A DNA stretch of 64,000 nt from IMG/VR virus record IMGVR_UViG_3300028654_000015, positions 14,368 through 78,367 of that record, one strand, 5' to 3'. The stretch's first letter is position 1; each line of letters begins with the position of its first letter. Below are positions 1-64,000 of this stretch, piece after piece. A program made the position numbers and the translations under genes. The DNA comes from a virus. The notes beneath the pieces were generated by a model. That model had not been told where the DNA came from, made no database searches, and saw only the letters and a list, made by a program, of their open reading frames with translations.

Positions 1-1404
1 TTTACTCCTGTTCAGTCTGTATTAATTACACCTACACTTGGTGTATATTCAGCACAAAATATTGAACTAATAGAAGGTCAAAGATTGTCGTTTAGTTGGA
101 CTGTCGATAATACATTACCAATCAAACAAAGATTTATTATACCAAATGCAAATATTGATACTTCTGTATTAGTAGTAAAAGTACAAGAGTCAGTAACAAA
201 TTCTTCTATAGAAATATTCACACTTAATGATGATATTAATGTAGCAAGTCCTACTTCTAAAGTTTACTTTCTACAAGAAGCAAACGACGGAGAATATGAA
301 ATATATTTTGGTGATGGTAATATTGGAGTATCACCTCAAAACGGAAACATTGTAATTGCTGAATATGTAGTTAGCAGTGGTGATGCAGTTCTTGGTGCAA
401 CGTCTTTTGCAGCAGTAAATAAATTGGCAGGATATAATTCATATACTATAAACACTGTTGTTGCAGCGGAAAATTATTTTGATCAAGAATCGATAGATTC
501 TATTAAACTATTAGCACCCTTAAATTATGAAGCACAAAATAGAGCAGTAACAAAGAGTGACTATGAAACATTAATAAAAAAAGATATACCTAGTATTCAA
601 TATGTAAGAGTGTGGGGTGGAGAAGATAACGTACCACCTGAATATGGTAAAGTATTTGTTGCTCTAAAACCTAGTACTGGTCTTTCTTTATCTGAAGATC
701 AGAAAGCAGATATAATCAATACTTATATCAAACCTAGAAATATTATTTCTATTGAAGTAGATATAGTAGAACCAGATTATCTCTTTATAGAAGTAGATGC
801 AATTGTAAATTTCAATTCAAAGATAACCACATTAGATTCTTCAGATATTAGTAATTTAGTAACTTCTGCTATCGAATCATTTGCTACTTCAACATTAAAT
901 GGGTTTGATAGCAATTTTAGATATTCAAAATTAATTCAAGCAATAGATAATGCAGACGAATCTATTGTAGGAAATTTAACTGATATTAAAATAAAATATA
1001 GAATATTTCCACCTTTTAATGTGCCCAAAAATTTCACCATTATTACAAATAATGCATTTAGTACTGGCGACTCATTGAATAATATATCTTCGATCAATTC
1101 AAGTGGGTTTTATTATAAAGGAATACTCACTTATATAAGTGATGATGGTAGGGGCAATCTTTACTTATATCGTATAGTAAATAATCAAAAAATATTGATA
1201 GAATCAAATGTAGGAACCGTAAACTACGTTGCTGGTAGTATTCAATTAAACGGACTTATTGTTCAAAATATACCAAATAGTTTGGATTATATTGACTTTA
1301 TTATAACCCCATCAAAAGATGATATTATATCTTTGCGAGAACAAATTTTATTATTAGATAGTTCTGATATTTCTGTAACTGTAAATGATGTTAATATAAG
1401 TTAA
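1..1404 (+). CDS. gp6: Baseplate wedge subunit gp6 (5'-truncated; frame open from base 1)
   Basis: YEIYFGDG and AQNRAVTKSDYE...VWGGEDNVPPEYGKVF motifs typical of T4-like gp6; frame 1 has no stop upstream of 85. Confidence 0.9.
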   Translation, partial: FTPVQSVLITPTLGVYSAQNIELIEGQRLSFSWTVDNTLPIKQRFIIPNANIDTSVLVVKVQESVTNSSIEIFTLNDDINVASPTSKVYFLQEANDGEYEIYFGDGNIGVSPQNGNIVIAEYVVSSGDAVLGATSFAAVNKLAGYNSYTINTVVAAENYFDQESIDSIKLLAPLNYEAQNRAVTKSDYETLIKKDIPSIQYVRVWGGEDNVPPEYGKVFVALKPSTGLSLSEDQKADIINTYIKPRNIISIEVDIVEPDYLFIEVDAIVNFNSKITTLDSSDISNLVTSAIESFATSTLNGFDSNFRYSKLIQAIDNADESIVGNLTDIKIKYRIFPPFNVPKNFTIITNNAFSTGDSLNNISSINSSGFYYKGILTYISDDGRGNLYLYRIVNNQKILIESNVGTVNYVAGSIQLNGLIVQNIPNSLDYIDFIITPSKDDIISLREQILLLDSSDISVTVNDVNIS

Positions 1405-3062
1405 TGGACCAAACAATATTTCCCATAGGAATAATTTCTCCTTTCACTCCCATTGGAAGTTGTATATTATTGCCTGGTCCTATCACAAGAAATATACAAT
1501 CTATAGTAACATCTGAAGCATTTGGATATCCGAGTGTTGGTAATATTACTTTAACTGGATATTCAATACCTTCACAAGAAGCATTTGGTCCAAAAATTGT
1601 AGTTAATGCCCAAGTTAGATTTCCTGTAGTAAGCCCTGTATTACAAGACGAATTTCCTGCTTTTGTAGCAGAAGATCATCCATTATTTTTGCAATTTATG
1701 GGGGCATATTATGAATGGATGGAAAATGCTGGACAAGCAATATATCAAACAAAAAATCTATTAAACATACAAGATATAGATACTACAGTTGATGATTTTA
1801 TTGATTTTTTCAATAGTGAATTCCTAGTAAATTTTCCAAAGAAAATCACAGCAAACACGCCTTTAGTATTAAAAAATATAAAACAATATTATAGAGCAAG
1901 AGGAACCGAAAAATCTTTTGAATTCTTTTTTAATGTATTGTTTGGTGAAAAGGTTTCGTTTTATTATCCTAGAACAGATATATTAAAAGTATCAGATGGT
2001 AAATGGGTACAACCAAAAACATTAAGAGTATCTTCTATTCAAGGAGACCCATTTCAACTCTTAGGTAGAAAAATCCACGGGAAAACTAATAATGCTACTG
2101 CATTTGTTGAGCAGGTATATAGTGTACAAGAAGGTTTCATAACAATCTATGAACTATATTTGAATATATCAAGTATTACTGGGGAATTTGACGCGGCAGA
2201 AATTTTAGATACATTAGACAATAGCGGAATAGTTTGTCAAATATCATCTCTCCCTGTTGCGATTACTATTATAAATGGTGGAGCAGGATATCAAGTAGAA
2301 CAAGAAGTTATTATAATGGGAAGTGGAGATGGTGCTACAGCAAAAATAACTTCGGTTGATACATTAGGTGCTATTCAAAATGTTGAAATTACAAATTATG
2401 GGGCTGCATATGTTGGTGTAACTAATGTGATATTTCCTATCTATCCAGGAGTAACTAGTCAAGCACATGGTTCAGTGGTAATTGGTGCTTTAACAAACTA
2501 TACAGGATATTATCTAAATGAAGATGGACAACTATCAACTACAAAGTTTCTGCAAGATGGATATTATTATCAGCAATTTTCCTATGTAGTGCAATTATCT
2601 GAATCATTAGTTAGTTATGCTGATGCATTAAAAAAAGAATTACATCCTGCTGGTTTTATATTCTTTGGTAATTTCTTATCTGAAAGTGAAGTCAATGCAC
2701 AAGTAAAAATTCCAGAGGGTGCTGAAGAAGATTTAGAATTATTAGAAGAACCATCAAATATTGTGAAATGTGAATACACAGTAGATAGCGAAACATTGCT
2801 ATTGGATGCATTTCAACAAGATGAAAATTCATATCATCTTGGACCATCATATCGTAGTATTGAAAGAGACAAATTCAAATACAAACCATATCAAGCATAT
2901 AATGCTGCACCTGATGTGGCTGTAGGAGCCAATTCGACATATTGGGACACCTATGCAAACTATCAAATAAAACACTTCAAAGATTATATCGTTGGAGATT
3001 TTAAAAATAAGCCATGGAAACAAACAAAAATACAACCGGAACCAGGGTTTAGAACCGAGTAG
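1404..3062 (+). CDS. Baseplate wedge protein, gp7-like
   Basis: FPAFVAEDHPLFLQFMGAYYEWME, KNIKQYYRARGTEKSFEFFF, LQDGYYYQQFSY and HPAGF motifs; lies between g6 and g8. Confidence 0.75.
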   Translation: MDQTIFPIGIISPFTPIGSCILLPGPITRNIQSIVTSEAFGYPSVGNITLTGYSIPSQEAFGPKIVVNAQVRFPVVSPVLQDEFPAFVAEDHPLFLQFMGAYYEWMENAGQAIYQTKNLLNIQDIDTTVDDFIDFFNSEFLVNFPKKITANTPLVLKNIKQYYRARGTEKSFEFFFNVLFGEKVSFYYPRTDILKVSDGKWVQPKTLRVSSIQGDPFQLLGRKIHGKTNNATAFVEQVYSVQEGFITIYELYLNISSITGEFDAAEILDTLDNSGIVCQISSLPVAITIINGGAGYQVEQEVIIMGSGDGATAKITSVDTLGAIQNVEITNYGAAYVGVTNVIFPIYPGVTSQAHGSVVIGALTNYTGYYLNEDGQLSTTKFLQDGYYYQQFSYVVQLSESLVSYADALKKELHPAGFIFFGNFLSESEVNAQVKIPEGAEEDLELLEEPSNIVKCEYTVDSETLLLDAFQQDENSYHLGPSYRSIERDKFKYKPYQAYNAAPDVAVGANSTYWDTYANYQIKHFKDYIVGDFKNKPWKQTKIQPEPGFRTE

Positions 3063-3100
3063 ATAATCCAAATAGATGAAAATAACTTTTAAATTTTACA

Positions 3101-3108
3101 CATAAATA
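3101..3108 (+). promoter_or_regulatory. T4-type late promoter (CATAAATA)
   Basis: TATAAATA variant 12 nt upstream of the g8 ATG. Confidence 0.6.
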
Positions 3109-3120
3109 AAAAATAGAAAT

Positions 3121-4779
3121 ATGGTTGCGATAATTACAGAACAATTTAGACTAAATCAAGCAAAAGATTTTCTAGATAATTTTACTGATGTTAGTAAAAA
3201 TCTATACTTCTTTATTGCTAGATCTAGACCCTGGCCTACAGATATAGTCAATCATATCAATGAAAATTCACCACCTGCACCACAAGATGATGTAAGTGAA
3301 TTATATGGCATTTGGGACAATATACTTGGATTAAAAAAGATAGATTCGAGTGATACTACCCTAGTAATTCCAAGATTCAACTGGGATAGTACTGGTAATA
3401 CAATCTATAAACCATATGATGATCAAGACGCAGATCTATTCAATCACCCAACACAAAGTGAAGTATCAGCAGCAAATTTAGGTGGATATACAGCAGGTTC
3501 TTTTTTCATCATAACTGATGAATTGAACATTTTTAAATGCCTTAATAATAACAATGGTGCTAAGAGTACAGTAAAACCAACACTCCCATTAAGTTCTCCT
3601 TGGATCGTGTCAACATCTGATGGTTATCAATGGAAGTTTATGGCTTCTGTTTCACCTGCAAATTCGAATAAATTCTTGTCTGATTTGTGGGTACCTGTTC
3701 ATACATTAGGTAATGTTCCTACTGATGGTAGCACACAATGGTCTGTTGAACAAAGTGCAGTCGATGGGGCAATCGATAATTTTATTATTAATAATGTTGG
3801 TTCTGGTTATGCATATGTATTAACTGGTACTTTAATTGGTGCTGGTTCGAATACTGCATCTTTGCCAGCAGGAGCATCTAGTATTACTGGAGCATATGTT
3901 GGGTGTCAGATCTTTATTACAGGAGGAACTGGTTTTCCTTCTTCTCCTAGAACAATTACTGCATATAATGGTTCCACCAAAATTGCAACACTAGATTCTT
4001 CATGGTCTGCTGATAATACTACAACATTTGAAATTTGGCCCGGCGTTGTTGTTTCAGGAAATGGAACTGGTGCCACTGCAAAATTGATTATTAACACATC
4101 AGGACCGAATGTAGGAAAAATTAAACAAGTATTGGTAACAAATGCTGGTTCGAATTATACATACGCTACTGCTTCAATAAATGGTGGTGGAGGTGCAGGA
4201 GCATCTATCAGACCTGTAGTTTCTCCAAAAGGGGGAAATGGCAAAGACATCGAAAAAGAACTTGGGGCATTTTTTAATATGTATGATGTCAGACTTCCTT
4301 ATGATGATGGTTCTGGGGATATTCCACTTTATAATGATTATCGTATTATAGGAATAGTTATAGATGTTTTGAATAGTAATTCTACATTAGCAAGCGCATC
4401 AACTAGAATTGGAGTGAAATCTCTTAATATTATTGGTGAAACTGCTGGTATTGGTGGAGACTTTCAACCAGACGAACTATTAACAGGAGTACTAGGACCA
4501 AACACTGCACAAGCAGCAGCAGTTGAATATATTTCAAGTGGTATAGGAACTGGTTCTTTACGTTTTTGGCAAGATTCTATTACTGGATACAATTCATTTC
4601 TAGATGGTATGGTAGTCACTGGTTCTATTAGTGGTGCAACTGGTACTATTGCTGTATCTGGTGTTGTTGACCGAGAAGTTCTAAAAAATAGTGGAGAAAT
4701 AATTTATATAGAATATAAAAGACCAATCGTTAGAGATGCAGGTCAAACAGAAATTCATAAGTGCATCATAGAATTTTAA
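3121..4779 (+). CDS. gp8: Baseplate wedge subunit gp8
   Basis: AIITEQFRL start, YFFIARSRPW, FKCLNNNNGAKSTVKP, DGYQWKFM and C-terminal SGEIIYIEYKRPIVR...IIEF. Confidence 0.85.
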   Translation: MVAIITEQFRLNQAKDFLDNFTDVSKNLYFFIARSRPWPTDIVNHINENSPPAPQDDVSELYGIWDNILGLKKIDSSDTTLVIPRFNWDSTGNTIYKPYDDQDADLFNHPTQSEVSAANLGGYTAGSFFIITDELNIFKCLNNNNGAKSTVKPTLPLSSPWIVSTSDGYQWKFMASVSPANSNKFLSDLWVPVHTLGNVPTDGSTQWSVEQSAVDGAIDNFIINNVGSGYAYVLTGTLIGAGSNTASLPAGASSITGAYVGCQIFITGGTGFPSSPRTITAYNGSTKIATLDSSWSADNTTTFEIWPGVVVSGNGTGATAKLIINTSGPNVGKIKQVLVTNAGSNYTYATASINGGGGAGASIRPVVSPKGGNGKDIEKELGAFFNMYDVRLPYDDGSGDIPLYNDYRIIGIVIDVLNSNSTLASASTRIGVKSLNIIGETAGIGGDFQPDELLTGVLGPNTAQAAAVEYISSGIGTGSLRFWQDSITGYNSFLDGMVVTGSISGATGTIAVSGVVDREVLKNSGEIIYIEYKRPIVRDAGQTEIHKCIIEF

Positions 4780-4791
4780 TAAGAAAATAAC

Positions 4792-7700
4792 ATGGCAATT
4801 GATCTTTCCCAGCCACCATATAATGACGATTTCGATGAAACTAAAAAGTTTTATCGAATTCTATTTCGTCCTAGTCGAGCAGTACAAGTACGTGAACTGA
4901 ATCAACTTCAGTCAATGATTCAAAAACAAATTGAAAGAATGGGAAATCATATCTTTCAAAATGGAGCACAAGTTCTTCCTGGTAGTGAACAAGGTGTAAA
5001 ATACATTAACAATAATGGGTGGATCAAAATCCCAAGAACTGCGAATGCAGATAATGCAACACAACTGCAAACATACTGGATGGGAAAAACAATTAAAAGT
5101 ACAAGTGGTGCTAGTAATATTACTGCTACTGTAATTGGATTTCGTGAACCAGATTCTATAGATGAAGCCAGATTATATATTACATATCTGAGTGCAGATA
5201 CAATTGACGGTCAAAGTTCTACTTTTTCTGATGGACAAAACATAACAACTGTAGAAATAACACCAATCACTGCAACCTTAGTTGCTTCTGGTTCGAATGG
5301 CTTTATTTCTTCTGTCGTAGTAGAACAAGGTGTATATTTCTTCAACGGTGATTTTGTTTTAGTTGATCAACAAACCGTATTTTTAATTCCAGATAATACA
5401 GAAGATCAAGCATCTTGGACAAATCAACCTACTGCATTAGTTGGGTTAGAAATATCAGAAGTAATTATTACAGCACAAGATGATTCTAGTTTGTTTGATA
5501 ATGCAACTGGTACTCCTAACTTTTCTGCTCCTGGTGCTGATAGATTAAACATAGATGCAACCTTAATTCAAGCATCATTAAATACTATTGATCCAAATTT
5601 TATTGAACTAGTAAAAGTAGTAAATGGTACTGTACAACTTCGTGTAAGTGATACAGAATATTCTGTTATTGCAGATACATTAGCAAGAAGAACTTTCGAT
5701 CAATCAGGTGATTATACTGTTTTACCATTTCAAGCACAAGTTAAAGATTTCTTAAATGAAAATGGCAATGGTGGGGCTCATATTGAAAAAGAATTTTACT
5801 ATCCCACTCAAGCAGCAGCACAGCAAGCATCTATAGATATATTTGAAATTTCTTCTCCTGGCGAAGGATCTTTACATCCTACTGTTGCAGGTGCATGGAT
5901 ACCAGCAGCATCTTATGATGAATTTCTTGCAAACTGTCGTGCAAAATTATCTATAGTAATTGATCCAGGTAAAGCATACGTAAAGGGTTATGAAATTTCA
6001 AAAATTGCTACTAATATAGTAGATATTGATAGAGCCCGTTCATTAAAGTTCAAAAATAATCAAACAATTTTTACACCACTTGGTACATTCATTTATACCG
6101 ATGATATGTTTGGTACACCAGATCTATTAAATTATGATCTTATTGAATTGCATTCAGATCCAGTTGTTACTAACGGTGTAAGTCCTAATGCAAAGATTGG
6201 TAGTGCAAGAATTCTTAGTGTACAATTTTTTAATGGATTAAATGGGACCGCATCTGGCATTTATCAACTGTTTCTATTTGATATTGAAATGGATTCTACG
6301 CATGATTTCTCTGCTGTAAAAGGAATATATGCAGGGAGTCCTACATTTACTTGCAATCCAGTACTATCTACGTTTCAATTAACTGGTAGTGTTGCATCTG
6401 GTACAAATCAATTGGTTGGTACTGGTACTTCATGGAGAAATGATCAAACACAAAGATTATCTCTTGGTGATTGGGTACAAGTTGGTCTTGGGGCAGCCTC
6501 AAAATATTATAAAGTAACACAAGACCCAGATACAGATAATATTTTAAAAGTAAGTCCGAATCCAGCAACAGATAGTCACACATGGGTAGATGGTGCTGTA
6601 ATATCGTATCTGTCTATATCATTACAAAGCAATAGTCCCGATCCTTCTCTATTGTTCAAATTGCCAGACGAATATGTATATACTGTTCGTGGTAGTGATC
6701 AAGATATTGTTAACCCATCAGATATTGAAACTGTATATATTTCTAAGAGAGTTATTGCAGATGGTAATCCTCCAAATTCTACTTCTGATGGTGGAGGAGA
6801 TCTTAATTTCACATTAACAGATCCTAATGAAGAATTTCAAGCATTCTCTACAGAAGATTATGTTGTCATTAGAGAAGATACCGGAGACTGGATTGAATTA
6901 CTACCATATGTTTCTGGTACACCGGGAGCAGGACAAGCAGAAGTTAGACCTGTAGGAAACACACTTACAATTTATACAGGCGTACCTGGTGTAAATTTTT
7001 ATGTTGTTGCATCTATTATCAGAGATGGCGGTTTTGCAGGAAAAGAAAAAGCAAAAACATTGATCAAAGGTTCTTTCGATAATACTGGTACCTACAATGG
7101 TTCATATGTAGAAACAGCAAGTTCAGATGTTACCTTAATATCATTGGGAAAAGCAGATGTACTAAGAATCACTCGTGTTGTTATGTCGCCTGATTATACT
7201 ACATCACCTAGCAACCAACTAACATTACCTTCTGGTCATGTTGATATTACTGGCGCATATACATTAGATAGTGGACAACGAGATTATTATTATGATATAG
7301 GTTCTGCTATTCTAAGACAAGGCAACACAAGACCACAAGGAAAAATTAGAGTTGAATTTGATTATTTTCAGCATGGTAATACTGGAAATTATTTCTCTGT
7401 AGATTCATATCCATTTCAAGGTGGTGGGGCAAATATGAACTATGAAGAAATTCCTGTATTTTCTTCATCAAATGGTATTCAATATCCATTAGCAAGTTGT
7501 ATTGATTTTCGTCCAAGAGTAAATGAACCAGGAGGAATACAAAGTGGATTTTCTACATACTTAGAACCACCACGAGATAATTTCAGAGCAGATTATCATT
7601 TCTATCAAGCAAGAATTGATAAATTATATTTGGACAAAACTGGTGTATTTGCTACGAATAAAGGAACACCAGATCAAAATCCTCAAACTCCTACAGAACC

Positions 7701-10700
7701 AGCAACAGGAATGACAACTCATATTTTAACATTGAGTCCATATACTGCTTCCCCTGCTGCATGTAATATTTCTCTGGTGAATAATAGACGTTATACAATG
7801 AGAGATATTGGTAAGTTAGAAAATAGAATTTCTAATTTAGAATTCTATACTTCTTTATCTTTACTAGAAAAGAATACAAATGATCTTTTCATACCAAATG
7901 CACTTGGACAAAATAAAACAAAACAAGGGTTTCTTGTTGATAACTTTAGTACATTTGATGTTGCTGATCTGACTAATCCAGATTATCATGCAGCAATAGA
8001 TACAACTAATAAAGAAATGAGACCAATGATCTATCAATCAAATGTAGAATTGATTGAAAAGAATTCTTTGATTTCTAATCCTTTATCATTAATAACTGCA
8101 AGAACAAGTTCACATTATCAAGCAACAGGTGAAATTTTTACTTTACCATATACACAAGTTGTAATGGCAGAGCAAGTATTGGCAAGTAAAGTTTCTAACA
8201 TTAATCCGTATGATGTATTTACATATTCTGGATCCATTAAATTAGATCCATGGAGTGATGAATGGATTGATACCACACAATTACTACCAGTGAATGTTCA
8301 AGATTCTGGTGCATATGATGCAATCGCTGGAAGTTTTGGTCCAACTGGAACCATGATTAACTACAGTGCCACATTAAATAATTTCGTTGGTCTTGATACA
8401 ACAAGTACACCAGTAGGACAGACTTCAGTACTTCAAGCAGGTGGAAAAATAGTAGGTCAAGCAAGACAGAATGGACAAAATTACACAAAAACTGCATCTG
8501 GTTTAGTAGTATCAGTTCCACCTGGCTATGCTAATTCTGGTTCTTTAGTAAGTGTTGGTGCTAATACTATTACTAGCCAACAGATTCAAACAACTGTAAC
8601 TGCTAATGTACAGCAAACATCTATAGGTTTACAACAATCAATACAAGATTTAGGGTTTACAAATCCAGTAGATTTAGGCGATAAAGTTATTGATACTTCA
8701 GTAGCAGCATTTATTCGTTCTAGGGATGTTAATTTCACAGGCCAAGCATTAATACCAAATGGTAGAGTATATCCTTTCTTTGATAATGTTGATGTTAGTG
8801 CTTATTGTAAGCCAACTGGTGGTAGTTATGGAGATCCATTAGTATGTGATAATTTCGGAACTGTATCTGGAATATTTACAATACCAAATGATATCAATAC
8901 TGGTGTTCGTTTTAAAACTGGTACTAGAACTTTTAGATTAACAACATCTTCTACAAATCAACAGCAACCTGCACCTGCATCCTGGGCAGATGCACAATAT
9001 GTTGCACAAGGAACAGTTCAGACAAAACAAGATACAACATATTCTACTAGAGCATATACAATTGATAGTAAGATTGTAACTCAAACTGGAAATACTGTTG
9101 CATTATCTTCTAGTTCCATTACTGGTACTCAAACTTCCACACAAGATCCTATTGCAGAAAGTTTCTTCGTTTATGATGATGGTGGTTGTTTTATAACTGA
9201 TATTGATATATTCTTTTATAAGAGACCGACAGACACAAACAAACCAAGACCACCAGTAAAACTACAACTTCGATCTTTAGATGATGGTGGAAATCCATCT
9301 ATTAATATTCTTCCTTTTGGTGAAGTTATTAAACAAGCATATGAGGTAGTAACAAACGTAATAGATCTCACTCAAGGTACATTAACGATTGCTGGTAATG
9401 CAGTAAATGGTACTGTTGGTGTCGATGCTGGTCCATGGACGTCTTCAACTTCTGTTAAAGATTCAGATGGAAAAGAAATATCTGTTCATAATGCATCTGA
9501 TAGAACTATTACAGAAAATACACCATTATCATTAAGTACAACACCTACTGATGATATGATACCCACAAGATTCACATTCGATGCTCCCATATATCTAGAA
9601 CAAAATACAAGTTATTGTTTTGTATTAATTTCTGATAGCAGTGATTACAATGTATGGGTAGCACAATCTGGTCCAGATGTTACTGGTAGAGATGGAGTAG
9701 ATACATTTAGAGATGCTGGTGCAGTTAATACTAATATAGGTACAAATAATCCTATAACAAAAGATCCATATATTGCTGGTGTATATTTCAAATCTCAAAA
9801 TTCAATCTCATGGACAGCAGATCAAACAATAGATATTAAATTTGCAATACATAAAGCAGCATTTGATACCTCTATTAATGGAGAAATTGATTTTATAAAT
9901 GAAGTTCTACCAACAAGAACTTTAACATTAGACCCTCTACAAACATTGAGTGGTTCTTCTTTAGTTCGTGTTTATCATCCTTCACATGGTATGGTTGTTA
10001 GTACACCTCCTACTATGGTAGTATTCTCTGGTATAACTGGTGGGAACGGAATAACTTTAGGTAATTTGAATAGTACTTCTGGTTTACCAATCGTAGCGGC
10101 AGAAATGGATTACTATGTCGTGAATGCTGGTGCTAATGCATCATCTTCTGGTCATACTGGTGGTAATGCAGTAACAGCAACAGAAAACAAAAGATTCGAA
10201 GAATTTATATTTTTAACAACACCATTAGTATTACCAAATACAAATGTAGGATGGAATACACAATTAACTGAAAGTGCTGGTGTTAATGATGACTTTAATA
10301 CTCCATATGTGGTAGAACAAAGAGTAAATACTGTACCAAATACAAAAATCATTCTTAGTAAACCTGCACAAGTATCTTCCTCAATTAATGAACAAAGACC
10401 CACAGATATTCCTACAGGACCATCTCAAGTAACATCTGTTGGACTTGGTGATAATCGTTCTCTTCAATTAAGAGCAGTATTATCTAGTTCTAATGTAAAC
10501 CTATCACCAGTAATTGATACATCTAGATTTAGTATGGTATTAACAGATAATCGATTGGACAATCCTGGTGGATTATCTAGCGATTCGCACAATATTAATT
10601 CTACGTTTGATATTTTTGCATGTCTACCTAGTACAGATGCACCATCAGTTATAGCAAGTTATCTCGCAAGCAAAATATTTTTCAGCACATCTACTGGAAT

Positions 10701-11595
10701 ATTAACTGGCACTGCATTTTCAAATTCTAGTACAACTGTCACTGGTGTTGGTAGTAGATTCTTGGCGGAATTAAATGTTGGTGATACTATTAAAGATCCT
10801 ATCACAGGAGAAGAAAGAACAGTTGTAGAAGTTATAAGCAATACGTCTTTAACAACTGATATCGCATTTAGTTCACTAGCATCTAGTACATTATTGGTAA
10901 ATCCTCCACCATTAAAAATCAAAACAGCAGATTCTAATATTGCTATTCATTTGAGTAAATTAAATGTTGGTAAACTTGCAACATTAACTGGTGCAACTGG
11001 TGATAGAAACTTTACAGATGTTGTTATATTAGATGTATCATATACACCATCTAATACAACACCAGATTCAGATCTACCATCATCTAATCCATCTTTATGT
11101 TCTATTACTTTTGATTATCGTCCGACTCATGCAGCAGGACTAGATACTTCTACCTCTATGGCCCTAACTCAGAAAGATCATTTCATTGATGAAATCTCAC
11201 CTATAGGTGGAAGTTGTTCTGCAAAATATATAGCACAACCAATTATACTTGCTAGTCCAGCAAATTCTTTGAAAGTATTATTTGATGCTAATAGAGATGT
11301 TACAAATGAAATTGATGTATATTACAAATTAGTACCACCAAATAGTAATGCAGCATCTATTACAAATTCAAATTGGACTCTTGCACAGTATAATTTAGAT
11401 CCTGATGGTTCTGGTAATTTGCAAGATTTTACTCCTTCTCCAAATGCAAATTATTCTGATTTTAGTTCATATGAAGTGAATGTTTTGAATTTACCTAGTT
11501 TCATTGGTGCACAAATAAAAATTGTATTGAGAGGTGGAAACCCTGCAACTCCTCCAAGAATAAAGAACTTCCAATTAATTACATTGGAGGAATAA
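4792..11595 (+). CDS. Large virion structural protein, VrlC/DUF4815-like
   Basis: PYNDDFDETKKFYRILFRPSRAVQVRELNQLQS, APGADRL, LARRTFDQSGDY, RRYTMRDIGKLENRI and DPIAESF motifs. Confidence 0.8.
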   Translation: MAIDLSQPPYNDDFDETKKFYRILFRPSRAVQVRELNQLQSMIQKQIERMGNHIFQNGAQVLPGSEQGVKYINNNGWIKIPRTANADNATQLQTYWMGKTIKSTSGASNITATVIGFREPDSIDEARLYITYLSADTIDGQSSTFSDGQNITTVEITPITATLVASGSNGFISSVVVEQGVYFFNGDFVLVDQQTVFLIPDNTEDQASWTNQPTALVGLEISEVIITAQDDSSLFDNATGTPNFSAPGADRLNIDATLIQASLNTIDPNFIELVKVVNGTVQLRVSDTEYSVIADTLARRTFDQSGDYTVLPFQAQVKDFLNENGNGGAHIEKEFYYPTQAAAQQASIDIFEISSPGEGSLHPTVAGAWIPAASYDEFLANCRAKLSIVIDPGKAYVKGYEISKIATNIVDIDRARSLKFKNNQTIFTPLGTFIYTDDMFGTPDLLNYDLIELHSDPVVTNGVSPNAKIGSARILSVQFFNGLNGTASGIYQLFLFDIEMDSTHDFSAVKGIYAGSPTFTCNPVLSTFQLTGSVASGTNQLVGTGTSWRNDQTQRLSLGDWVQVGLGAASKYYKVTQDPDTDNILKVSPNPATDSHTWVDGAVISYLSISLQSNSPDPSLLFKLPDEYVYTVRGSDQDIVNPSDIETVYISKRVIADGNPPNSTSDGGGDLNFTLTDPNEEFQAFSTEDYVVIREDTGDWIELLPYVSGTPGAGQAEVRPVGNTLTIYTGVPGVNFYVVASIIRDGGFAGKEKAKTLIKGSFDNTGTYNGSYVETASSDVTLISLGKADVLRITRVVMSPDYTTSPSNQLTLPSGHVDITGAYTLDSGQRDYYYDIGSAILRQGNTRPQGKIRVEFDYFQHGNTGNYFSVDSYPFQGGGANMNYEEIPVFSSSNGIQYPLASCIDFRPRVNEPGGIQSGFSTYLEPPRDNFRADYHFYQARIDKLYLDKTGVFATNKGTPDQNPQTPTEPATGMTTHILTLSPYTASPAACNISLVNNRRYTMRDIGKLENRISNLEFYTSLSLLEKNTNDLFIPNALGQNKTKQGFLVDNFSTFDVADLTNPDYHAAIDTTNKEMRPMIYQSNVELIEKNSLISNPLSLITARTSSHYQATGEIFTLPYTQVVMAEQVLASKVSNINPYDVFTYSGSIKLDPWSDEWIDTTQLLPVNVQDSGAYDAIAGSFGPTGTMINYSATLNNFVGLDTTSTPVGQTSVLQAGGKIVGQARQNGQNYTKTASGLVVSVPPGYANSGSLVSVGANTITSQQIQTTVTANVQQTSIGLQQSIQDLGFTNPVDLGDKVIDTSVAAFIRSRDVNFTGQALIPNGRVYPFFDNVDVSAYCKPTGGSYGDPLVCDNFGTVSGIFTIPNDINTGVRFKTGTRTFRLTTSSTNQQQPAPASWADAQYVAQGTVQTKQDTTYSTRAYTIDSKIVTQTGNTVALSSSSITGTQTSTQDPIAESFFVYDDGGCFITDIDIFFYKRPTDTNKPRPPVKLQLRSLDDGGNPSINILPFGEVIKQAYEVVTNVIDLTQGTLTIAGNAVNGTVGVDAGPWTSSTSVKDSDGKEISVHNASDRTITENTPLSLSTTPTDDMIPTRFTFDAPIYLEQNTSYCFVLISDSSDYNVWVAQSGPDVTGRDGVDTFRDAGAVNTNIGTNNPITKDPYIAGVYFKSQNSISWTADQTIDIKFAIHKAAFDTSINGEIDFINEVLPTRTLTLDPLQTLSGSSLVRVYHPSHGMVVSTPPTMVVFSGITGGNGITLGNLNSTSGLPIVAAEMDYYVVNAGANASSSGHTGGNAVTATENKRFEEFIFLTTPLVLPNTNVGWNTQLTESAGVNDDFNTPYVVEQRVNTVPNTKIILSKPAQVSSSINEQRPTDIPTGPSQVTSVGLGDNRSLQLRAVLSSSNVNLSPVIDTSRFSMVLTDNRLDNPGGLSSDSHNINSTFDIFACLPSTDAPSVIASYLASKIFFSTSTGILTGTAFSNSSTTVTGVGSRFLAELNVGDTIKDPITGEERTVVEVISNTSLTTDIAFSSLASSTLLVNPPPLKIKTADSNIAIHLSKLNVGKLATLTGATGDRNFTDVVILDVSYTPSNTTPDSDLPSSNPSLCSITFDYRPTHAAGLDTSTSMALTQKDHFIDEISPIGGSCSAKYIAQPIILASPANSLKVLFDANRDVTNEIDVYYKLVPPNSNAASITNSNWTLAQYNLDPDGSGNLQDFTPSPNANYSDFSSYEVNVLNLPSFIGAQIKIVLRGGNPATPPRIKNFQLITLEE

Positions 11596-11840
11596 TGAAA
11601 AAATTTATTCCTGTAGAAAATCATACTGGATTGTTTAGAGATTCTAAAAGCAAAGCCATCATCAATTTCAATGAAGAGAAAAAGGCAATAAAAGATAAAG
11701 TTAAAACTTTAACTAGACTAAAACTAGAAGCAGAAAAGGTCAAAAATGACCGAATAAATACAATAGACGAACGAGTATCCAATTTAGAAGATAAGATAGA
11801 TAAAATTTTAGAAATATTAACAAAAAATGTCACTGATTAA
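11595..11840 (+). CDS. Small conserved coiled-coil protein
   Basis: VENHTGLFRDSKSKAIIN followed by a coiled coil; a gene type usually found after vrlC in T4-like phages. Confidence 0.65.
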   Translation: MKKFIPVENHTGLFRDSKSKAIINFNEEKKAIKDKVKTLTRLKLEAEKVKNDRINTIDERVSNLEDKIDKILEILTKNVTD

Positions 11841-12027
11841 CGTACCAGACACATATAGTTTTGATTTATGGAGATTGGCAGAGAATCTAATTGCTCAATA
11901 TGAAGGCGATTTGACTTTACTTAATACTGTTATTAAAACAGATCTAGTATCTGCAATTAATGAAGTAAATGGTAATGTATCGAATCTAGGAAAAAGTGTT
12001 CTCGTATTAGCAATAGCAATGGCTTAA
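11827..12027 (+). CDS. Short fibre-attachment protein
   Basis: GDLTLLNTVIKTDLVSAINEV trimeric-fibre-type motif and C-terminal LAIAMA. Confidence 0.55.
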   Translation: MSLINVPDTYSFDLWRLAENLIAQYEGDLTLLNTVIKTDLVSAINEVNGNVSNLGKSVLVLAIAMA

Positions 12028-12040
12028 AGGATAGAAAGAT

Positions 12041-12379
12041 ATGGCAAATGTTTTTAAAAATGCAATAGTACCAAACGTAGGAAATACTTGGACAGCAGCA
12101 TATACTGCTCCCGCAGGCAAAGCATCATACATGATACAATTAGATATTGCATGTACTGGTAATACTGGTGTTCAGGTTTCTGTTCGTGTATTTGATTTTT
12201 CTACTTCACAATATGCATATATTGTAAGATATGCACCAGTACCAGAAGGAAGTTCAATTCAAATAATTGATGGACAAAAGATTGTATTAGAAGCACAAGA
12301 TTCTGTTGAAATTATGTGTGAAAGTGCTGGACAATTTGTTGATGCAGTTGGAAGTTTAATTGAAGATATAAATTCATAA
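12041..12379 (+). CDS. Small beta-sandwich virion protein
   Basis: MANVFKNA...GQKIVLEAQDSV pattern common in phage fibre clusters; AAGGA upstream. Confidence 0.6.
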   Translation: MANVFKNAIVPNVGNTWTAAYTAPAGKASYMIQLDIACTGNTGVQVSVRVFDFSTSQYAYIVRYAPVPEGSSIQIIDGQKIVLEAQDSVEIMCESAGQFVDAVGSLIEDINS

Positions 12380-12390
12380 AGAGATAATTC

Positions 12391-14910
12391 ATGGCGTACC
12401 TTGGCAACGCAGTTACACAACTTATTTACGCCGCGAATCATCGTGACGATATAACACCAGATGGTGTATCGTCTTCTTTTTCTCTTTCTCAACAAGTACC
12501 TGGTGGTTATGAAGAAAATGTAACAGTTTTTAGACGTAGATATTTAAAAGATATTTTAGTTGAAAATTCAAATCAACTTTCTATTAATGGATCTCTTTCT
12601 CAATTAAGTTGTTCTAATGCATCAATAGCAGCAGCCCTATCAATTGTACAACCTCCTATAACTGGTGTGCAACCAGCAGACAATATCATATTATCTGGAT
12701 GTACAAATTCTGGTAATAATTCTGTATTTCCTATTCTTGCGAATGGTGTTGTATATAATGGTTCTACTATAACTATATCATTAGATGGTGCCTTAATTAC
12801 TGAGAGTGGTGGGTCAATAACAGTAACGAGAGGATATCTAGGCTTTTGGGAAGTTTTAAATCCAGGTATTGAATATACAATTGGTGGTGCAATAAACACT
12901 GCAAATTATAATAAAATAATTACATTATCAGAAGTACCACAAATAGATGATGAGTTATATGTAATTCATCGTGCAGATGCTACATATAATTTCGTACCAA
13001 CTGCAAAAAGTGTTGGGCCTGATCAACTACAAGACAATTTACGAAATTTTAATTGTGATCGTTTTACTGGAAATGGTTCTACTGTTACATATACTTTGTC
13101 TGAAGATGCAGTTTCTTCTAAAGCATTAATGGTGACTGTAAATGGAGTCCAGAGTGACGGTGATGATACGGATGCATCATTCGTTGGAGATTGGCAATTA
13201 AATAATGACAATATTTCTATTACATTTCATTCTGCTCCAGCAAATCTTGCAAAAATTCGTGTATTAAATCTTGGCTTTTCTACAATTAGTAGACGTGCAA
13301 CACTATCACCAGGTCAAGTTGGTTCTATTGCCCCGCATTCTATTACTTCACTACAACTTGCAAGCAATTGCGTTCTTGCTGCAAATTTAAATCCTAGTTC
13401 TGTAACTAATAATGCACTAGGACCAAATTCTGTTTCTGGTTCCAAAATTCTTCTTAATAATAACGAAGGATTGAATTGGTTACAATTAGACAATAGTACA
13501 GTACAACCAGTATTACAATTAACAAATTCAAATAATACATATTTGTATAGTCCTGGTTATATTAGACTATACGGAATAGGTAGCATCAATCTTGCGTTGG
13601 GTGGTGGTGATGTTTTAGTTCTTCAATCGAATCAATTGAGTCCTTCAGTTCCCAATGTAATAGATTTGGGTGCTACTTCTCATGAATTTAAAGATCTACA
13701 TCTAACAGGACAAGTAAATGCAAATACACTCAATACTATAAGTGATGCATCAGTTGGAGGAAATTTAAGTGTAACTGGTACAATCAATAGTGTTAATATT
13801 TCAAATTTAAATACACAAGTGCAGCAACTCTTACCAGCAGGATCCATTGTTATGACTGGTGCTTCTTCTGCTCCTACTGGTTGGTTATTGTGTGATGCTG
13901 GTGTATATGCTCAAGCAACATATCCTGCATTATATACTGCAATAGGTTCAACCTATAATATAGGCGGGGAAGGTGCTGGTAATTTTAGGGTGCCTGATTT
14001 TAGACAAAGATTTGCATTAGGTAAAGCAAGTTCTGGTACTGGTAGCACACTTGGTCAAGTAGGTGGCGCAATAGATCATACACATACATCTGCCGCACAT
14101 ACACATGATTTATCAAATCATTTTCATAATTTACCTGCTCACTATCATGGTATGGGTTCTGGCGCAGATTTAAATATTATAAGTTCTGGTACGCATAATA
14201 CAAATATAGATATTTCACACGGTCATACTGCTGGTAGTGGTACCAATACTACTAGTACATCGAGTACTGGTTTGCATGGTGGTATAAGTGGAAATGTAAA
14301 AACAGACTTTGTAACAACTACTATGACAGATCCTAGTCATGCTCATACCGTAGGCGATACAGGACATGCTCACGGAGTGAACGATAGTGGACATGCACAC
14401 GGAATATTAGGAAGAGATAGTGGATCAACTGCTTCAACTGCTAGATTTAATCATTCAGTTTCTAGTTCTTCTGCTAGTGATAATACAATTCTATCGAATG
14501 GTTCTACTACTGGGATTAGTATACAATCTAGTACTACTGGAGTGACAGTACAAAGTCATACTACCGGAATTACACTATCAAGTAGCGATCAATTGAATTT
14601 AGATCCTGCCCAAGGGCCTGCCGCCTCTGTACAACATAGACATACAATTAATATGACAGATCCTGGACATTTTCATCCAGTATTCGTTGATGCTTTAGGT
14701 TCTACTATAAAAACTGATACAAGTGGAGTGCATTTACATTCTTCTGGTAGTTTCTCTGGTAGTATTGGCAATGTAAGTTCTGGTAATGACGGAAATTCTA
14801 CAATATTATCTGGCACCCCATCAACTAATTCAACAGGTAGTGGAGGTGCAGCCGCAACCACTTCAAATAATCCTCCATTTTTGGTTGTCAATTATATAAT
14901 AAAGACATAA
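12391..14910 (+). CDS. Tail fibre with tail-collar domain and His-rich tip
   Basis: PAGSIVMTGASSAPTGWLLCD...YPALYTAIG...FRVPDFRQRF collar domain; many HxH motifs; ends NNPPFLVVNYIIKT. Confidence 0.8.
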   Translation: MAYLGNAVTQLIYAANHRDDITPDGVSSSFSLSQQVPGGYEENVTVFRRRYLKDILVENSNQLSINGSLSQLSCSNASIAAALSIVQPPITGVQPADNIILSGCTNSGNNSVFPILANGVVYNGSTITISLDGALITESGGSITVTRGYLGFWEVLNPGIEYTIGGAINTANYNKIITLSEVPQIDDELYVIHRADATYNFVPTAKSVGPDQLQDNLRNFNCDRFTGNGSTVTYTLSEDAVSSKALMVTVNGVQSDGDDTDASFVGDWQLNNDNISITFHSAPANLAKIRVLNLGFSTISRRATLSPGQVGSIAPHSITSLQLASNCVLAANLNPSSVTNNALGPNSVSGSKILLNNNEGLNWLQLDNSTVQPVLQLTNSNNTYLYSPGYIRLYGIGSINLALGGGDVLVLQSNQLSPSVPNVIDLGATSHEFKDLHLTGQVNANTLNTISDASVGGNLSVTGTINSVNISNLNTQVQQLLPAGSIVMTGASSAPTGWLLCDAGVYAQATYPALYTAIGSTYNIGGEGAGNFRVPDFRQRFALGKASSGTGSTLGQVGGAIDHTHTSAAHTHDLSNHFHNLPAHYHGMGSGADLNIISSGTHNTNIDISHGHTAGSGTNTTSTSSTGLHGGISGNVKTDFVTTTMTDPSHAHTVGDTGHAHGVNDSGHAHGILGRDSGSTASTARFNHSVSSSSASDNTILSNGSTTGISIQSSTTGVTVQSHTTGITLSSSDQLNLDPAQGPAASVQHRHTINMTDPGHFHPVFVDALGSTIKTDTSGVHLHSSGSFSGSIGNVSSGNDGNSTILSGTPSTNSTGSGGAAATTSNNPPFLVVNYIIKT

Positions 14911-14923
14911 GTAGGTTTTTGTC

Positions 14924-15430
14924 ATGGGCAGATATATTGGGACATCACCTACATACGGAGCATTCGAAAAACAATTATTAATTCCTGATGGAGTTACAAA
15001 TACTTTTCTATTGACATATCAAGTAGGAAGTGAAGGTTCACTTCTTGTTGTATATGGTGGTGTTGTACAAGAACCACAAGATTCATATTCTCTTGCTGGT
15101 GGTGGTACACACATTGAATTCTCATTTATACCAGATGTAGGGCAAGATCTATTCATTGTATATCTTGGTAAAGAACTACAAGTAGCACCTTCTGTTGGTG
15201 GAGGGGTAAATTTTGTAGATGAAGAACTTCCAACAGGCGCAATTAATGGAATTAATATGGTATATACTACTGCCAACAATTTCATTACTACATCAGTAAA
15301 GATTTACTATAATGGATTAAGAATAAGTGCTCTTTTAAGTGATTTTACTATTACAGGTTCTAATCAGTTTACATTAAGTTTTGCTCCTCAAGTTGGAGAT
15401 ATCTTAGTAGTAGATTATAGAATCTCATAA
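14924..15430 (+). CDS. Fibre-associated protein with two small beta domains
   Basis: DGVTNTFLL...GVVQEP..SY and GAINGIN..YT...NGLR...DFTI...AP..GD repeats. Confidence 0.6.
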   Translation: MGRYIGTSPTYGAFEKQLLIPDGVTNTFLLTYQVGSEGSLLVVYGGVVQEPQDSYSLAGGGTHIEFSFIPDVGQDLFIVYLGKELQVAPSVGGGVNFVDEELPTGAINGINMVYTTANNFITTSVKIYYNGLRISALLSDFTITGSNQFTLSFAPQVGDILVVDYRIS

Positions 15431-15450
15431 TTGATTGGAAATAGTCTTAT

Positions 15451-15458
15451 AATAAATA
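15451..15458 (+). promoter_or_regulatory. T4-type late promoter (AATAAATA)
   Basis: Intergenic, upstream of 15523. Confidence 0.5.
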
Positions 15459-15522
15459 CTCGTGAATAATAAAAAAATGATTAAAGTTGAAAAATGATAA
15501 CTTTAAATAAGGGTTACTTTAC

Positions 15523-16845
15523 ATGTCAATAATTCAAATTCGTGGTTCTCAGATTAAATCTGGTACCATTACTGATACACAAATATCTGCATCCGCTGCA
15601 ATTGCCACAAGCAAATTAGCAGATGGTGCGATTTTCATCAAATCTGATGGATCTGTTGCATTTACAGCCGATCAGTCGATGGGTGGTAACAAACTAACAA
15701 ATCTTGCTGCACCTATAAGTGCAAATGATGCTGCACGTCTTACAGACGTTCAAGCAGCCATTAATGGTCTTGATGTCAAACAATCAGTGAGAGTAAAAAG
15801 TACAGGTTCTAATATTGTATTAGCATCTGCTCTTATAAATGGTGCAACATTAGATGGTGTTACTCTTGCTACTGGTGATCGTGTTCTTTTAACAGATCAA
15901 ACAACTGCAAGTGAAAATGGTATCTATATCGTTGCTGCTTCTGGTGCTGCATCTCGTTCTACTGATGCAAACGTAAGTTCAGAAGTTACTGCAAACATGT
16001 TTACATGGGTAGAAGAAGGTTCTGTATATTCTGATACTGGTTGGGTTCTTATTACAAATAACCCTATCACATTAGGAACTACTGCTCTTTCATTCACACA
16101 GTTTTCTGGTTCAAGTGCGGTAACTGGTGCTGCTAACGTCGGAGCATCTGGTGTTGGTGTATATGATGGAATGGCTGGATCTACTTTAGATTTCAGAAAA
16201 ATTCATTCGGCAAGTGGAAAAGTAACAGTAACACTAAACAGTCAAATGATTGATCTTGATATTGGTGCTGGAACAATTGTCAATGTTGATATTTCTTCAT
16301 CTGCTGCAATTGCTAGAAGCAAACTTGCTTCTGGTACTGCAAATTATGTTGTTATCAATGACGGTTCTGGTGTAATGTCAGAAGAACAACATCTTGCAAT
16401 TAGTCGTGGTGGTACAAATAGCGGAACTGCTCTTAACAATAACAGAGTGATGATATCATCTTCTGGTGCTATTGTTGAACAGTCTGCAATTACAGCAAAT
16501 CGTGCATTAGCATCCGATAGTAACGGATTACCTGTTGCATCAACTACTACTGATACTGAACTTGGATACGTACATGGTGTAACCAGTGCAATTCAAACAC
16601 AACTTAATACCAAACTTGCCGCGAGCAATTTTGTAGTAAGAGAAGTACCAAGTGGTTCAATAAATGGTTCTAATACATCATTTACACTTGCTAATACTCC
16701 AACTTCTGGTACCGAAATGGTATTCTTGAATGGTCTACTTCAAGAATCTGGTGCTGGTAATGATTATACAATTTCAGGTGGAACAATAACATATTTGGCT
16801 GCACCTTCAACTGGTGACAGTTTGCTAGTGTCATACATGAAATAA
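15523..16845 (+). CDS. Fibre or decoration virion protein
   Basis: GLDVKQSVRV...LDGVTLATGDRVLLTDQTTASENGIY domain, ISRGGT repeat, C-terminal small beta domain. Confidence 0.65.
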   Translation: MSIIQIRGSQIKSGTITDTQISASAAIATSKLADGAIFIKSDGSVAFTADQSMGGNKLTNLAAPISANDAARLTDVQAAINGLDVKQSVRVKSTGSNIVLASALINGATLDGVTLATGDRVLLTDQTTASENGIYIVAASGAASRSTDANVSSEVTANMFTWVEEGSVYSDTGWVLITNNPITLGTTALSFTQFSGSSAVTGAANVGASGVGVYDGMAGSTLDFRKIHSASGKVTVTLNSQMIDLDIGAGTIVNVDISSSAAIARSKLASGTANYVVINDGSGVMSEEQHLAISRGGTNSGTALNNNRVMISSSGAIVEQSAITANRALASDSNGLPVASTTTDTELGYVHGVTSAIQTQLNTKLAASNFVVREVPSGSINGSNTSFTLANTPTSGTEMVFLNGLLQESGAGNDYTISGGTITYLAAPSTGDSLLVSYMK

Positions 16846-16855
16846 ATAATTTCAT

Positions 16856-16890
16856 AACAGAGAGTGGAGAAATCCACTCTCTGTTTATAT
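16856..16890 (+). terminator. 13-bp hairpin with GAAA tetraloop (terminator or processing site)
   Basis: AACAGAGAGTGGA-GAAA-TCCACTCTCTGTT just after the stop codon; short U tract. Confidence 0.7.
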
Positions 16891-16922
16891 CATGAACATA
16901 GTGTCTTTGACTTGGAATATAA

Positions 16923-19900
16923 ATGACGCAAACTACAGTTACCGGCAAACAAATCAAAGACGATACCGTATATCGTGAAGATCTTAATACAGATCTTACC
17001 GGACATGCTCTCATAACAAAAGTAATTGCTGGAACTGGAATCTCAATAACATATACTGGCGTCGATGCTGGTACTGGTGATGTTACTATAAATGCAACAG
17101 GAACTTCTGGTGTTACTACTATTGGGACCATAGATTCCCAAACCAAAAGTGCTAACGGATTAGTTATATCTGGTGTTAATCTTTATGCACAATCAGCAGA
17201 TGCTTCAAATCCTGGATTAATTACTATTTCTGCTCAAACTATTGCTGGAAATAAAACATTTACTGGTAATATAATTCTAACTAATAACGTAGCATTACAG
17301 ATTAAAGATTCTGGTGGCACTGCTCAAACAATATTAAATTATGATGGATCTAATGTTGTATCATTAAATAATGCAACATCTAGTGCAAAAATTCAGATTA
17401 AAGTTTCTAGTGGAGGAAGCACTGAATTTCTATTAGCAGGTAATAGACAATGGTATATTGATTCTAGTGGTCAATTACAAATTGATGCTTCGAATCCTGG
17501 TGGTAATTTAGTATTGAATACTGCTACTAGAGGTATTGTTATTGGTAATAGTACTGCTTCATCTTTTGGTACAAATACAGCAACAACTATTTTCAGAGAT
17601 CCTTCAAGTGGTACTCATATTGGACTTGGTAACTTTGGTGTTCATGCACAACCAGCATCTTTGAAAGTTATTAAAGATAGAAGTTCTTCTTGGGCAGGTG
17701 GTACTGCATCACTTGCAAATGATGAAATATTTAGAATTGATACACGTGGATGTGATAATAATGCAACCTATAGAGAAGCAGCAAGAATTGCATTTTTTGC
17801 AGATGCTAATGCTTTAACTTCATCAGTTCCAGGAAGAATTGAATTGTATACTACATCATCTAGTGGAGGAAATCCAGTTAGAAGATGGTATGTTGATTCA
17901 TCTGGTATATTGCAACAAGATAGTTCAAATGGTGGAGATATTGCTTTTAATAAATCTGGTGGCGCATTAATAAATTTTACGACTACTGCATTATCGGGAA
18001 CAGGTACAACACAATCTGGTGCAACTGCCCTAGCATATGGATTCGATGAAATTACTACAATAACTGGTGGTAGTGCTGAAGCATTTGTATTACCAACTGC
18101 GGTTGCTGGTAAAGAAGTAAGAGTCTGGAATAGACATGCTACTGCTACTGCAAAAATATTTCCTGCATCGGGTGCTGCAATTGATGGTTTAGGATCAAAT
18201 GCAGTATATTCTTTGGGACCAAATAATTGTGTATCTTTCAATGCAAAATCTTCTACACAATGGTATACATTCGGACTTGAAGCATCTGTTGGTGGTATGG
18301 TATCTGGTATAGGTACTATTGATACTCAAACAAAAAGTTCTGATGGTTTAGTAATCTCTGGTGTAAATTTATACGCACAAACTGCTGATGCAACACATCC
18401 AGGGATGGTTAGTACTGTAGCACAAACATTTACTGGAGGAAAAACAGTAGTAGGAGTTGCTACTGGTACTCAAGATCTTTTTATTGGTAAATCTTTCGCA
18501 GACAATGCTGGTGATGCACCTTGTCATACTTTGACAACTGGAGGAGGAACAGTATTAGCAAGATTTGGGGGACAAAATTCAAACACCCCAACTGCATTCG
18601 TTACTTCTGCTGTAGGTTTAGGACTTATCGCTGGTAATGCTGCGGTTCCTTCGACTAGTAGTTCTTCGCAAATATATATTACAAGTAGTAATATAGCATT
18701 TCAAACAAATGTTTCTGCTAATGGTACCTTTACATTTGCGAATGCAGTCAATCTACAATGGAAAACATCCGGAGGAACTGCAACTAATATACTAAGTCTA
18801 GATGGTTCGAATAATGTATTTTTGAATGCACCAACTGGACAAGAAATAGATTTCAAAATTGCTACAAACAGAGTTTGGTATATTGATTCATCTGGTAATA
18901 AAATACAAGATGGAACCAATGGTGGCGCATTAATATTCAATAAGTCTAGCGGAATCATTCGACAGGGTACTGCTTCTAGTGCAGATAACAATTATATCTC
19001 TTTGAATGGTGGTGGTGCTGATAGTGATAATACTAGAGGGGCATTCGTATTAGCATACGGTAATAATAACGGAAATACTGGATCATTATTACTACAAACT
19101 GGAAATGCAAGTGGAGCAGCACTTAGATTATATGCAAATGCATCAGCCGGCCAAATATTCTTCTATACTGGTGGAGGAACATTAAGATGGCGCATAAATG
19201 ATGCAGGCCAAATATTTCAAGATAGTTCTAATGGTGGTGATGTTGTATTTAATATTTCCAATGGAATTATTAGACAAGGCACATCATCTAGTTCAGATAC
19301 AAATACAATTTATATCTACCCTTCAGGCCAAGGTGGAGGAGGTAATACTTCAAGAGCACCTTATATCTATCTAGCAGGAAATCAAGGAACAGATACAGGA
19401 CAATTACAATTATGGGCAGGAAATGTTTCTGGTAGCAAAGCCATATTAGGAACTGTTGGTAGTCAAAATGTAGAATTATGGACGAACAATGCACGTAGAT
19501 GGTTTGTTGATAGTTCTGGAAATTTTGTTATAAATTCTAATTCTGGTGCCAATATTGGTACTGCTTCACTTCATGTAAATGATATATTTGCTTATAACAT
19601 TGGAGTTGGAGCAAGTGATTCTACTTCTCTAGGTTTTTATACTAATGGAGTAACTAGATGGAATATTAACTCTAGTGGAAATCTACTACCATCATCAAAT
19701 AGTTCTTATAATATTGGTAGTGCAACATTGCATGTAAATGATATATTTGCTTATAACATTGGAGTTGGAGCAAGTGATTCTACTTCTCTAGGTTTTTATA
19801 CTAATGGTTTAAATAGATGGAGCGTAGATACATCTGGAAATCTCACCCAAGATGGTTCACATGGTGCAGATTTTGTATTAAATAAATCTGCTGGAATAAT

Positions 19901-20807
19901 AAGACAAGGTACCTCTTCTGGTTCTGATAATGCTGTTAATCAATTTACTGGTGGCGGGGCAGCAAATGATAATACTCGTGGAGGTTTCATAAATCTCTAT
20001 GGACACAATCACGCGACACATCCTGGACAAGTAGATATATCAACAAGTAATAGTGCATCTGCTGCAATAAACTTACTAGCCCCAGGAACTAGTGGCAGTA
20101 TAACATTCAGTATTAATGGTACACAAAAATGGCAAGTTAGTTCTGGTGGTTCATTTACACCAATATCAAATAATAGCGTAAACTTTGGTACTTCTTCTAT
20201 ACATACTCAAAATATGTATACTTATGCAGTAGGAACAGGAGATAGTACTGCTCTGAATCTCATAACAAATAATACAACAAGATGGACTCTAGATACTGCT
20301 GGGAAAGTAATTACAAGGGCAGGTCTTGCTTCTTCTATGCAAGGAAGAGGAATGAGTATTATTAATCATAATACGACTGAAACTGGTAATACTGCTGCAA
20401 CAGAAACAACCCTATTTACTTTCAGTGTACCAGCGAACACTTTAGGAACTGACGGAGATTCTTTAAGATTTATGGTAGCAGGAACTTTTGCTACAAGTGT
20501 TAGTACAAATAAAGATATAAAAGTTAAATTTGGTAGTACCACAATTTTAGATACTGGTTCATTGGCTATAACTTCTGCTGCAAATTGGATCATAGAAGGA
20601 AGAATTATTAGAACTGGTGGAACAGGACAAAAATGTATAGTTAGAATTTCGACTTCTTCTAGTGTTTTAGTAGGTACTGTTAGTTATACTTTATCATCAG
20701 AAACATTATCTGGAGCATTATCTCTTGCTGTAACTGGTAATGGGACAAATGCTAATGATGTATTAGGTGAAATGTATCAACTTGAATGGTTAGGTTCATC
20801 GACATAA
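16923..20807 (+). CDS. Long tail fibre or receptor-binding protein with internal repeats
   Basis: G/S/T/N-rich; repeated RWxIDSSG units; internal duplications. Confidence 0.7.
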   Translation: MTQTTVTGKQIKDDTVYREDLNTDLTGHALITKVIAGTGISITYTGVDAGTGDVTINATGTSGVTTIGTIDSQTKSANGLVISGVNLYAQSADASNPGLITISAQTIAGNKTFTGNIILTNNVALQIKDSGGTAQTILNYDGSNVVSLNNATSSAKIQIKVSSGGSTEFLLAGNRQWYIDSSGQLQIDASNPGGNLVLNTATRGIVIGNSTASSFGTNTATTIFRDPSSGTHIGLGNFGVHAQPASLKVIKDRSSSWAGGTASLANDEIFRIDTRGCDNNATYREAARIAFFADANALTSSVPGRIELYTTSSSGGNPVRRWYVDSSGILQQDSSNGGDIAFNKSGGALINFTTTALSGTGTTQSGATALAYGFDEITTITGGSAEAFVLPTAVAGKEVRVWNRHATATAKIFPASGAAIDGLGSNAVYSLGPNNCVSFNAKSSTQWYTFGLEASVGGMVSGIGTIDTQTKSSDGLVISGVNLYAQTADATHPGMVSTVAQTFTGGKTVVGVATGTQDLFIGKSFADNAGDAPCHTLTTGGGTVLARFGGQNSNTPTAFVTSAVGLGLIAGNAAVPSTSSSSQIYITSSNIAFQTNVSANGTFTFANAVNLQWKTSGGTATNILSLDGSNNVFLNAPTGQEIDFKIATNRVWYIDSSGNKIQDGTNGGALIFNKSSGIIRQGTASSADNNYISLNGGGADSDNTRGAFVLAYGNNNGNTGSLLLQTGNASGAALRLYANASAGQIFFYTGGGTLRWRINDAGQIFQDSSNGGDVVFNISNGIIRQGTSSSSDTNTIYIYPSGQGGGGNTSRAPYIYLAGNQGTDTGQLQLWAGNVSGSKAILGTVGSQNVELWTNNARRWFVDSSGNFVINSNSGANIGTASLHVNDIFAYNIGVGASDSTSLGFYTNGVTRWNINSSGNLLPSSNSSYNIGSATLHVNDIFAYNIGVGASDSTSLGFYTNGLNRWSVDTSGNLTQDGSHGADFVLNKSAGIIRQGTSSGSDNAVNQFTGGGAANDNTRGGFINLYGHNHATHPGQVDISTSNSASAAINLLAPGTSGSITFSINGTQKWQVSSGGSFTPISNNSVNFGTSSIHTQNMYTYAVGTGDSTALNLITNNTTRWTLDTAGKVITRAGLASSMQGRGMSIINHNTTETGNTAATETTLFTFSVPANTLGTDGDSLRFMVAGTFATSVSTNKDIKVKFGSTTILDTGSLAITSAANWIIEGRIIRTGGTGQKCIVRISTSSSVLVGTVSYTLSSETLSGALSLAVTGNGTNANDVLGEMYQLEWLGSST
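19572..19807 (+). repeat. Perfect 77-bp direct repeat (19572-19648 and 19731-19807) inside the fibre gene
   Basis: catgtaaatgatatatttgc...tatactaatgg present twice, 159-bp (53-codon) period. Confidence 0.9.
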
Positions 20808-20829
20808 AATATAATAAATATAGGAATAT

Positions 20830-21051
20830 ATGACACAAATAACAATTCCACTAAAAGATGATGCTCTACAAACAGAAATAGAAGCAGCATTTGCAGATTC
20901 ATATTCCAATCCTGATTCTTTATCTGCTTCTGATTTAGTAGCATTAAATATTTCAAATTATGTTCGCCAAATATTAAACAACTATAGACAAAAAGTAGCA
21001 GTCCAAAGTGCTCTAAATGGTGTGGTTGTAGCAGATTCATTGACTGAATAA
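20830..21051 (+). CDS. Hypothetical protein
   Basis: ORF with AATAAATA late promoter (20813-20820) and AGGA upstream. Confidence 0.55.
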   Translation: MTQITIPLKDDALQTEIEAAFADSYSNPDSLSASDLVALNISNYVRQILNNYRQKVAVQSALNGVVVADSLTE

Positions 21052-21110
21052 TAAAGACCTCAAAAGCCAAGTTAATAAATAATCTTGAAAGAATAATTTG
21101 AGGTAATAAT

Positions 21111-21356
21111 ATGCCTGTTTCAACTGCAAGATTATCATATGCGATACCAAGTTTTAGCGATTCTGTAGATCTAACACAGCATGTTCTTGGCATTTATGTT
21201 GGAACTGGTGGAAATCTAAAAGTGACATTACTAAAAGATGTCGATGGGACATCAGTTTTGTTAAAAAACATACCAAATGGTACCTTTTTAGATATTGGGG
21301 TTAAGCGTATCTGGTTGACAGGTAGTACTGCTTCTGACGTGGTTGGCTTTTTATAA
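21111..21356 (+). CDS. Putative head-spike base protein (RcGTA Rcc01079-like)
   Basis: GIYVGTGGNLKV...NIPNGTFLDIGVKRIWLTGSTASDVVG pattern; late promoter 21074-21081 and GAGG upstream. Confidence 0.6.
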   Translation: MPVSTARLSYAIPSFSDSVDLTQHVLGIYVGTGGNLKVTLLKDVDGTSVLLKNIPNGTFLDIGVKRIWLTGSTASDVVGFL

Positions 21357-21371
21357 TTCTTATATTTGTTT

Positions 21372-21839
21372 ATGTTCAGTAAACTTTTAGGATTACTAAA
21401 TCGCGCACGAGAGGTATTCGAATTGCAAGATATTAAAGCACTATTATTGAAACTATCAATTTTACTTTTAGGTATCTTTGCGCCTTTGCATCAAATATTA
21501 ATAAGTCTTTTATTTCTTGTTCTATTAGATTTTATAACTGGTATTCTTGCTGCAATTAAAAAGAAACAGAAAATAACAAGTTCTAGACTTTCAAGAACTA
21601 TTTCAAAATTATTAGTATATTGTACGACTGTTGGTGCAGTACATATAACAAATTCAATGTTGTTATTTGGTGAGAATTTTTTACCACTAGAATCTTTTGT
21701 TGTAGGTTTTATAGCAGTTACAGAATTGAAATCTATATTTGAAAATCTTAATAGAATTAGTAGACAACCATTTCTATCTGATTTGATCGGTAAATTATCA
21801 AATGAAGGTAGAAAAAAGAAAAAAGATAGGAAAAGATAA
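21372..21839 (+). CDS. Holin (Phage_holin_4_1-like)
   Basis: Hydrophobic helices, LDFITGILAA..K.KITSSRL, ELKSIFENL and a basic C-terminus; ATG at 21372. Confidence 0.7.
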   Translation: MFSKLLGLLNRAREVFELQDIKALLLKLSILLLGIFAPLHQILISLLFLVLLDFITGILAAIKKKQKITSSRLSRTISKLLVYCTTVGAVHITNSMLLFGENFLPLESFVVGFIAVTELKSIFENLNRISRQPFLSDLIGKLSNEGRKKKKDRKR

Positions 21840-22832
21840 ATGTCAGGTCTTCCTCAAACTAGAGATGATTTAATTAATTGGTGTCTAAGAGAATTAGGTG
21901 CACCAGTTCTGCAAATTAATATTGACGATCAACAAATTCAAGATCGTATCGATGAAGGTTTATCTTATTTCCATGATTATCATTTTGATGGTGTAGAACA
22001 CATATACGTTCCACATAAATTAACTGCATCTACTTTAACATTTGCAGCCGCATTACCAGCAGTACCGAATTCATTTAAAACTGGTGAAATAATAGTAGGA
22101 CAAACTTCTGGTGCAACTGGTACATTTTATGATCAACCAGTAGCAGGTGCAAATATGTATATTCGCTTTCGATATGCATTAAACTCTGTACAATTTCAAG
22201 ATGGTGAAACTATAGTAGGAATGACAAGTACATTTAGTGCTGTATTAGCAGCAACTAATTCTATAGTATTAGGTGATCTTGATAATGAGTATATTACTAT
22301 GCCAAGTAATGTTATATCACTTTTCAATTTAGTTTCTTTTAATACTAGTCCATCTAATAGTTCTGGTATGTTTGATGTAAGATATCAATTTGCATTGAAT
22401 GATATGTATAATCTTCTTCAAACAGATGTGATTTCATATGTAATGTTCAAAGAAAGTATTTCTCTTTGGCAATTCATTTTTAATGGTGAAAAAAATATTA
22501 GATATAATAGAATTAGTAATAAAGTACGTCTAGATGTAGATTGGCAAAATGCAATGTCACCAGATATGTATATTCTATTTGAAGGATGGGGAACTATAGA
22601 TCCTGAAGCATATCCTGGTGTATATAAGAATCTTTTTGTTCGTAAATATTGTACTGCACTATTAAAAAGACAATGGGGAACTAATCTTAAGAAACTTGCA
22701 AATGTACCATTACTAAATGGTATATTGTTAAATGGTCAAAAAATATATGATGAAGCAAATCAAGAAATAGAAACATTAGAAAAAAGAATTGATCGTGAAT
22801 GGCAGTTGCCTCCAACTATGTTGGTAATGTAG
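21840..22832 (+). CDS. gp13: Neck protein gp13
   Basis: CLRELGAPVLQINIDDQQIQDRIDE, YHFDG, KRQWGTNLKK, NGQKIYDEA. Confidence 0.9.
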   Translation: MSGLPQTRDDLINWCLRELGAPVLQINIDDQQIQDRIDEGLSYFHDYHFDGVEHIYVPHKLTASTLTFAAALPAVPNSFKTGEIIVGQTSGATGTFYDQPVAGANMYIRFRYALNSVQFQDGETIVGMTSTFSAVLAATNSIVLGDLDNEYITMPSNVISLFNLVSFNTSPSNSSGMFDVRYQFALNDMYNLLQTDVISYVMFKESISLWQFIFNGEKNIRYNRISNKVRLDVDWQNAMSPDMYILFEGWGTIDPEAYPGVYKNLFVRKYCTALLKRQWGTNLKKLANVPLLNGILLNGQKIYDEANQEIETLEKRIDREWQLPPTMLVM

Positions 22833-22910
22833 GGCAATCTCCATTATTTTATTATGTTTCCAACCCTACCTAAATATGTATAAGGTAGTAAAATCTTAGG
22901 AACAATATAA

Positions 22911-23777
22911 GTGACCACAAATCGATATCTAAACTTATATCAGCAAACATCAGAACAAAATCTAGTAGAAGATATTTTGATTGAATCCATAAAAATGTGG
23001 GGAATCGATACCTATTATCTTCCAAGAGCACTTCAAAAAGAAGACCTTATATATGGCGAAGATGTTGTTTCTAAATTTAAAGATTATTTTACTATAGAAG
23101 TTTATATTAAAAATGTTGATGGATTTCAAGGTAAAGGAGATCTCTTCAGAAAATTTGGTCTAGAAATTCAAGATCAAGCGACATTAATAATTTCTAGAAG
23201 AAGATTTAATGAAGAGTGTGCACAAGACATTGATCCTCCTCGTCCTAGAGAAGGAGACTTAATGTTTTTTCCATTGAACGGTGCTTTAATGGAAATCAAA
23301 TTTGTTAGTAATGAAAAAATGGCATTCTATCCATTAGGTGAGTGGTATACATATCAAATTGATATACAACAATTTAACTATTCGCACGAAGATATAGTTA
23401 CTGGTATACCAGAAATAGATCAAGTACAGCCAGATTATACATATCAAATTGATTTGACTTTAGGTGTTGGTTCTGGTGTGTATCAAGTAAACGAAGAGAT
23501 ATATCAAGGTACTTCTCTTGGTGCTGCTACTGCAAAAGCAATTGTTATAAACCACGACACTCTTTCTAATAAACTTAGAATTAGAGATATAGTAGGCTCT
23601 TTTGCAGATGCTATTAATGTTATAGGTAATACTAGTGCTGCATCTTACGCAATTAGTGTAGTAGATCCTACAGATATATTAGCAGATGCTAGTGCTACAA
23701 ATAAACCAGCAGAAGTTGAAGCATTAACTATCTTAGATACTAGTGAATATAACCCATTTTCAAATTCAAACGAGTAA
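22911..23777 (+). CDS. gp14: Neck protein gp14
   Basis: EQNLVEDILIESIK.WG...YLPR, KFGLEIQD, RPREGDL; synteny. Confidence 0.9.
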   Translation: MTTNRYLNLYQQTSEQNLVEDILIESIKMWGIDTYYLPRALQKEDLIYGEDVVSKFKDYFTIEVYIKNVDGFQGKGDLFRKFGLEIQDQATLIISRRRFNEECAQDIDPPRPREGDLMFFPLNGALMEIKFVSNEKMAFYPLGEWYTYQIDIQQFNYSHEDIVTGIPEIDQVQPDYTYQIDLTLGVGSGVYQVNEEIYQGTSLGAATAKAIVINHDTLSNKLRIRDIVGSFADAINVIGNTSAASYAISVVDPTDILADASATNKPAEVEALTILDTSEYNPFSNSNE

Positions 23778-23780
23778 GTT

Positions 23781-24611
23781 ATGTTTGGTGTGCCATTTGA
23801 TAATAAAACTCTGAGAACAATAGTTGTTGCATTTGAAAATATGTTTTCAAACATAATTATTTTGCGTACTGATTCTGGCGGAAATGAAATAAAAAGATTA
23901 GCAGTTCCAATTACTCATGGTCCTAGAGATAGATATTTGGTTAGATTAAAAGATGACCCTACTTTACAAAGACCTATTGATTTGGTTTTACCAAGAATGT
24001 CATATCAAGTAGAAAGTATTGAATATGATGGCAAAAGAAAACTCAATACTATGGGTAAAAATTTCAAATCAATCTCTGGTGATAATTCACAACTACTAAG
24101 AGAATATAATCCAGTACCATATAATATAAATTTTTCGTTATCTATTATTTCAAAAACAGAAGAAGATGGAAATCAAATATTAGGACAAATATTACCATTT
24201 TTTACTCCAGATTATACTATAACTATAATGAGCATTCCTCAGGTAGGGCTGAAAGATGATATTCCATATGTGTTAAAAGGTGTAGCACTATCTGATAATT
24301 TTGATGATGAATGGCAAACAAGAAGAGATATTATCTGGACTCTTGCATTCACTGCTAAAGCATATTTCTATGGTCCAGTTAGTAAAGATCCAGTCATTAC
24401 AAAAACTCAGGAAGATTATCTTGCAACTGGTGGTGATATAAATGATCCAGCAGTTAGAGCAAAAACTCCCAGAGTGTTTAGAATTACTACAGAACCAAAT
24501 CCATTGGATGCTGCACCAGATAGTGATTATACTATTACAGAAACAAAACAAGCCTTTGATGATGGCAAAAAATTCAATCCAGAAACCCTGGAAGATGAAG
24601 ATATTACATAA
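23781..24611 (+). CDS. gp15: Tail sheath stabiliser and terminator gp15
   Basis: VPITHGPR, LPRMSY, PVPYNI, QILPFFTP, YFYGPV. Confidence 0.9.
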   Translation: MFGVPFDNKTLRTIVVAFENMFSNIIILRTDSGGNEIKRLAVPITHGPRDRYLVRLKDDPTLQRPIDLVLPRMSYQVESIEYDGKRKLNTMGKNFKSISGDNSQLLREYNPVPYNINFSLSIISKTEEDGNQILGQILPFFTPDYTITIMSIPQVGLKDDIPYVLKGVALSDNFDDEWQTRRDIIWTLAFTAKAYFYGPVSKDPVITKTQEDYLATGGDINDPAVRAKTPRVFRITTEPNPLDAAPDSDYTITETKQAFDDGKKFNPETLEDEDIT

Positions 24612-24623
24612 TAGTGAAATTAT

Positions 24624-25112
24624 ATGAATGATATTATAAAAAAGATTGAAGAAAGTAATCCCCTAATTGCAACAGAGAGTGATTTTCGTACTGTTGGCGT
24701 TTCTGTACAAAGAATTACAGATCAACCAAAAGTGTCAGCAAAAGTTGAAAGTAATTTGCCAGCAGTTGCGCCAAAAAAAGAAACAATTGCTGATGAGAGA
24801 CAAATAGATTTTGAACAAATTAGAGATAATTTATATGCAAATATGAAAATCTCGAAAGAAGCATTGGAACATCTTCTTCAAATTGCTCAAAGTAGTCAAC
24901 ATCCAAGAGCATATGAAGTATTAGCATTGTTATTAAAAACTAGTACAGATCTTAATAGAGATTTGATGAAAATACATAGTGAAAAGCATGGAATTGAAAA
25001 CAACAAACACAATAAAAATACACCACAAGGACCAGTAACAAATAATAATTTATTTGTTGGTACTGCTGATCAATTGGATGAATTTCTTGCTCAAATAATT
25101 AAAAAAGACTAA
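24624..25112 (+). CDS. gp16: Terminase small subunit gp16
   Basis: DFEQIRDNL, SQHPRAYEV, TNNNLFVGTA. Confidence 0.9.
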   Translation: MNDIIKKIEESNPLIATESDFRTVGVSVQRITDQPKVSAKVESNLPAVAPKKETIADERQIDFEQIRDNLYANMKISKEALEHLLQIAQSSQHPRAYEVLALLLKTSTDLNRDLMKIHSEKHGIENNKHNKNTPQGPVTNNNLFVGTADQLDEFLAQIIKKD

Positions 25113-26879
25113 ATGGCTACATATTCCGATATTAATAAAGGTCAAAATCAATACATTCTAGCCAATGGCTCGGAAATGAAATACTATGACAATAATCCCA
25201 ATCTAAAAGCAGCATATGTTCAATTACAATTCACCCAACACCAAATAGAAGAAAGAATTAAATGTGCTAAAGACCCTATCTATTTTATTGAAAATTATGT
25301 AAAAATCATGACATTAGATGGTGGTATTGAACCATTTAAAATGTGGCCTTTTCAAAAGAAACTAGTTGATGCTATACATAACAATAGATTCGTTATTTCG
25401 AAAGTTGCAAGACGTGCTGGTAAAACTACTACAGTAGTTTCTTATATTCTTTGGATGGTTCTTTTTCATCCATCTCAAACTGTTGCAATATTAGCAAATA
25501 AAGCATCAACTGCAAAAGAAATCTTAAGTATATTACAAAGATCATACGAACGTATACCTCTCTGGATGCAACAAGGTGTAAAAGTATGGAATAAAGGTAA
25601 TATTGATTTAGAGAATTCATCAAGAATTCTAACTGCACCGACATCATCAGATGCTCTTAGAGGTTATGGTGTTAATTTTCTACTATTAGATGAATTTGCT
25701 CTAGTACCAAACAATATTGCTGAAGAATTCATGACTTCTGTATATCCCACAATATCTTCCGGTACTAAATCTAAGATTGCAATTATTTCTACACCATTAG
25801 GGATGAATTTATTTTATCGTATGTGGACGGATGCAATCCATAAAAGAAATCTATATTTTCCTATAGAATTCCACTGGGCAGAAGTACCAGGTAGAGATGA
25901 AAAATGGAAAGAAGATCAAATCAAACAGATGGGGCAACAAAAGTTTGATCAAGAATATGAAACTAAATTTTTAGGTTCTTCTAATACATTAATAAGTGGT
26001 ATAAAATTATCAGAACTAACTTGGTTTCCTCCTCTCCAACAAATTGGTTGTTTAGATGTATATGAAAGACCAATAAATGATCATGTATATTTTACTATTG
26101 TAGATTGTGCGAGAGGTCAAAATTTAGACTATTCTGCATTTACAGTAATAGATGCTACTCAATCACCATATAAAATGGTTGCAAAATATAGAAATAAAGA
26201 AATAGATCCTTATATGTTTCCAGAAGTGATACATAATGTATCAAAAACTTACAATGAAGCATATGCACTGGTTGAATCGAATGATATTGGAAAACAAGTT
26301 GTAGATATATTACATACTGAACTAGAATATGAAAACGTATTCTCAGTTATGAATATGGGTAGGGCAGGTCAAAAATTATCTGCTGGTTATAGAAAGGGTG
26401 CAAAACTTGGAGTCGCTACTAGTGTGGCAATAAAAAGAATTGGGTGTGCCAATCTCAAGGCCCTAATAGAATCTGACCAACTATTGATTAATGACTTTAA
26501 TATCTATGAAGAATTGACAACATTTGTGGCAAGTAAAGACTCATTTGCTGCTGAAGAAGGTAGTAATGATGATTTAACTATGACATTGGTTTTATTTGGA
26601 TGGCTAACTTCACAACAACTATTCAAAGAACTTACTAATGGTGATATTAGAAAAAGAATGGCAGAAGAGAAATCCAAGATTGACCAAGAGAAATTAATGC
26701 CTTTTGGAATACTACCACAAGATACCCATAATCGAGTAGAAATGGACGTACACGGTACTAGATGGGTAGAGGTAGCACCCAGGGACTTAAAAGATCAATT
26801 TAGATTTTTTAACGATATAGACTTTACTGTTGGGTCTAATGACGATGACGATGATGGATACGGTGGAAACAGTCTATAA
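25113..26879 (+). CDS. gp17: Terminase large subunit gp17
   Basis: KCAKDPIYF, Walker A RRAGKTT, LLDEFA, ISTPLG; nuclease motifs VDCARG...DYSA and NDDL. Confidence 0.95.
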   Translation: MATYSDINKGQNQYILANGSEMKYYDNNPNLKAAYVQLQFTQHQIEERIKCAKDPIYFIENYVKIMTLDGGIEPFKMWPFQKKLVDAIHNNRFVISKVARRAGKTTTVVSYILWMVLFHPSQTVAILANKASTAKEILSILQRSYERIPLWMQQGVKVWNKGNIDLENSSRILTAPTSSDALRGYGVNFLLLDEFALVPNNIAEEFMTSVYPTISSGTKSKIAIISTPLGMNLFYRMWTDAIHKRNLYFPIEFHWAEVPGRDEKWKEDQIKQMGQQKFDQEYETKFLGSSNTLISGIKLSELTWFPPLQQIGCLDVYERPINDHVYFTIVDCARGQNLDYSAFTVIDATQSPYKMVAKYRNKEIDPYMFPEVIHNVSKTYNEAYALVESNDIGKQVVDILHTELEYENVFSVMNMGRAGQKLSAGYRKGAKLGVATSVAIKRIGCANLKALIESDQLLINDFNIYEELTTFVASKDSFAAEEGSNDDLTMTLVLFGWLTSQQLFKELTNGDIRKRMAEEKSKIDQEKLMPFGILPQDTHNRVEMDVHGTRWVEVAPRDLKDQFRFFNDIDFTVGSNDDDDDGYGGNSL

Positions 26880-26890
26880 AAGACCAAAAA

Positions 26891-26898
26891 TATAAATA
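26891..26898 (+). promoter_or_regulatory. T4-type late promoter (TATAAATA)
   Basis: Exact T4 consensus upstream of g18; AAGGAG RBS downstream. Confidence 0.8.
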
Positions 26899-26949
26899 TT
26901 TGAAGTTAGTATAGTTGCTAGTTTTGCCAACTTAAGGAGACACAATTCA

Positions 26950-29079
26950 ATGGCTTTTCAAATTTCTCCCGGTGTAAATTGGACCGAAATCGATCAGAGC
27001 ACAATAGTACCATCTGTACCTACTACAAACGGTGGATTTGTAGGAGTATTTCAATGGGGACCACTAGATAAGATTGTTCTAGTAGGAAGCGAACTTAATT
27101 TAGTAAGTAATTTTGGCAAACCAAATGAAGAAGTCGCATCTTCATTTTATGCAGCATCAAATTTTCTTGCCTACTCAAATAGTCTTCAAGTAGTTAGAGT
27201 TGCGAGTGAAGCATTTGCTGATGTTTCTTTCACTGTTAGTACTATAGGTACTGCAATGACCGGCGTTGGTTTCATAAACGGAACAATACCTCTTCGTGAA
27301 GGTTGTACTATCACTCATAATTCTGATATTAGAATTGTTGTTTCTATTACATCTGATACTGCTGCTGTTCTTAATTCAGCATTCCCATCAGATTTAGTTT
27401 CTGCTAACGTAGATGCACATATTTACGTTGGTGCATTGAATGCAACAGCAGAAGATGGAACTGGTTCTGGAAATCCTGGGATTGGTGCTCTTATTAAAAA
27501 TGAAGATGACTATAATGCAAACTATTCAAATGGTTCTGCAAATGTTGGTCTTTGGGCAGCAAGATGTGCTGGTAAATTAGGAAATTCATTAGAAGTTTCA
27601 ATTTGTCCAAGTGCTAATGCATTTAATCAAACCCTTGTTGGTACAGTATCAAGTTCTAGTAATGTATTAACAGGAATTGGAACATCATTTCTTAGTCGTG
27701 TTACTCGTGGTTCTATCATTATAGATTCTGTTTCTGGTCAGCAAAGAAAAGTTATTGGTGTATCGAGTGATACCCAATTAAGTGTTGATTCCGCATTTTC
27801 ACCAGCACTATCTGGTGCTACTGTAGTAGCAAGATGGGAATTTGCCGATGCTATTGGTATTGCACCTGGTACTTCAAGTTATGCAGTATCTAGAGGCGGT
27901 CTCAATGATGAACTACACGTAGTTGTAGTCGATAGTAATGGTCTATGGTCAGGTATACAAGGAACCGTTCTAGAAAGACATTCATTCTTATCAAAAGGAT
28001 CTGATGCTAAAGCAGAAGATGGTAGTAACATTTATTATCCTTCAAACATAAATGGTGAATCATCTTATGTTTGGTGGACAGATCATCTTCCAGCAGGATT
28101 AAACTGGGGAAGTGCTGTAAGTGGTGTAACATTCACTGCAATCAATCAGCCAATCAGATCTGAACTTTCTGGTGGAAGAGATGTAAATACTGGTGCTGAT
28201 ATCGACGGTGCAAAATTAAATGGTTGGGATTTATTTGCAAATGCTGATTCAGTAGATGTAGAACTTCTTATCACTGGTGATGCTTCTGCAACTGTAGCAA
28301 GTTATGTAATAGATAATATCTGCGAAGAAAGATTAGATTGTGTTGCTTTTATTTCTCCTCCTATGTCTGCTGTTGTAAATAACAACGGCAATGAAGTTGA
28401 TGATTCTATTTCTTTTAGAAATTCACTACCATCTACTTCATATGCAGTAATGGATAGCGGATGGAAACTTCAATACGACAAATACAACGACACAAATCGT
28501 TGGGTACCACTAAACGGTGATATTGCTGGCTTGTGTGCAAGAACTGATCAGGTTTCTGATCCTTGGTTCTCACCTGCTGGTATCAATCGTGGTAATATTA
28601 AAAATGTTATTAAACTAGCCTATAGTCCATATAAAGCACAGAGAGATATGTTGTATCTTTCAAGCATTAACCCTGTTATTAATTTACCAGGACAAGGCAC
28701 TGTTCTTTATGGTGATAAAACTTTACTTGGAAAACCAAGTGCATTTGACAGAATCAATGTTCGTAGATTGTTTATCGTACTAGAAAAATCAATTTCTCGT
28801 GCATCACAATCTTCATTATTCGAACTTAACGATACATTCACTCGTGCTAACTTCAGAGGATTGGTTGAACCATTCCTTCAGAATGTGCAGTCTAGACGTG
28901 GTATATATGCATTCAAAGTTGTATGTGATACTACAAATAATACCCCAGACGTTATCGATGCTAATGAGTTTGTTGGTGACATTTATATTCAACCAGCAAA
29001 AAGCATCAATTTCATTCAGTTGAATTTTATTGCAACTAGAACTGGCGTAGACTTTTCTGAATCAGTTGGTTCGGCTTAA
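26950..29079 (+). CDS. gp18: Tail sheath protein gp18
   Basis: SPGVNWTEID, FQWGP, PWFSPAG.NRG, SAFDRINVRRLF. Confidence 0.95.
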   Translation: MAFQISPGVNWTEIDQSTIVPSVPTTNGGFVGVFQWGPLDKIVLVGSELNLVSNFGKPNEEVASSFYAASNFLAYSNSLQVVRVASEAFADVSFTVSTIGTAMTGVGFINGTIPLREGCTITHNSDIRIVVSITSDTAAVLNSAFPSDLVSANVDAHIYVGALNATAEDGTGSGNPGIGALIKNEDDYNANYSNGSANVGLWAARCAGKLGNSLEVSICPSANAFNQTLVGTVSSSSNVLTGIGTSFLSRVTRGSIIIDSVSGQQRKVIGVSSDTQLSVDSAFSPALSGATVVARWEFADAIGIAPGTSSYAVSRGGLNDELHVVVVDSNGLWSGIQGTVLERHSFLSKGSDAKAEDGSNIYYPSNINGESSYVWWTDHLPAGLNWGSAVSGVTFTAINQPIRSELSGGRDVNTGADIDGAKLNGWDLFANADSVDVELLITGDASATVASYVIDNICEERLDCVAFISPPMSAVVNNNGNEVDDSISFRNSLPSTSYAVMDSGWKLQYDKYNDTNRWVPLNGDIAGLCARTDQVSDPWFSPAGINRGNIKNVIKLAYSPYKAQRDMLYLSSINPVINLPGQGTVLYGDKTLLGKPSAFDRINVRRLFIVLEKSISRASQSSLFELNDTFTRANFRGLVEPFLQNVQSRRGIYAFKVVCDTTNNTPDVIDANEFVGDIYIQPAKSINFIQLNFIATRTGVDFSESVGSA

Positions 29080-29094
29080 TAGGAGTAATTACAA

Positions 29095-29655
29095 ATGGCA
29101 TTTTCAATAGATGATATCAAGGCCAAATTAGAGTTTGACGGAACACGTCCTTCGCTATTTAATATAGCATTGACATTACCAGATTCTCTTCAATATGGCA
29201 ATAAGGGACTTTTTAATTCTAAATTAGAATTCCTATGTCATGCTGCATCAATACCAGTAACAACTGTTGCTGCTATCGAGGTTCCATATTTCGGTCGCAA
29301 AATAAAGATTGCAGGAAATAGAACATATCCAGAATGGACAATTACAATTTTCAATGATGAAGATTTTGCCCTTCGTGATGCATTTGAAGCGTGGTTGAAT
29401 GCAATAAATGATGCTCGTGGAAACATTAGAAATAGTGGTGTAGATTCTAGACCAGGTACTTATAAAACAAACGCATTAGTAAGAGCATTACCAAAAGATG
29501 ATGCATCTGAAAGAATCAGACGTTATAAATTCGAAGGTATGTTTCCAACTGAAGTATCTCCAATTGAATTGAACTGGGCGACAGAAAATGAGATTGCCTC
29601 ATTCACTGTAAACCTAGCATATGACATTTGGACCATTGATACTGCTCAAGAATAA
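29095..29655 (+). CDS. gp19: Tail tube protein gp19
   Basis: RPSLF, VPYFGRKIKIAGNRTY.EWTITIFNDEDF. Confidence 0.95.
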   Translation: MAFSIDDIKAKLEFDGTRPSLFNIALTLPDSLQYGNKGLFNSKLEFLCHAASIPVTTVAAIEVPYFGRKIKIAGNRTYPEWTITIFNDEDFALRDAFEAWLNAINDARGNIRNSGVDSRPGTYKTNALVRALPKDDASERIRRYKFEGMFPTEVSPIELNWATENEIASFTVNLAYDIWTIDTAQE

Positions 29656-29739
29656 GTCTTTTACTCGAACCTAAATAATTGAGACAAACCTTTTAGTGTC
29701 CAAGTTGATGCTAAATTGTATTATAATGTTAGGAAATCA

Positions 29740-31386
29740 ATGGCTTTCAACTTGTTTGGATTTTCAATCCAAAAGACTAAAGAAGAAAAAGAAAAGAAAG
29801 CGGCCGAGAGTTTCGTAGCCCAAACCAATACAGACGGTGCTTTAACCGTTGAAGGTGCTGGTGCATATGGTACCTATATTGATCTCGATGGTACTGTAAA
29901 AGATGAATTCGAACTTATAACTCGATATAGAGAAATGTCTTTATATCCAGAGTGTGATTATGCAATTGATGATATAGTAAATGAAGCAATAGTACTAGAT
30001 GGACAATCAGAAGCGATACAACTAGATCTAAGTGAACTAGATTTAGATGATAATATCAAAGATAAAATCCTCCAAAAATTTGTAAAAGTTAAAAAACTTA
30101 TACATTGGAAAAATGATGCGTATGAAGTTTTTAGAAAATGGTATGTAGATGGTCGTTTATATTATCATGTAATATTACCAGATGATAAAACAGATACTAG
30201 TGGTAAACTAGTCAAAAATGTAAAGGATGGTATATTAGAAGTTCGGTATATAGATCCTAGACAAATCAGAAAAATAAGGGTCGCGCAAAGAATTAGAAAT
30301 CCTAAAGGTATTGAAATTCTTGAAGTAATAGAAGAATATTTTATATACAATCAAAGAGGTATTAAGTACCAAGGTTCTTCTACGATTACACCAATGCAAG
30401 CACAAACGGTTGAAGGTGTTAAAATTTCTCCAGATTCGGTAATCTATGTACATTCTGGTATTGTTGATAAGTTCTCTTCTACAATACTTTCAAATTTACA
30501 CAAAGCAATCAAACCATGTAATCAATTAAAAATGATGGAAGATGCTTTAGTGATCTATCGTATTGTTAGAGCACCAGAACGAAGAATCTTCTATATTGAC
30601 ATTGGTAATTTGCCAAAAAGTAAAGGTGAAGATTATCTCAGAACTGTAGCAGAAAGATATCGTCAAAGACAATTATATGATATTAATACTGGTGAAGCGA
30701 GAGATGATAGAAGATTTCTAACAATGATGGAAGACTATTGGCTTCCAGTTAAAGATGGTGCATCTAATACAAAAATAGACACTCTACCAGGTGGAGAAAA
30801 TCTTGACCAAATGGCAGACGTTGAATATTTTGAAAAGAAATTATACAAATCATTGAACGTCCCTATTTCTAGAATGGATAGTAGTTCTGGTTTTATATTA
30901 GGAAGATCTCAAGAAATTACTAGGGACGAAATCAAATTTGCAAAATTAATTCATAGATTAAGAAACAGATTTGCCCAACTATTTCTAAAATTACTAGAAA
31001 TGGAATTGGTCCTTACTAATATAATGACCACGGATGAATGGGAAGAATATAAAGATAACATCAAATTCAAATATGCTAATGATAACCATTATGCTGAAGT
31101 AGTAGAAAATGAGGTATTAAAAGGTAGATTGGAATTATTATCTAAAGTAGATCCAGATGCTACAGTATATTCGAAAAAATATGTCTCTGTAGAATGGATT
31201 AGAAAACATATTCTAAAACAAACAGAAGATGAACAAAAACTCTTAGATAAAGAAATTGCGAAAGAAAAAGGAAAATATGATGATCTTTTACCAGAACTAG
31301 AAGAACCAAAAAGTAACAATTTTGATGATTTTCATGGATTGAATGACAAAAAACCAAAGCCAACTCCCGCTAAAAAGAAACAATAA
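29740..31386 (+). CDS. gp20: Portal protein gp20
   Basis: LFGFSI, RKWYVDGR, MMEDALVIYRIVRAPERRIFYID, TLPGGENL; start placed at ATG 29740 after AGGA. Confidence 0.95.
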   Translation: MAFNLFGFSIQKTKEEKEKKAAESFVAQTNTDGALTVEGAGAYGTYIDLDGTVKDEFELITRYREMSLYPECDYAIDDIVNEAIVLDGQSEAIQLDLSELDLDDNIKDKILQKFVKVKKLIHWKNDAYEVFRKWYVDGRLYYHVILPDDKTDTSGKLVKNVKDGILEVRYIDPRQIRKIRVAQRIRNPKGIEILEVIEEYFIYNQRGIKYQGSSTITPMQAQTVEGVKISPDSVIYVHSGIVDKFSSTILSNLHKAIKPCNQLKMMEDALVIYRIVRAPERRIFYIDIGNLPKSKGEDYLRTVAERYRQRQLYDINTGEARDDRRFLTMMEDYWLPVKDGASNTKIDTLPGGENLDQMADVEYFEKKLYKSLNVPISRMDSSSGFILGRSQEITRDEIKFAKLIHRLRNRFAQLFLKLLEMELVLTNIMTTDEWEEYKDNIKFKYANDNHYAEVVENEVLKGRLELLSKVDPDATVYSKKYVSVEWIRKHILKQTEDEQKLLDKEIAKEKGKYDDLLPELEEPKSNNFDDFHGLNDKKPKPTPAKKKQ

Positions 31387-31419
31387 ATACTAATATAGAG
31401 AATAAAAGGGGTCATTTAT

Positions 31420-31593
31420 ATGTCAAAATCCAATAAAAATCTATTGAAGAAGTTAATCGATTCTATCAGTAAGGGTAAAGGTAGTTCTGCTAAATCTTTA
31501 GTTTCTGAACTATTAGCATCAAAAATTCATTCAAAACTGAATGAAAAAGAAAAAGATTTGTCAAAGACTATTTTCAAAAAAGAATCTAAGTAA
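31420..31593 (+). CDS. Small prohead core protein (gp67-like position); absent from the ORF track
   Basis: 57 aa MSKSNKNLLKKLIDSISKG...; late promoter AATAAATA at 31382; between g20 and g21. Confidence 0.6.
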   Translation: MSKSNKNLLKKLIDSISKGKGSSAKSLVSELLASKIHSKLNEKEKDLSKTIFKKESK

Positions 31594-31596
31594 AAA

Positions 31597-32250
31597 ATGA
31601 AACTAATAGTAGAAAAAATAGAAAATGTTGAATTTCTAACTGAAGCCACAAAGGATGGTAAAAAGAACCATTTCATTAAGGGTGTCTTCATGCAAGCAGG
31701 CATTAAAAATAGAAATGGAAGAATTTATCCTATTCATATTCTACAAAAAGAAGTTTCCAGATATCAAAAAGAAGCAATAGAACAAGGTAGAGCAGTTGGT
31801 GAGTTGAATCACCCAGATAGTCCACAAATTAATCTTGATAGAGTATCCCATAAAATTATTTCATTAGAACAAAGTGGGAATGATTTTATTGGAAAAGCAA
31901 AAATTCTTGATACACCAAATGGTCAAATTGTTAAAAATCTATTAGATGAAGGAATTTCATTAGGTGTTTCTTCTCGTGGTATGGGTTCTCTAAAACAGAT
32001 AGATATGAACACAATGGAAGTACAAGAAGATTTCTATCTAGCAACTGCTGCTGATATTGTAGCAGATCCATCTGCCCCAAGTGCTTTTGTAGAAGGTATT
32101 CTTGAAGGAAAAGAATGGGTAAGAGTTGGCAACGAAATTGTTGAAAAACATATTCATAGAATGCAAGAAACAATCAAAGCAGCACCTAAAAGTAAAAGAA
32201 CAGACGTAGCAATCAAAGAATTTGATTCATTTTTAAAAAATCTAAAATAA
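31597..32250 (+). CDS. gp21: Prohead core protease gp21
   Basis: NRNGRIYP, GELNHP, GVSSRGMGSL, DIVADPSAP. Confidence 0.95.
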   Translation: MKLIVEKIENVEFLTEATKDGKKNHFIKGVFMQAGIKNRNGRIYPIHILQKEVSRYQKEAIEQGRAVGELNHPDSPQINLDRVSHKIISLEQSGNDFIGKAKILDTPNGQIVKNLLDEGISLGVSSRGMGSLKQIDMNTMEVQEDFYLATAADIVADPSAPSAFVEGILEGKEWVRVGNEIVEKHIHRMQETIKAAPKSKRTDVAIKEFDSFLKNLK

Positions 32251-32266
32251 AAATGGACTCGTTTCT

Positions 32267-32605
32267 ATGTCTAGCATATCAAATGAACAAGTTACCAATC
32301 AAAATGGATATAATTTTTGTGTAACTTTCGATTACACTAGTGACTCATCCACGGTTTATAGTGGAATCCAAGCAGAATATTTAAATTATTTTGATCAATT
32401 AGGTTGGATTAGTATTGATCTACTAATAAATCCTATAAATGATTCCCTCTTATCATTTAGAATTACCAAAAATTTTAAATGTGGACAATGTAATGGAGGC
32501 ATGCCTACTAATGCTTTTTTAATAGCATCTATACAAATAGATTTAGATACTATTATTAGTAATTATGAAGCAGAAATCGCACAACAAAATAATGAAGGGC
32601 AATAA
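32267..32605 (+). CDS. Hypothetical protein
   Basis: ORF coupled to the next gene by a TAATG overlap. Confidence 0.55.
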   Translation: MSSISNEQVTNQNGYNFCVTFDYTSDSSTVYSGIQAEYLNYFDQLGWISIDLLINPINDSLLSFRITKNFKCGQCNGGMPTNAFLIASIQIDLDTIISNYEAEIAQQNNEGQ

Positions 32606-35055
32606 TGACTACCTCATGGATTTCTAAAGCAACAGGAAATTGGTCTTCTTCATCTACTTGGGGGAAAGTAGATTCTACTTCTATAAATGATACAGAAGCA
32701 GCAACATCAAATACTACTACTGCTTTTGTATATTCTGCAACATTTACTCCTGGAGCAATTACGATAGACGGAATCGCATTAAAATTTTCGAAGGGGCAAG
32801 GCACCCCAACTGGCACAGTCACTTTAGAATTGTATAATAATACAGATAGTGTAGTAGTACAAGATGTAACTGTAAACGTATCAGACTTTCCTAATGTTGG
32901 TAATCCTATAGGTTGGCACTTTTTCAAATTTTCTTCGAGCGCCACTTTAATTGCAGGGAAAGCATATAAAGTTGGTATCAAAACTTCTACTAATAATCAA
33001 TTAGCAGTATTTAGAACTGCAACTGCTGGTGATTGGGCCAGAATGCTACGCACAACAACTACAGGCAATCCGGCAGCAGGAGATAATATTCATATTATAG
33101 GCGAACATACTGGTGCAGGGACACAAAATACATTCACTGTTACTATGGATAGCACTGCTACTACCATATATGGCAACACTACCTCACCATCTGCACTTAC
33201 TATAGGACAAAATGCAACTCTTAGTTATGGCACTTCTGCATCTACAAATTATTATTTAAAATATTCTGGCACATTTAATGTTTATGCTGGTGGAACTTTT
33301 AATATAGGAACATCTGGTACGCCCATACCAAGTACTTCTTCAGCGGTACTTGAAATGGCATCTGCGACAAATGTTGACACAGGATTACAAATTTTACATG
33401 CTAGTACTTTTAATAGTTATGGGGCAACAAAAACAACATTATCTACTTTTTTAACTGCTGATGCTGCGGCAAGTGCAACATCTTTGACAGTTGGTTCTAC
33501 ATCTGGATGGGCATCTAATGATCAAATAGTTATAGCATCAACATCAAATTTAGGTTCAGATAGTGAACTAAGAACAGTTTCTACAGTTCCAACAGGTACT
33601 ACATTAACTGTGCCTGCTCTAACTTATGCACATTCTGGAACTTCTCCTACACAAGCAGAAGTTGGTAATTTAACAAGAAATGTAAAAATTCGAGGTATTT
33701 CTACTTCATTACAAGGCTATTTGTATTTTGAAATAAATGCAACTGCTACATTACAATATACAGAAATATATCAGATGGGTTCTTCTACTGCTGGTTCTAG
33801 AGGTATTAATATCAATACCACTACTGGTTCTTTTTCTATGCAGTATTGTAGTATGTATAATTTTGAAGTTGCATCTTCATATGGATGGTACATTTCTGGT
33901 ACAACTACAAATAATATAACAATTTCAAACAATATTTCTTATAATATATACACTTCACATTTATATTTTGCTACAACTTCTGGTACTAATATTACCGTAA
34001 ATAATAATTTAATGATTTATAGTCCTAGTGCAACATATCTAGTTCAATTATTGACTCTAAATTTTACGATGAATAATAATACAATTGTTGGTGCAACTGG
34101 AACGGCCGCAGTATTTTTTAACCAAAATAACGCATCGTTAGGTTCCTTCTCTGGTAATACTATACATTCAAATAATAGTATTGGATTAAGTATATCACCT
34201 TATAATGTAAGTGGAACTATACAAAATTTAACTGTTTGGAGAAGCAGTTCATATGGTTTACAAATTTCTGGAGTATCTGACTTAGTATTCGATACTCTTG
34301 TTGCATTTGGCAATGGAACAGCAAACATTTATACCTCTTCTGTTAGTGCAAATGCAGGAACAATACAAATCAATAATTCTACTATTGATGCTGGTACTGA
34401 TGCATGTCCAATAGGAATTCTATTTGATGCTCCTACAGGTATGATGTCAATGATTAATACAACATTTGGAAAAACTACTACACATTCTACTGGTGATTTC
34501 AAAATTCTAAATGCAGCATCATCATTATTTTTAACTATGAATAATTGTTTATTAAATTCCGCGAATCAACTAGTGAACCAAACAAATTTAAGTGGATCTT
34601 CTTATATAAGATCATCTAAAAATAATCAAACTGTAGGTAGTCATAAACAATATAAAATGGCAGGTACAATTTCTATTGATACTGTTATCTATGATGTTTT
34701 GCCATCAGAAAGATTAACTCCAAATAATGCATCAACAAAACTACAAAGTTCTGTAGTAAAAATACCAGTGGCAAATGGTGGAACACTATCTGTAAATGTA
34801 AAAGTAAGACAGTCAGTTGTTGGTGATGGTACTGCTTACAACGGAAATTTTGCTAGGTTGGTTGTTAAACAAAATGTTGCAGCAGGAATTGCAAATGATA
34901 CAGTATTAGCAACAGCAACCTCTGGCGCAAACGGTTCATTTCAAACTCTTTCTGGTACTACAATTTCTGTAACAGATGATGCAGTTCTTTCTTTTTATGT
35001 CGATTGTGATGGTACTACTGGTTGGGTAAATCTTGATACTTGGAGCACTAGTTAA
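32605..35055 (+). CDS. Virion protein with G8-like and beta-helix (pectin-lyase-like) regions
   Basis: T/S/G/N-rich; GWASNDQIVIAST...EVGNLTRNVKIRG followed by ITISNN/FSGNTIHSN beta-helix-like repeats. Confidence 0.55.
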   Translation: MTTSWISKATGNWSSSSTWGKVDSTSINDTEAATSNTTTAFVYSATFTPGAITIDGIALKFSKGQGTPTGTVTLELYNNTDSVVVQDVTVNVSDFPNVGNPIGWHFFKFSSSATLIAGKAYKVGIKTSTNNQLAVFRTATAGDWARMLRTTTTGNPAAGDNIHIIGEHTGAGTQNTFTVTMDSTATTIYGNTTSPSALTIGQNATLSYGTSASTNYYLKYSGTFNVYAGGTFNIGTSGTPIPSTSSAVLEMASATNVDTGLQILHASTFNSYGATKTTLSTFLTADAAASATSLTVGSTSGWASNDQIVIASTSNLGSDSELRTVSTVPTGTTLTVPALTYAHSGTSPTQAEVGNLTRNVKIRGISTSLQGYLYFEINATATLQYTEIYQMGSSTAGSRGININTTTGSFSMQYCSMYNFEVASSYGWYISGTTTNNITISNNISYNIYTSHLYFATTSGTNITVNNNLMIYSPSATYLVQLLTLNFTMNNNTIVGATGTAAVFFNQNNASLGSFSGNTIHSNNSIGLSISPYNVSGTIQNLTVWRSSSYGLQISGVSDLVFDTLVAFGNGTANIYTSSVSANAGTIQINNSTIDAGTDACPIGILFDAPTGMMSMINTTFGKTTTHSTGDFKILNAASSLFLTMNNCLLNSANQLVNQTNLSGSSYIRSSKNNQTVGSHKQYKMAGTISIDTVIYDVLPSERLTPNNASTKLQSSVVKIPVANGGTLSVNVKVRQSVVGDGTAYNGNFARLVVKQNVAAGIANDTVLATATSGANGSFQTLSGTTISVTDDAVLSFYVDCDGTTGWVNLDTWSTS

Positions 35056-35058
35056 TCC

Positions 35059-36585
35059 GTGGCATTTCAAAAAAGTGGTACATTGAAATATTGGTCTGAT
35101 GGACAACCCTTCGTTGGTGTCAGAAGCAAAACTATTACATGTCAAGGTGTAAAATATTGGTCAAATGGTCAACCAGGAGAGCCAGTATTTGACGTAGACC
35201 AATTCATAACTTGCACTGGTATTGCATCTGCTCAAGCATTTGGTACCGCATTAATTAATAGATATGTAAATGTTTCTGGTCATAGTATTTCCTCATCTCA
35301 AGCATTTGGTAGTGATACTATTGTTTTATATCTAAATGTTTCTGGTCATAGCATTACAAGTTCAGAAGCATTCGGGACTGCTTTAATTAATAGAAATATA
35401 TTATGTACTGGTATTGCTTCATCCCAAACATTCGGGACTGCTTTAATTAATAGAAATATATTATGTACTGGTATTGCTTCATCCCAAGCATTCGGTAGTG
35501 ATATTATAGTACTATATGAAAAGCCTATAGGTATTATTTCTCAAGAAGCATTCGGTACTGCTTTAATTAATAGAAATATATTATGTACTGGTATTGCTTC
35601 ATCCCAAGCATTCGGTACTGCTTTAGTTACTGAATATATAAATGTTTCTGGTCATAGCATTGCAAGTTCAGAAGTATTCGGTACTGCGTTAATTAATAGA
35701 AATATTATATGTACGGGTATTGCATCTGCTCAAGCATTCGGTACTGCTTTAGTTACTGAGTATATAGTACCATCTGGTATTGCATCTGCTCAAGCACTTG
35801 GTACCGATTTAATTATTCTATATGAAAAACCAACATCTATAGCAAGTGCGGAAGCATTTGGTACTGCTTTAATTGTAGAATATTTAAATGTATCTGGACA
35901 CAGTATAGCCTCTGGTCAAGCACTTGGTATACCTTCAGTTTCAGAATCAGTAACAGTTTTTGCAATACCATCTCAAGAAGCATTTGGTACTGCTTTAATT
36001 AATAGAAATATTTTTTGTACTTCAATAAATTCATCTGAACAGTTTGGTAGTACAACTATAGTTTTATATTTAAAACCAACTACGATAAGTACACAAGAAA
36101 TAGTATATTCACCAGATGTCTATCAAATTATACAAACTGCTGGTATTATATCACAAGAACATATTGGTGATGATTTAATCATTCTATATGAAATACCCAA
36201 TACAATACCTTCGCAAGAAGCATTTGGTACCTCTATAATAGTATTATACTTAGTACCAACAACTATATCATCAGAAGAAATTGTATCACCCGCTATTATA
36301 TTTGCAGAAGATATTACTGATACATCTATACCCTCTGCTGAAGCATTCGGACTTTCACAACTAAATCTTACTCTATTTGCTACTGATATTATATCATTAG
36401 AAGCATTTGAAATTCCAATCATAACAAGAATATTGGGTATGACTGGAGTTAGTATTCCAAGTGAAGAAGCATTCGGTCCCAAAATTTGGGTGGTCAATTG
36501 TGGCAAACCTGGTGATAAGAGATCACAAATCTACTCAAATCGTGGAAGAAACACATTTCCAAAATCTTATAGATATACTACATAA
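35059..36585 (+). CDS. Tandem-repeat fibre-like protein (~20-aa xIxSxxAFGxxxI units)
   Basis: About 20 repeats such as INRNILCTGIASSQAFGTAL. Confidence 0.7.
   Translation: MAFQKSGTLKYWSDGQPFVGVRSKTITCQGVKYWSNGQPGEPVFDVDQFITCTGIASAQAFGTALINRYVNVSGHSISSSQAFGSDTIVLYLNVSGHSITSSEAFGTALINRNILCTGIASSQTFGTALINRNILCTGIASSQAFGSDIIVLYEKPIGIISQEAFGTALINRNILCTGIASSQAFGTALVTEYINVSGHSIASSEVFGTALINRNIICTGIASAQAFGTALVTEYIVPSGIASAQALGTDLIILYEKPTSIASAEAFGTALIVEYLNVSGHSIASGQALGIPSVSESVTVFAIPSQEAFGTALINRNIFCTSINSSEQFGSTTIVLYLKPTTISTQEIVYSPDVYQIIQTAGIISQEHIGDDLIILYEIPNTIPSQEAFGTSIIVLYLVPTTISSEEIVSPAIIFAEDITDTSIPSAEAFGLSQLNLTLFATDIISLEAFEIPIITRILGMTGVSIPSEEAFGPKIWVVNCGKPGDKRSQIYSNRGRNTFPKSYRYTT
35200..36020 (+). 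repeat. Coding tandem repeats, 60-66-bp period
   Basis: 35371-35430 and 35431-35490 differ at only one base; further degenerate copies flank them. Confidence 0.85.
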
Positions 36586-36593
36586 TATAAATA
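36586..36593 (+). promoter_or_regulatory. T4-type late promoter (TATAAATA)
   Basis: Exact consensus upstream of 36628. Confidence 0.75.
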
Positions 36594-36627
36594 CTAAAGA
36601 GATATATTCTTATAAAGGAACATCACA

Positions 36628-37035
36628 ATGGCCAATGCACTTTATGATCTTGGACGACAAGCATTCCTCGAAGGCTCAATTGCTTGGTTGACTGATTCTA
36701 TCAAAGCAGTTCTCGTAGATACTACACTCTATACTGTAAACCTTGCTACCCATCAATTTTTGAGTAGCATTGCTTCAGGTGCTCGTGTTTCTACTTCTGG
36801 TAACTTTACAACCAAAACATCGTCTGCTGGTGTTGCTGATGCTGATGACGTTACTTTTTCTCTTGTAACTGGTGCACAGGTAGAAGCAATAGTAATCTAT
36901 AAAGATACTGGTTCTCCTGCTACTTCACCACTTATTGCATACATTGATACTGCTACAGGACTTCCTGTAACACCCAATGGTGGTAATATTACAGTTCAAT
37001 GGGATAATGGTTCAAACAGAATCTTTAAACTCTAA
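36628..37035 (+). CDS. Small virion structural protein
   Basis: MANALYD.GRQAFL.G...DADDVTF...SPLIAYID...LPVTPNGGNITVQW; late promoter and AAGGA upstream. Confidence 0.65.
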   Translation: MANALYDLGRQAFLEGSIAWLTDSIKAVLVDTTLYTVNLATHQFLSSIASGARVSTSGNFTTKTSSAGVADADDVTFSLVTGAQVEAIVIYKDTGSPATSPLIAYIDTATGLPVTPNGGNITVQWDNGSNRIFKL

Positions 37036-37061
37036 TTGATACTCAAAATATACGGAATTAA

Positions 37062-37412
37062 ATGTCCATAGATGTCCGTAAATTTCTTATTAAAATGCCA
37101 TATGACGAATTCGATTTAGATTTCGATTTCGGTGGCCCTTTAACTGAACTTCCACCAGGCACTACTCACATAGTATCTAATACTCTATCTGCAATTAAGT
37201 GGCCTAGAACACAGCCAACTAATGCATCAGATGCAACCAGTGAGATTCTGTTTTCCAATATAGGTGTTATTCTCTCACCAGAGAACACTTCATTAAGAAT
37301 TCGTATCCAAGGTGGCACAGATGGATATGACTATAAGATAACAATAAGAGTAGTATTCGATGACGCATCAAGATTGGAAAATGAGTTCTATATAAGAGTG
37401 CGTCAGGAATAA
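37062..37412 (+). CDS. Putative fibre-adaptor-like small beta protein
   Basis: K.P.D..D.DFDF...IQGGTDG.DYKIT......R.E..F.IRV pattern recalled from phage fibre adaptors. Confidence 0.5.
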   Translation: MSIDVRKFLIKMPYDEFDLDFDFGGPLTELPPGTTHIVSNTLSAIKWPRTQPTNASDATSEILFSNIGVILSPENTSLRIRIQGGTDGYDYKITIRVVFDDASRLENEFYIRVRQE

Positions 37413-37429
37413 GAGAAAAACACAAATAA

Positions 37430-37437
37430 TATAAATA
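37430..37437 (+). promoter_or_regulatory. T4-type late promoter (TATAAATA)
   Basis: Exact consensus; AGGAG RBS precedes g22. Confidence 0.8.
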
Positions 37438-37471
37438 TTCGTAGTCAAATATTTGATCAGGAGATTATCCA

Positions 37472-38821
37472 ATGTCAAGCAAGAGAAAGACACTTAAAGA
37501 ACTGCGTGAAGGTCATGAAGAGAATCTTCCTACTCATGCTTCAGATGCAGGAAAAGAGGTTCCAGATTCCCTAAAAGGAAAACTTGGAAAGCGTCCCGCA
37601 AAAGCAGAACTTGATGGTATCGCTGTAGCAAATGCATCAGCAAAACACGGCAATGCACAAGGTGCACAATTGCCTTCAGAAGAAGATCTAGAAAAAGAAA
37701 GAGAAGCAATCCCACATGCTGAATTAGTAAAGACTGATGCTAAAAGAGGCAAATCTCCTATTCATGAAGCAGAATATCTTGATCGTGATAAAGATCTTTT
37801 GTTCAAGGAAAATGAAGATAATCCAGATATGGCTGACACAGGAAAACTTCATAGTGAAGCACCACATCATGATGCAAATTTACCAACTCATGCTAGTGCT
37901 GCGAGTTCAGAAGTTCCAGATTCTATGAAAGGAAAACTTGGTGATCGTAAACCTGCTCTTGAGCATGATATGAGCGATATGGATGATAAAAAAGATGAGA
38001 TGAACGAAGGAATGGATTCCGAAAAAGAAGAAATGGAAGACGAAAAAGATAGTGAAAAGAAAGAGAAAGAAGTAGATAAAAAAGAGATGAATGAACATCT
38101 TGCTGCTCTTACTCGTGGAGAAATTCTTCCTGAAGAATTCAAAACAAAAGCACAAACTCTTTTCGAGGCAGCAGTTCATGCTTCAGTAAAACGAAGAAGT
38201 GATGTTCAAAAGAAAAAGTTAAATGATAAGTACAAGAAAGCAGTTGCTTCTAAAAATAAAGAAATAACTGAAGCACTTGTAGAAAAAGTTGATGCATACC
38301 TCGACTACATTGTAGAAGAGTGGATGGAAGAAAATAAAGTTGCAGTTGAGTCTGGTTTAAAAACAGAAATTGTTGAGAAATTCATTGGTGGTCTAAAAGG
38401 ACTATTTGAATCTCATTATATTGAAATTCCAGAAACAAAAGAAGATCTTCTTGAAGTAGAACTAAAAAAGAGTGCAGAACTAGAAAAATCACTCAATGAA
38501 GAAATTGAAAGAGGAATTGCTTCAAAGAAGAAAATCGATTCTTTTGAAAAGAATGCAGTTGTGCGTTCTATTTCTGAAGATTTGAGTGATGTCCAAGTAT
38601 CAAAGTTACAAAAACTTTGTGAAGGAATCTCTTTTGAAAGTGCTGAACATTTTGCTCAGAAGGCAAAAACCATTAAAAATCATTATTTCCCTAAACCAAC
38701 AACCAAGAATGCAGAGGCAACTAATTCTGGATTGGTAGAAGGATCTGATGTTGGAAATGAAGCAAGTGCGCCAGAGATGGTTGCGTTGGCTGAAGCAATG
38801 TCAAAAATCGTGAAAAGATAA
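37472..38821 (+). CDS. gp22: Prohead scaffold gp22 with long N-terminal extension
   Basis: EEFKTKAQTLFEAAV, KVDAYLDYIVEEWMEENKVAVE.GLK, LFESHYI. Confidence 0.9.
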   Translation: MSSKRKTLKELREGHEENLPTHASDAGKEVPDSLKGKLGKRPAKAELDGIAVANASAKHGNAQGAQLPSEEDLEKEREAIPHAELVKTDAKRGKSPIHEAEYLDRDKDLLFKENEDNPDMADTGKLHSEAPHHDANLPTHASAASSEVPDSMKGKLGDRKPALEHDMSDMDDKKDEMNEGMDSEKEEMEDEKDSEKKEKEVDKKEMNEHLAALTRGEILPEEFKTKAQTLFEAAVHASVKRRSDVQKKKLNDKYKKAVASKNKEITEALVEKVDAYLDYIVEEWMEENKVAVESGLKTEIVEKFIGGLKGLFESHYIEIPETKEDLLEVELKKSAELEKSLNEEIERGIASKKKIDSFEKNAVVRSISEDLSDVQVSKLQKLCEGISFESAEHFAQKAKTIKNHYFPKPTTKNAEATNSGLVEGSDVGNEASAPEMVALAEAMSKIVKR

Positions 38822-38826
38822 GTAAA

Positions 38827-38834
38827 TATAAATA
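38827..38834 (+). promoter_or_regulatory. T4-type late promoter (TATAAATA)
   Basis: Exact consensus; AAGGAG RBS precedes g23. Confidence 0.85.
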
Positions 38835-38867
38835 ATTTAGTTAGTTTAATTACTAAGGAGTCAAACA

Positions 38868-40175
38868 ATGTATCTTTCTGAAGACCTTCAAAAGAAATGG
38901 GAATCGGTGCTAGAGCATCAGGATCTTCCCAAATTAAATTCACATAAGAAAGCAGTTCTTTCGGTTCTTCTTGAGAACCAAGAAAGAGAAACTCGCAACG
39001 ATGGAACAACCCGTTCTGGACTTCTCCAAGAAAGTTCGCCAGCAAATGCTAGTGCAGGGTTTCCAAATAACAACGCAAATCTAAAAGGTTATGATCCAGT
39101 TTTGATCTCTTTGATCAGACGTGCTCTTCCTAACCTAATCGCATTTGACGTGTGTGGCGTTCAGCCAATGAAGGCTCCCACGGGATTGATTTTTGCAATG
39201 AAGTCACGTTATACCTCACAAGGTGGAAACGAAGCATTATTCTTCGAAGCAGACAGTTCTTTCTCTGGTAATCTTCAAGATGCTAACTCATCTCCTCTTG
39301 ATCCATTTGGTCCTCCTACACCAGGTCGTCCTCTCACCACATCTGATGGTGAAGCATTGGGTGACGGTACTGCAACCTCTACCAAGCCTGCTCAATTCCC
39401 AGAAATGGCGTTCAGCATTGACAAGGTAACAGTTGAAGCAAAGACTCGTGCTCTTAAAGCAGAGTACACAATGGAAATCGCGCAAGATCTTAAAGCAGTA
39501 CACGGACTTGATGCTGAAGCAGAACTTGCGAATATTCTTTCAGCAGAAATTCTTGCTGAAATCAACCGAGAAATTATCCGTACTATTTACAACAACGCAG
39601 TACTTGGTGCACAGAATGATGTTGCAACCCCTGGTACTTTTGACCTTGATGTAGATTCAAACGGACGTTGGTCAGTTGAAAAGTACAAAGGTTTGATGGT
39701 TCAGATCGAAAGAGATGCTAACGCAATTGCGAAAGCAACTCGTAGAGGTCGTGGTAACTTCCTGATTTGCGATTCTGATACTGCTTCTGCTCTTTCAGTT
39801 GCAGGTCTTCTCGACATCGGAAGTGCTCTCAAAGATAATCTAAATGTTGATGATACTGGTAACACTTTTGTCGGTGTTCTTAACGGACGTTTCAAAGTGT
39901 TTATCGATCCATATGCAGTACTTGGTAGCAACTTCTATGTTTGCGGATTCAAGGGTGCAAATCAATACGATGCTGGTCTCTTTTACTGCCCTTACGTACC
40001 TCTTCAGATGGTTCGTGCTGTTGGTGAAGAAACTTTCCAACCTAAAATTGGATTCAAGACTCGTTATGGTATCGTAACTAACCCATTTGGTAATGCAAAT
40101 GGTAACTCAGACGGTTCTCTTGCACAAAGAGCAAACGTCTATTATCGTGCCGTGAAAGTACTTCATTTACTTTAG
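38868..40175 (+). CDS. gp23: Major capsid protein gp23
   Basis: LIRRALPNLIAFDVCGVQPM..PTGLIFA, AQDLKAVHGLDAEAEL, YCPYVPL, FQPKIGFKTRYG; likely gp21 cleavage site at LQE/S. Confidence 0.97.
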   Translation: MYLSEDLQKKWESVLEHQDLPKLNSHKKAVLSVLLENQERETRNDGTTRSGLLQESSPANASAGFPNNNANLKGYDPVLISLIRRALPNLIAFDVCGVQPMKAPTGLIFAMKSRYTSQGGNEALFFEADSSFSGNLQDANSSPLDPFGPPTPGRPLTTSDGEALGDGTATSTKPAQFPEMAFSIDKVTVEAKTRALKAEYTMEIAQDLKAVHGLDAEAELANILSAEILAEINREIIRTIYNNAVLGAQNDVATPGTFDLDVDSNGRWSVEKYKGLMVQIERDANAIAKATRRGRGNFLICDSDTASALSVAGLLDIGSALKDNLNVDDTGNTFVGVLNGRFKVFIDPYAVLGSNFYVCGFKGANQYDAGLFYCPYVPLQMVRAVGEETFQPKIGFKTRYGIVTNPFGNANGNSDGSLAQRANVYYRAVKVLHLL

Positions 40176-40206
40176 AAGTAATTTCAATAACTTAGAAATA
40201 AGTTTT

Positions 40207-40237
40207 AAAAATGGGTCCTTCGGGACCCATTTTTATT
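40207..40237 (+). terminator. Rho-independent terminator with UUCG tetraloop after g23
   Basis: AAAAATGGGTCC-TTCG-GGACCCATTTTT. Confidence 0.9.
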
Positions 40238-40244
40238 GGTTCTA

Positions 40245-40273
40245 TTGACGGAAAGAAAAACTTGTGTTATTCT
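40245..40273 (+). promoter_or_regulatory. Sigma70-like promoter TTGACG-N17-TATTCT
   Basis: Near-consensus hexamers with an extended -10 TG; ends 6 nt before ATG 40280. Confidence 0.65.
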
Positions 40274-40279
40274 AATAAC

Positions 40280-41635
40280 ATGAGAAAACCCAAACAATAT
40301 TATAATTCTATCACTAAAAAGATGATAGAAAATGATGTGGAAAATAATCTATCTCAATATGAGATTGCCAATAAGTATGGCATTACTAGACAATTTGTTA
40401 GAGATTTGTTTCATAAATTTGGAATTACAATATCAAATAGAAGAACACAACCACCAATAGATAAAGATATTCTAATAAAAGAAAATCATAAAAATCTATT
40501 AACCTTAAAACAAATTTCAGCAAAATATAATAGAACATATAAATCTATAAAGGATATGTTTAAGAAATATAACATATCACCCAAGAATAATGTAATTCAT
40601 AAAAATATTATAAAAAGAGAAGAAATATTAAATTCGATAGAACTAAATCAATTATATGGAAAATTAACAAAAATAGAAGTACAAAAACAATTAAATATTG
40701 GACAAAAATATTTGGATGAAGCACTAAAAGAAAAAAATATAGAGAGGAAATTCTTTAATAGATCTTCACAAGAAAAAGAACTTGAGGCACATTTGAAAGC
40801 AGTAATGCCAAATGAAACTATATTATCAAATGTTAAAAACATAATTTCAAAAGAAATAGATATATTTGTTCCTAATAAAAATGTTGGTATAGAATTGCAT
40901 GGGTTATATTGGCATAATCCTATAGTAAAAAATATTGGTAAGAAATATCATTACGATAAAGCCACAGAAGCACACCATAAAGATATACTATTGCTTCAGT
41001 TCTTTGAAGACGAATGGATATTAAAGAAAGAAATATGCAAATCTATTATATTAACAAATCTTGGAATATACCAAAAATTGTATGCGAGAAAATGTAGTAT
41101 TAAAATAATCACAAACCAAGAAACGAAAGAATTTTGTGAACATAACCATCTTCAAGGTCACACAAATGCTAGTGTTTGTCTTGGATTATATTATAATACA
41201 ACCTTAGTTTCTATAATGTCTTTTGGACGACCAAGATTTCATAAATCGGCACCAAAAGATCAATGGGAATTATTGCGATTTTGTTCTATATTGAACACCA
41301 AAGTTATTGGTGGTGCATCTAAATTATTTTCTTATTTTATTAATAATTTTAAACCGAAGCATATATATTCATATTCAGATAGAAGAATATCAAAAGGAGA
41401 TTTATATACGAAACTAAATTTCAAATTAGAAAAGATAACAGAACCGAATTATAGTTATATTGTAGGCAAACAAAGATCAAATAGAATGAATTGGCAAAAA
41501 AACAAATTGAAAACTAAATTAAAAATATTCGATCCAAACTTAACAGAAATCGAAAATATGGTTCTTAACAAGTACTTTCCAATATACGATGCAGGAAATA
41601 TATTATGGTCATGGTCAAATGAAAATAAATCTTAA
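40280..41635 (+). CDS. Hef-like free-standing homing endonuclease
   Basis: N-terminal HTH-like repeats, EIDIF...GIELHGLYWH...FEDEW nuclease motif, C-terminal YARKC/ELLRFCS/GGASKL/YSDRR domain; start moved downstream of the terminator. Confidence 0.7.
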   Translation: MRKPKQYYNSITKKMIENDVENNLSQYEIANKYGITRQFVRDLFHKFGITISNRRTQPPIDKDILIKENHKNLLTLKQISAKYNRTYKSIKDMFKKYNISPKNNVIHKNIIKREEILNSIELNQLYGKLTKIEVQKQLNIGQKYLDEALKEKNIERKFFNRSSQEKELEAHLKAVMPNETILSNVKNIISKEIDIFVPNKNVGIELHGLYWHNPIVKNIGKKYHYDKATEAHHKDILLLQFFEDEWILKKEICKSIILTNLGIYQKLYARKCSIKIITNQETKEFCEHNHLQGHTNASVCLGLYYNTTLVSIMSFGRPRFHKSAPKDQWELLRFCSILNTKVIGGASKLFSYFINNFKPKHIYSYSDRRISKGDLYTKLNFKLEKITEPNYSYIVGKQRSNRMNWQKNKLKTKLKIFDPNLTEIENMVLNKYFPIYDAGNILWSWSNENKS

Positions 41636-42707
41636 TACACTAGACCCTCTAAACTTTCGAATAACTAAACATATAATTGCTAATGAAGAGTGTACATTTG
41701 TTACTCCTCTATCCATAATGGCCGACTGGACTGCCCACAACTTACATCTAAGATCTTCTATCTGGAATTCACAAGGTGAATTAATTTCTGCGAGTTACCC
41801 AAAGTTTTTTAATCTAGAAGAAAAACCAAATATTACACCATTTGACGGAAATTTAACTAATTGTTCTATCGTAGACAAAGTAGATGGATCTGCCCTAATA
41901 TTTTCTAGATACAAGGGGCAACAAATACTTCGCACTAGAGGTAATATCGATGCATATAATATGCCCAATGGTGATGATTTAATATATTTTGAACAATATA
42001 TTTTACCCAAAATTCCAAAAGATGATACACTAAATGCTTCTTATATTTTTGAATGGACCTCTCCAAGAAATAGAATTGTGGTAGATTATGGCAATCAACC
42101 AAGATTTCAATTGACTAATATAATATCTCATACAGACTATTCACTAACATCACAGAATGAATTGGATACATTAGCATTCGAAAGAAAATACGATAGACCA
42201 ATGAGAATTAGATTCGAATGTAATAGTATAGAATTGTTAATTAACGATATTAAAGGATGGAAAAATAGTGAAGGTATTTGTTTATATTACAATAATGATC
42301 AAAATATAAGAAAAATCAAATCAACATGGTATTTAAAATGTCATGCAATGAAATCTCAATGTAATATGAAAACCATGCTAGAATTATATGATGTATATGA
42401 AAGACCAGATAAGAAAACATTCCATGAAAGATTTGATAAAGAGTTTGATTTTGAAATCTCTACTATAGCAAAACCTTTGATTAATCAACTATATGAAGCA
42501 GAGACAAAAACCAAAGAATCGAGAAATGAAGTAATTCAGTTTACTATAGAAAATTCTAGTTTAAACGATAAAGACTTTGCTATGTTGGTGAATAAGAAAT
42601 ACCAACTAGAAAACTATACAAAGCCATTAGCATTCGCATTAAGAAAAAAGAAATCAATAGATCTTATTGTACTAAACATGATGAAACATGAATTATCTAC
42701 AATATAA
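41619..42707 (+). CDS. rnlA: RNA ligase, T4 Rnl1-like
   Basis: PKFFNL, motif I KVDGS, RTRG, FEWTSPRNRIVV, EG, KIKS.WY. Confidence 0.75.
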   Translation: MKINLNTLDPLNFRITKHIIANEECTFVTPLSIMADWTAHNLHLRSSIWNSQGELISASYPKFFNLEEKPNITPFDGNLTNCSIVDKVDGSALIFSRYKGQQILRTRGNIDAYNMPNGDDLIYFEQYILPKIPKDDTLNASYIFEWTSPRNRIVVDYGNQPRFQLTNIISHTDYSLTSQNELDTLAFERKYDRPMRIRFECNSIELLINDIKGWKNSEGICLYYNNDQNIRKIKSTWYLKCHAMKSQCNMKTMLELYDVYERPDKKTFHERFDKEFDFEISTIAKPLINQLYEAETKTKESRNEVIQFTIENSSLNDKDFAMLVNKKYQLENYTKPLAFALRKKKSIDLIVLNMMKHELSTI

Positions 42708-42942
42708 AGAAGATAATAAAAACATAAATTTACTAACCAATGAAGTTAAGAGTCTTTTAAAACTTTATAGACCAGATCTAGATTCTGGCCAAATAGTATG
42801 GCATTTAATATCTGGACTTATAACTGGTTATATAGTCAATGATGAATATATCGTATTTACTAGAATCTCTAAAGATCTAGGGTTTAGTAATGTAGAACAC
42901 TTAAAGAGAGCCCTACAGCCAAATTTTACTTGGAAACCATAA
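42688..42942 (+). CDS. Hypothetical protein
   Basis: ORF overlapping the ligase stop. Confidence 0.5.
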   Translation: MNYLQYKEDNKNINLLTNEVKSLLKLYRPDLDSGQIVWHLISGLITGYIVNDEYIVFTRISKDLGFSNVEHLKRALQPNFTWKP

Positions 42943-42951
42943 ATACTATGC

Positions 42952-43506
42952 ATGGTAGATATAAGAGCATTTTCTTCACCTTTAAAGTATCAAGTTTCGA
43001 TTACAAGATGTCCAAATACGACATTTTTCGTACAATCGGTGACTCTGCCCGGTCTCACAATAGGTACTGCAACGGCTGGCACCCCCTTCAGTAAACTATT
43101 CTTTCAAGGAGACCACTTAACCTGGGGTACCTTCGATCTAACCTTCAAATTAGATGCAGAATGGAGTAATTGGTATGAAATTCAAAATTGGATAATAGGT
43201 CAAGGGTTTCCACGTAATTTTGGTGAATACCAAGCATTGAAGTCCGGAACCGATAAAAATCTTGATAATGGACCATTAGTACCGCCTAAAAAACAACAAT
43301 TGAAAAGAAAAGATGGCGATATTTACTCTCAAATTATATTAGAGATATTAACAAGTAAGAACAATCCAATTGTTGAATTCCAATTTAAAGATGCATTTCC
43401 AGTTGCGCTAAGTCCCTTGGAACTAGATTCTACTAAAGAAGATGTTGAATTTTTAACTGCTTCTGTTACATTTAAGTATACGTACTACACAGTTATACGT
43501 CCTTAA
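42952..43506 (+). CDS. gp3: Tail tube terminator (tail completion) gp3
   Basis: SPLKY...FFVQSVTLPG, NWYEIQNW, FKDAFPVALS, VTFKYTYY; late promoter CATAAATA at 42938. Confidence 0.85.
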   Translation: MVDIRAFSSPLKYQVSITRCPNTTFFVQSVTLPGLTIGTATAGTPFSKLFFQGDHLTWGTFDLTFKLDAEWSNWYEIQNWIIGQGFPRNFGEYQALKSGTDKNLDNGPLVPPKKQQLKRKDGDIYSQIILEILTSKNNPIVEFQFKDAFPVALSPLELDSTKEDVEFLTASVTFKYTYYTVIRP

Positions 43507-43519
43507 TAGTAATTTCATT

Positions 43520-43699
43520 ATGAATGAATACGAATATAGAGACCAGCATCATCCGTGGTGCAATAAACAAACGGGACCTATTGAAGAATGTCATTTTTGT
43601 TCGAAAAAAGGTAAAGACTTCTTTGGAAAATATCCATTAGAAGAAGATGGTGATATAGATGTTCACAAATATTTTACTGATGTAATAGAACGTAAATAA
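43520..43699 (+). CDS. Small His/Cys-containing hypothetical protein; absent from the ORF track
   Basis: 59 aa MNEYEYRDQHHPWCNKQTGPIEECHFCSKKG...; fills the gap between g3 and 43702. Confidence 0.55.
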   Translation: MNEYEYRDQHHPWCNKQTGPIEECHFCSKKGKDFFGKYPLEEDGDIDVHKYFTDVIERK

Positions 43700-43701
43700 C
43701 T

Positions 43702-44040
43702 ATGGCAAAGAAAATAATTAGACCTAAGAAAATAAAAATCAATGAAAGCGAATACAAGATAGTATCTCGTTCTAAATCTTGGGAACGCAAACATAAAGCA
43801 CTTGGTCAAATTCATTATGATAAGCATCTCATAGAACTATTCAAAAATCAACCATCAGATGAACTAATTGATAGCACCATACATGAAATCATGCATGGTA
43901 TTATCAAAGAACATGAAGTCAAATTAGATGGTAGAAAAGAAGAAGCATTAGTAACAGGTCTAGCAAATGGGCTTACACAAGTTTTTAGAGACAATCCAAA
44001 TCTTCTTATTTGGTTCTATAACAAGATTCAAAAGCCATAA
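43702..44040 (+). CDS. Small zincin-like HEXXH protein
   Basis: STIHEIMHGI followed by a downstream EE; typical phage mini-metallopeptidase. Confidence 0.65.
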   Translation: MAKKIIRPKKIKINESEYKIVSRSKSWERKHKALGQIHYDKHLIELFKNQPSDELIDSTIHEIMHGIIKEHEVKLDGRKEEALVTGLANGLTQVFRDNPNLLIWFYNKIQKP

Positions 44041-44043
44041 GAT

Positions 44044-44280
44044 ATGAAGGTTCCAAATTGGTTAATGACCATCAAAGAAGGTGATGAGTTAATTTTGTAT
44101 TTTCCCTATACAGGGGATCTAGTTAATGCTAAAGTATTAACCAAACAAGATCACATGAATGGATTTTGTGCGAAATATAAAATAAAAGACTTAAATTTTA
44201 GTAAATGGTTGTTCTATGCAGATTATGCAAATGATGATGCAAATTCTATGAAGTGGTTAGCATATGAAGTCTCAAAATGA
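44044..44280 (+). CDS. Hypothetical protein
   Basis: ORF in a tightly packed operon. Confidence 0.5.
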   Translation: MKVPNWLMTIKEGDELILYFPYTGDLVNAKVLTKQDHMNGFCAKYKIKDLNFSKWLFYADYANDDANSMKWLAYEVSK

Positions 44281-44461
44281 AAAAATGATTGCATGGAATC
44301 CTAAAACTGTCATAGGAATGGGAGATAAATGTAGAGTGCTAGATGGTACATTTACTGGCATTCTTAATGATCGTTTAATAGTTTTTGTTGACCCATATAC
44401 ACTTAGAGATGAAACTATAGAAGAATCTAGAAAAAGATTGGTAAATCATAATGAAGATTAA
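44264..44461 (+). CDS. Hypothetical protein
   Basis: ORF in a tightly packed operon. Confidence 0.45.
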   Translation: MKSQNEKMIAWNPKTVIGMGDKCRVLDGTFTGILNDRLIVFVDPYTLRDETIEESRKRLVNHNED

Positions 44462-44463
44462 AC

Positions 44464-44844
44464 ATGAAGTTAATAATAGCAGGTTCTAGAAATTATAATA
44501 ATTATAATTTCATCAAAGAATCAGTTCAAAATATAATGAGAGAGTCTTATAATTCTGGTATTGCATTACAGATCGAAAGTATAGTTTCTGGTGGTGCTAA
44601 TGGTGTTGATAAATTAGGAGAACAGTTTGCTAAAGAATTCAATATACCATGTATTGTATTTCCTGCTAATTGGTCAAAACATGGTAAAGCGGCAGGACCA
44701 ATAAGAAACAAAGAAATGGCAGAATTTGCAGATACATTGATAGCATTTCCAGATATGAAAAGTATTGGAACTATTAATATGATTACAACCATGAAAAATT
44801 TAAACAAAAAAGTATATGTAGTGGAAATTAAAGATGTTAAATGA
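44464..44844 (+). CDS. SLOG-family protein (DUF2493/YspA-like)
   Basis: IIAGSR, IVSGGANGVD, PANW..HGKAAGPIRN.EMA, S.GT..MI. Confidence 0.85.
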   Translation: MKLIIAGSRNYNNYNFIKESVQNIMRESYNSGIALQIESIVSGGANGVDKLGEQFAKEFNIPCIVFPANWSKHGKAAGPIRNKEMAEFADTLIAFPDMKSIGTINMITTMKNLNKKVYVVEIKDVK

Positions 44845-44998
44845 CCTTGACGAGGAATTGATAAAATATTTGCTTCCAGATATGGAAATAAGAGAATATG
44901 CTATAAAACTAGCAAAAGAAGTTCTAGAAGAAATACGACTAGATTCTATAAGAATAGAATCAAAGAAAGCATGGCAACAACATGAAAATGGAGATTGA
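44834..44998 (+). CDS. Small helical hypothetical protein; absent from the ORF track
   Basis: 54 aa MLNDLDEELIKYLLPDMEIREYAIKLAKEVLEEIRLDSIRIESKKAWQQHENGD; overlaps both neighbours. Confidence 0.55.
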   Translation: MLNDLDEELIKYLLPDMEIREYAIKLAKEVLEEIRLDSIRIESKKAWQQHENGD

Positions 44999-45203
44999 AT
45001 CATATCAAGAACTACAAGCAATTCATGGATTAGATGCACAAAATGAATTGGTGAAAATTCTTTCGGATGAAATTCTTGCAGAAATTAATAGAGAAGTAAT
45101 TAGAACAATATATAATGAAGAAAGACATGAATACTATTATGAATTTCAAAAACAAAAACGTAATGATATAATAATATGGTGTGATCATGAGAATGGAGAA
45201 TGA
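44982..45203 (+). CDS. Mini-protein homologous to gp23 residues 206-242
   Basis: QELQAIHGLDAQNELVKILSDEILAEINREVIRTIYN versus gp23 QDLKAVHGLDAEAELANILSAEILAEINREIIRTIYN, 28/37 identical. Confidence 0.85.
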   Translation: MKMEIESYQELQAIHGLDAQNELVKILSDEILAEINREVIRTIYNEERHEYYYEFQKQKRNDIIIWCDHENGE

Positions 45204-45391
45204 GAATCCATAAAATTATAGACTATATAATGAGAAGGGCAAATGAAGCATCTTGTTTGGGACAAGAATTTAATAAAGATTTATTATTAGATATAGAATT
45301 GAGTAGATTTGATGAATATGCAAATGAATTATTAAATATATTATATGAAGAAATATCATACAATTGGTATACAAATCATATTGGAGAATAA
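45200..45391 (+). CDS. Small hypothetical protein, weakly similar to the upstream mini-ORFs
   Basis: ATGA overlap with 44982-45203; contains ANELLNILYEEI and ends HIGE. Confidence 0.55.
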   Translation: MRIHKIIDYIMRRANEASCLGQEFNKDLLLDIELSRFDEYANELLNILYEEISYNWYTNHIGE

Positions 45392-45393
45392 TA

Positions 45394-45831
45394 ATGGCTA
45401 CCTTAGAAGAACTAGAAAATGAATGGTCTAAAGATTGTAAGATAGATAGAACAAATCTAGATGGCGAATCTTTAAAAATACCGGAACTTCACAATAAGTA
45501 CTACAAACTCTATATAAGAGAACGTGTACAATTCAAACAAGATGAATTCACTTTAGATGAATTCCTAAAAACAAAAACTCAGTATTACCAAGGTAAACTA
45601 GATAAACAAACTCTAGATGAAAATAAGTGGGAACCATTTGATTTGATACTAATAAAACAAGATTTAGATCTATATCTAGATGCAGATAAAGATATAATCA
45701 AAAGAAAATTGAAAATGCATCTTCAAAAAGAAAAAGTAGAATTTCTTGAGAGTATAATCAAAACAATCAATAATAGATCCTTTATTATTCGTGATGCTCT
45801 CGAATTTATTAAGTTTTCTAGTGGCAAATAA
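45394..45831 (+). CDS. uvsY: Recombination mediator UvsY
   Basis: W.KDCKID..NLD.ESLKIPELHNKY, YLDAD.D, R.F.I..A.EF.KF; ATG 45394 after GGAG. Confidence 0.9.
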   Translation: MATLEELENEWSKDCKIDRTNLDGESLKIPELHNKYYKLYIRERVQFKQDEFTLDEFLKTKTQYYQGKLDKQTLDENKWEPFDLILIKQDLDLYLDADKDIIKRKLKMHLQKEKVEFLESIIKTINNRSFIIRDALEFIKFSSGK

Positions 45832-45875
45832 CATCATTTCCAATCTTCTAAATATTGTTGTAGATATATTACAAC

Positions 45876-47375
45876 ATGAAAGAAGAATTGACAGAAGAAA
45901 TAATTTGGATTCGTAAAAAGAACGAAGTTTATCTACAGGTAGATGCATCTCCTGGTATTCTTAGAGAGATGCAAGATCATTTCAAATTTAGAGTACCTGG
46001 ATATCAATTTCATCCAGCATATAAACGTAGACAATGGGATGGGTTTCTACGTATCTTTAATACATATGATGGTACTTTATTTCTTGGTTTGATAAATCGA
46101 CTAGAAGAGTTTTGTAAAACTAGAAATTATAAAGTAATAATTGAAAAAGAAGTTACAGATAGAGTACTAGCATTTACTCAAGAAGATGCAAAAAACTATT
46201 CTTTAACTTTAAAGTTGCCATTCGAACTAAGAGAAGATCAATTAAAAATCATACATCATTGTATAGTAAATAATAGAGCATTAATTTTATCACCAACTTC
46301 ATCTGGTAAATCAGCATTAATATATTCACTTGCAAGATGGTATCATGAAAAAACATTAATTATAGTACCAACATTAGATCTAATATCTCAGACATATGAC
46401 ATGTTTAAAACTTATTCAAAAGATAATAAATTTGATGTAGAAAAAAATATGCATACTATTTTCTCTGGTCAAGATAAAGATAGTAAAAAACAAATTTTCT
46501 TAAGTACCTGGCAAAGTATTCATAAAATGTCAAAGAAATGGTTTGACCAATTCAATCTTGTTATATTCGATGAAGCACATACAGCACAAGCAAATTGTAT
46601 TAAAGATATAATGATAAAATTAGAAAATTGCAAATATAGATTTGGTCTTACTGGTACATTAGATGGTAGTAAATGTCATGAAATGGTATTATCTGGTTTA
46701 TTTGGTGAAATATTCTCTGGTTCTACTTCTAGTGAATTAATGAAGAAAAAGGTTATATCAGATCTACAAATAAATTGTTTAATACTTGAATATTCAGAAG
46801 CAGAAAGAAAACAAGTTAAAGAATTAAAATATCATGAAGAAATAAAGTTTTTAACACTACATTCAAAAAGAAATAAGTTTATAAAAAACTTAGCAATAAG
46901 TATGAAAAATAATACTCTCGTTCTTTTTCAATATATCGAACATGGTAAGACATTATTTGAATTAATAAAAGAAGAATTAAAGAAAACAGACCCAAAAAGA
47001 AGAGTTTTCTTCATTGCAGGTGAAATTGAAAAAGATGTTAGAGAAAAGGTAAGACTTCTAACAGAAAAAGAAAAGAATGCTATTATAGTTGCAAGTGTTG
47101 CAATATACAGTACTGGTATTAATATTAGAAATTTAAAAACTCTTATATTTGCATCTCCTACAAAATCTCGAATTAGAACACTACAATCTATAGGTAGAAC
47201 GCTAAGAATAGGGGATGAATCATCAGAAGCAATTATGTACGATATAGTAGATGATCTTACATATAAATCTCACCAAAATTTTGCAACAACTCATTTCTTA
47301 GCAAGAGCAAAAATATATAAAAGTGAGAAATATCCATTCAAAATCAAAAAAATAATACTAACAAAAGACAAATAA
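45876..47375 (+). CDS. uvsW: SF2 DNA helicase UvsW
   Basis: WDG..R.F, SPTSSGKS, DEAH, GLTGT, QSIGR.LR. Confidence 0.95.
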   Translation: MKEELTEEIIWIRKKNEVYLQVDASPGILREMQDHFKFRVPGYQFHPAYKRRQWDGFLRIFNTYDGTLFLGLINRLEEFCKTRNYKVIIEKEVTDRVLAFTQEDAKNYSLTLKLPFELREDQLKIIHHCIVNNRALILSPTSSGKSALIYSLARWYHEKTLIIVPTLDLISQTYDMFKTYSKDNKFDVEKNMHTIFSGQDKDSKKQIFLSTWQSIHKMSKKWFDQFNLVIFDEAHTAQANCIKDIMIKLENCKYRFGLTGTLDGSKCHEMVLSGLFGEIFSGSTSSELMKKKVISDLQINCLILEYSEAERKQVKELKYHEEIKFLTLHSKRNKFIKNLAISMKNNTLVLFQYIEHGKTLFELIKEELKKTDPKRRVFFIAGEIEKDVREKVRLLTEKEKNAIIVASVAIYSTGINIRNLKTLIFASPTKSRIRTLQSIGRTLRIGDESSEAIMYDIVDDLTYKSHQNFATTHFLARAKIYKSEKYPFKIKKIILTKDK

Positions 47376-47396
47376 ATATTAATATAAGGGTACATC

Positions 47397-47807
47397 ATGG
47401 CAGATATTAAAGTTATTAAACTATGTTCTGGTGAAGAAATAATTGGAGTAATAGAATTAAACAGTGAAAATCATGAGGAAACTCTTGTAAGAAATTCCAT
47501 GAAAATTGTTTATGAATATGACGATAAAAAGAGGCCACATGTTTTTCTATATGATTGGATACCAGCAGCAGTAGATGAAGTATATCCAATCAAAAATGTA
47601 TCTATGATGACTGCTCCGTTATCTCCACATGGCGATTTAGAAGATCTTTATGTTAAAATTTCCATAGAAAGAACTATAGAACATAACGAATTCGATAATA
47701 CTGAATTAGATTCTATAGAAGATTTAGATGATGTGAGTAAATCCACAGAGGACCTCATTAAAAAGTTAATGAAAGATGATTTCGAAGATGATGACGATCT
47801 ACAGTAG
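47397..47807 (+). CDS. Conserved Sm-like-fold hypothetical protein
   Basis: IKVIKL.SGEEIIG start and acidic tail; usual gene between uvsW and g55; late promoter 47371-47378. Confidence 0.6.
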   Translation: MADIKVIKLCSGEEIIGVIELNSENHEETLVRNSMKIVYEYDDKKRPHVFLYDWIPAAVDEVYPIKNVSMMTAPLSPHGDLEDLYVKISIERTIEHNEFDNTELDSIEDLDDVSKSTEDLIKKLMKDDFEDDDDLQ

Positions 47808-48004
47808 AAATTCATCAAATTAATGCATTATAAAATCAATATGTTATAAACATATATTTCATAATTATTATAGTATCTGAACCTGGTATCATATTCTATA
47901 TAAAACATACAAACCAAGCCAAATGAGGTAAATGACAATTATTTTGATTGGAAGAAACTTTTTTCTAGAATATGCATTCTACTACCTGCCAATTTACTAT
48001 TTCG

Positions 48005-48195
48005 AAGGGATAGATAGGATCTGAGAGTCCCTAACAAACTCCTAACTGACTGTTATCCAGAACCTAATAGACAGTCTACAACTGTTCCAGAAAACATCCT
48101 AACGAAAACAAAAAACGGACTTAGTTCCGATCCTTAAAGTCAATCCAAACCATCCTCCTTCCTGTTTGTGATCTTGTGCGGTTGAGGGAAAACCA
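48005..48195 (-). ncRNA. Candidate GGA-rich structured small RNA
   Basis: 11 GGA on the minus strand within 48028-48162, several short hairpins, no ORF; no expression evidence. Confidence 0.35.
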
Positions 48196-48272
48196 TTTAT
48201 TTTTTATGAATATATAAGAGGTATAATCCATTTGTTGTTATTATGTATATTTTATACTAGAATGATCGTTCT

Positions 48273-48830
48273 ATGAGTGAAGAAAAAGCGAAAAAAGTCC
48301 CCAAAGAAGAGAAACCTCATTACGTGGACAATAAAGAGTTTCTAAAGCATATGAAATTGCATATAAAAGCAGTTAGACATGCAAAAAAGAATAAACTTCC
48401 AATACCACCTATATCAGAGTACATAGGTACATGTATATTCAAGATAGCCCATAAAATAGCCAATAGACATAATTTTTCTAAGTATCCATTTAGAGAAGAA
48501 ATGATTTCAGATGGTATAGAAAATACACTTCAATATATTAATAATTTTAATCCAAGAAAATCTACAAATCCATATGGCTATGTGACACAAATTATATGGT
48601 TTGCTTTTGTAAGACGAATTCAAAAAGAAAAGAAATATCTTTATACAAAATTTAAGTTATTTGAAAGTAATGCTATAAATCAAATAACAGAAGTTGATAT
48701 TGGAAAAGCAAATAACAAATATGGCAATGAATATTCAGATTCAGTTATGAGAGATTTCGTAGAAAACTTTGAAAAAAGTAAATCCAACAAAGTAAGAACA
48801 AAAGAAAAAGATAAAAAGAAATCCAAATAA
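48273..48830 (+). CDS. gp55: Late-transcription sigma factor gp55
   Basis: HYVDNKEF, YIG.CI.KIA, FSKYPFREEMISDGIEN, YVTQIIWFAFVRRIQKEKK. Confidence 0.95.
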   Translation: MSEEKAKKVPKEEKPHYVDNKEFLKHMKLHIKAVRHAKKNKLPIPPISEYIGTCIFKIAHKIANRHNFSKYPFREEMISDGIENTLQYINNFNPRKSTNPYGYVTQIIWFAFVRRIQKEKKYLYTKFKLFESNAINQITEVDIGKANNKYGNEYSDSVMRDFVENFEKSKSNKVRTKEKDKKKSK

Positions 48831-48839
48831 TATATACAT

Positions 48840-48867
48840 TTGACTTTATAATGATAACCATTATACT
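48840..48867 (+). promoter_or_regulatory. Sigma70-like promoter TTGACT-N16-TATACT
   Basis: Near-consensus; ends 6 nt before ATG 48874. Confidence 0.6.
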
Positions 48868-48873
48868 ACCTAA

Positions 48874-49584
48874 ATGTCTAGATTTCATTATTATAGTAAA
48901 AGACCTTTCCGTATGCTCTCTGATATAGAGAGATTTATTGCATATAGAACTTACGATAAGTACCATATAGTTAATACTGGTTTAGAACCATCATATTATG
49001 ATATCAGTGAAAGACTTCTACACGCTAATTTCTCTTTATTAAAAGACTTTGTTGAATGCGAACTTGCAGGATTGCAACTTGCATTTGGTAATGATAAGAA
49101 AAAAATACCGATATCTTTTAAAATTAGAAGAAAGATGCCTGCTCTTATTGAGCGATTATTTTTACCAGAATTTAGATCTAGTTCTCTAGGCATTGATTAT
49201 ATCAATGCTCAAATAAAAATGTATAGCAAACCAATAAAATATACAAGTAAAGATTGGAGAAATTCACATCTTAGAGTATGGAATGAAGTTTTTCTTCTTT
49301 ATTTTTGGTGGGATTTTCGTCTAAATCAGAGAAAAGAACCAGAAGAACTTTCAGGTTTACATAAACTTTCAGAAAAAATAAGGGAAAAGTATGGTAAAGT
49401 TTATGAATTCAAAAAAGTGGAAGGTTCTACTAGTAGTGAAATGATTTTCGTTGGTGATAAAAAAGAAAGAAAACAATATGATCTATTAATTAGAAAATCT
49501 TGGAAAATTGAAGGTGAACAAAGAAAAGAAGACGAAGATATGTTGGTTCGTTTAGTTAAAATTAGAGAATATCTCTGGACCTAA
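48874..49584 (+). CDS. Hypothetical protein
   Basis: 236-aa ORF with its own promoter; ends EDEDMLVRLVKIREYLWT. Confidence 0.65.
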   Translation: MSRFHYYSKRPFRMLSDIERFIAYRTYDKYHIVNTGLEPSYYDISERLLHANFSLLKDFVECELAGLQLAFGNDKKKIPISFKIRRKMPALIERLFLPEFRSSSLGIDYINAQIKMYSKPIKYTSKDWRNSHLRVWNEVFLLYFWWDFRLNQRKEPEELSGLHKLSEKIREKYGKVYEFKKVEGSTSSEMIFVGDKKERKQYDLLIRKSWKIEGEQRKEDEDMLVRLVKIREYLWT

Positions 49585-49592
49585 TATTATGT

Positions 49593-49892
49593 ATGTTTGG
49601 GTTTATTTTTAATAAAAATACTATAATGGATCCAATCGTAGATAAAGTAGAAGAAAGAAAGCAGAATATTTGTAGCAGTTTATTTACGCATTGTAATAAT
49701 AGAATTTTAAATAGTAAAAGAATAGCAGAAGAATTGGTAAAGGAATTCGGACCAGCAAATAATTTTGATCTTCTTTTAGAAGTAGTCAAGAATTATAAAA
49801 GTTCTGGCCGTGGATTAGAAAAGGCTGTTAATGAAATACATCATATGATAGAATTTGTACCTAGTTATACAACATGGAAATTAAATATATGA
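49593..49892 (+). CDS. Hypothetical protein
   Basis: ORF in operon. Confidence 0.5.
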   Translation: MFGFIFNKNTIMDPIVDKVEERKQNICSSLFTHCNNRILNSKRIAEELVKEFGPANNFDLLLEVVKNYKSSGRGLEKAVNEIHHMIEFVPSYTTWKLNI

Positions 49893-50200
49893 CAAAAAAG
49901 AAAACCGTAATAAAGAAACCAAGAACAAAACCAAATAAATTAGTAACTTCTTCAATTGAAGAAATTGCTGGTGCTAAGATATTCGAATTAGCACCAGAAT
50001 ATGTAGAAATAAATGGTTGGGTTTATGAACGACTACATAAGATAAGTGAAGGTGTCAATTTAGAATTGACGTTTGAAGCATCATTGGTTGAACAGTTGGA
50101 AAATGAAGTAAAAAACTCTAATGGTAGATATTTTAATGTACAACAATTGGTACGAGATAAACTTTCAAGATTTAAAAGTGCAATAGAAAATAATGCATGA
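49889..50200 (+). CDS. Hypothetical protein
   Basis: ATGA overlaps at both ends suggest a start at 49889. Confidence 0.55.
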   Translation: MTKKKTVIKKPRTKPNKLVTSSIEEIAGAKIFELAPEYVEINGWVYERLHKISEGVNLELTFEASLVEQLENEVKNSNGRYFNVQQLVRDKLSRFKSAIENNA

Positions 50201-51273
50201 AAATAGCAATAATAACTGATACTCATGCCGGTTGTAGAAATAATTCATTAGTATTTAATGATTATTTTTTGCGTTTCTATGAAGAAATATTTTTTCCTTA
50301 TCTAGAAAAAAACCAGGACATAGATACGATTATTCATATCGGTGATGTTTTTGATAATAGAAAACACATACAACTTAATATTCTTTCTAATTGGAGAGAA
50401 AAGATATTTGAGAGATTAGAGAAACTTCGAAAAAATGTACATATTATTGTAGGAAACCACGATGCACATTGGAAGAATTCTAATGAAGTAAATTCTCCAA
50501 AAGAATTACTCTCTCAATACAACTGGGAAGTATATGAACATCCTACTACTATAGACTTTGATAATCTTTCTATTTGTTTTCTTCCCTGGATCAACGAAAG
50601 TAATTACATTCAGTCTCTAAAAGAGATACAAGATACCAAAGCACAAGTTTGTATGGGACATCTTGCAATACAAGGGTTTGAGATGTTCGCTGGTCATGTA
50701 GCAGAAAGTGGTTTAGATAGAAGTATATTTGGTAAATTTGATTTAGTTTTTAGTGGTCATTTTCATCATAAATCTAATGAGCACAATATTCATTATTTGG
50801 GTTCACCATATCCTATGACATGGGGAGACTATGGCGATCCTAGAGGATTTCATATATTTGATACAGACACTAGAGAATTACAATTTATAGAAAATCCAAT
50901 TCAGATATTTCATAAAGTATATTATAATGATTCTGATAAATCATTTGAAAATATAACAGAAGAAGATTACTCACATTTGACAGGTATGTTTGTCAAGATT
51001 ATTGTACAGAAGAAAGAAAATCCATATTGGTATGATTTGTTTTTAGAAACTATACAGAAACATGATCCTGCTGATATTAGTATTGTAGATTCAACTTATG
51101 AAAATGATGTAGAATATTCAGATGAAACTGGTGAAACGAAAGATACTTTAACCTTTTTAACTGATTATGTTTCAGAATTGAAGTTAGATTCAGGTGAAGA
51201 AGAATTAAAGCAAACATTAAGAGATCTATATCTCGAAGCATTGGATACAAACGATCAGGTTCAGAATTCATGA
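50197..51273 (+). CDS. gp47: Recombination nuclease gp47 (Mre11/SbcD-like)
   Basis: TDTH.G, GDVFDNRK, GNHD, SGHFH. Confidence 0.95.
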   Translation: MKIAIITDTHAGCRNNSLVFNDYFLRFYEEIFFPYLEKNQDIDTIIHIGDVFDNRKHIQLNILSNWREKIFERLEKLRKNVHIIVGNHDAHWKNSNEVNSPKELLSQYNWEVYEHPTTIDFDNLSICFLPWINESNYIQSLKEIQDTKAQVCMGHLAIQGFEMFAGHVAESGLDRSIFGKFDLVFSGHFHHKSNEHNIHYLGSPYPMTWGDYGDPRGFHIFDTDTRELQFIENPIQIFHKVYYNDSDKSFENITEEDYSHLTGMFVKIIVQKKENPYWYDLFLETIQKHDPADISIVDSTYENDVEYSDETGETKDTLTFLTDYVSELKLDSGEEELKQTLRDLYLEALDTNDQVQNS

Positions 51274-52985
51274 TTTTATTTAAAAAATTAAGATATAAGA
51301 ATTTGTTATCTACTGGCAATTCATTTATAGAATTAGATCTTAATAAAAAGAATAATACTATAATTATTGGTGAATCTGGTAGTGGAAAGAGTTGTATTTT
51401 AGATGCTATATCTTTTGGTTTGTTTAATAAACCATTCCGTAATATTTCAAAACCACATCTTATCAATGCAATTAATGATAAACAATGTGTAGTAGAAGTA
51501 GAGTTTTCTATTGGTGAGAAAGAATATCTTATACGAAGGGGTATTAAACCAAATATTTTCGAGATTTATTGTGATGGTGACTTGGTAAATCAAGATGCAA
51601 ATTCTAGAGATTATCAACAATATCTAGAAAAGAATATATTAAAATTTAACTACAAAGCATTTACTCAAATAGTTGTATTAGGTGCAGCAGATTTTGTACC
51701 TTTTATGCAATTGAAACCAGCAGATAGAAGAAATATTATTGAAGGTCTTCTTGACATTGAAATATTTTCTGTTATGAATTTTATATTGAAACAGAAGATT
51801 TCGAATATGAAACAAGACATCTCAGATAATGAGATGAATTCTACTATAATAAAAGAAAAAATATCATCTCATAAAAAATATTTACTTTCTATTTCAAATA
51901 ATAAAGAAATGGAATTGCATGAAAATATTAAAAAAATCAAGGAGAATGAAGAACAAATTAGAATTCTAGAAGCAGAGAATATTAAACATGAATCTACTAT
52001 AGAAGATTTAAAAAGAAAGATTTCATTTAAATATGAAGTTCTTAATGATTTAGATAATGTTAAAACTATTAACAGAAAATTGAATGAAAGATATAAAAAA
52101 TTAGATAATGAAATAATTTTTTATACAAAAAATGATTCATGTCCAACTTGTAAACAAAATCTACAAGAGAAATTTAAGAATGATCAAATATCTTCAAAGA
52201 CTAAATTGAAAGAAGAAGTTGAAAGTGGTATTAAGCAATCTTGTGATAAATTAGATCAATTATCACTTAAATTGAATGATGCAAAAGAATTTGAAGATCA
52301 GATATCATTACTCACTAATACAGTAGTAGATAATCATAACAACATAAGTGTATATAAAAAATATATTAAAAAACTTGCTCAAGAATCTATTCAATTAAAA
52401 AATCAAATACAGAATGATTCAAATAAAGATCAAGAATTAGACGTGTTGGAAAATCAATTAAAAGAAATACAATCTGAAAAAGAACAACACATTAACAATA
52501 GAGCGATATATGATGTCGCAGCCATGATATTAAAAGATAATGGGGTGAAATCGAAGATTATTAAACAATATCTCCCATTAATCAATAAGTATACGAATAT
52601 GTTTCTACAGAAGATGAACTTTTTCGTTACTTTCCACATTGATGAGGAATTTAATGAACAAATTAAGTCTAGAGGAAGAGATCCATTCGTATATTTTAAT
52701 CTGTCAGAAGGCGAGCGTCAAAGATTAGATTTAGCACTTCTATTCACTTGGAGAATGATTGCAAAGTTAAAAAACTCAGTAAGTACCAATCTTTTGATCT
52801 TGGATGAAGTTATGGATTCATTTTTAGATCCCATTGCCACAGATAATGTGATATCATTAATTAAATCTGAATTGTTCCAAGATATGAATATTTTTGTAAT
52901 TAGCCATAAATTTGATATAGTAGATAAATTCGAAGATACTATACGTTTTGTCAAACAACGCAATTTTAGTAGGATAGAACAATGA
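51270..52985 (+). CDS. gp46: Recombination ATPase gp46 (Rad50/SbcC-like)
   Basis: GESGSGKS, CPTC zinc hook, LSEGE signature, LDEVMD, ISH. Confidence 0.95.
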   Translation: MILFKKLRYKNLLSTGNSFIELDLNKKNNTIIIGESGSGKSCILDAISFGLFNKPFRNISKPHLINAINDKQCVVEVEFSIGEKEYLIRRGIKPNIFEIYCDGDLVNQDANSRDYQQYLEKNILKFNYKAFTQIVVLGAADFVPFMQLKPADRRNIIEGLLDIEIFSVMNFILKQKISNMKQDISDNEMNSTIIKEKISSHKKYLLSISNNKEMELHENIKKIKENEEQIRILEAENIKHESTIEDLKRKISFKYEVLNDLDNVKTINRKLNERYKKLDNEIIFYTKNDSCPTCKQNLQEKFKNDQISSKTKLKEEVESGIKQSCDKLDQLSLKLNDAKEFEDQISLLTNTVVDNHNNISVYKKYIKKLAQESIQLKNQIQNDSNKDQELDVLENQLKEIQSEKEQHINNRAIYDVAAMILKDNGVKSKIIKQYLPLINKYTNMFLQKMNFFVTFHIDEEFNEQIKSRGRDPFVYFNLSEGERQRLDLALLFTWRMIAKLKNSVSTNLLILDEVMDSFLDPIATDNVISLIKSELFQDMNIFVISHKFDIVDKFEDTIRFVKQRNFSRIEQ

Positions 52986-53557
52986 TAAATGAACATAAGC
53001 AACCAAATAGTTTTATAGTTGTAAATGAATTCAACGACGAATCAGTTGAAGCATTTAAATCTGATTTTGATAGGCTTAGAAATCAAAATATGCCAGTGAT
53101 ACCAATCTATATTGATTCTTTTGGTGGGGAGGTCTATTCTTTATTTGCAATGATTGATATTATAGATTCTAGTCATGCAGAAGTTGCTACTATTTCAATT
53201 GGTAAAAGTATGAGTGCTGCAAGTGTACTACTAGCGTCTGGTACCCCAGGACTTAGATTTATAGGTAAACATAGTACAGTTATGATTCATGATGCTGCTA
53301 CTTTCTCTGGTGGTAAAGTAGAAGATATGAAAGTAGATGTGAATGAATTAGAAAGATTGAATGGTTTAATGTATGAGATTCTAGCAAAGAAGTGCGGACA
53401 TAGAAATAAAGATTATTTTAGAAAGATAATTCAAAAGAAAAAGCATACTAATTGGTATTTAACTGCTGAAGATACTCTAAATCATGGTTTAGTTGATCAT
53501 ATAGGATTGCCAGTCATAGATTCAGAATTTAGGATATTTCTTCCAAATAAGAAATAA
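52982..53557 (+). CDS. clpP: ClpP-like protease subunit
   Basis: IYIDSFGGEV, GKSMSAAS (Ser), MIHD (His), YLTAE...GLVD. Confidence 0.8.
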   Translation: MINEHKQPNSFIVVNEFNDESVEAFKSDFDRLRNQNMPVIPIYIDSFGGEVYSLFAMIDIIDSSHAEVATISIGKSMSAASVLLASGTPGLRFIGKHSTVMIHDAATFSGGKVEDMKVDVNELERLNGLMYEILAKKCGHRNKDYFRKIIQKKKHTNWYLTAEDTLNHGLVDHIGLPVIDSEFRIFLPNKK

Positions 53558-53560
53558 TAT

Positions 53561-55144
53561 ATGAAGTTCTTTTATGAACGAAATGATAAACTTCTAAACC
53601 ACGAAGTTAATAAAACATTTGAAGAAATTCTATGGATGTCTGAACAAGAATTTTCTCAATGGGTTATTGATATGCGAAAAGCAATTGTTTCTATTTGGGA
53701 CGAAGATGGTATTCCTCCCAAGATGGGAATAACCGAAGAAGAAATCATAGAAGAATTTAATAAATTAGAACCATTTGATACAGAACATCTATTGTGTATT
53801 GATGAACATACACAAGAAAGAAATATAATAAGAAATACGACCTATCTTGGTAATTGTGTAAATCAATGGTTTCCTACAATGCTTAAGACCAAGATTAATT
53901 ACACATCAGACGTTACTAAGGGTTTATCTATATACGATCATTTTAAAGAACCACATCTATTAGAAAAGATGACTACGTATGCTAGAAGACATTATAAAAG
54001 AGATTCGTTTTATCATTATTCTCAAGTAGTAGTTGCATTAGGTGATCCAGACAAGTTTTTATTTTCTTCTATTTCTGGTGTCGAATGGATTAAAAAATTT
54101 GAATCTAACAGAAAATCAATAGAATCTGAATATGATTATTGGTTATATCCAAAAGAACAAGGTTCTGAATATAGTGGTTATAATGAAGAAATAAAAGAAA
54201 GAAAATTTCTCACTATCTCTAAAGATCAGATGAATTCTTTGAACATACCAGAAAAATGTAAAACTAATGTTACATACAGAGAAACTGATGAATTCTTAAT
54301 AAGAGTTTATAAAAAAGGGCAGAAAATATTTCCTATAGGTTTACTTGCATTTAGAGTTTCTGTTTGCCAACATGCTGTTAATTTTCCTCCACTAACTGCA
54401 AAATTCATTTATGAAAGATGTACGAATCATTTAGTACAAGAGAATAGAAAGATTTTAGTATGGGACCCATCTGCTGGCTGGGGAGGCAGACTTCTTGGTG
54501 CAATGAGTGTAAAAGATGATAGAAGCATACATTATATAGGAACAGATCCAAATACAGATCATAATACCCCAAATGGTAGAACTAAGTATCATGAAATTGC
54601 AGATTTCTATAATACTAAAACTAAGAGAGGGTCTGAGGGTTCTTTGTCATTTTTAAATACACCAACCAACACATATGAAATATATCAATGTGGGTCTGAA
54701 GTAATCCAATATAATAAAGATTTTCAAAAGTACAAAGGCAAATTAGATTTAGTATTTACTAGCCCTCCATATTTTTCTAAAGAACTTTATAGTAATGATA
54801 AAGAACAGAGTGCAATTAAATTTTCAACATATAATGATTGGTTTTGCGGATTTTTAATACCTACACTAGAAACAGCAGTAGAATGGTTACGACCTGGTGG
54901 ACTGCTTGTATGGAACATAGCAGACGTAAAATTTGATGGTGAAATGTTACCATTAGAAGAAGATTCATATAAAATTATACAGAGATTACAATTAGAACAT
55001 ATAGATACATTAAAGATGGTATTAGCGAGAATGCCAGGTGGAAATAGAATAGATCCAGACACAGGTTTACCAATGGCTAAGAATTATTGTCAATTAAGTT
55101 CTGGTTTCTATAAAATAGAACCATGCTATATTTTTAGAAAATGA
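53561..55144 (+). CDS. DNA amino-methyltransferase (N6-A or N4-C)
   Basis: Motif I WDPSAGWGGR, motif IV FTSPPYF, LRPGG...WNI. Confidence 0.8.
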   Translation: MKFFYERNDKLLNHEVNKTFEEILWMSEQEFSQWVIDMRKAIVSIWDEDGIPPKMGITEEEIIEEFNKLEPFDTEHLLCIDEHTQERNIIRNTTYLGNCVNQWFPTMLKTKINYTSDVTKGLSIYDHFKEPHLLEKMTTYARRHYKRDSFYHYSQVVVALGDPDKFLFSSISGVEWIKKFESNRKSIESEYDYWLYPKEQGSEYSGYNEEIKERKFLTISKDQMNSLNIPEKCKTNVTYRETDEFLIRVYKKGQKIFPIGLLAFRVSVCQHAVNFPPLTAKFIYERCTNHLVQENRKILVWDPSAGWGGRLLGAMSVKDDRSIHYIGTDPNTDHNTPNGRTKYHEIADFYNTKTKRGSEGSLSFLNTPTNTYEIYQCGSEVIQYNKDFQKYKGKLDLVFTSPPYFSKELYSNDKEQSAIKFSTYNDWFCGFLIPTLETAVEWLRPGGLLVWNIADVKFDGEMLPLEEDSYKIIQRLQLEHIDTLKMVLARMPGGNRIDPDTGLPMAKNYCQLSSGFYKIEPCYIFRK

Positions 55145-55407
55145 GCATATTAGTCGATTCTATAGGTTGGGCCGCAACAATAACGCTAACAGCGTGTTCT
55201 TTGCCACAGTTATTTTTAACTTGGAATACGAAAAATATTGAAGGATTATCTATTGCTACTTTTTGGTGGTGGATAGTAGGTCTATTATTGATGTTAGTCT
55301 ATGTAGTTCTAACTACTAATGAAAGTGTTCTTTTATGGAATTATGCCCTAAATTCTGTACTATGTTCGTTGATTATTGTCGGGTATTATAGAGCAAAAAG
55401 AAAATAA
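55141..55407 (+). CDS. PQ-loop (SemiSWEET-like) three-helix membrane protein
   Basis: 88 aa, IGW.A...LPQL..TW.TK..EGLS, three hydrophobic segments, conserved Asn in helix 3. Confidence 0.75.
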   Translation: MSILVDSIGWAATITLTACSLPQLFLTWNTKNIEGLSIATFWWWIVGLLLMLVYVVLTTNESVLLWNYALNSVLCSLIIVGYYRAKRK

Positions 55408-55439
55408 TATCAATAACTTATATTTTTTCATAAGTTTAC

Positions 55440-55468
55440 TTGACACAAGATAATATTGGATATATTAT
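55440..55468 (+). promoter_or_regulatory. Sigma70-like promoter TTGACA-N17-TATTAT
   Basis: Perfect -35 and 17-bp spacer; ends 6 nt before ATG 55475. Confidence 0.75.
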
Positions 55469-55474
55469 CAAAGA

Positions 55475-57733
55475 ATGACAGATCAAACACCAAATCGCTC
55501 TATCCTTGAGAAAATAGAACAAGATAAGATCGATAATAAACGTAGAAAAGAAATTGCTATTAGAGAGGCCTCTGCAAAATTACTTGCTGTTGAAAATATA
55601 TATGTTAATCATGGGGATTTCCCAACTGCATGTTTCGATCTTAAAAATAGAGTATTGAATTTACCAGTTTGGAATAATAAAATTTCAGATGATCTTTATT
55701 TGATGTTAATGGCGCATGAAGTTGGCCATTCTATTTACACTCCGCAAGGGGATTGGATTAAAGAATGTAAAACTCCTGTAATGAAACATGTGGTTAATAT
55801 TGTAGAAGATGCTCGTATAGAAAAACTCATACAGCAGAAATATCCAGGTACAAGAAAATCCTTTAGTGTTGGATATAATCAATTGATTACTGATCATGAT
55901 CTCTTCACAGAACATTTTAATTTCAATGATCAAAAATCTTTGGAAGAAATTGAACTTTTAGATAAAATTAATTTGCATTTTAAAGTAGGAAAATACGGAA
56001 ATGTAAACATACCAATGAAAGTAGAAGAAAAACCTTGGATTCCAAAGGTTGATGGTTGTGTTACATTTGAAGATGTATTACGAGTTTCGAAAGAACTTTA
56101 TAAAGAATGGGCAGAAAAGAATCCTGAAAAAGCGGAAGAAGATAAAAAGCAAGGAGAACTAGAAGAACAGAGAATGAGAGAAGGTCAGGGTGAAGAAGGT
56201 CAGGAAAGTGATGAATCAATTTCTGGAAAAGCACGTAAATTGAATCAATATGCTTGTAAGTCCCAAGAACTTTTAGATAAGATCATGCAAAATTTAGTTG
56301 AGCACACACCAGGCAGTGTACCTACTACAATCCCACTACCAATAAAGGATAAAAGAACAGAATTTATAGTTGATTATAAAAAAGTACATCAAGAAATTCG
56401 AAATCATTATAATAAAATGAATAAGAAAGAATTACTTGATGCTGACTCTAGATTCCAAAAATTTAAAATTGCTACGAAAAATGTAGTCAATCAAATGGCC
56501 GCTATTTTTGAAATGAAAAAACGAGCAAAATTAGATGCAAAAACGAAAATTGCAAAAACTGGTATATTAAATCTTAATAGAATTCATGGTTATAGATATA
56601 ATGAAGATATTTTTAAGAAAATTACAACAGTACCAAATGGCAAAAGTCATGGTTTATTGATGTTTATTGATTTATCTGGTTCTATGAGTGATAATATTCA
56701 AGGAACATACGAACAAACTCTTAATTTAGTATTTTTTTGTAAAAAGGTAGGAATACCATTTGAAGTTTATGGTTTTTCTGATAATTATTATTCTGATTAT
56801 GAAGATCGAATGAATCAAAATACTTTTACGTCTGGTGACGTAGGAGATGTTGTATTTTCTTCAAATACAAAATTGAGAAATTATTTGAGTAGCAGAATGA
56901 ATGCTATGGAATTTAATGAAGCATGTGTTAATATGATGTGTATCATTAATTATTACCGCAGGGATGATAATGATCAGACACCTATGACTAATAAGTTCTA
57001 TCGTTCTTTGCCTAGACAAGAAAGTTTGGGTGGTACACCATTTAATTTTGCAATATTTGCTACTATTAATGTATGTCAACGATTTAAAAAGGAAAATGGA
57101 TTAGATATCGTAAATACGGTGTTTTTAACAGATGGTGCTGCAACTGATGATCGTCTATTCTTCGCAACAACAGATGATAAAAAGACTCATGCAATGAGTA
57201 CATGGGAAAGAAATCTGAAAACAAAAAATAATCTATCTGTATGTGCTGGTAATTATGGTAGAACTACTGTAATTTTGGATAAAGAATCCCGCAAACAATG
57301 GAAAATGGATCATGAATCTTATAAGAAACAGATCGAAAAGCAATTATATCCCCGTTCAGGTAATTATTTAACTGCAATGTTTTTGCTTGTATTAAGAGAA
57401 GTTTGTGATGTTAATGCTATTTGTTTTTATGTTACATCATATCATCAAGCAAAAAACATGATTAAGAATATATTGTCTCGTGAAAATGAATCTATCTGTG
57501 ATAAAGAATATAAAGAATTTAAAGAACATGGATTTTTTGCTACAAAAGAAGTAGATGGATTTTCCAATTATTATATGATTCCAGGTGGCGAATCTTTGTG
57601 TGTAGATGATACAGAATTTCAAACTGAGGAGAATGAAACCAAATCTAAAATAATTAAGAAGTACATGAAATCAATGGAAAATCTTACTATGAGTAGGGTT
57701 TTGCTCAATAAGTTTATAGAAAATATTTCTTAA
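55475..57733 (+). CDS. Metallopeptidase-like plus vWA domain protein (CobT-like partner)
   Basis: HEVGH...NIVEDARIE; MIDAS motif DLSGSM, GGTP, FLTDG. Confidence 0.85.
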   Translation: MTDQTPNRSILEKIEQDKIDNKRRKEIAIREASAKLLAVENIYVNHGDFPTACFDLKNRVLNLPVWNNKISDDLYLMLMAHEVGHSIYTPQGDWIKECKTPVMKHVVNIVEDARIEKLIQQKYPGTRKSFSVGYNQLITDHDLFTEHFNFNDQKSLEEIELLDKINLHFKVGKYGNVNIPMKVEEKPWIPKVDGCVTFEDVLRVSKELYKEWAEKNPEKAEEDKKQGELEEQRMREGQGEEGQESDESISGKARKLNQYACKSQELLDKIMQNLVEHTPGSVPTTIPLPIKDKRTEFIVDYKKVHQEIRNHYNKMNKKELLDADSRFQKFKIATKNVVNQMAAIFEMKKRAKLDAKTKIAKTGILNLNRIHGYRYNEDIFKKITTVPNGKSHGLLMFIDLSGSMSDNIQGTYEQTLNLVFFCKKVGIPFEVYGFSDNYYSDYEDRMNQNTFTSGDVGDVVFSSNTKLRNYLSSRMNAMEFNEACVNMMCIINYYRRDDNDQTPMTNKFYRSLPRQESLGGTPFNFAIFATINVCQRFKKENGLDIVNTVFLTDGAATDDRLFFATTDDKKTHAMSTWERNLKTKNNLSVCAGNYGRTTVILDKESRKQWKMDHESYKKQIEKQLYPRSGNYLTAMFLLVLREVCDVNAICFYVTSYHQAKNMIKNILSRENESICDKEYKEFKEHGFFATKEVDGFSNYYMIPGGESLCVDDTEFQTEENETKSKIIKKYMKSMENLTMSRVLLNKFIENIS

Positions 57734-57784
57734 TTTTTTGGAAAATAACTTGTAACTTAATTTTTATTATGGTATCCATATAAT

Positions 57785-58795
57785 ATGAAAAAGAAACACA
57801 CCCCTACCAAAGCATCTGATGCTATTATCAATATGTCTACTTCATTAGAAGATAGTCTAATACCAAGCAAGAATAATTTATTCATTGAATTTGGGCATTA
57901 TGATGATATTTCTAGAATTATTAATTCGAAGATTTTTTACCCAATTTTCATTACTGGATTGTCTGGTAATGGTAAAACTTTCATGGTTGAACAATCATGT
58001 GCAGAACAAAATCGTGAATTATTCAGAGTAAACATTACAATTGAAACTGATGAAGATGATCTTCTAGGTGGATTTAGATTAGTACAAGATTCTACGAAAT
58101 GGTTTGATGGTCCAGTAATTAGGGCAATGAAAACTGGAGGAATTCTACTACTAGACGAAGTAGATCTTGCTTCAACTAAGATTATGTGTTTACAACCAGT
58201 TTTGGAAGGAAAAGGTATCTTCTTAAAGAAGATCAATCAATATGTGAAACCTGCACCTGGATTCAATGTTGTTGCAACAGCAAATACAAAGGGTCAAGGA
58301 AATGAAACTGGTAAATTTGTAGGTACGAATCTTTTGAATGAAGCATTTCTGGAAAGATTTCCAATTACATTTGAACAAGAATATCCTCAAACGGATGTTG
58401 AAAAGAAGATATTACAAAAGATTTTTGCATCTGGTGGTTTGCGTCCAAAAGAAGAAAAAGATTTTATTAATTTATTGGTCTCTTGGGCAGGTACTAATAG
58501 ACAGAGTTTCATGAATGGTGCTGCCACAGAAGTAATTTCTACTAGACGATTGGTTCATATTGCTAATGCATATATTATTTTCAAGGAAAAGGAAAAAATT
58601 GAAGAAGGATTCAATGCAAAACATAAAGCATTGGATTTGTGTTTGTCTAGATTTGATAGTATTACAAAATCATCTCTAATTACTCTTTATAATTCTTTGG
58701 ATGCAAATATGAATAATCCAAATCCAAAGAAGGATGAAGCAGAACCACTAGCAGCAACAGTGGATGAGATTGAATCTTTGTTTGGTACTAATTAA
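57785..58795 (+). CDS. cobS: MoxR-type AAA+ ATPase (CobS-like)
   Basis: GLSGNGKT, LLLDEVD, ATANTKG, NEAFLERF, ISTRRLV. Confidence 0.85.
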   Translation: MKKKHTPTKASDAIINMSTSLEDSLIPSKNNLFIEFGHYDDISRIINSKIFYPIFITGLSGNGKTFMVEQSCAEQNRELFRVNITIETDEDDLLGGFRLVQDSTKWFDGPVIRAMKTGGILLLDEVDLASTKIMCLQPVLEGKGIFLKKINQYVKPAPGFNVVATANTKGQGNETGKFVGTNLLNEAFLERFPITFEQEYPQTDVEKKILQKIFASGGLRPKEEKDFINLLVSWAGTNRQSFMNGAATEVISTRRLVHIANAYIIFKEKEKIEEGFNAKHKALDLCLSRFDSITKSSLITLYNSLDANMNNPNPKKDEAEPLAATVDEIESLFGTN

Positions 58796-58798
58796 CTC

Positions 58799-58826
58799 TT
58801 GTTCTTTTATAAATTTGTGATATATT
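58799..58826 (+). promoter_or_regulatory. Sigma70-like promoter TTGTTC-N16-TATATT with extended -10
   Basis: TGnTATATT upstream of the small HTH gene. Confidence 0.45.
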
Positions 58827-58856
58827 AAGGTCACTTTATTTTAAGGTAATTATATT

Positions 58857-59108
58857 ATGACAACGATCCGAAGAAAGAATACTAAGTTCCAGCGATTGTT
58901 TAATCGCTTGCTAACTGGTAAAAATCTAACAAAGGCTGAAGCAAAAAAGAAGTTTGGAGTTCGTAGACTTGCTGCCAGAGTACATGAACTTCGGAATGAT
59001 GGATTTACAATTTATACTAATGAAGTAAAGGTTGGTAATAAGAGAGTTACTGCATATAGACTCGATACAAAGAGATTAAATCGTAGTAAACTTCCTAGAT
59101 TTGTTTAA
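58857..59108 (+). CDS. Small winged-HTH DNA-binding protein
   Basis: G..LT..EA...FG..RLAARVHELR..G..I pattern. Confidence 0.75.
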   Translation: MTTIRRKNTKFQRLFNRLLTGKNLTKAEAKKKFGVRRLAARVHELRNDGFTIYTNEVKVGNKRVTAYRLDTKRLNRSKLPRFV

Positions 59109-59138
59109 CTCCTTCTTGTTCTATGGTGTGTGCTTTAC

Positions 59139-59168
59139 GGAGCCAGGAAGCGGTACTTGGCTCCTTTT
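59139..59168 (+). terminator. Rho-independent terminator
   Basis: GGAGCCAGG-loop-CTTGGCTCC followed by TTTT. Confidence 0.7.
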
Positions 59169-59180
59169 ATATGGTGAAAA

Positions 59181-59858
59181 ATGAAACTTTCCACAAAAAC
59201 AATTAGTATCTTAAAGAGTTTTACAACAATTAATCAGGGATTACATTTTAAGAAAGGAAATATTCTTACTACAGTACATCCCCAAAAAGTTATTATGGGA
59301 CAAGCAATTATCGAGGATAATTTGCCCCAAGATTTTACAATCTATAATTTGAATAGTTTTTTGGGAGTGCTGAATCTATTAAAAGATCCAGAATTAGAAT
59401 TTAAACAAGATCGAGTTGTTATTAAAAATGGTAATGTTTCTGTTAATTATGGCTTTGCAGATCCTTCCAGTGTTAAAGAAGCACCAGATAAAGAAATTAA
59501 ACTTAAACCAGATGTTAAATTTGAAATTTCTGCTGAACAACTCGACTCTGTTCTTAGAGCATCAGCAGTTATGCAACTAAGCCATCTTAAGATTGAAGGT
59601 AATGGTTCAAAAATTAAACTAGTTGCTTTTGACCCAAAAGACCCATCAGCAAATAGTTATACAATCGATACTAAAGAAACTACAGATAAGAATTTCAGTT
59701 TTCTTTTTAAATTAGAAGATGTTCAAATTTTGCCTGGTTCATATGAAGTTGGTGTCACTATTACTCAAGCAAATGCGAAAGCAGGTCATTTCAAGTGCAA
59801 AGAATTACCAATTCAATATTGGGTTACGTTACAAAAAGATAGTGTATTGACTAATTAG
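59181..59858 (+). CDS. gp45: Sliding clamp gp45
   Basis: MKLS..TI.ILK.F..INQ, F.IYNLN.FL, LPG.Y.V, Y WV. Confidence 0.9.
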   Translation: MKLSTKTISILKSFTTINQGLHFKKGNILTTVHPQKVIMGQAIIEDNLPQDFTIYNLNSFLGVLNLLKDPELEFKQDRVVIKNGNVSVNYGFADPSSVKEAPDKEIKLKPDVKFEISAEQLDSVLRASAVMQLSHLKIEGNGSKIKLVAFDPKDPSANSYTIDTKETTDKNFSFLFKLEDVQILPGSYEVGVTITQANAKAGHFKCKELPIQYWVTLQKDSVLTN

Positions 59859-59865
59859 GAATAAT

Positions 59866-60159
59866 ATGGCAAAGAAAAAGGTAGAAGAACAGAAAGTAGA
59901 AGTTACAGAACCAGGTTTGACAAAATTTGAAAGAGAATATATATTTGTAGCACATCAAACCAAATATAATATCTATATTCTTGCAAAATCTTTAGTTCTT
60001 GCTTCTTTGGTAGAAGCAAATGCAAAGAAATTGTTGAATGGAAATTCTCTGAGTGAACTTGTTCAAAAAACTAATGAATTAATGGAAGAATTAGATCTAG
60101 AAGCAAAAGCAAGGAAAGAACTAGTAGAATCAAGTACACGCAAAACACCAGAAGAATAA
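59866..60159 (+). CDS. Hypothetical protein
   Basis: ORF with AGGA upstream, between g45 and g44. Confidence 0.55.
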   Translation: MAKKKVEEQKVEVTEPGLTKFEREYIFVAHQTKYNIYILAKSLVLASLVEANAKKLLNGNSLSELVQKTNELMEELDLEAKARKELVESSTRKTPEE

Positions 60160-60161
60160 TT

Positions 60162-61097
60162 ATGGAACAAATACTTTGGGTTGAAAAATATCGGCCCAGG
60201 ACAGTAAATGACTGTATATTACCATCATACCTAAAGGCCACATTCCAAGGAATGGCAACCAAAAATTTTATACCGAATATGACATTATTTGGTGAATCTG
60301 GTATGGGTAAAACTACCATAGCAAGAGCAATATGTGATGAATTAAATATAGACCCACTATTCATTAATAGTTCAGATGAACGTGGTATTGATGTTCTAAG
60401 AACGAAAGTAAAATCATATGCGTCAAGTATGTCTTTTGATGGTAAAAGAAAAGTAGTTATACTTGATGAAGCAGACCAAATGACACCAGAAGCACAAGGA
60501 ACATTAAGAGGTATCATTGAAGAATTTATTAATAATTGTTCTTTTATTTTGACTTGTAATTATAGTAATAAAATATTACCAGCAATTCGTTCCCGATGTC
60601 CCGTTCAAGAGTTTAAAATACCAAAAGATGAAAAGAAAGACATTTATAAACAATTATTTGAACGTATTTGTAATATCTTACAAGAAGAAAATGTAACGTA
60701 TGATAAGAAAATTATAGTAGAACTTATTGGTAAATTCTTTCCTGATTTTAGAGTATTATTGAATAGGTTGCAAATTTTCGCTCAAGATAATGGTGAGATT
60801 AATACTGGAGTTTTGGCAAGTTTTTCGGAAATAGATGTAAATTCTTTATTTAAACATCTTAAACAAAAAGAATATTCTGATACTAGAGAATGGGTAGTTC
60901 AGAATTTGGATTCAGATCCTATGAGAATATATCGTCAAATCTATGACGGTCTGAAACCTCATATGAAAACTACATCTATACCAAAAGCAGTTATACTTCT
61001 TAGTGAATATCAATATCGTTCCGCTTTTTCTGTTGACCAAGAAATATGTCTCATGGCATTTCTAACACAACTGATGGCACAGTGTGAATGGACATGA
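60162..61097 (+). CDS. gp44: Clamp loader ATPase subunit gp44
   Basis: LWVEKYRP, GESGMGKTT, ILDEAD, SRC. Confidence 0.95.
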   Translation: MEQILWVEKYRPRTVNDCILPSYLKATFQGMATKNFIPNMTLFGESGMGKTTIARAICDELNIDPLFINSSDERGIDVLRTKVKSYASSMSFDGKRKVVILDEADQMTPEAQGTLRGIIEEFINNCSFILTCNYSNKILPAIRSRCPVQEFKIPKDEKKDIYKQLFERICNILQEENVTYDKKIIVELIGKFFPDFRVLLNRLQIFAQDNGEINTGVLASFSEIDVNSLFKHLKQKEYSDTREWVVQNLDSDPMRIYRQIYDGLKPHMKTTSIPKAVILLSEYQYRSAFSVDQEICLMAFLTQLMAQCEWT

Positions 61098-61570
61098 AGT
61101 TAAGTGATTTCATACAACAACCAGAGGATCGACCAAAAGAAGAAATAGAAAAATTAGAAAAATCTTCTACTAATATTTGGTCTGTTGTTAATGATATATT
61201 TAATGGTGATGGTTTAGATTCTGATGTAGTTTCTTTGTTATCAAATCCATATATTATTAATAGAGCATTAAGTCATCATATAGATACACTTTTTGATGCT
61301 CAATCTATGAATGAGAAAGCATTCTTACCTAAAATTTTACAATATGATTATCTATTTCATAGTACAAGAAAATATAGAAGACCTAGAACAGAATGGTTTA
61401 AAAAAGAGAAAAATGAAGAAGTTCAAATATTAAAAGAATATTATGGATGTAGTGAAAGACGAGCGAGAGAATATGTTGCAGTTCATACAGAAGAACAGAT
61501 AGATAATATAAGATCTAAGATGAAGAAGGGTGGAATAGATGAGAAGAAATTCAAGAAAATTGCCAGATGA
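61088..61570 (+). CDS. gp62: Clamp loader subunit gp62
   Basis: PYIINRALS...MN...LQYDY, KEYYGCS..RA, KGG. Confidence 0.85.
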   Translation: MDMKLSDFIQQPEDRPKEEIEKLEKSSTNIWSVVNDIFNGDGLDSDVVSLLSNPYIINRALSHHIDTLFDAQSMNEKAFLPKILQYDYLFHSTRKYRRPRTEWFKKEKNEEVQILKEYYGCSERRAREYVAVHTEEQIDNIRSKMKKGGIDEKKFKKIAR

Positions 61571-61745
61571 AGAATTGATCGAACTGGAAAGAATCTTAAT
61601 TTCAATTCGAGATTCCATAGATGATAGCCAACAAAATCTAAAAGATTGTCTTAATACTTTGCGAGGATTGGAAAAGAATCTATATCTTCCAAGTACAAGG
61701 AGGACTTTCTTCCAACGTCTATTAAGTTTGTTTTCTAATAAATAA
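61539..61745 (+). CDS. Hypothetical protein
   Basis: ORF filling the gap between g62 and regA. Confidence 0.4.
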   Translation: MRRNSRKLPDEELIELERILISIRDSIDDSQQNLKDCLNTLRGLEKNLYLPSTRRTFFQRLLSLFSNK

Positions 61746-61787
61746 TCATGTTGTTTGATATGTTGAACTTTTACAAGAACATGATTT

Positions 61788-62207
61788 ATGTCAGATCTAG
61801 AAAATCCATTTGGGGACATTGGTATTCTAATTACATTCAAGAAACCAGATGATTTTCGTATAATCAGAGAAACCCTTACAAGAATTGGAATTGCATCCAA
61901 AAATGAGAAGAAATTGTGTCAAAGTTGTCACATTCTTCATAAAAAAGGAAAATATGCAATATTACACTTCAAAGAATTGTTCAAATTGGATGGAAAATCG
62001 ACAGATATAACTGAAAGTGATATAGCAAGAAGAAATACTATAGCCAATATTTTAGCAGAATGGGGTTTGTTAGAATTAATAAATCCAGAAAAAAGTAAAG
62101 AACCTGTTTGTACCTTATCACAGATTAAAATCATTTCTTCTGAAGATAAGAAAAATTGGATATTAGATGCGAAATATTCAATAGGTAAAACCAAACGATA
62201 TAATTAA
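61788..62207 (+). CDS. regA: Translational repressor RegA
   Basis: PDDF..IRETLTRIGIAS...L.QSCHILHK.G.Y.I.HFKELF.LDG. Confidence 0.95.
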   Translation: MSDLENPFGDIGILITFKKPDDFRIIRETLTRIGIASKNEKKLCQSCHILHKKGKYAILHFKELFKLDGKSTDITESDIARRNTIANILAEWGLLELINPEKSKEPVCTLSQIKIISSEDKKNWILDAKYSIGKTKRYN

Positions 62208-62236
62208 TTGACAAAAATAGAATTCCATACTAAACT
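62208..62236 (+). promoter_or_regulatory. Sigma70-like promoter TTGACA-N17-TAAACT
   Basis: Perfect -35 and 17-bp spacer; ends 6 nt before ATG 62243. Confidence 0.7.
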
Positions 62237-62242
62237 TAATGT

Positions 62243-62797
62243 ATGGATGAGACCCCATTAATAATTACAACATCTGATTCATCAGTAGTGCCTGTTCTAA
62301 AAGTTCATAGATTATATGATGATGTAATTCTTCCGAAATATTCAACAGAAAATTCTGCATGTTTTGATATACATGCATATATAACTCAAGATTCTCGCCC
62401 CTTGGTATATCCTAGACACAATAGACCATATGAAGAGATGGTCATTTTTGGTAATGAACGACAAATATTACATGGTGGTGACAGAGTTTTGATTCCTACA
62501 GGATTGATTTTTGATATTCCACCAGGATATTCTTTAAGATTACACCCTAGATCTGGTCTAGCATTAAAACATGGTATTACATTAGTAAATGCTGAAGGTA
62601 TTGTAGATGAAGATTATATACAAGAAGTTAAAATTATTTTATTAAATACTTCTCAGTTTTTTGCAACTATTAAAAATGGTGATAGAATTTGTCAAGCAGA
62701 ATTAGTAGAAGATAAGAGAGCACAATTAATTGAAATTGATGCTCCGCCTAATATTAAAACAAATCGCTCTGGCGGTTTTGGTAGTACTGGTATATGA
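62243..62797 (+). CDS. dut: Trimeric dUTPase
   Basis: SACFDI, PRSGLA, GIVDEDY, GDRICQ, RSGGFGSTG. Confidence 0.92.
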   Translation: MDETPLIITTSDSSVVPVLKVHRLYDDVILPKYSTENSACFDIHAYITQDSRPLVYPRHNRPYEEMVIFGNERQILHGGDRVLIPTGLIFDIPPGYSLRLHPRSGLALKHGITLVNAEGIVDEDYIQEVKIILLNTSQFFATIKNGDRICQAELVEDKRAQLIEIDAPPNIKTNRSGGFGSTGI

Positions 62798-63486
62798 AAA
62801 TTGTTTTAATCTCAGATACTCATGGTTTGCACCGAGTAGTTGGTCCGAAGTTACCTGAAGCAGATATTCTTATTCATGCAGGTGATATTCTCAATTCTGG
62901 TAAAAGAATTGAAGAGGTTGCTTCATATGCTTTATGGTTGAAGACCGAAAGCCATAAATTCAATCATATTATCCAAATTGCTGGTAATCACGATTTTCAT
63001 CTTCAGGATCAAAAAAGATTATGTATTGAGATGATGGCAGAAAAAATAGAAGAGAAGTTTCATTATCTAGAAAATGAAGAAGTTGTAATAGATGATATTA
63101 AGTTTTATGGCTCGCCAATTACTCCAACATTTTGTAATTGGGCATTTATGGAAGATAGAGGCGCCCCAATTAAGAAATACTGGGATGCTATACCAGAAGA
63201 TGTGAATGTATTAATTACACATGGACCTCCACATGGAATATTAGATTTTGTTCATTATGATAAAATTCATGTTGGTTGTGAAGAATTAAAGAAGAAAATA
63301 GATAGTTTAAAAAACTTGAAAATCCATTGTTTCGGCCATATCCACGAAACCAGAGGCATTCATGAAGATAATGGAGTTTTTTATTTCAATCCTAGTATTT
63401 GCGATTTGCATTATAATCCTTGGAACAAACCAATAGTTATAGATTATTTACAACATGCAAATATTATTTCTGTTATCGATTCTTAA
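62794..63486 (+). CDS. Calcineurin-like metallophosphoesterase (MPPED/239FB-like)
   Basis: SDTH, HAGD, AGNHD, THGPP, FGHIHE. Confidence 0.85.
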   Translation: MKIVLISDTHGLHRVVGPKLPEADILIHAGDILNSGKRIEEVASYALWLKTESHKFNHIIQIAGNHDFHLQDQKRLCIEMMAEKIEEKFHYLENEEVVIDDIKFYGSPITPTFCNWAFMEDRGAPIKKYWDAIPEDVNVLITHGPPHGILDFVHYDKIHVGCEELKKKIDSLKNLKIHCFGHIHETRGIHEDNGVFYFNPSICDLHYNPWNKPIVIDYLQHANIISVIDS

Positions 63487-63538
63487 TATATTTTTCTTGC
63501 ACAAATTAAAATTAACAGTATAATTACTATTCATTAGT

Positions 63539-63546
63539 AATAAATA
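63539..63546 (+). promoter_or_regulatory. T4-type late promoter (AATAAATA) for the lysozyme
   Basis: 9 nt upstream of ATG 63556. Confidence 0.55.
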
Positions 63547-63555
63547 TTGGTAATT

Positions 63556-64000
63556 ATGCAGGTAAGTGAAGACGGTATCAACCTAACCAAATCATTCGAA
63601 AGTTTAAAATTACACTCTTATCCAGACAGTGAGGGTGTACCCACTGTAGGATGGGGAACTACTCATATTAACGGAGTACCTGTAACTCTAGGTATGACTA
63701 TTACTCAAGATGAAGCAGAAGAATATCTTAGAGCAGACTATAAGAAATTTGAAAATTCTATTAATTCACTTGTTAAGGTTGAATTGAGTCAACAACAATT
63801 CGATGCAGTTGCAGATTTTGTATATAATGAAGGTCCTACTCATTTTGCATCTTCAACATTATTGAAATTAATCAACGAATCAGATTTTGAAAATGCTAAA
63901 AATGAATTTATCAAATGGGATAAAGCAGGAGGGCATGTCTTGTCCGGTCTTCTAAGACGTAGACAAGCAGAAGCAGATCTTTTTGAAAAGGGTACTCAAT
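63556..64000 (+). CDS. GH24 phage lysozyme (endolysin), 3'-truncated; absent from the ORF track
   Basis: MQVSEDGINLTKSFESLKLHSYPDSEGVPTVGWG (E-x8-D-x5-T triad), QQQFDA..DF.YN.G, GLLRRRQAE. Confidence 0.9.
   Translation, partial: MQVSEDGINLTKSFESLKLHSYPDSEGVPTVGWGTTHINGVPVTLGMTITQDEAEEYLRADYKKFENSINSLVKVELSQQQFDAVADFVYNEGPTHFASSTLLKLINESDFENAKNEFIKWDKAGGHVLSGLLRRRQAEADLFEKGTQ

Follow-up and report, generated by a model that had tools for sequence, protein, structure and literature searches.

A free-standing excerpt of the major capsid gene in the hypervariable slot upstream of uvsY of an uncultured T4-like phage

Host proteins read short conserved parts of unassembled capsid protein in Gol-Lit-EF-Tu exclusion and in the CapRel, Avs7 and Dsr1 systems. 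Gol lies in the first quarter of gp23 (PMC3014915), in CapRel the predicted contacts of the sensor are with the spine helix and P-domain sheet of the capsid protein, whose binding activates the toxin (PMC9712102), and gp31-bypass mutations of T4 map to the spine helix and P sheet (PMC9546572). Modular shuffling by PeSL elements has been described for the hyperplastic regions of T4-like phages (Comeau, Arbiol and Krisch 2014, PMC4122927). In Bodo saltans virus, ankyrin-repeat genes carry fragments of essential genes, for which a decoy role was proposed without experimental test (Deeg et al. 2018, PMC5871332).

In the phage analysed here, a 73-aa mini-ORF (B) between g23 and uvsY carries a segment of the major capsid protein (MCP) outside any capsid gene. 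B had been singled out in an earlier note as a candidate capsid decoy or mimic. If it and a second such mini-ORF described below (Z) were functional, the virus would re-use short pieces of its own shell protein as free-standing tools; no published description of such a kind of gene was found for phages.

Gene order and the mini-ORF array upstream of uvsY

The source was a 78-kb IMG/VR virus record, estimated to be 44% complete, from an uncultured, low-GC T4-like myovirus, and coordinates refer to the 64-kb stretch of that record which was analysed (the window). The mini-ORFs and their parts, the junction cassettes, g23 and its segments, the SLOG/YspA-like gene and uvsY are all on the + strand. 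No close relative was found among GenBank phages; the nearest IMG/VR relatives by MCP identity were two loci, L009 (76%) and L010 (70%).

Genes in the window are ordered g22 scaffold, g23, terminator hairpin, homing-endonuclease-like gene, RnlA-like ligase and gp19-like protein, followed by a series of small ORFs and then by uvsY and uvsW. The MCP gene g23 (38868..40175, 435 aa; PF07068, E 1.5e-134) has a late promoter motif at 38827. This motif, TATAAATA, is strongly depleted (4 observed vs 14 expected); its four copies in the window (26891, 36586, 37430 and 38827) are all found a short way before a late gene, so that in this phage the motif serves as a clean marker of late promoters. It is absent from the small-ORF cluster, and sigma-70-like matches were not above shuffled expectation (62 vs 53.7 +/- 7.3). 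The strong terminator hairpin (40206-40235) is the sole terminator-like hairpin in 40-48.2 kb, so that none lies in 44-45.4 kb, and the mini-ORF region gave no match to an Rfam family. Because the small ORFs follow the g23 terminator, lack late promoters and have overlapping starts, they would be expressed with uvsY and uvsW, and B would be translated, and timed, with that cluster as a ~9-kDa, probably all-helical peptide.

Several features of the flanking genes were recorded separately. The hairpin right after g23, a perfect one of 13 bp, overlaps the first ATG of the 474-aa homing-endonuclease-like ORF (window 40206-41635; phrog_3339, E 5e-96), whose true start is probably downstream, near 40280. 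The C-terminal half of this ORF gave a weak Mom-family match (PF25680, 27.6 bits), and GC falls to 22% at the ORF vs 42-47% in g23. The RnlA-type RNA ligase (PF09511, 41589-42707) shares the variable stretch between g23 and uvsY with the SLOG/YspA-like gene. The g22-like scaffold protein (449 aa, 37472-38821) has a long N-terminal extension, relatives matching residues 209-449 only, in which a ~22-residue motif starting NLPTHAS occurs twice (roughly aa 19-40 and 137-158).

Downstream, uvsY (45394..45831; PF11056, E 1.9e-26; present in 56 related loci) is the conserved anchor of a hypervariable slot. Between uvsY and a conserved 78-aa ORF or SLOG gene, the relatives examined (L009, L010 and L012-L015) carry different genes or no genes, and Z, A, B and C were found in none of them. 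In this phage, mini-ORF Z (44264..44461, 65 aa) is followed by the SLOG/YspA-like gene (44464..44844; PF10686, E 4.8e-13), whose position is conserved in L009 and L010 (tblastn matches in both), and then by a trio of mini-ORFs: A (44834..44998, 54 aa), B (44982..45203, 73 aa) and C (45200..45391, 63 aa), the last immediately upstream of uvsY. B overlaps A by 17 nt and C by ATGA, in agreement with its earlier description as a free-standing, intact, g23-derived ORF. Because ORFs of at least 50 codons cover 99% of 44834-45391, a coverage reached in 0/5000 Markov simulations, A, B and C are not random ORFs. No Pfam domain besides Gp23 was found in B, and none at all in A, C or Z. No Shine-Dalgarno motif precedes either candidate ATG of B, and most genes in the cluster also lack one.

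The four mini-ORFs end alike. The end motif H-x(1-2)-[GE]-[DE]-stop closes 4/1032 open stretches of the genome, which are Z, A, B and C (A: aa 47-54, nt 44972-44995; B: aa 66-73, nt 45177-45200; C: aa 56-63, nt 45365-45388). In other loci it closes 8/12,982 open stretches; L009 and L010, the closest relatives, account for two of the eight, in each case with the ORF that immediately precedes uvsY. These two ORFs end in HHNED (L009, 6825-8073; L010, 2741-4135) on bodies that differ, the L009 ORF having 47 aa and the L010 protein 148 aa. It is with the uvsY boundary, and not with a protein family, that the conserved end module moves.

At the DNA level the shared end corresponds to a junction cassette of ~20 nt, in which the last codons overlap a uvsY-type ATG; this overlap is seen in L010 and at the A/B junction. 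Four copies were delimited. The outer two, found as a repeat family and by alignment, span the Z end, stop and SLOG gene start (44443..44466) and the C end, stop and uvsY start (45373..45396). The inner two, found by an 18-nt pattern and by alignment, span the A end overlapping the B start (44981..44998) and the B end overlapping the C start (45186..45203). The 18-nt pattern occurs within the 64 kb only at 44981 and 45186, with 2/18 nt differing between the A/B and B/C copies, and the cassette copies are far more similar to one another than are the ORF bodies. Conservation of the end cassette may be at the nucleotide level, in the role of a start region, instead of as a peptide tag.

A and C are probably paralogues, judged by an alignment p of about 0.003-0.006 vs shuffles. 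Both were also tried as excerpts of the capsid helix that is found in B and were rejected as unproven: hhalign gave E of about 0.036, equalled by 3-4/150 shuffles (for A, E 0.037 and 3/150, not significant), so that the weak resemblance of both is at noise level. One third of the shuffles in these tests also landed on the helix, and the registers of the A-MCP, C-MCP and A-C alignments disagree by four residues. C shares a stretch with LSRFD with the lid region of an AAA_5 ATPase (57785-58792; 18/54 identities, pairwise E 4e-4); as an excerpt of that ATPase it was rejected, the match being at noise level after multiple testing and against the family profile. No relatives of C were found in IMG/VR.

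Capsid excerpts in B and Z

Residues 9-45 of B align to MCP residues 206-242 with 28/37 identities, and the codon differs at 16/28 conserved residues; these figures, given in the earlier note, were reproduced throughout. Nucleotide identity over the same residues is 78/111. By BLASTP the match extends over B residues 5-45 and MCP residues 202-242 (29/41 identities, gapless, E 4e-18), and at the DNA level no direct repeat in 38.8-46 kb is larger (110 nt, 71%). Pfam Gp23 (PF07068) scored 50 bits on B against a gathering cut-off of 24.4 (E 4e-13, profile positions 156-197/376), and an HMM of 85 MCPs, run against 2347 six-frame pieces of the window, picked out B at E 1.3e-17. The excerpt maps to T4 gp23 271-310 of 521, which is the spine helix, as had been claimed. 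A PDB search with B returned gp23 at E 7e-6 and gp24 at E 0.8. AF2 modelled B from its single sequence as one long helix (best model pLDDT 83, with disagreement among the five models); for the resident MCP it placed helices at 193-212 and 216-250, at low confidence (pLDDT 51). The resident counterpart of the excerpt, g23 aa 202-242, lies at nt 39471-39593.

B is read as a composite: a uvsY-like start (aa 1-5) resembling the UvsY N-terminus of relatives, the spine-helix excerpt (aa 5-45, nt 44994-45116), within which aa 30-44 (nt 45069-45113) equal the MCP consensus, a unique linker (aa 46-65) and the shared end tag. A 10-mer, ATAATGAAGA, occurs in 5 copies vs 0.8 expected (44448, 45112, 54180 and 56598 on the + strand, 28810 on the - strand). 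One of these sits within B, exactly where the g23 homology stops, and may be left over from another junction or start cassette, or may represent no more than a common start context.

B covers only 42 of about 376 Gp23 profile positions and so does not make up a complete capsid fold (N-arm, E-loop, P and A domains, ~400 aa); on these matches it is an excerpt and not a capsid protein. It is neither full-length nor closer to gp24, as a gp24-type vertex paralogue would be. Nor does it contain the 29-residue Gol region; the link to Lit drawn in the earlier note falls away, Gol being in the first quarter of gp23 (PMC3014915) and B at T4 271-310.

A second excerpt, which that note had missed together with the shared end cassette and the hypervariable uvsY slot, is carried by Z. 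Residues 28-46 of Z (nt 44345-44401) match MCP aa 332-350 (nt 39861-39917), a beta-hairpin predicted in a low-confidence model. In hhalign against the MCP profile the match reached E 3.5e-6 at 58% identity, a score attained by 0/150 shuffles, and in the 85-MCP HMM scan Z (E 1.3e-3 among the 2347 pieces) was the sole further piece picked out besides B. When 487 small and 49 large ORFs of the 78-kb genome were compared all against all, only B and Z matched a large protein convincingly, and for both this protein was the MCP; the g23 family is the origin of both excerpts. The Z excerpt maps to T4 gp23 411-429. The AP loop (384-400) precedes this segment and the AP linker (486-502) follows it, and P-sheet residue 455 falls in the interval from loop to linker; from the order of domains in T4 gp23 we infer that both excerpts come from the P domain. 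Nearly all family-invariant capsid residues are retained in them.

Residues 47-65 of Z, comprising its tail and end tag, are shared with the 47-aa ORF upstream of uvsY in L009 (12/19 over the last 19 residues, E 8e-6), the bodies of the two ORFs being unrelated. The tails differ at synonymous sites and the peptide is conserved; UvsY of this phage and that of L009 are only 54% identical. The L009 ORF was also considered as a diverged hairpin excerpt, and the comparison gave no support.

Two fragments of one family within 750 nt could be what is left of a second capsid gene that has decayed, whether a duplicate of g23 or a vertex paralogue of the g24 type. In T4, g24 sits between g23 and uvsY, the position in which the fragments are found, and the window lacks a g24. 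The fragments are not colinear, however: the aa 332-350 piece lies upstream of the aa 202-242 piece, and the SLOG gene, conserved in relatives, separates them. No other part of the MCP profile was found anywhere in the window, B is far closer to gp23 than to gp24 by the E values above, and 71% identity in one segment with total loss elsewhere misfits uniform decay. Decay of a paralogue is largely refuted, and we regard it as barely credible.

It may also be the nucleic acid that is conserved and not any peptide, the cassette being a copy of the translation-initiation or regulatory region of uvsY, the mini-ORFs ferrying ribosomes by coupling and the g23-like codons serving as filler. The overlap of the cassette end with a uvsY-type ATG (L010, A/B junction), the resemblance of the first residues of B to the UvsY N-terminus of relatives and the greater likeness of the cassettes than of the ORF bodies would all be expected on this account. 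It leaves unexplained why filler should keep capsid-invariant residues in frame, it does not fit the tail shared by Z and L009, in which synonymous differences accompany a conserved peptide, and neither an Rfam family nor a terminator-like structure was found; we consider it quite improbable.

The account that we prefer, with an even chance of being right in our judgement, is that B is a real, lineage-specific chimeric mini-gene built by cassettes in the uvsY slot. The junction cassette (last ORF codons ending H-x-[GE]-[DE], stop, uvsY-type start) would have been copied four times upstream of uvsY, each copy closing one of the mini-ORFs Z, A, B and C and providing the start region of the next gene. 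Repeated recombination at the cassette would have built the array in the uvsY hot spot, and two of the bodies would have taken in pieces of a T4-type capsid gene, ~40 codons of the spine helix in B and ~19 codons of the hairpin in Z.

No orthologue of B, Z or C was found in IMG/VR, JGI metagenomes or 5.8 billion proteins, which also held no homologue of Z. A near-length protein search with B returned only B itself and three MCPs with a truncation or frameshift; in longer proteins, identity to B residues 5-48 rose no higher than 73%, in the best of the MCPs. Scans of IMG/VR and the JGI metagenomes with B recovered full-length g23 genes only. B and Z are also present, identical, on a second contig of 113,894 bp. 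No second g23 copy was found beside other g23 genes in 86 loci, no free-standing copy in ~200 other g23 loci, and an atlas search gave just a cluster of ~100-aa Gp23 pieces that are probably partial sequences. A 99-aa ORF (P0002) on a 273,419-bp contig has a Gp23 domain corresponding to about MCP residues 160-245, beyond which its sequence is unrelated; either this is a capsid gene with a frameshift, or a very large phage carries a further free-standing excerpt gene.

Divergence, donor and selection

Synonymous sites were saturated both between B and the MCPs (pS 0.79) and among the 85 MCPs themselves (pS 0.73). The heavy silent divergence that had been put forward as a sign of selection is therefore uninformative, any two g23 genes being equally saturated. 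For similar finds the caution is that a protein kept despite divergent codons does not amount to selection when its family is saturated at silent sites. The non-synonymous distance of B to the MCPs is about twice that between MCPs (0.19 vs 0.10).

Donors were sought among GenBank phages and 206 IMG/VR g23 segments, including 123 chosen for shared rare AGA codons. B is 67.5% identical to the resident g23 at the nucleotide level, no closer than to foreign g23 (best 78%), and no g23 above 78% was found in this set. A codon-specific DNA pattern searched in IMG/VR returned 123 AT-rich g23 segments, the best at 77.8%, with no short ORF among them. The resident gene is not demonstrably the source of the excerpt. 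In the segment of B, the resident, functional g23 itself has its nearest sampled neighbour at only 82%, and because it has none above that value, an unsampled g23 donor plus roughly 10% drift explains the pattern equally well. The earlier note had itself voiced the reservation that capture from another phage's g23 could give a similar pattern; the near-identity to another phage's g23 that it had named as the mark of a recent scar was not seen among GenBank phages or in the 206 segments.

Such a scar could have been left very recently by the g23 of another phage, for example one dragged in by the homing endonuclease beside g23. The phrog_3339 gene lies directly after g23, and B is no closer to the resident than to foreign g23, both of which speak for this reading. 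The missing donor above 78% and nine private amino-acid changes tell against it, as does the site of the copy: 4.8 kb separate it from the endonuclease, and its borders are those of the uvsY-type cassette instead of endonuclease flanks; we judge it very improbable. Because of its nine private replacements and a best nucleotide identity of 78% in the set searched, B is not a fresh scar; nor is it a decaying capsid gene.

None of these nine replacements occurs in any of more than 200 MCPs. They are confined to aa 7-29, and aa 30-44 are MCP consensus (hypergeometric p about 0.005, the boundaries having been set post hoc), an uneven spread that hints at constraint. MCP-invariant positions are replaced in B (A to Y, D to E, K to Q, E to Q), as would be expected under relaxed constraint. 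That the frame stayed open under neutrality is only mildly improbable (P 0.05-0.22 for 10-20% divergence). Clustered replacements, an intact frame and tiling ORFs together make modest evidence of selection on the peptide, and we put the chance that the B peptide is under selection at roughly one half.

The strongest competitor to a built mini-gene is a functionless by-product. Illegitimate recombination in the uvsY hot spot would have caught g23 pieces of an unsampled co-infecting T4-like phage, and the ORFs would be open because they are young, with ~10% drift, being either untranslated or translated without consequence. This would account for orphans in a hypervariable slot and for nine private replacements at otherwise invariant MCP positions, and it is not contradicted by the saturated synonymous sites, given a resident g23 without a sampled neighbour above 82%. 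The 2/18 nt that separate the A/B and B/C cassettes are similar to the private divergence of B, and the Shine-Dalgarno motif is absent. Less readily explained are two independent captures from a 1.3-kb capsid gene that both fall among its most conserved motifs, clustered private changes that spare a 15-residue consensus block, three ORFs that tile the region exactly on the coding strand, and a Z tail and tag conserved with L009 across a split at which UvsY is 54% identical. We give the by-product account appreciable credence, below that of the cassette-built mini-gene.

Candidate functions and known systems

If B acts, the natural mechanism would be mimicry of unassembled capsid protein through its conserved face, a function that we put forward as unlikely overall. 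Candidate partners of the mimic would be the P-domain sheet of nascent gp23, the chaperonin step or a host capsid sensor. Within the preferred account of a chimeric mini-gene, the rest of the weight goes to B as a translated young ORFan with no capsid-specific job. B and Z might also form an early-made, end-tagged mimicry set displaying the spine helix and the P-sheet hairpin, the pair of P-domain elements with the strongest conservation; this too is doubtful, to much the same degree. Such a set would engage a reader of unassembled capsid protein, possibly the folding machinery, the capsid protein of a rival co-infecting phage, or a capsid-sensing immune receptor of the host that is bound but not activated. 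We know of no capsid sensor of this kind for the host of this phage.

CapRel, which had been cited as a defence triggered by major capsid proteins, is pertinent because of the contacts predicted for its sensor, on the spine helix and P-domain sheet, but capsid binding activates its toxin (PMC9712102). Since binding of the CapRel type activates the toxin, a simple decoy would trigger it, and a protective decoy must bind without activating.

A functional role, if true, would bear on bacterial capsid sensing (CapRel, Avs7, Dsr1, Lit) and its blunting by phages, and on interference between the head assembly of related phages. Even without function, the locus is a clean, datable example of T4-like phages building new small genes, by a route in which coding pieces, foreign or paralogous, are captured at a coding junction repeated upstream of uvsY.

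Compared with the T4-type capsid proteins gp23 and gp24 (PF07068, HK97 fold; PDB 5vf3, 6uzc, 7vs5, 1yue), B residues 5-45 correspond to gp23 271-310 and Z residues 28-46 to 411-429. B and Z hold only 42 and 19 of about 376 profile positions, however, and have no A domain, E-loop, N-arm or P sheet, so that they cannot form a capsomer; they are also fused to unrelated tails and to the shared end cassette. What the Gol, CapRel, Avs7 and Dsr1 systems share with the locus is a short, conserved capsid part, which there is read by host proteins and in the prediction for CapRel lies on the spine helix and P-domain sheet. The locus differs in that the capsid element in those systems switches the defence on, a free copy being harmful unless non-activating, and Gol, in the first quarter of gp23, is outside the segment in B.

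As in PeSL shuffling, small ORFs that differ from lineage to lineage come and go between conserved core genes, with short repeats at their boundaries, and a hyperplastic slot with a short repeat is present. Flanks of promoter plus stem-loop terminator were not found: the boundary here is a coding junction (ORF end, stop, next start) and not an early promoter and stem-loop terminator, and what is carried is part of a structural gene of the phage's own kind. The genes of Bodo saltans virus belong to a eukaryotic giant virus and carry fragments from catalytic domains on an ankyrin-repeat module, whereas B is not an ankyrin-repeat fusion and the common part here is an 8-residue end motif without a Pfam domain; in both, an expanded gene array joins fragments of essential viral genes to a shared module.
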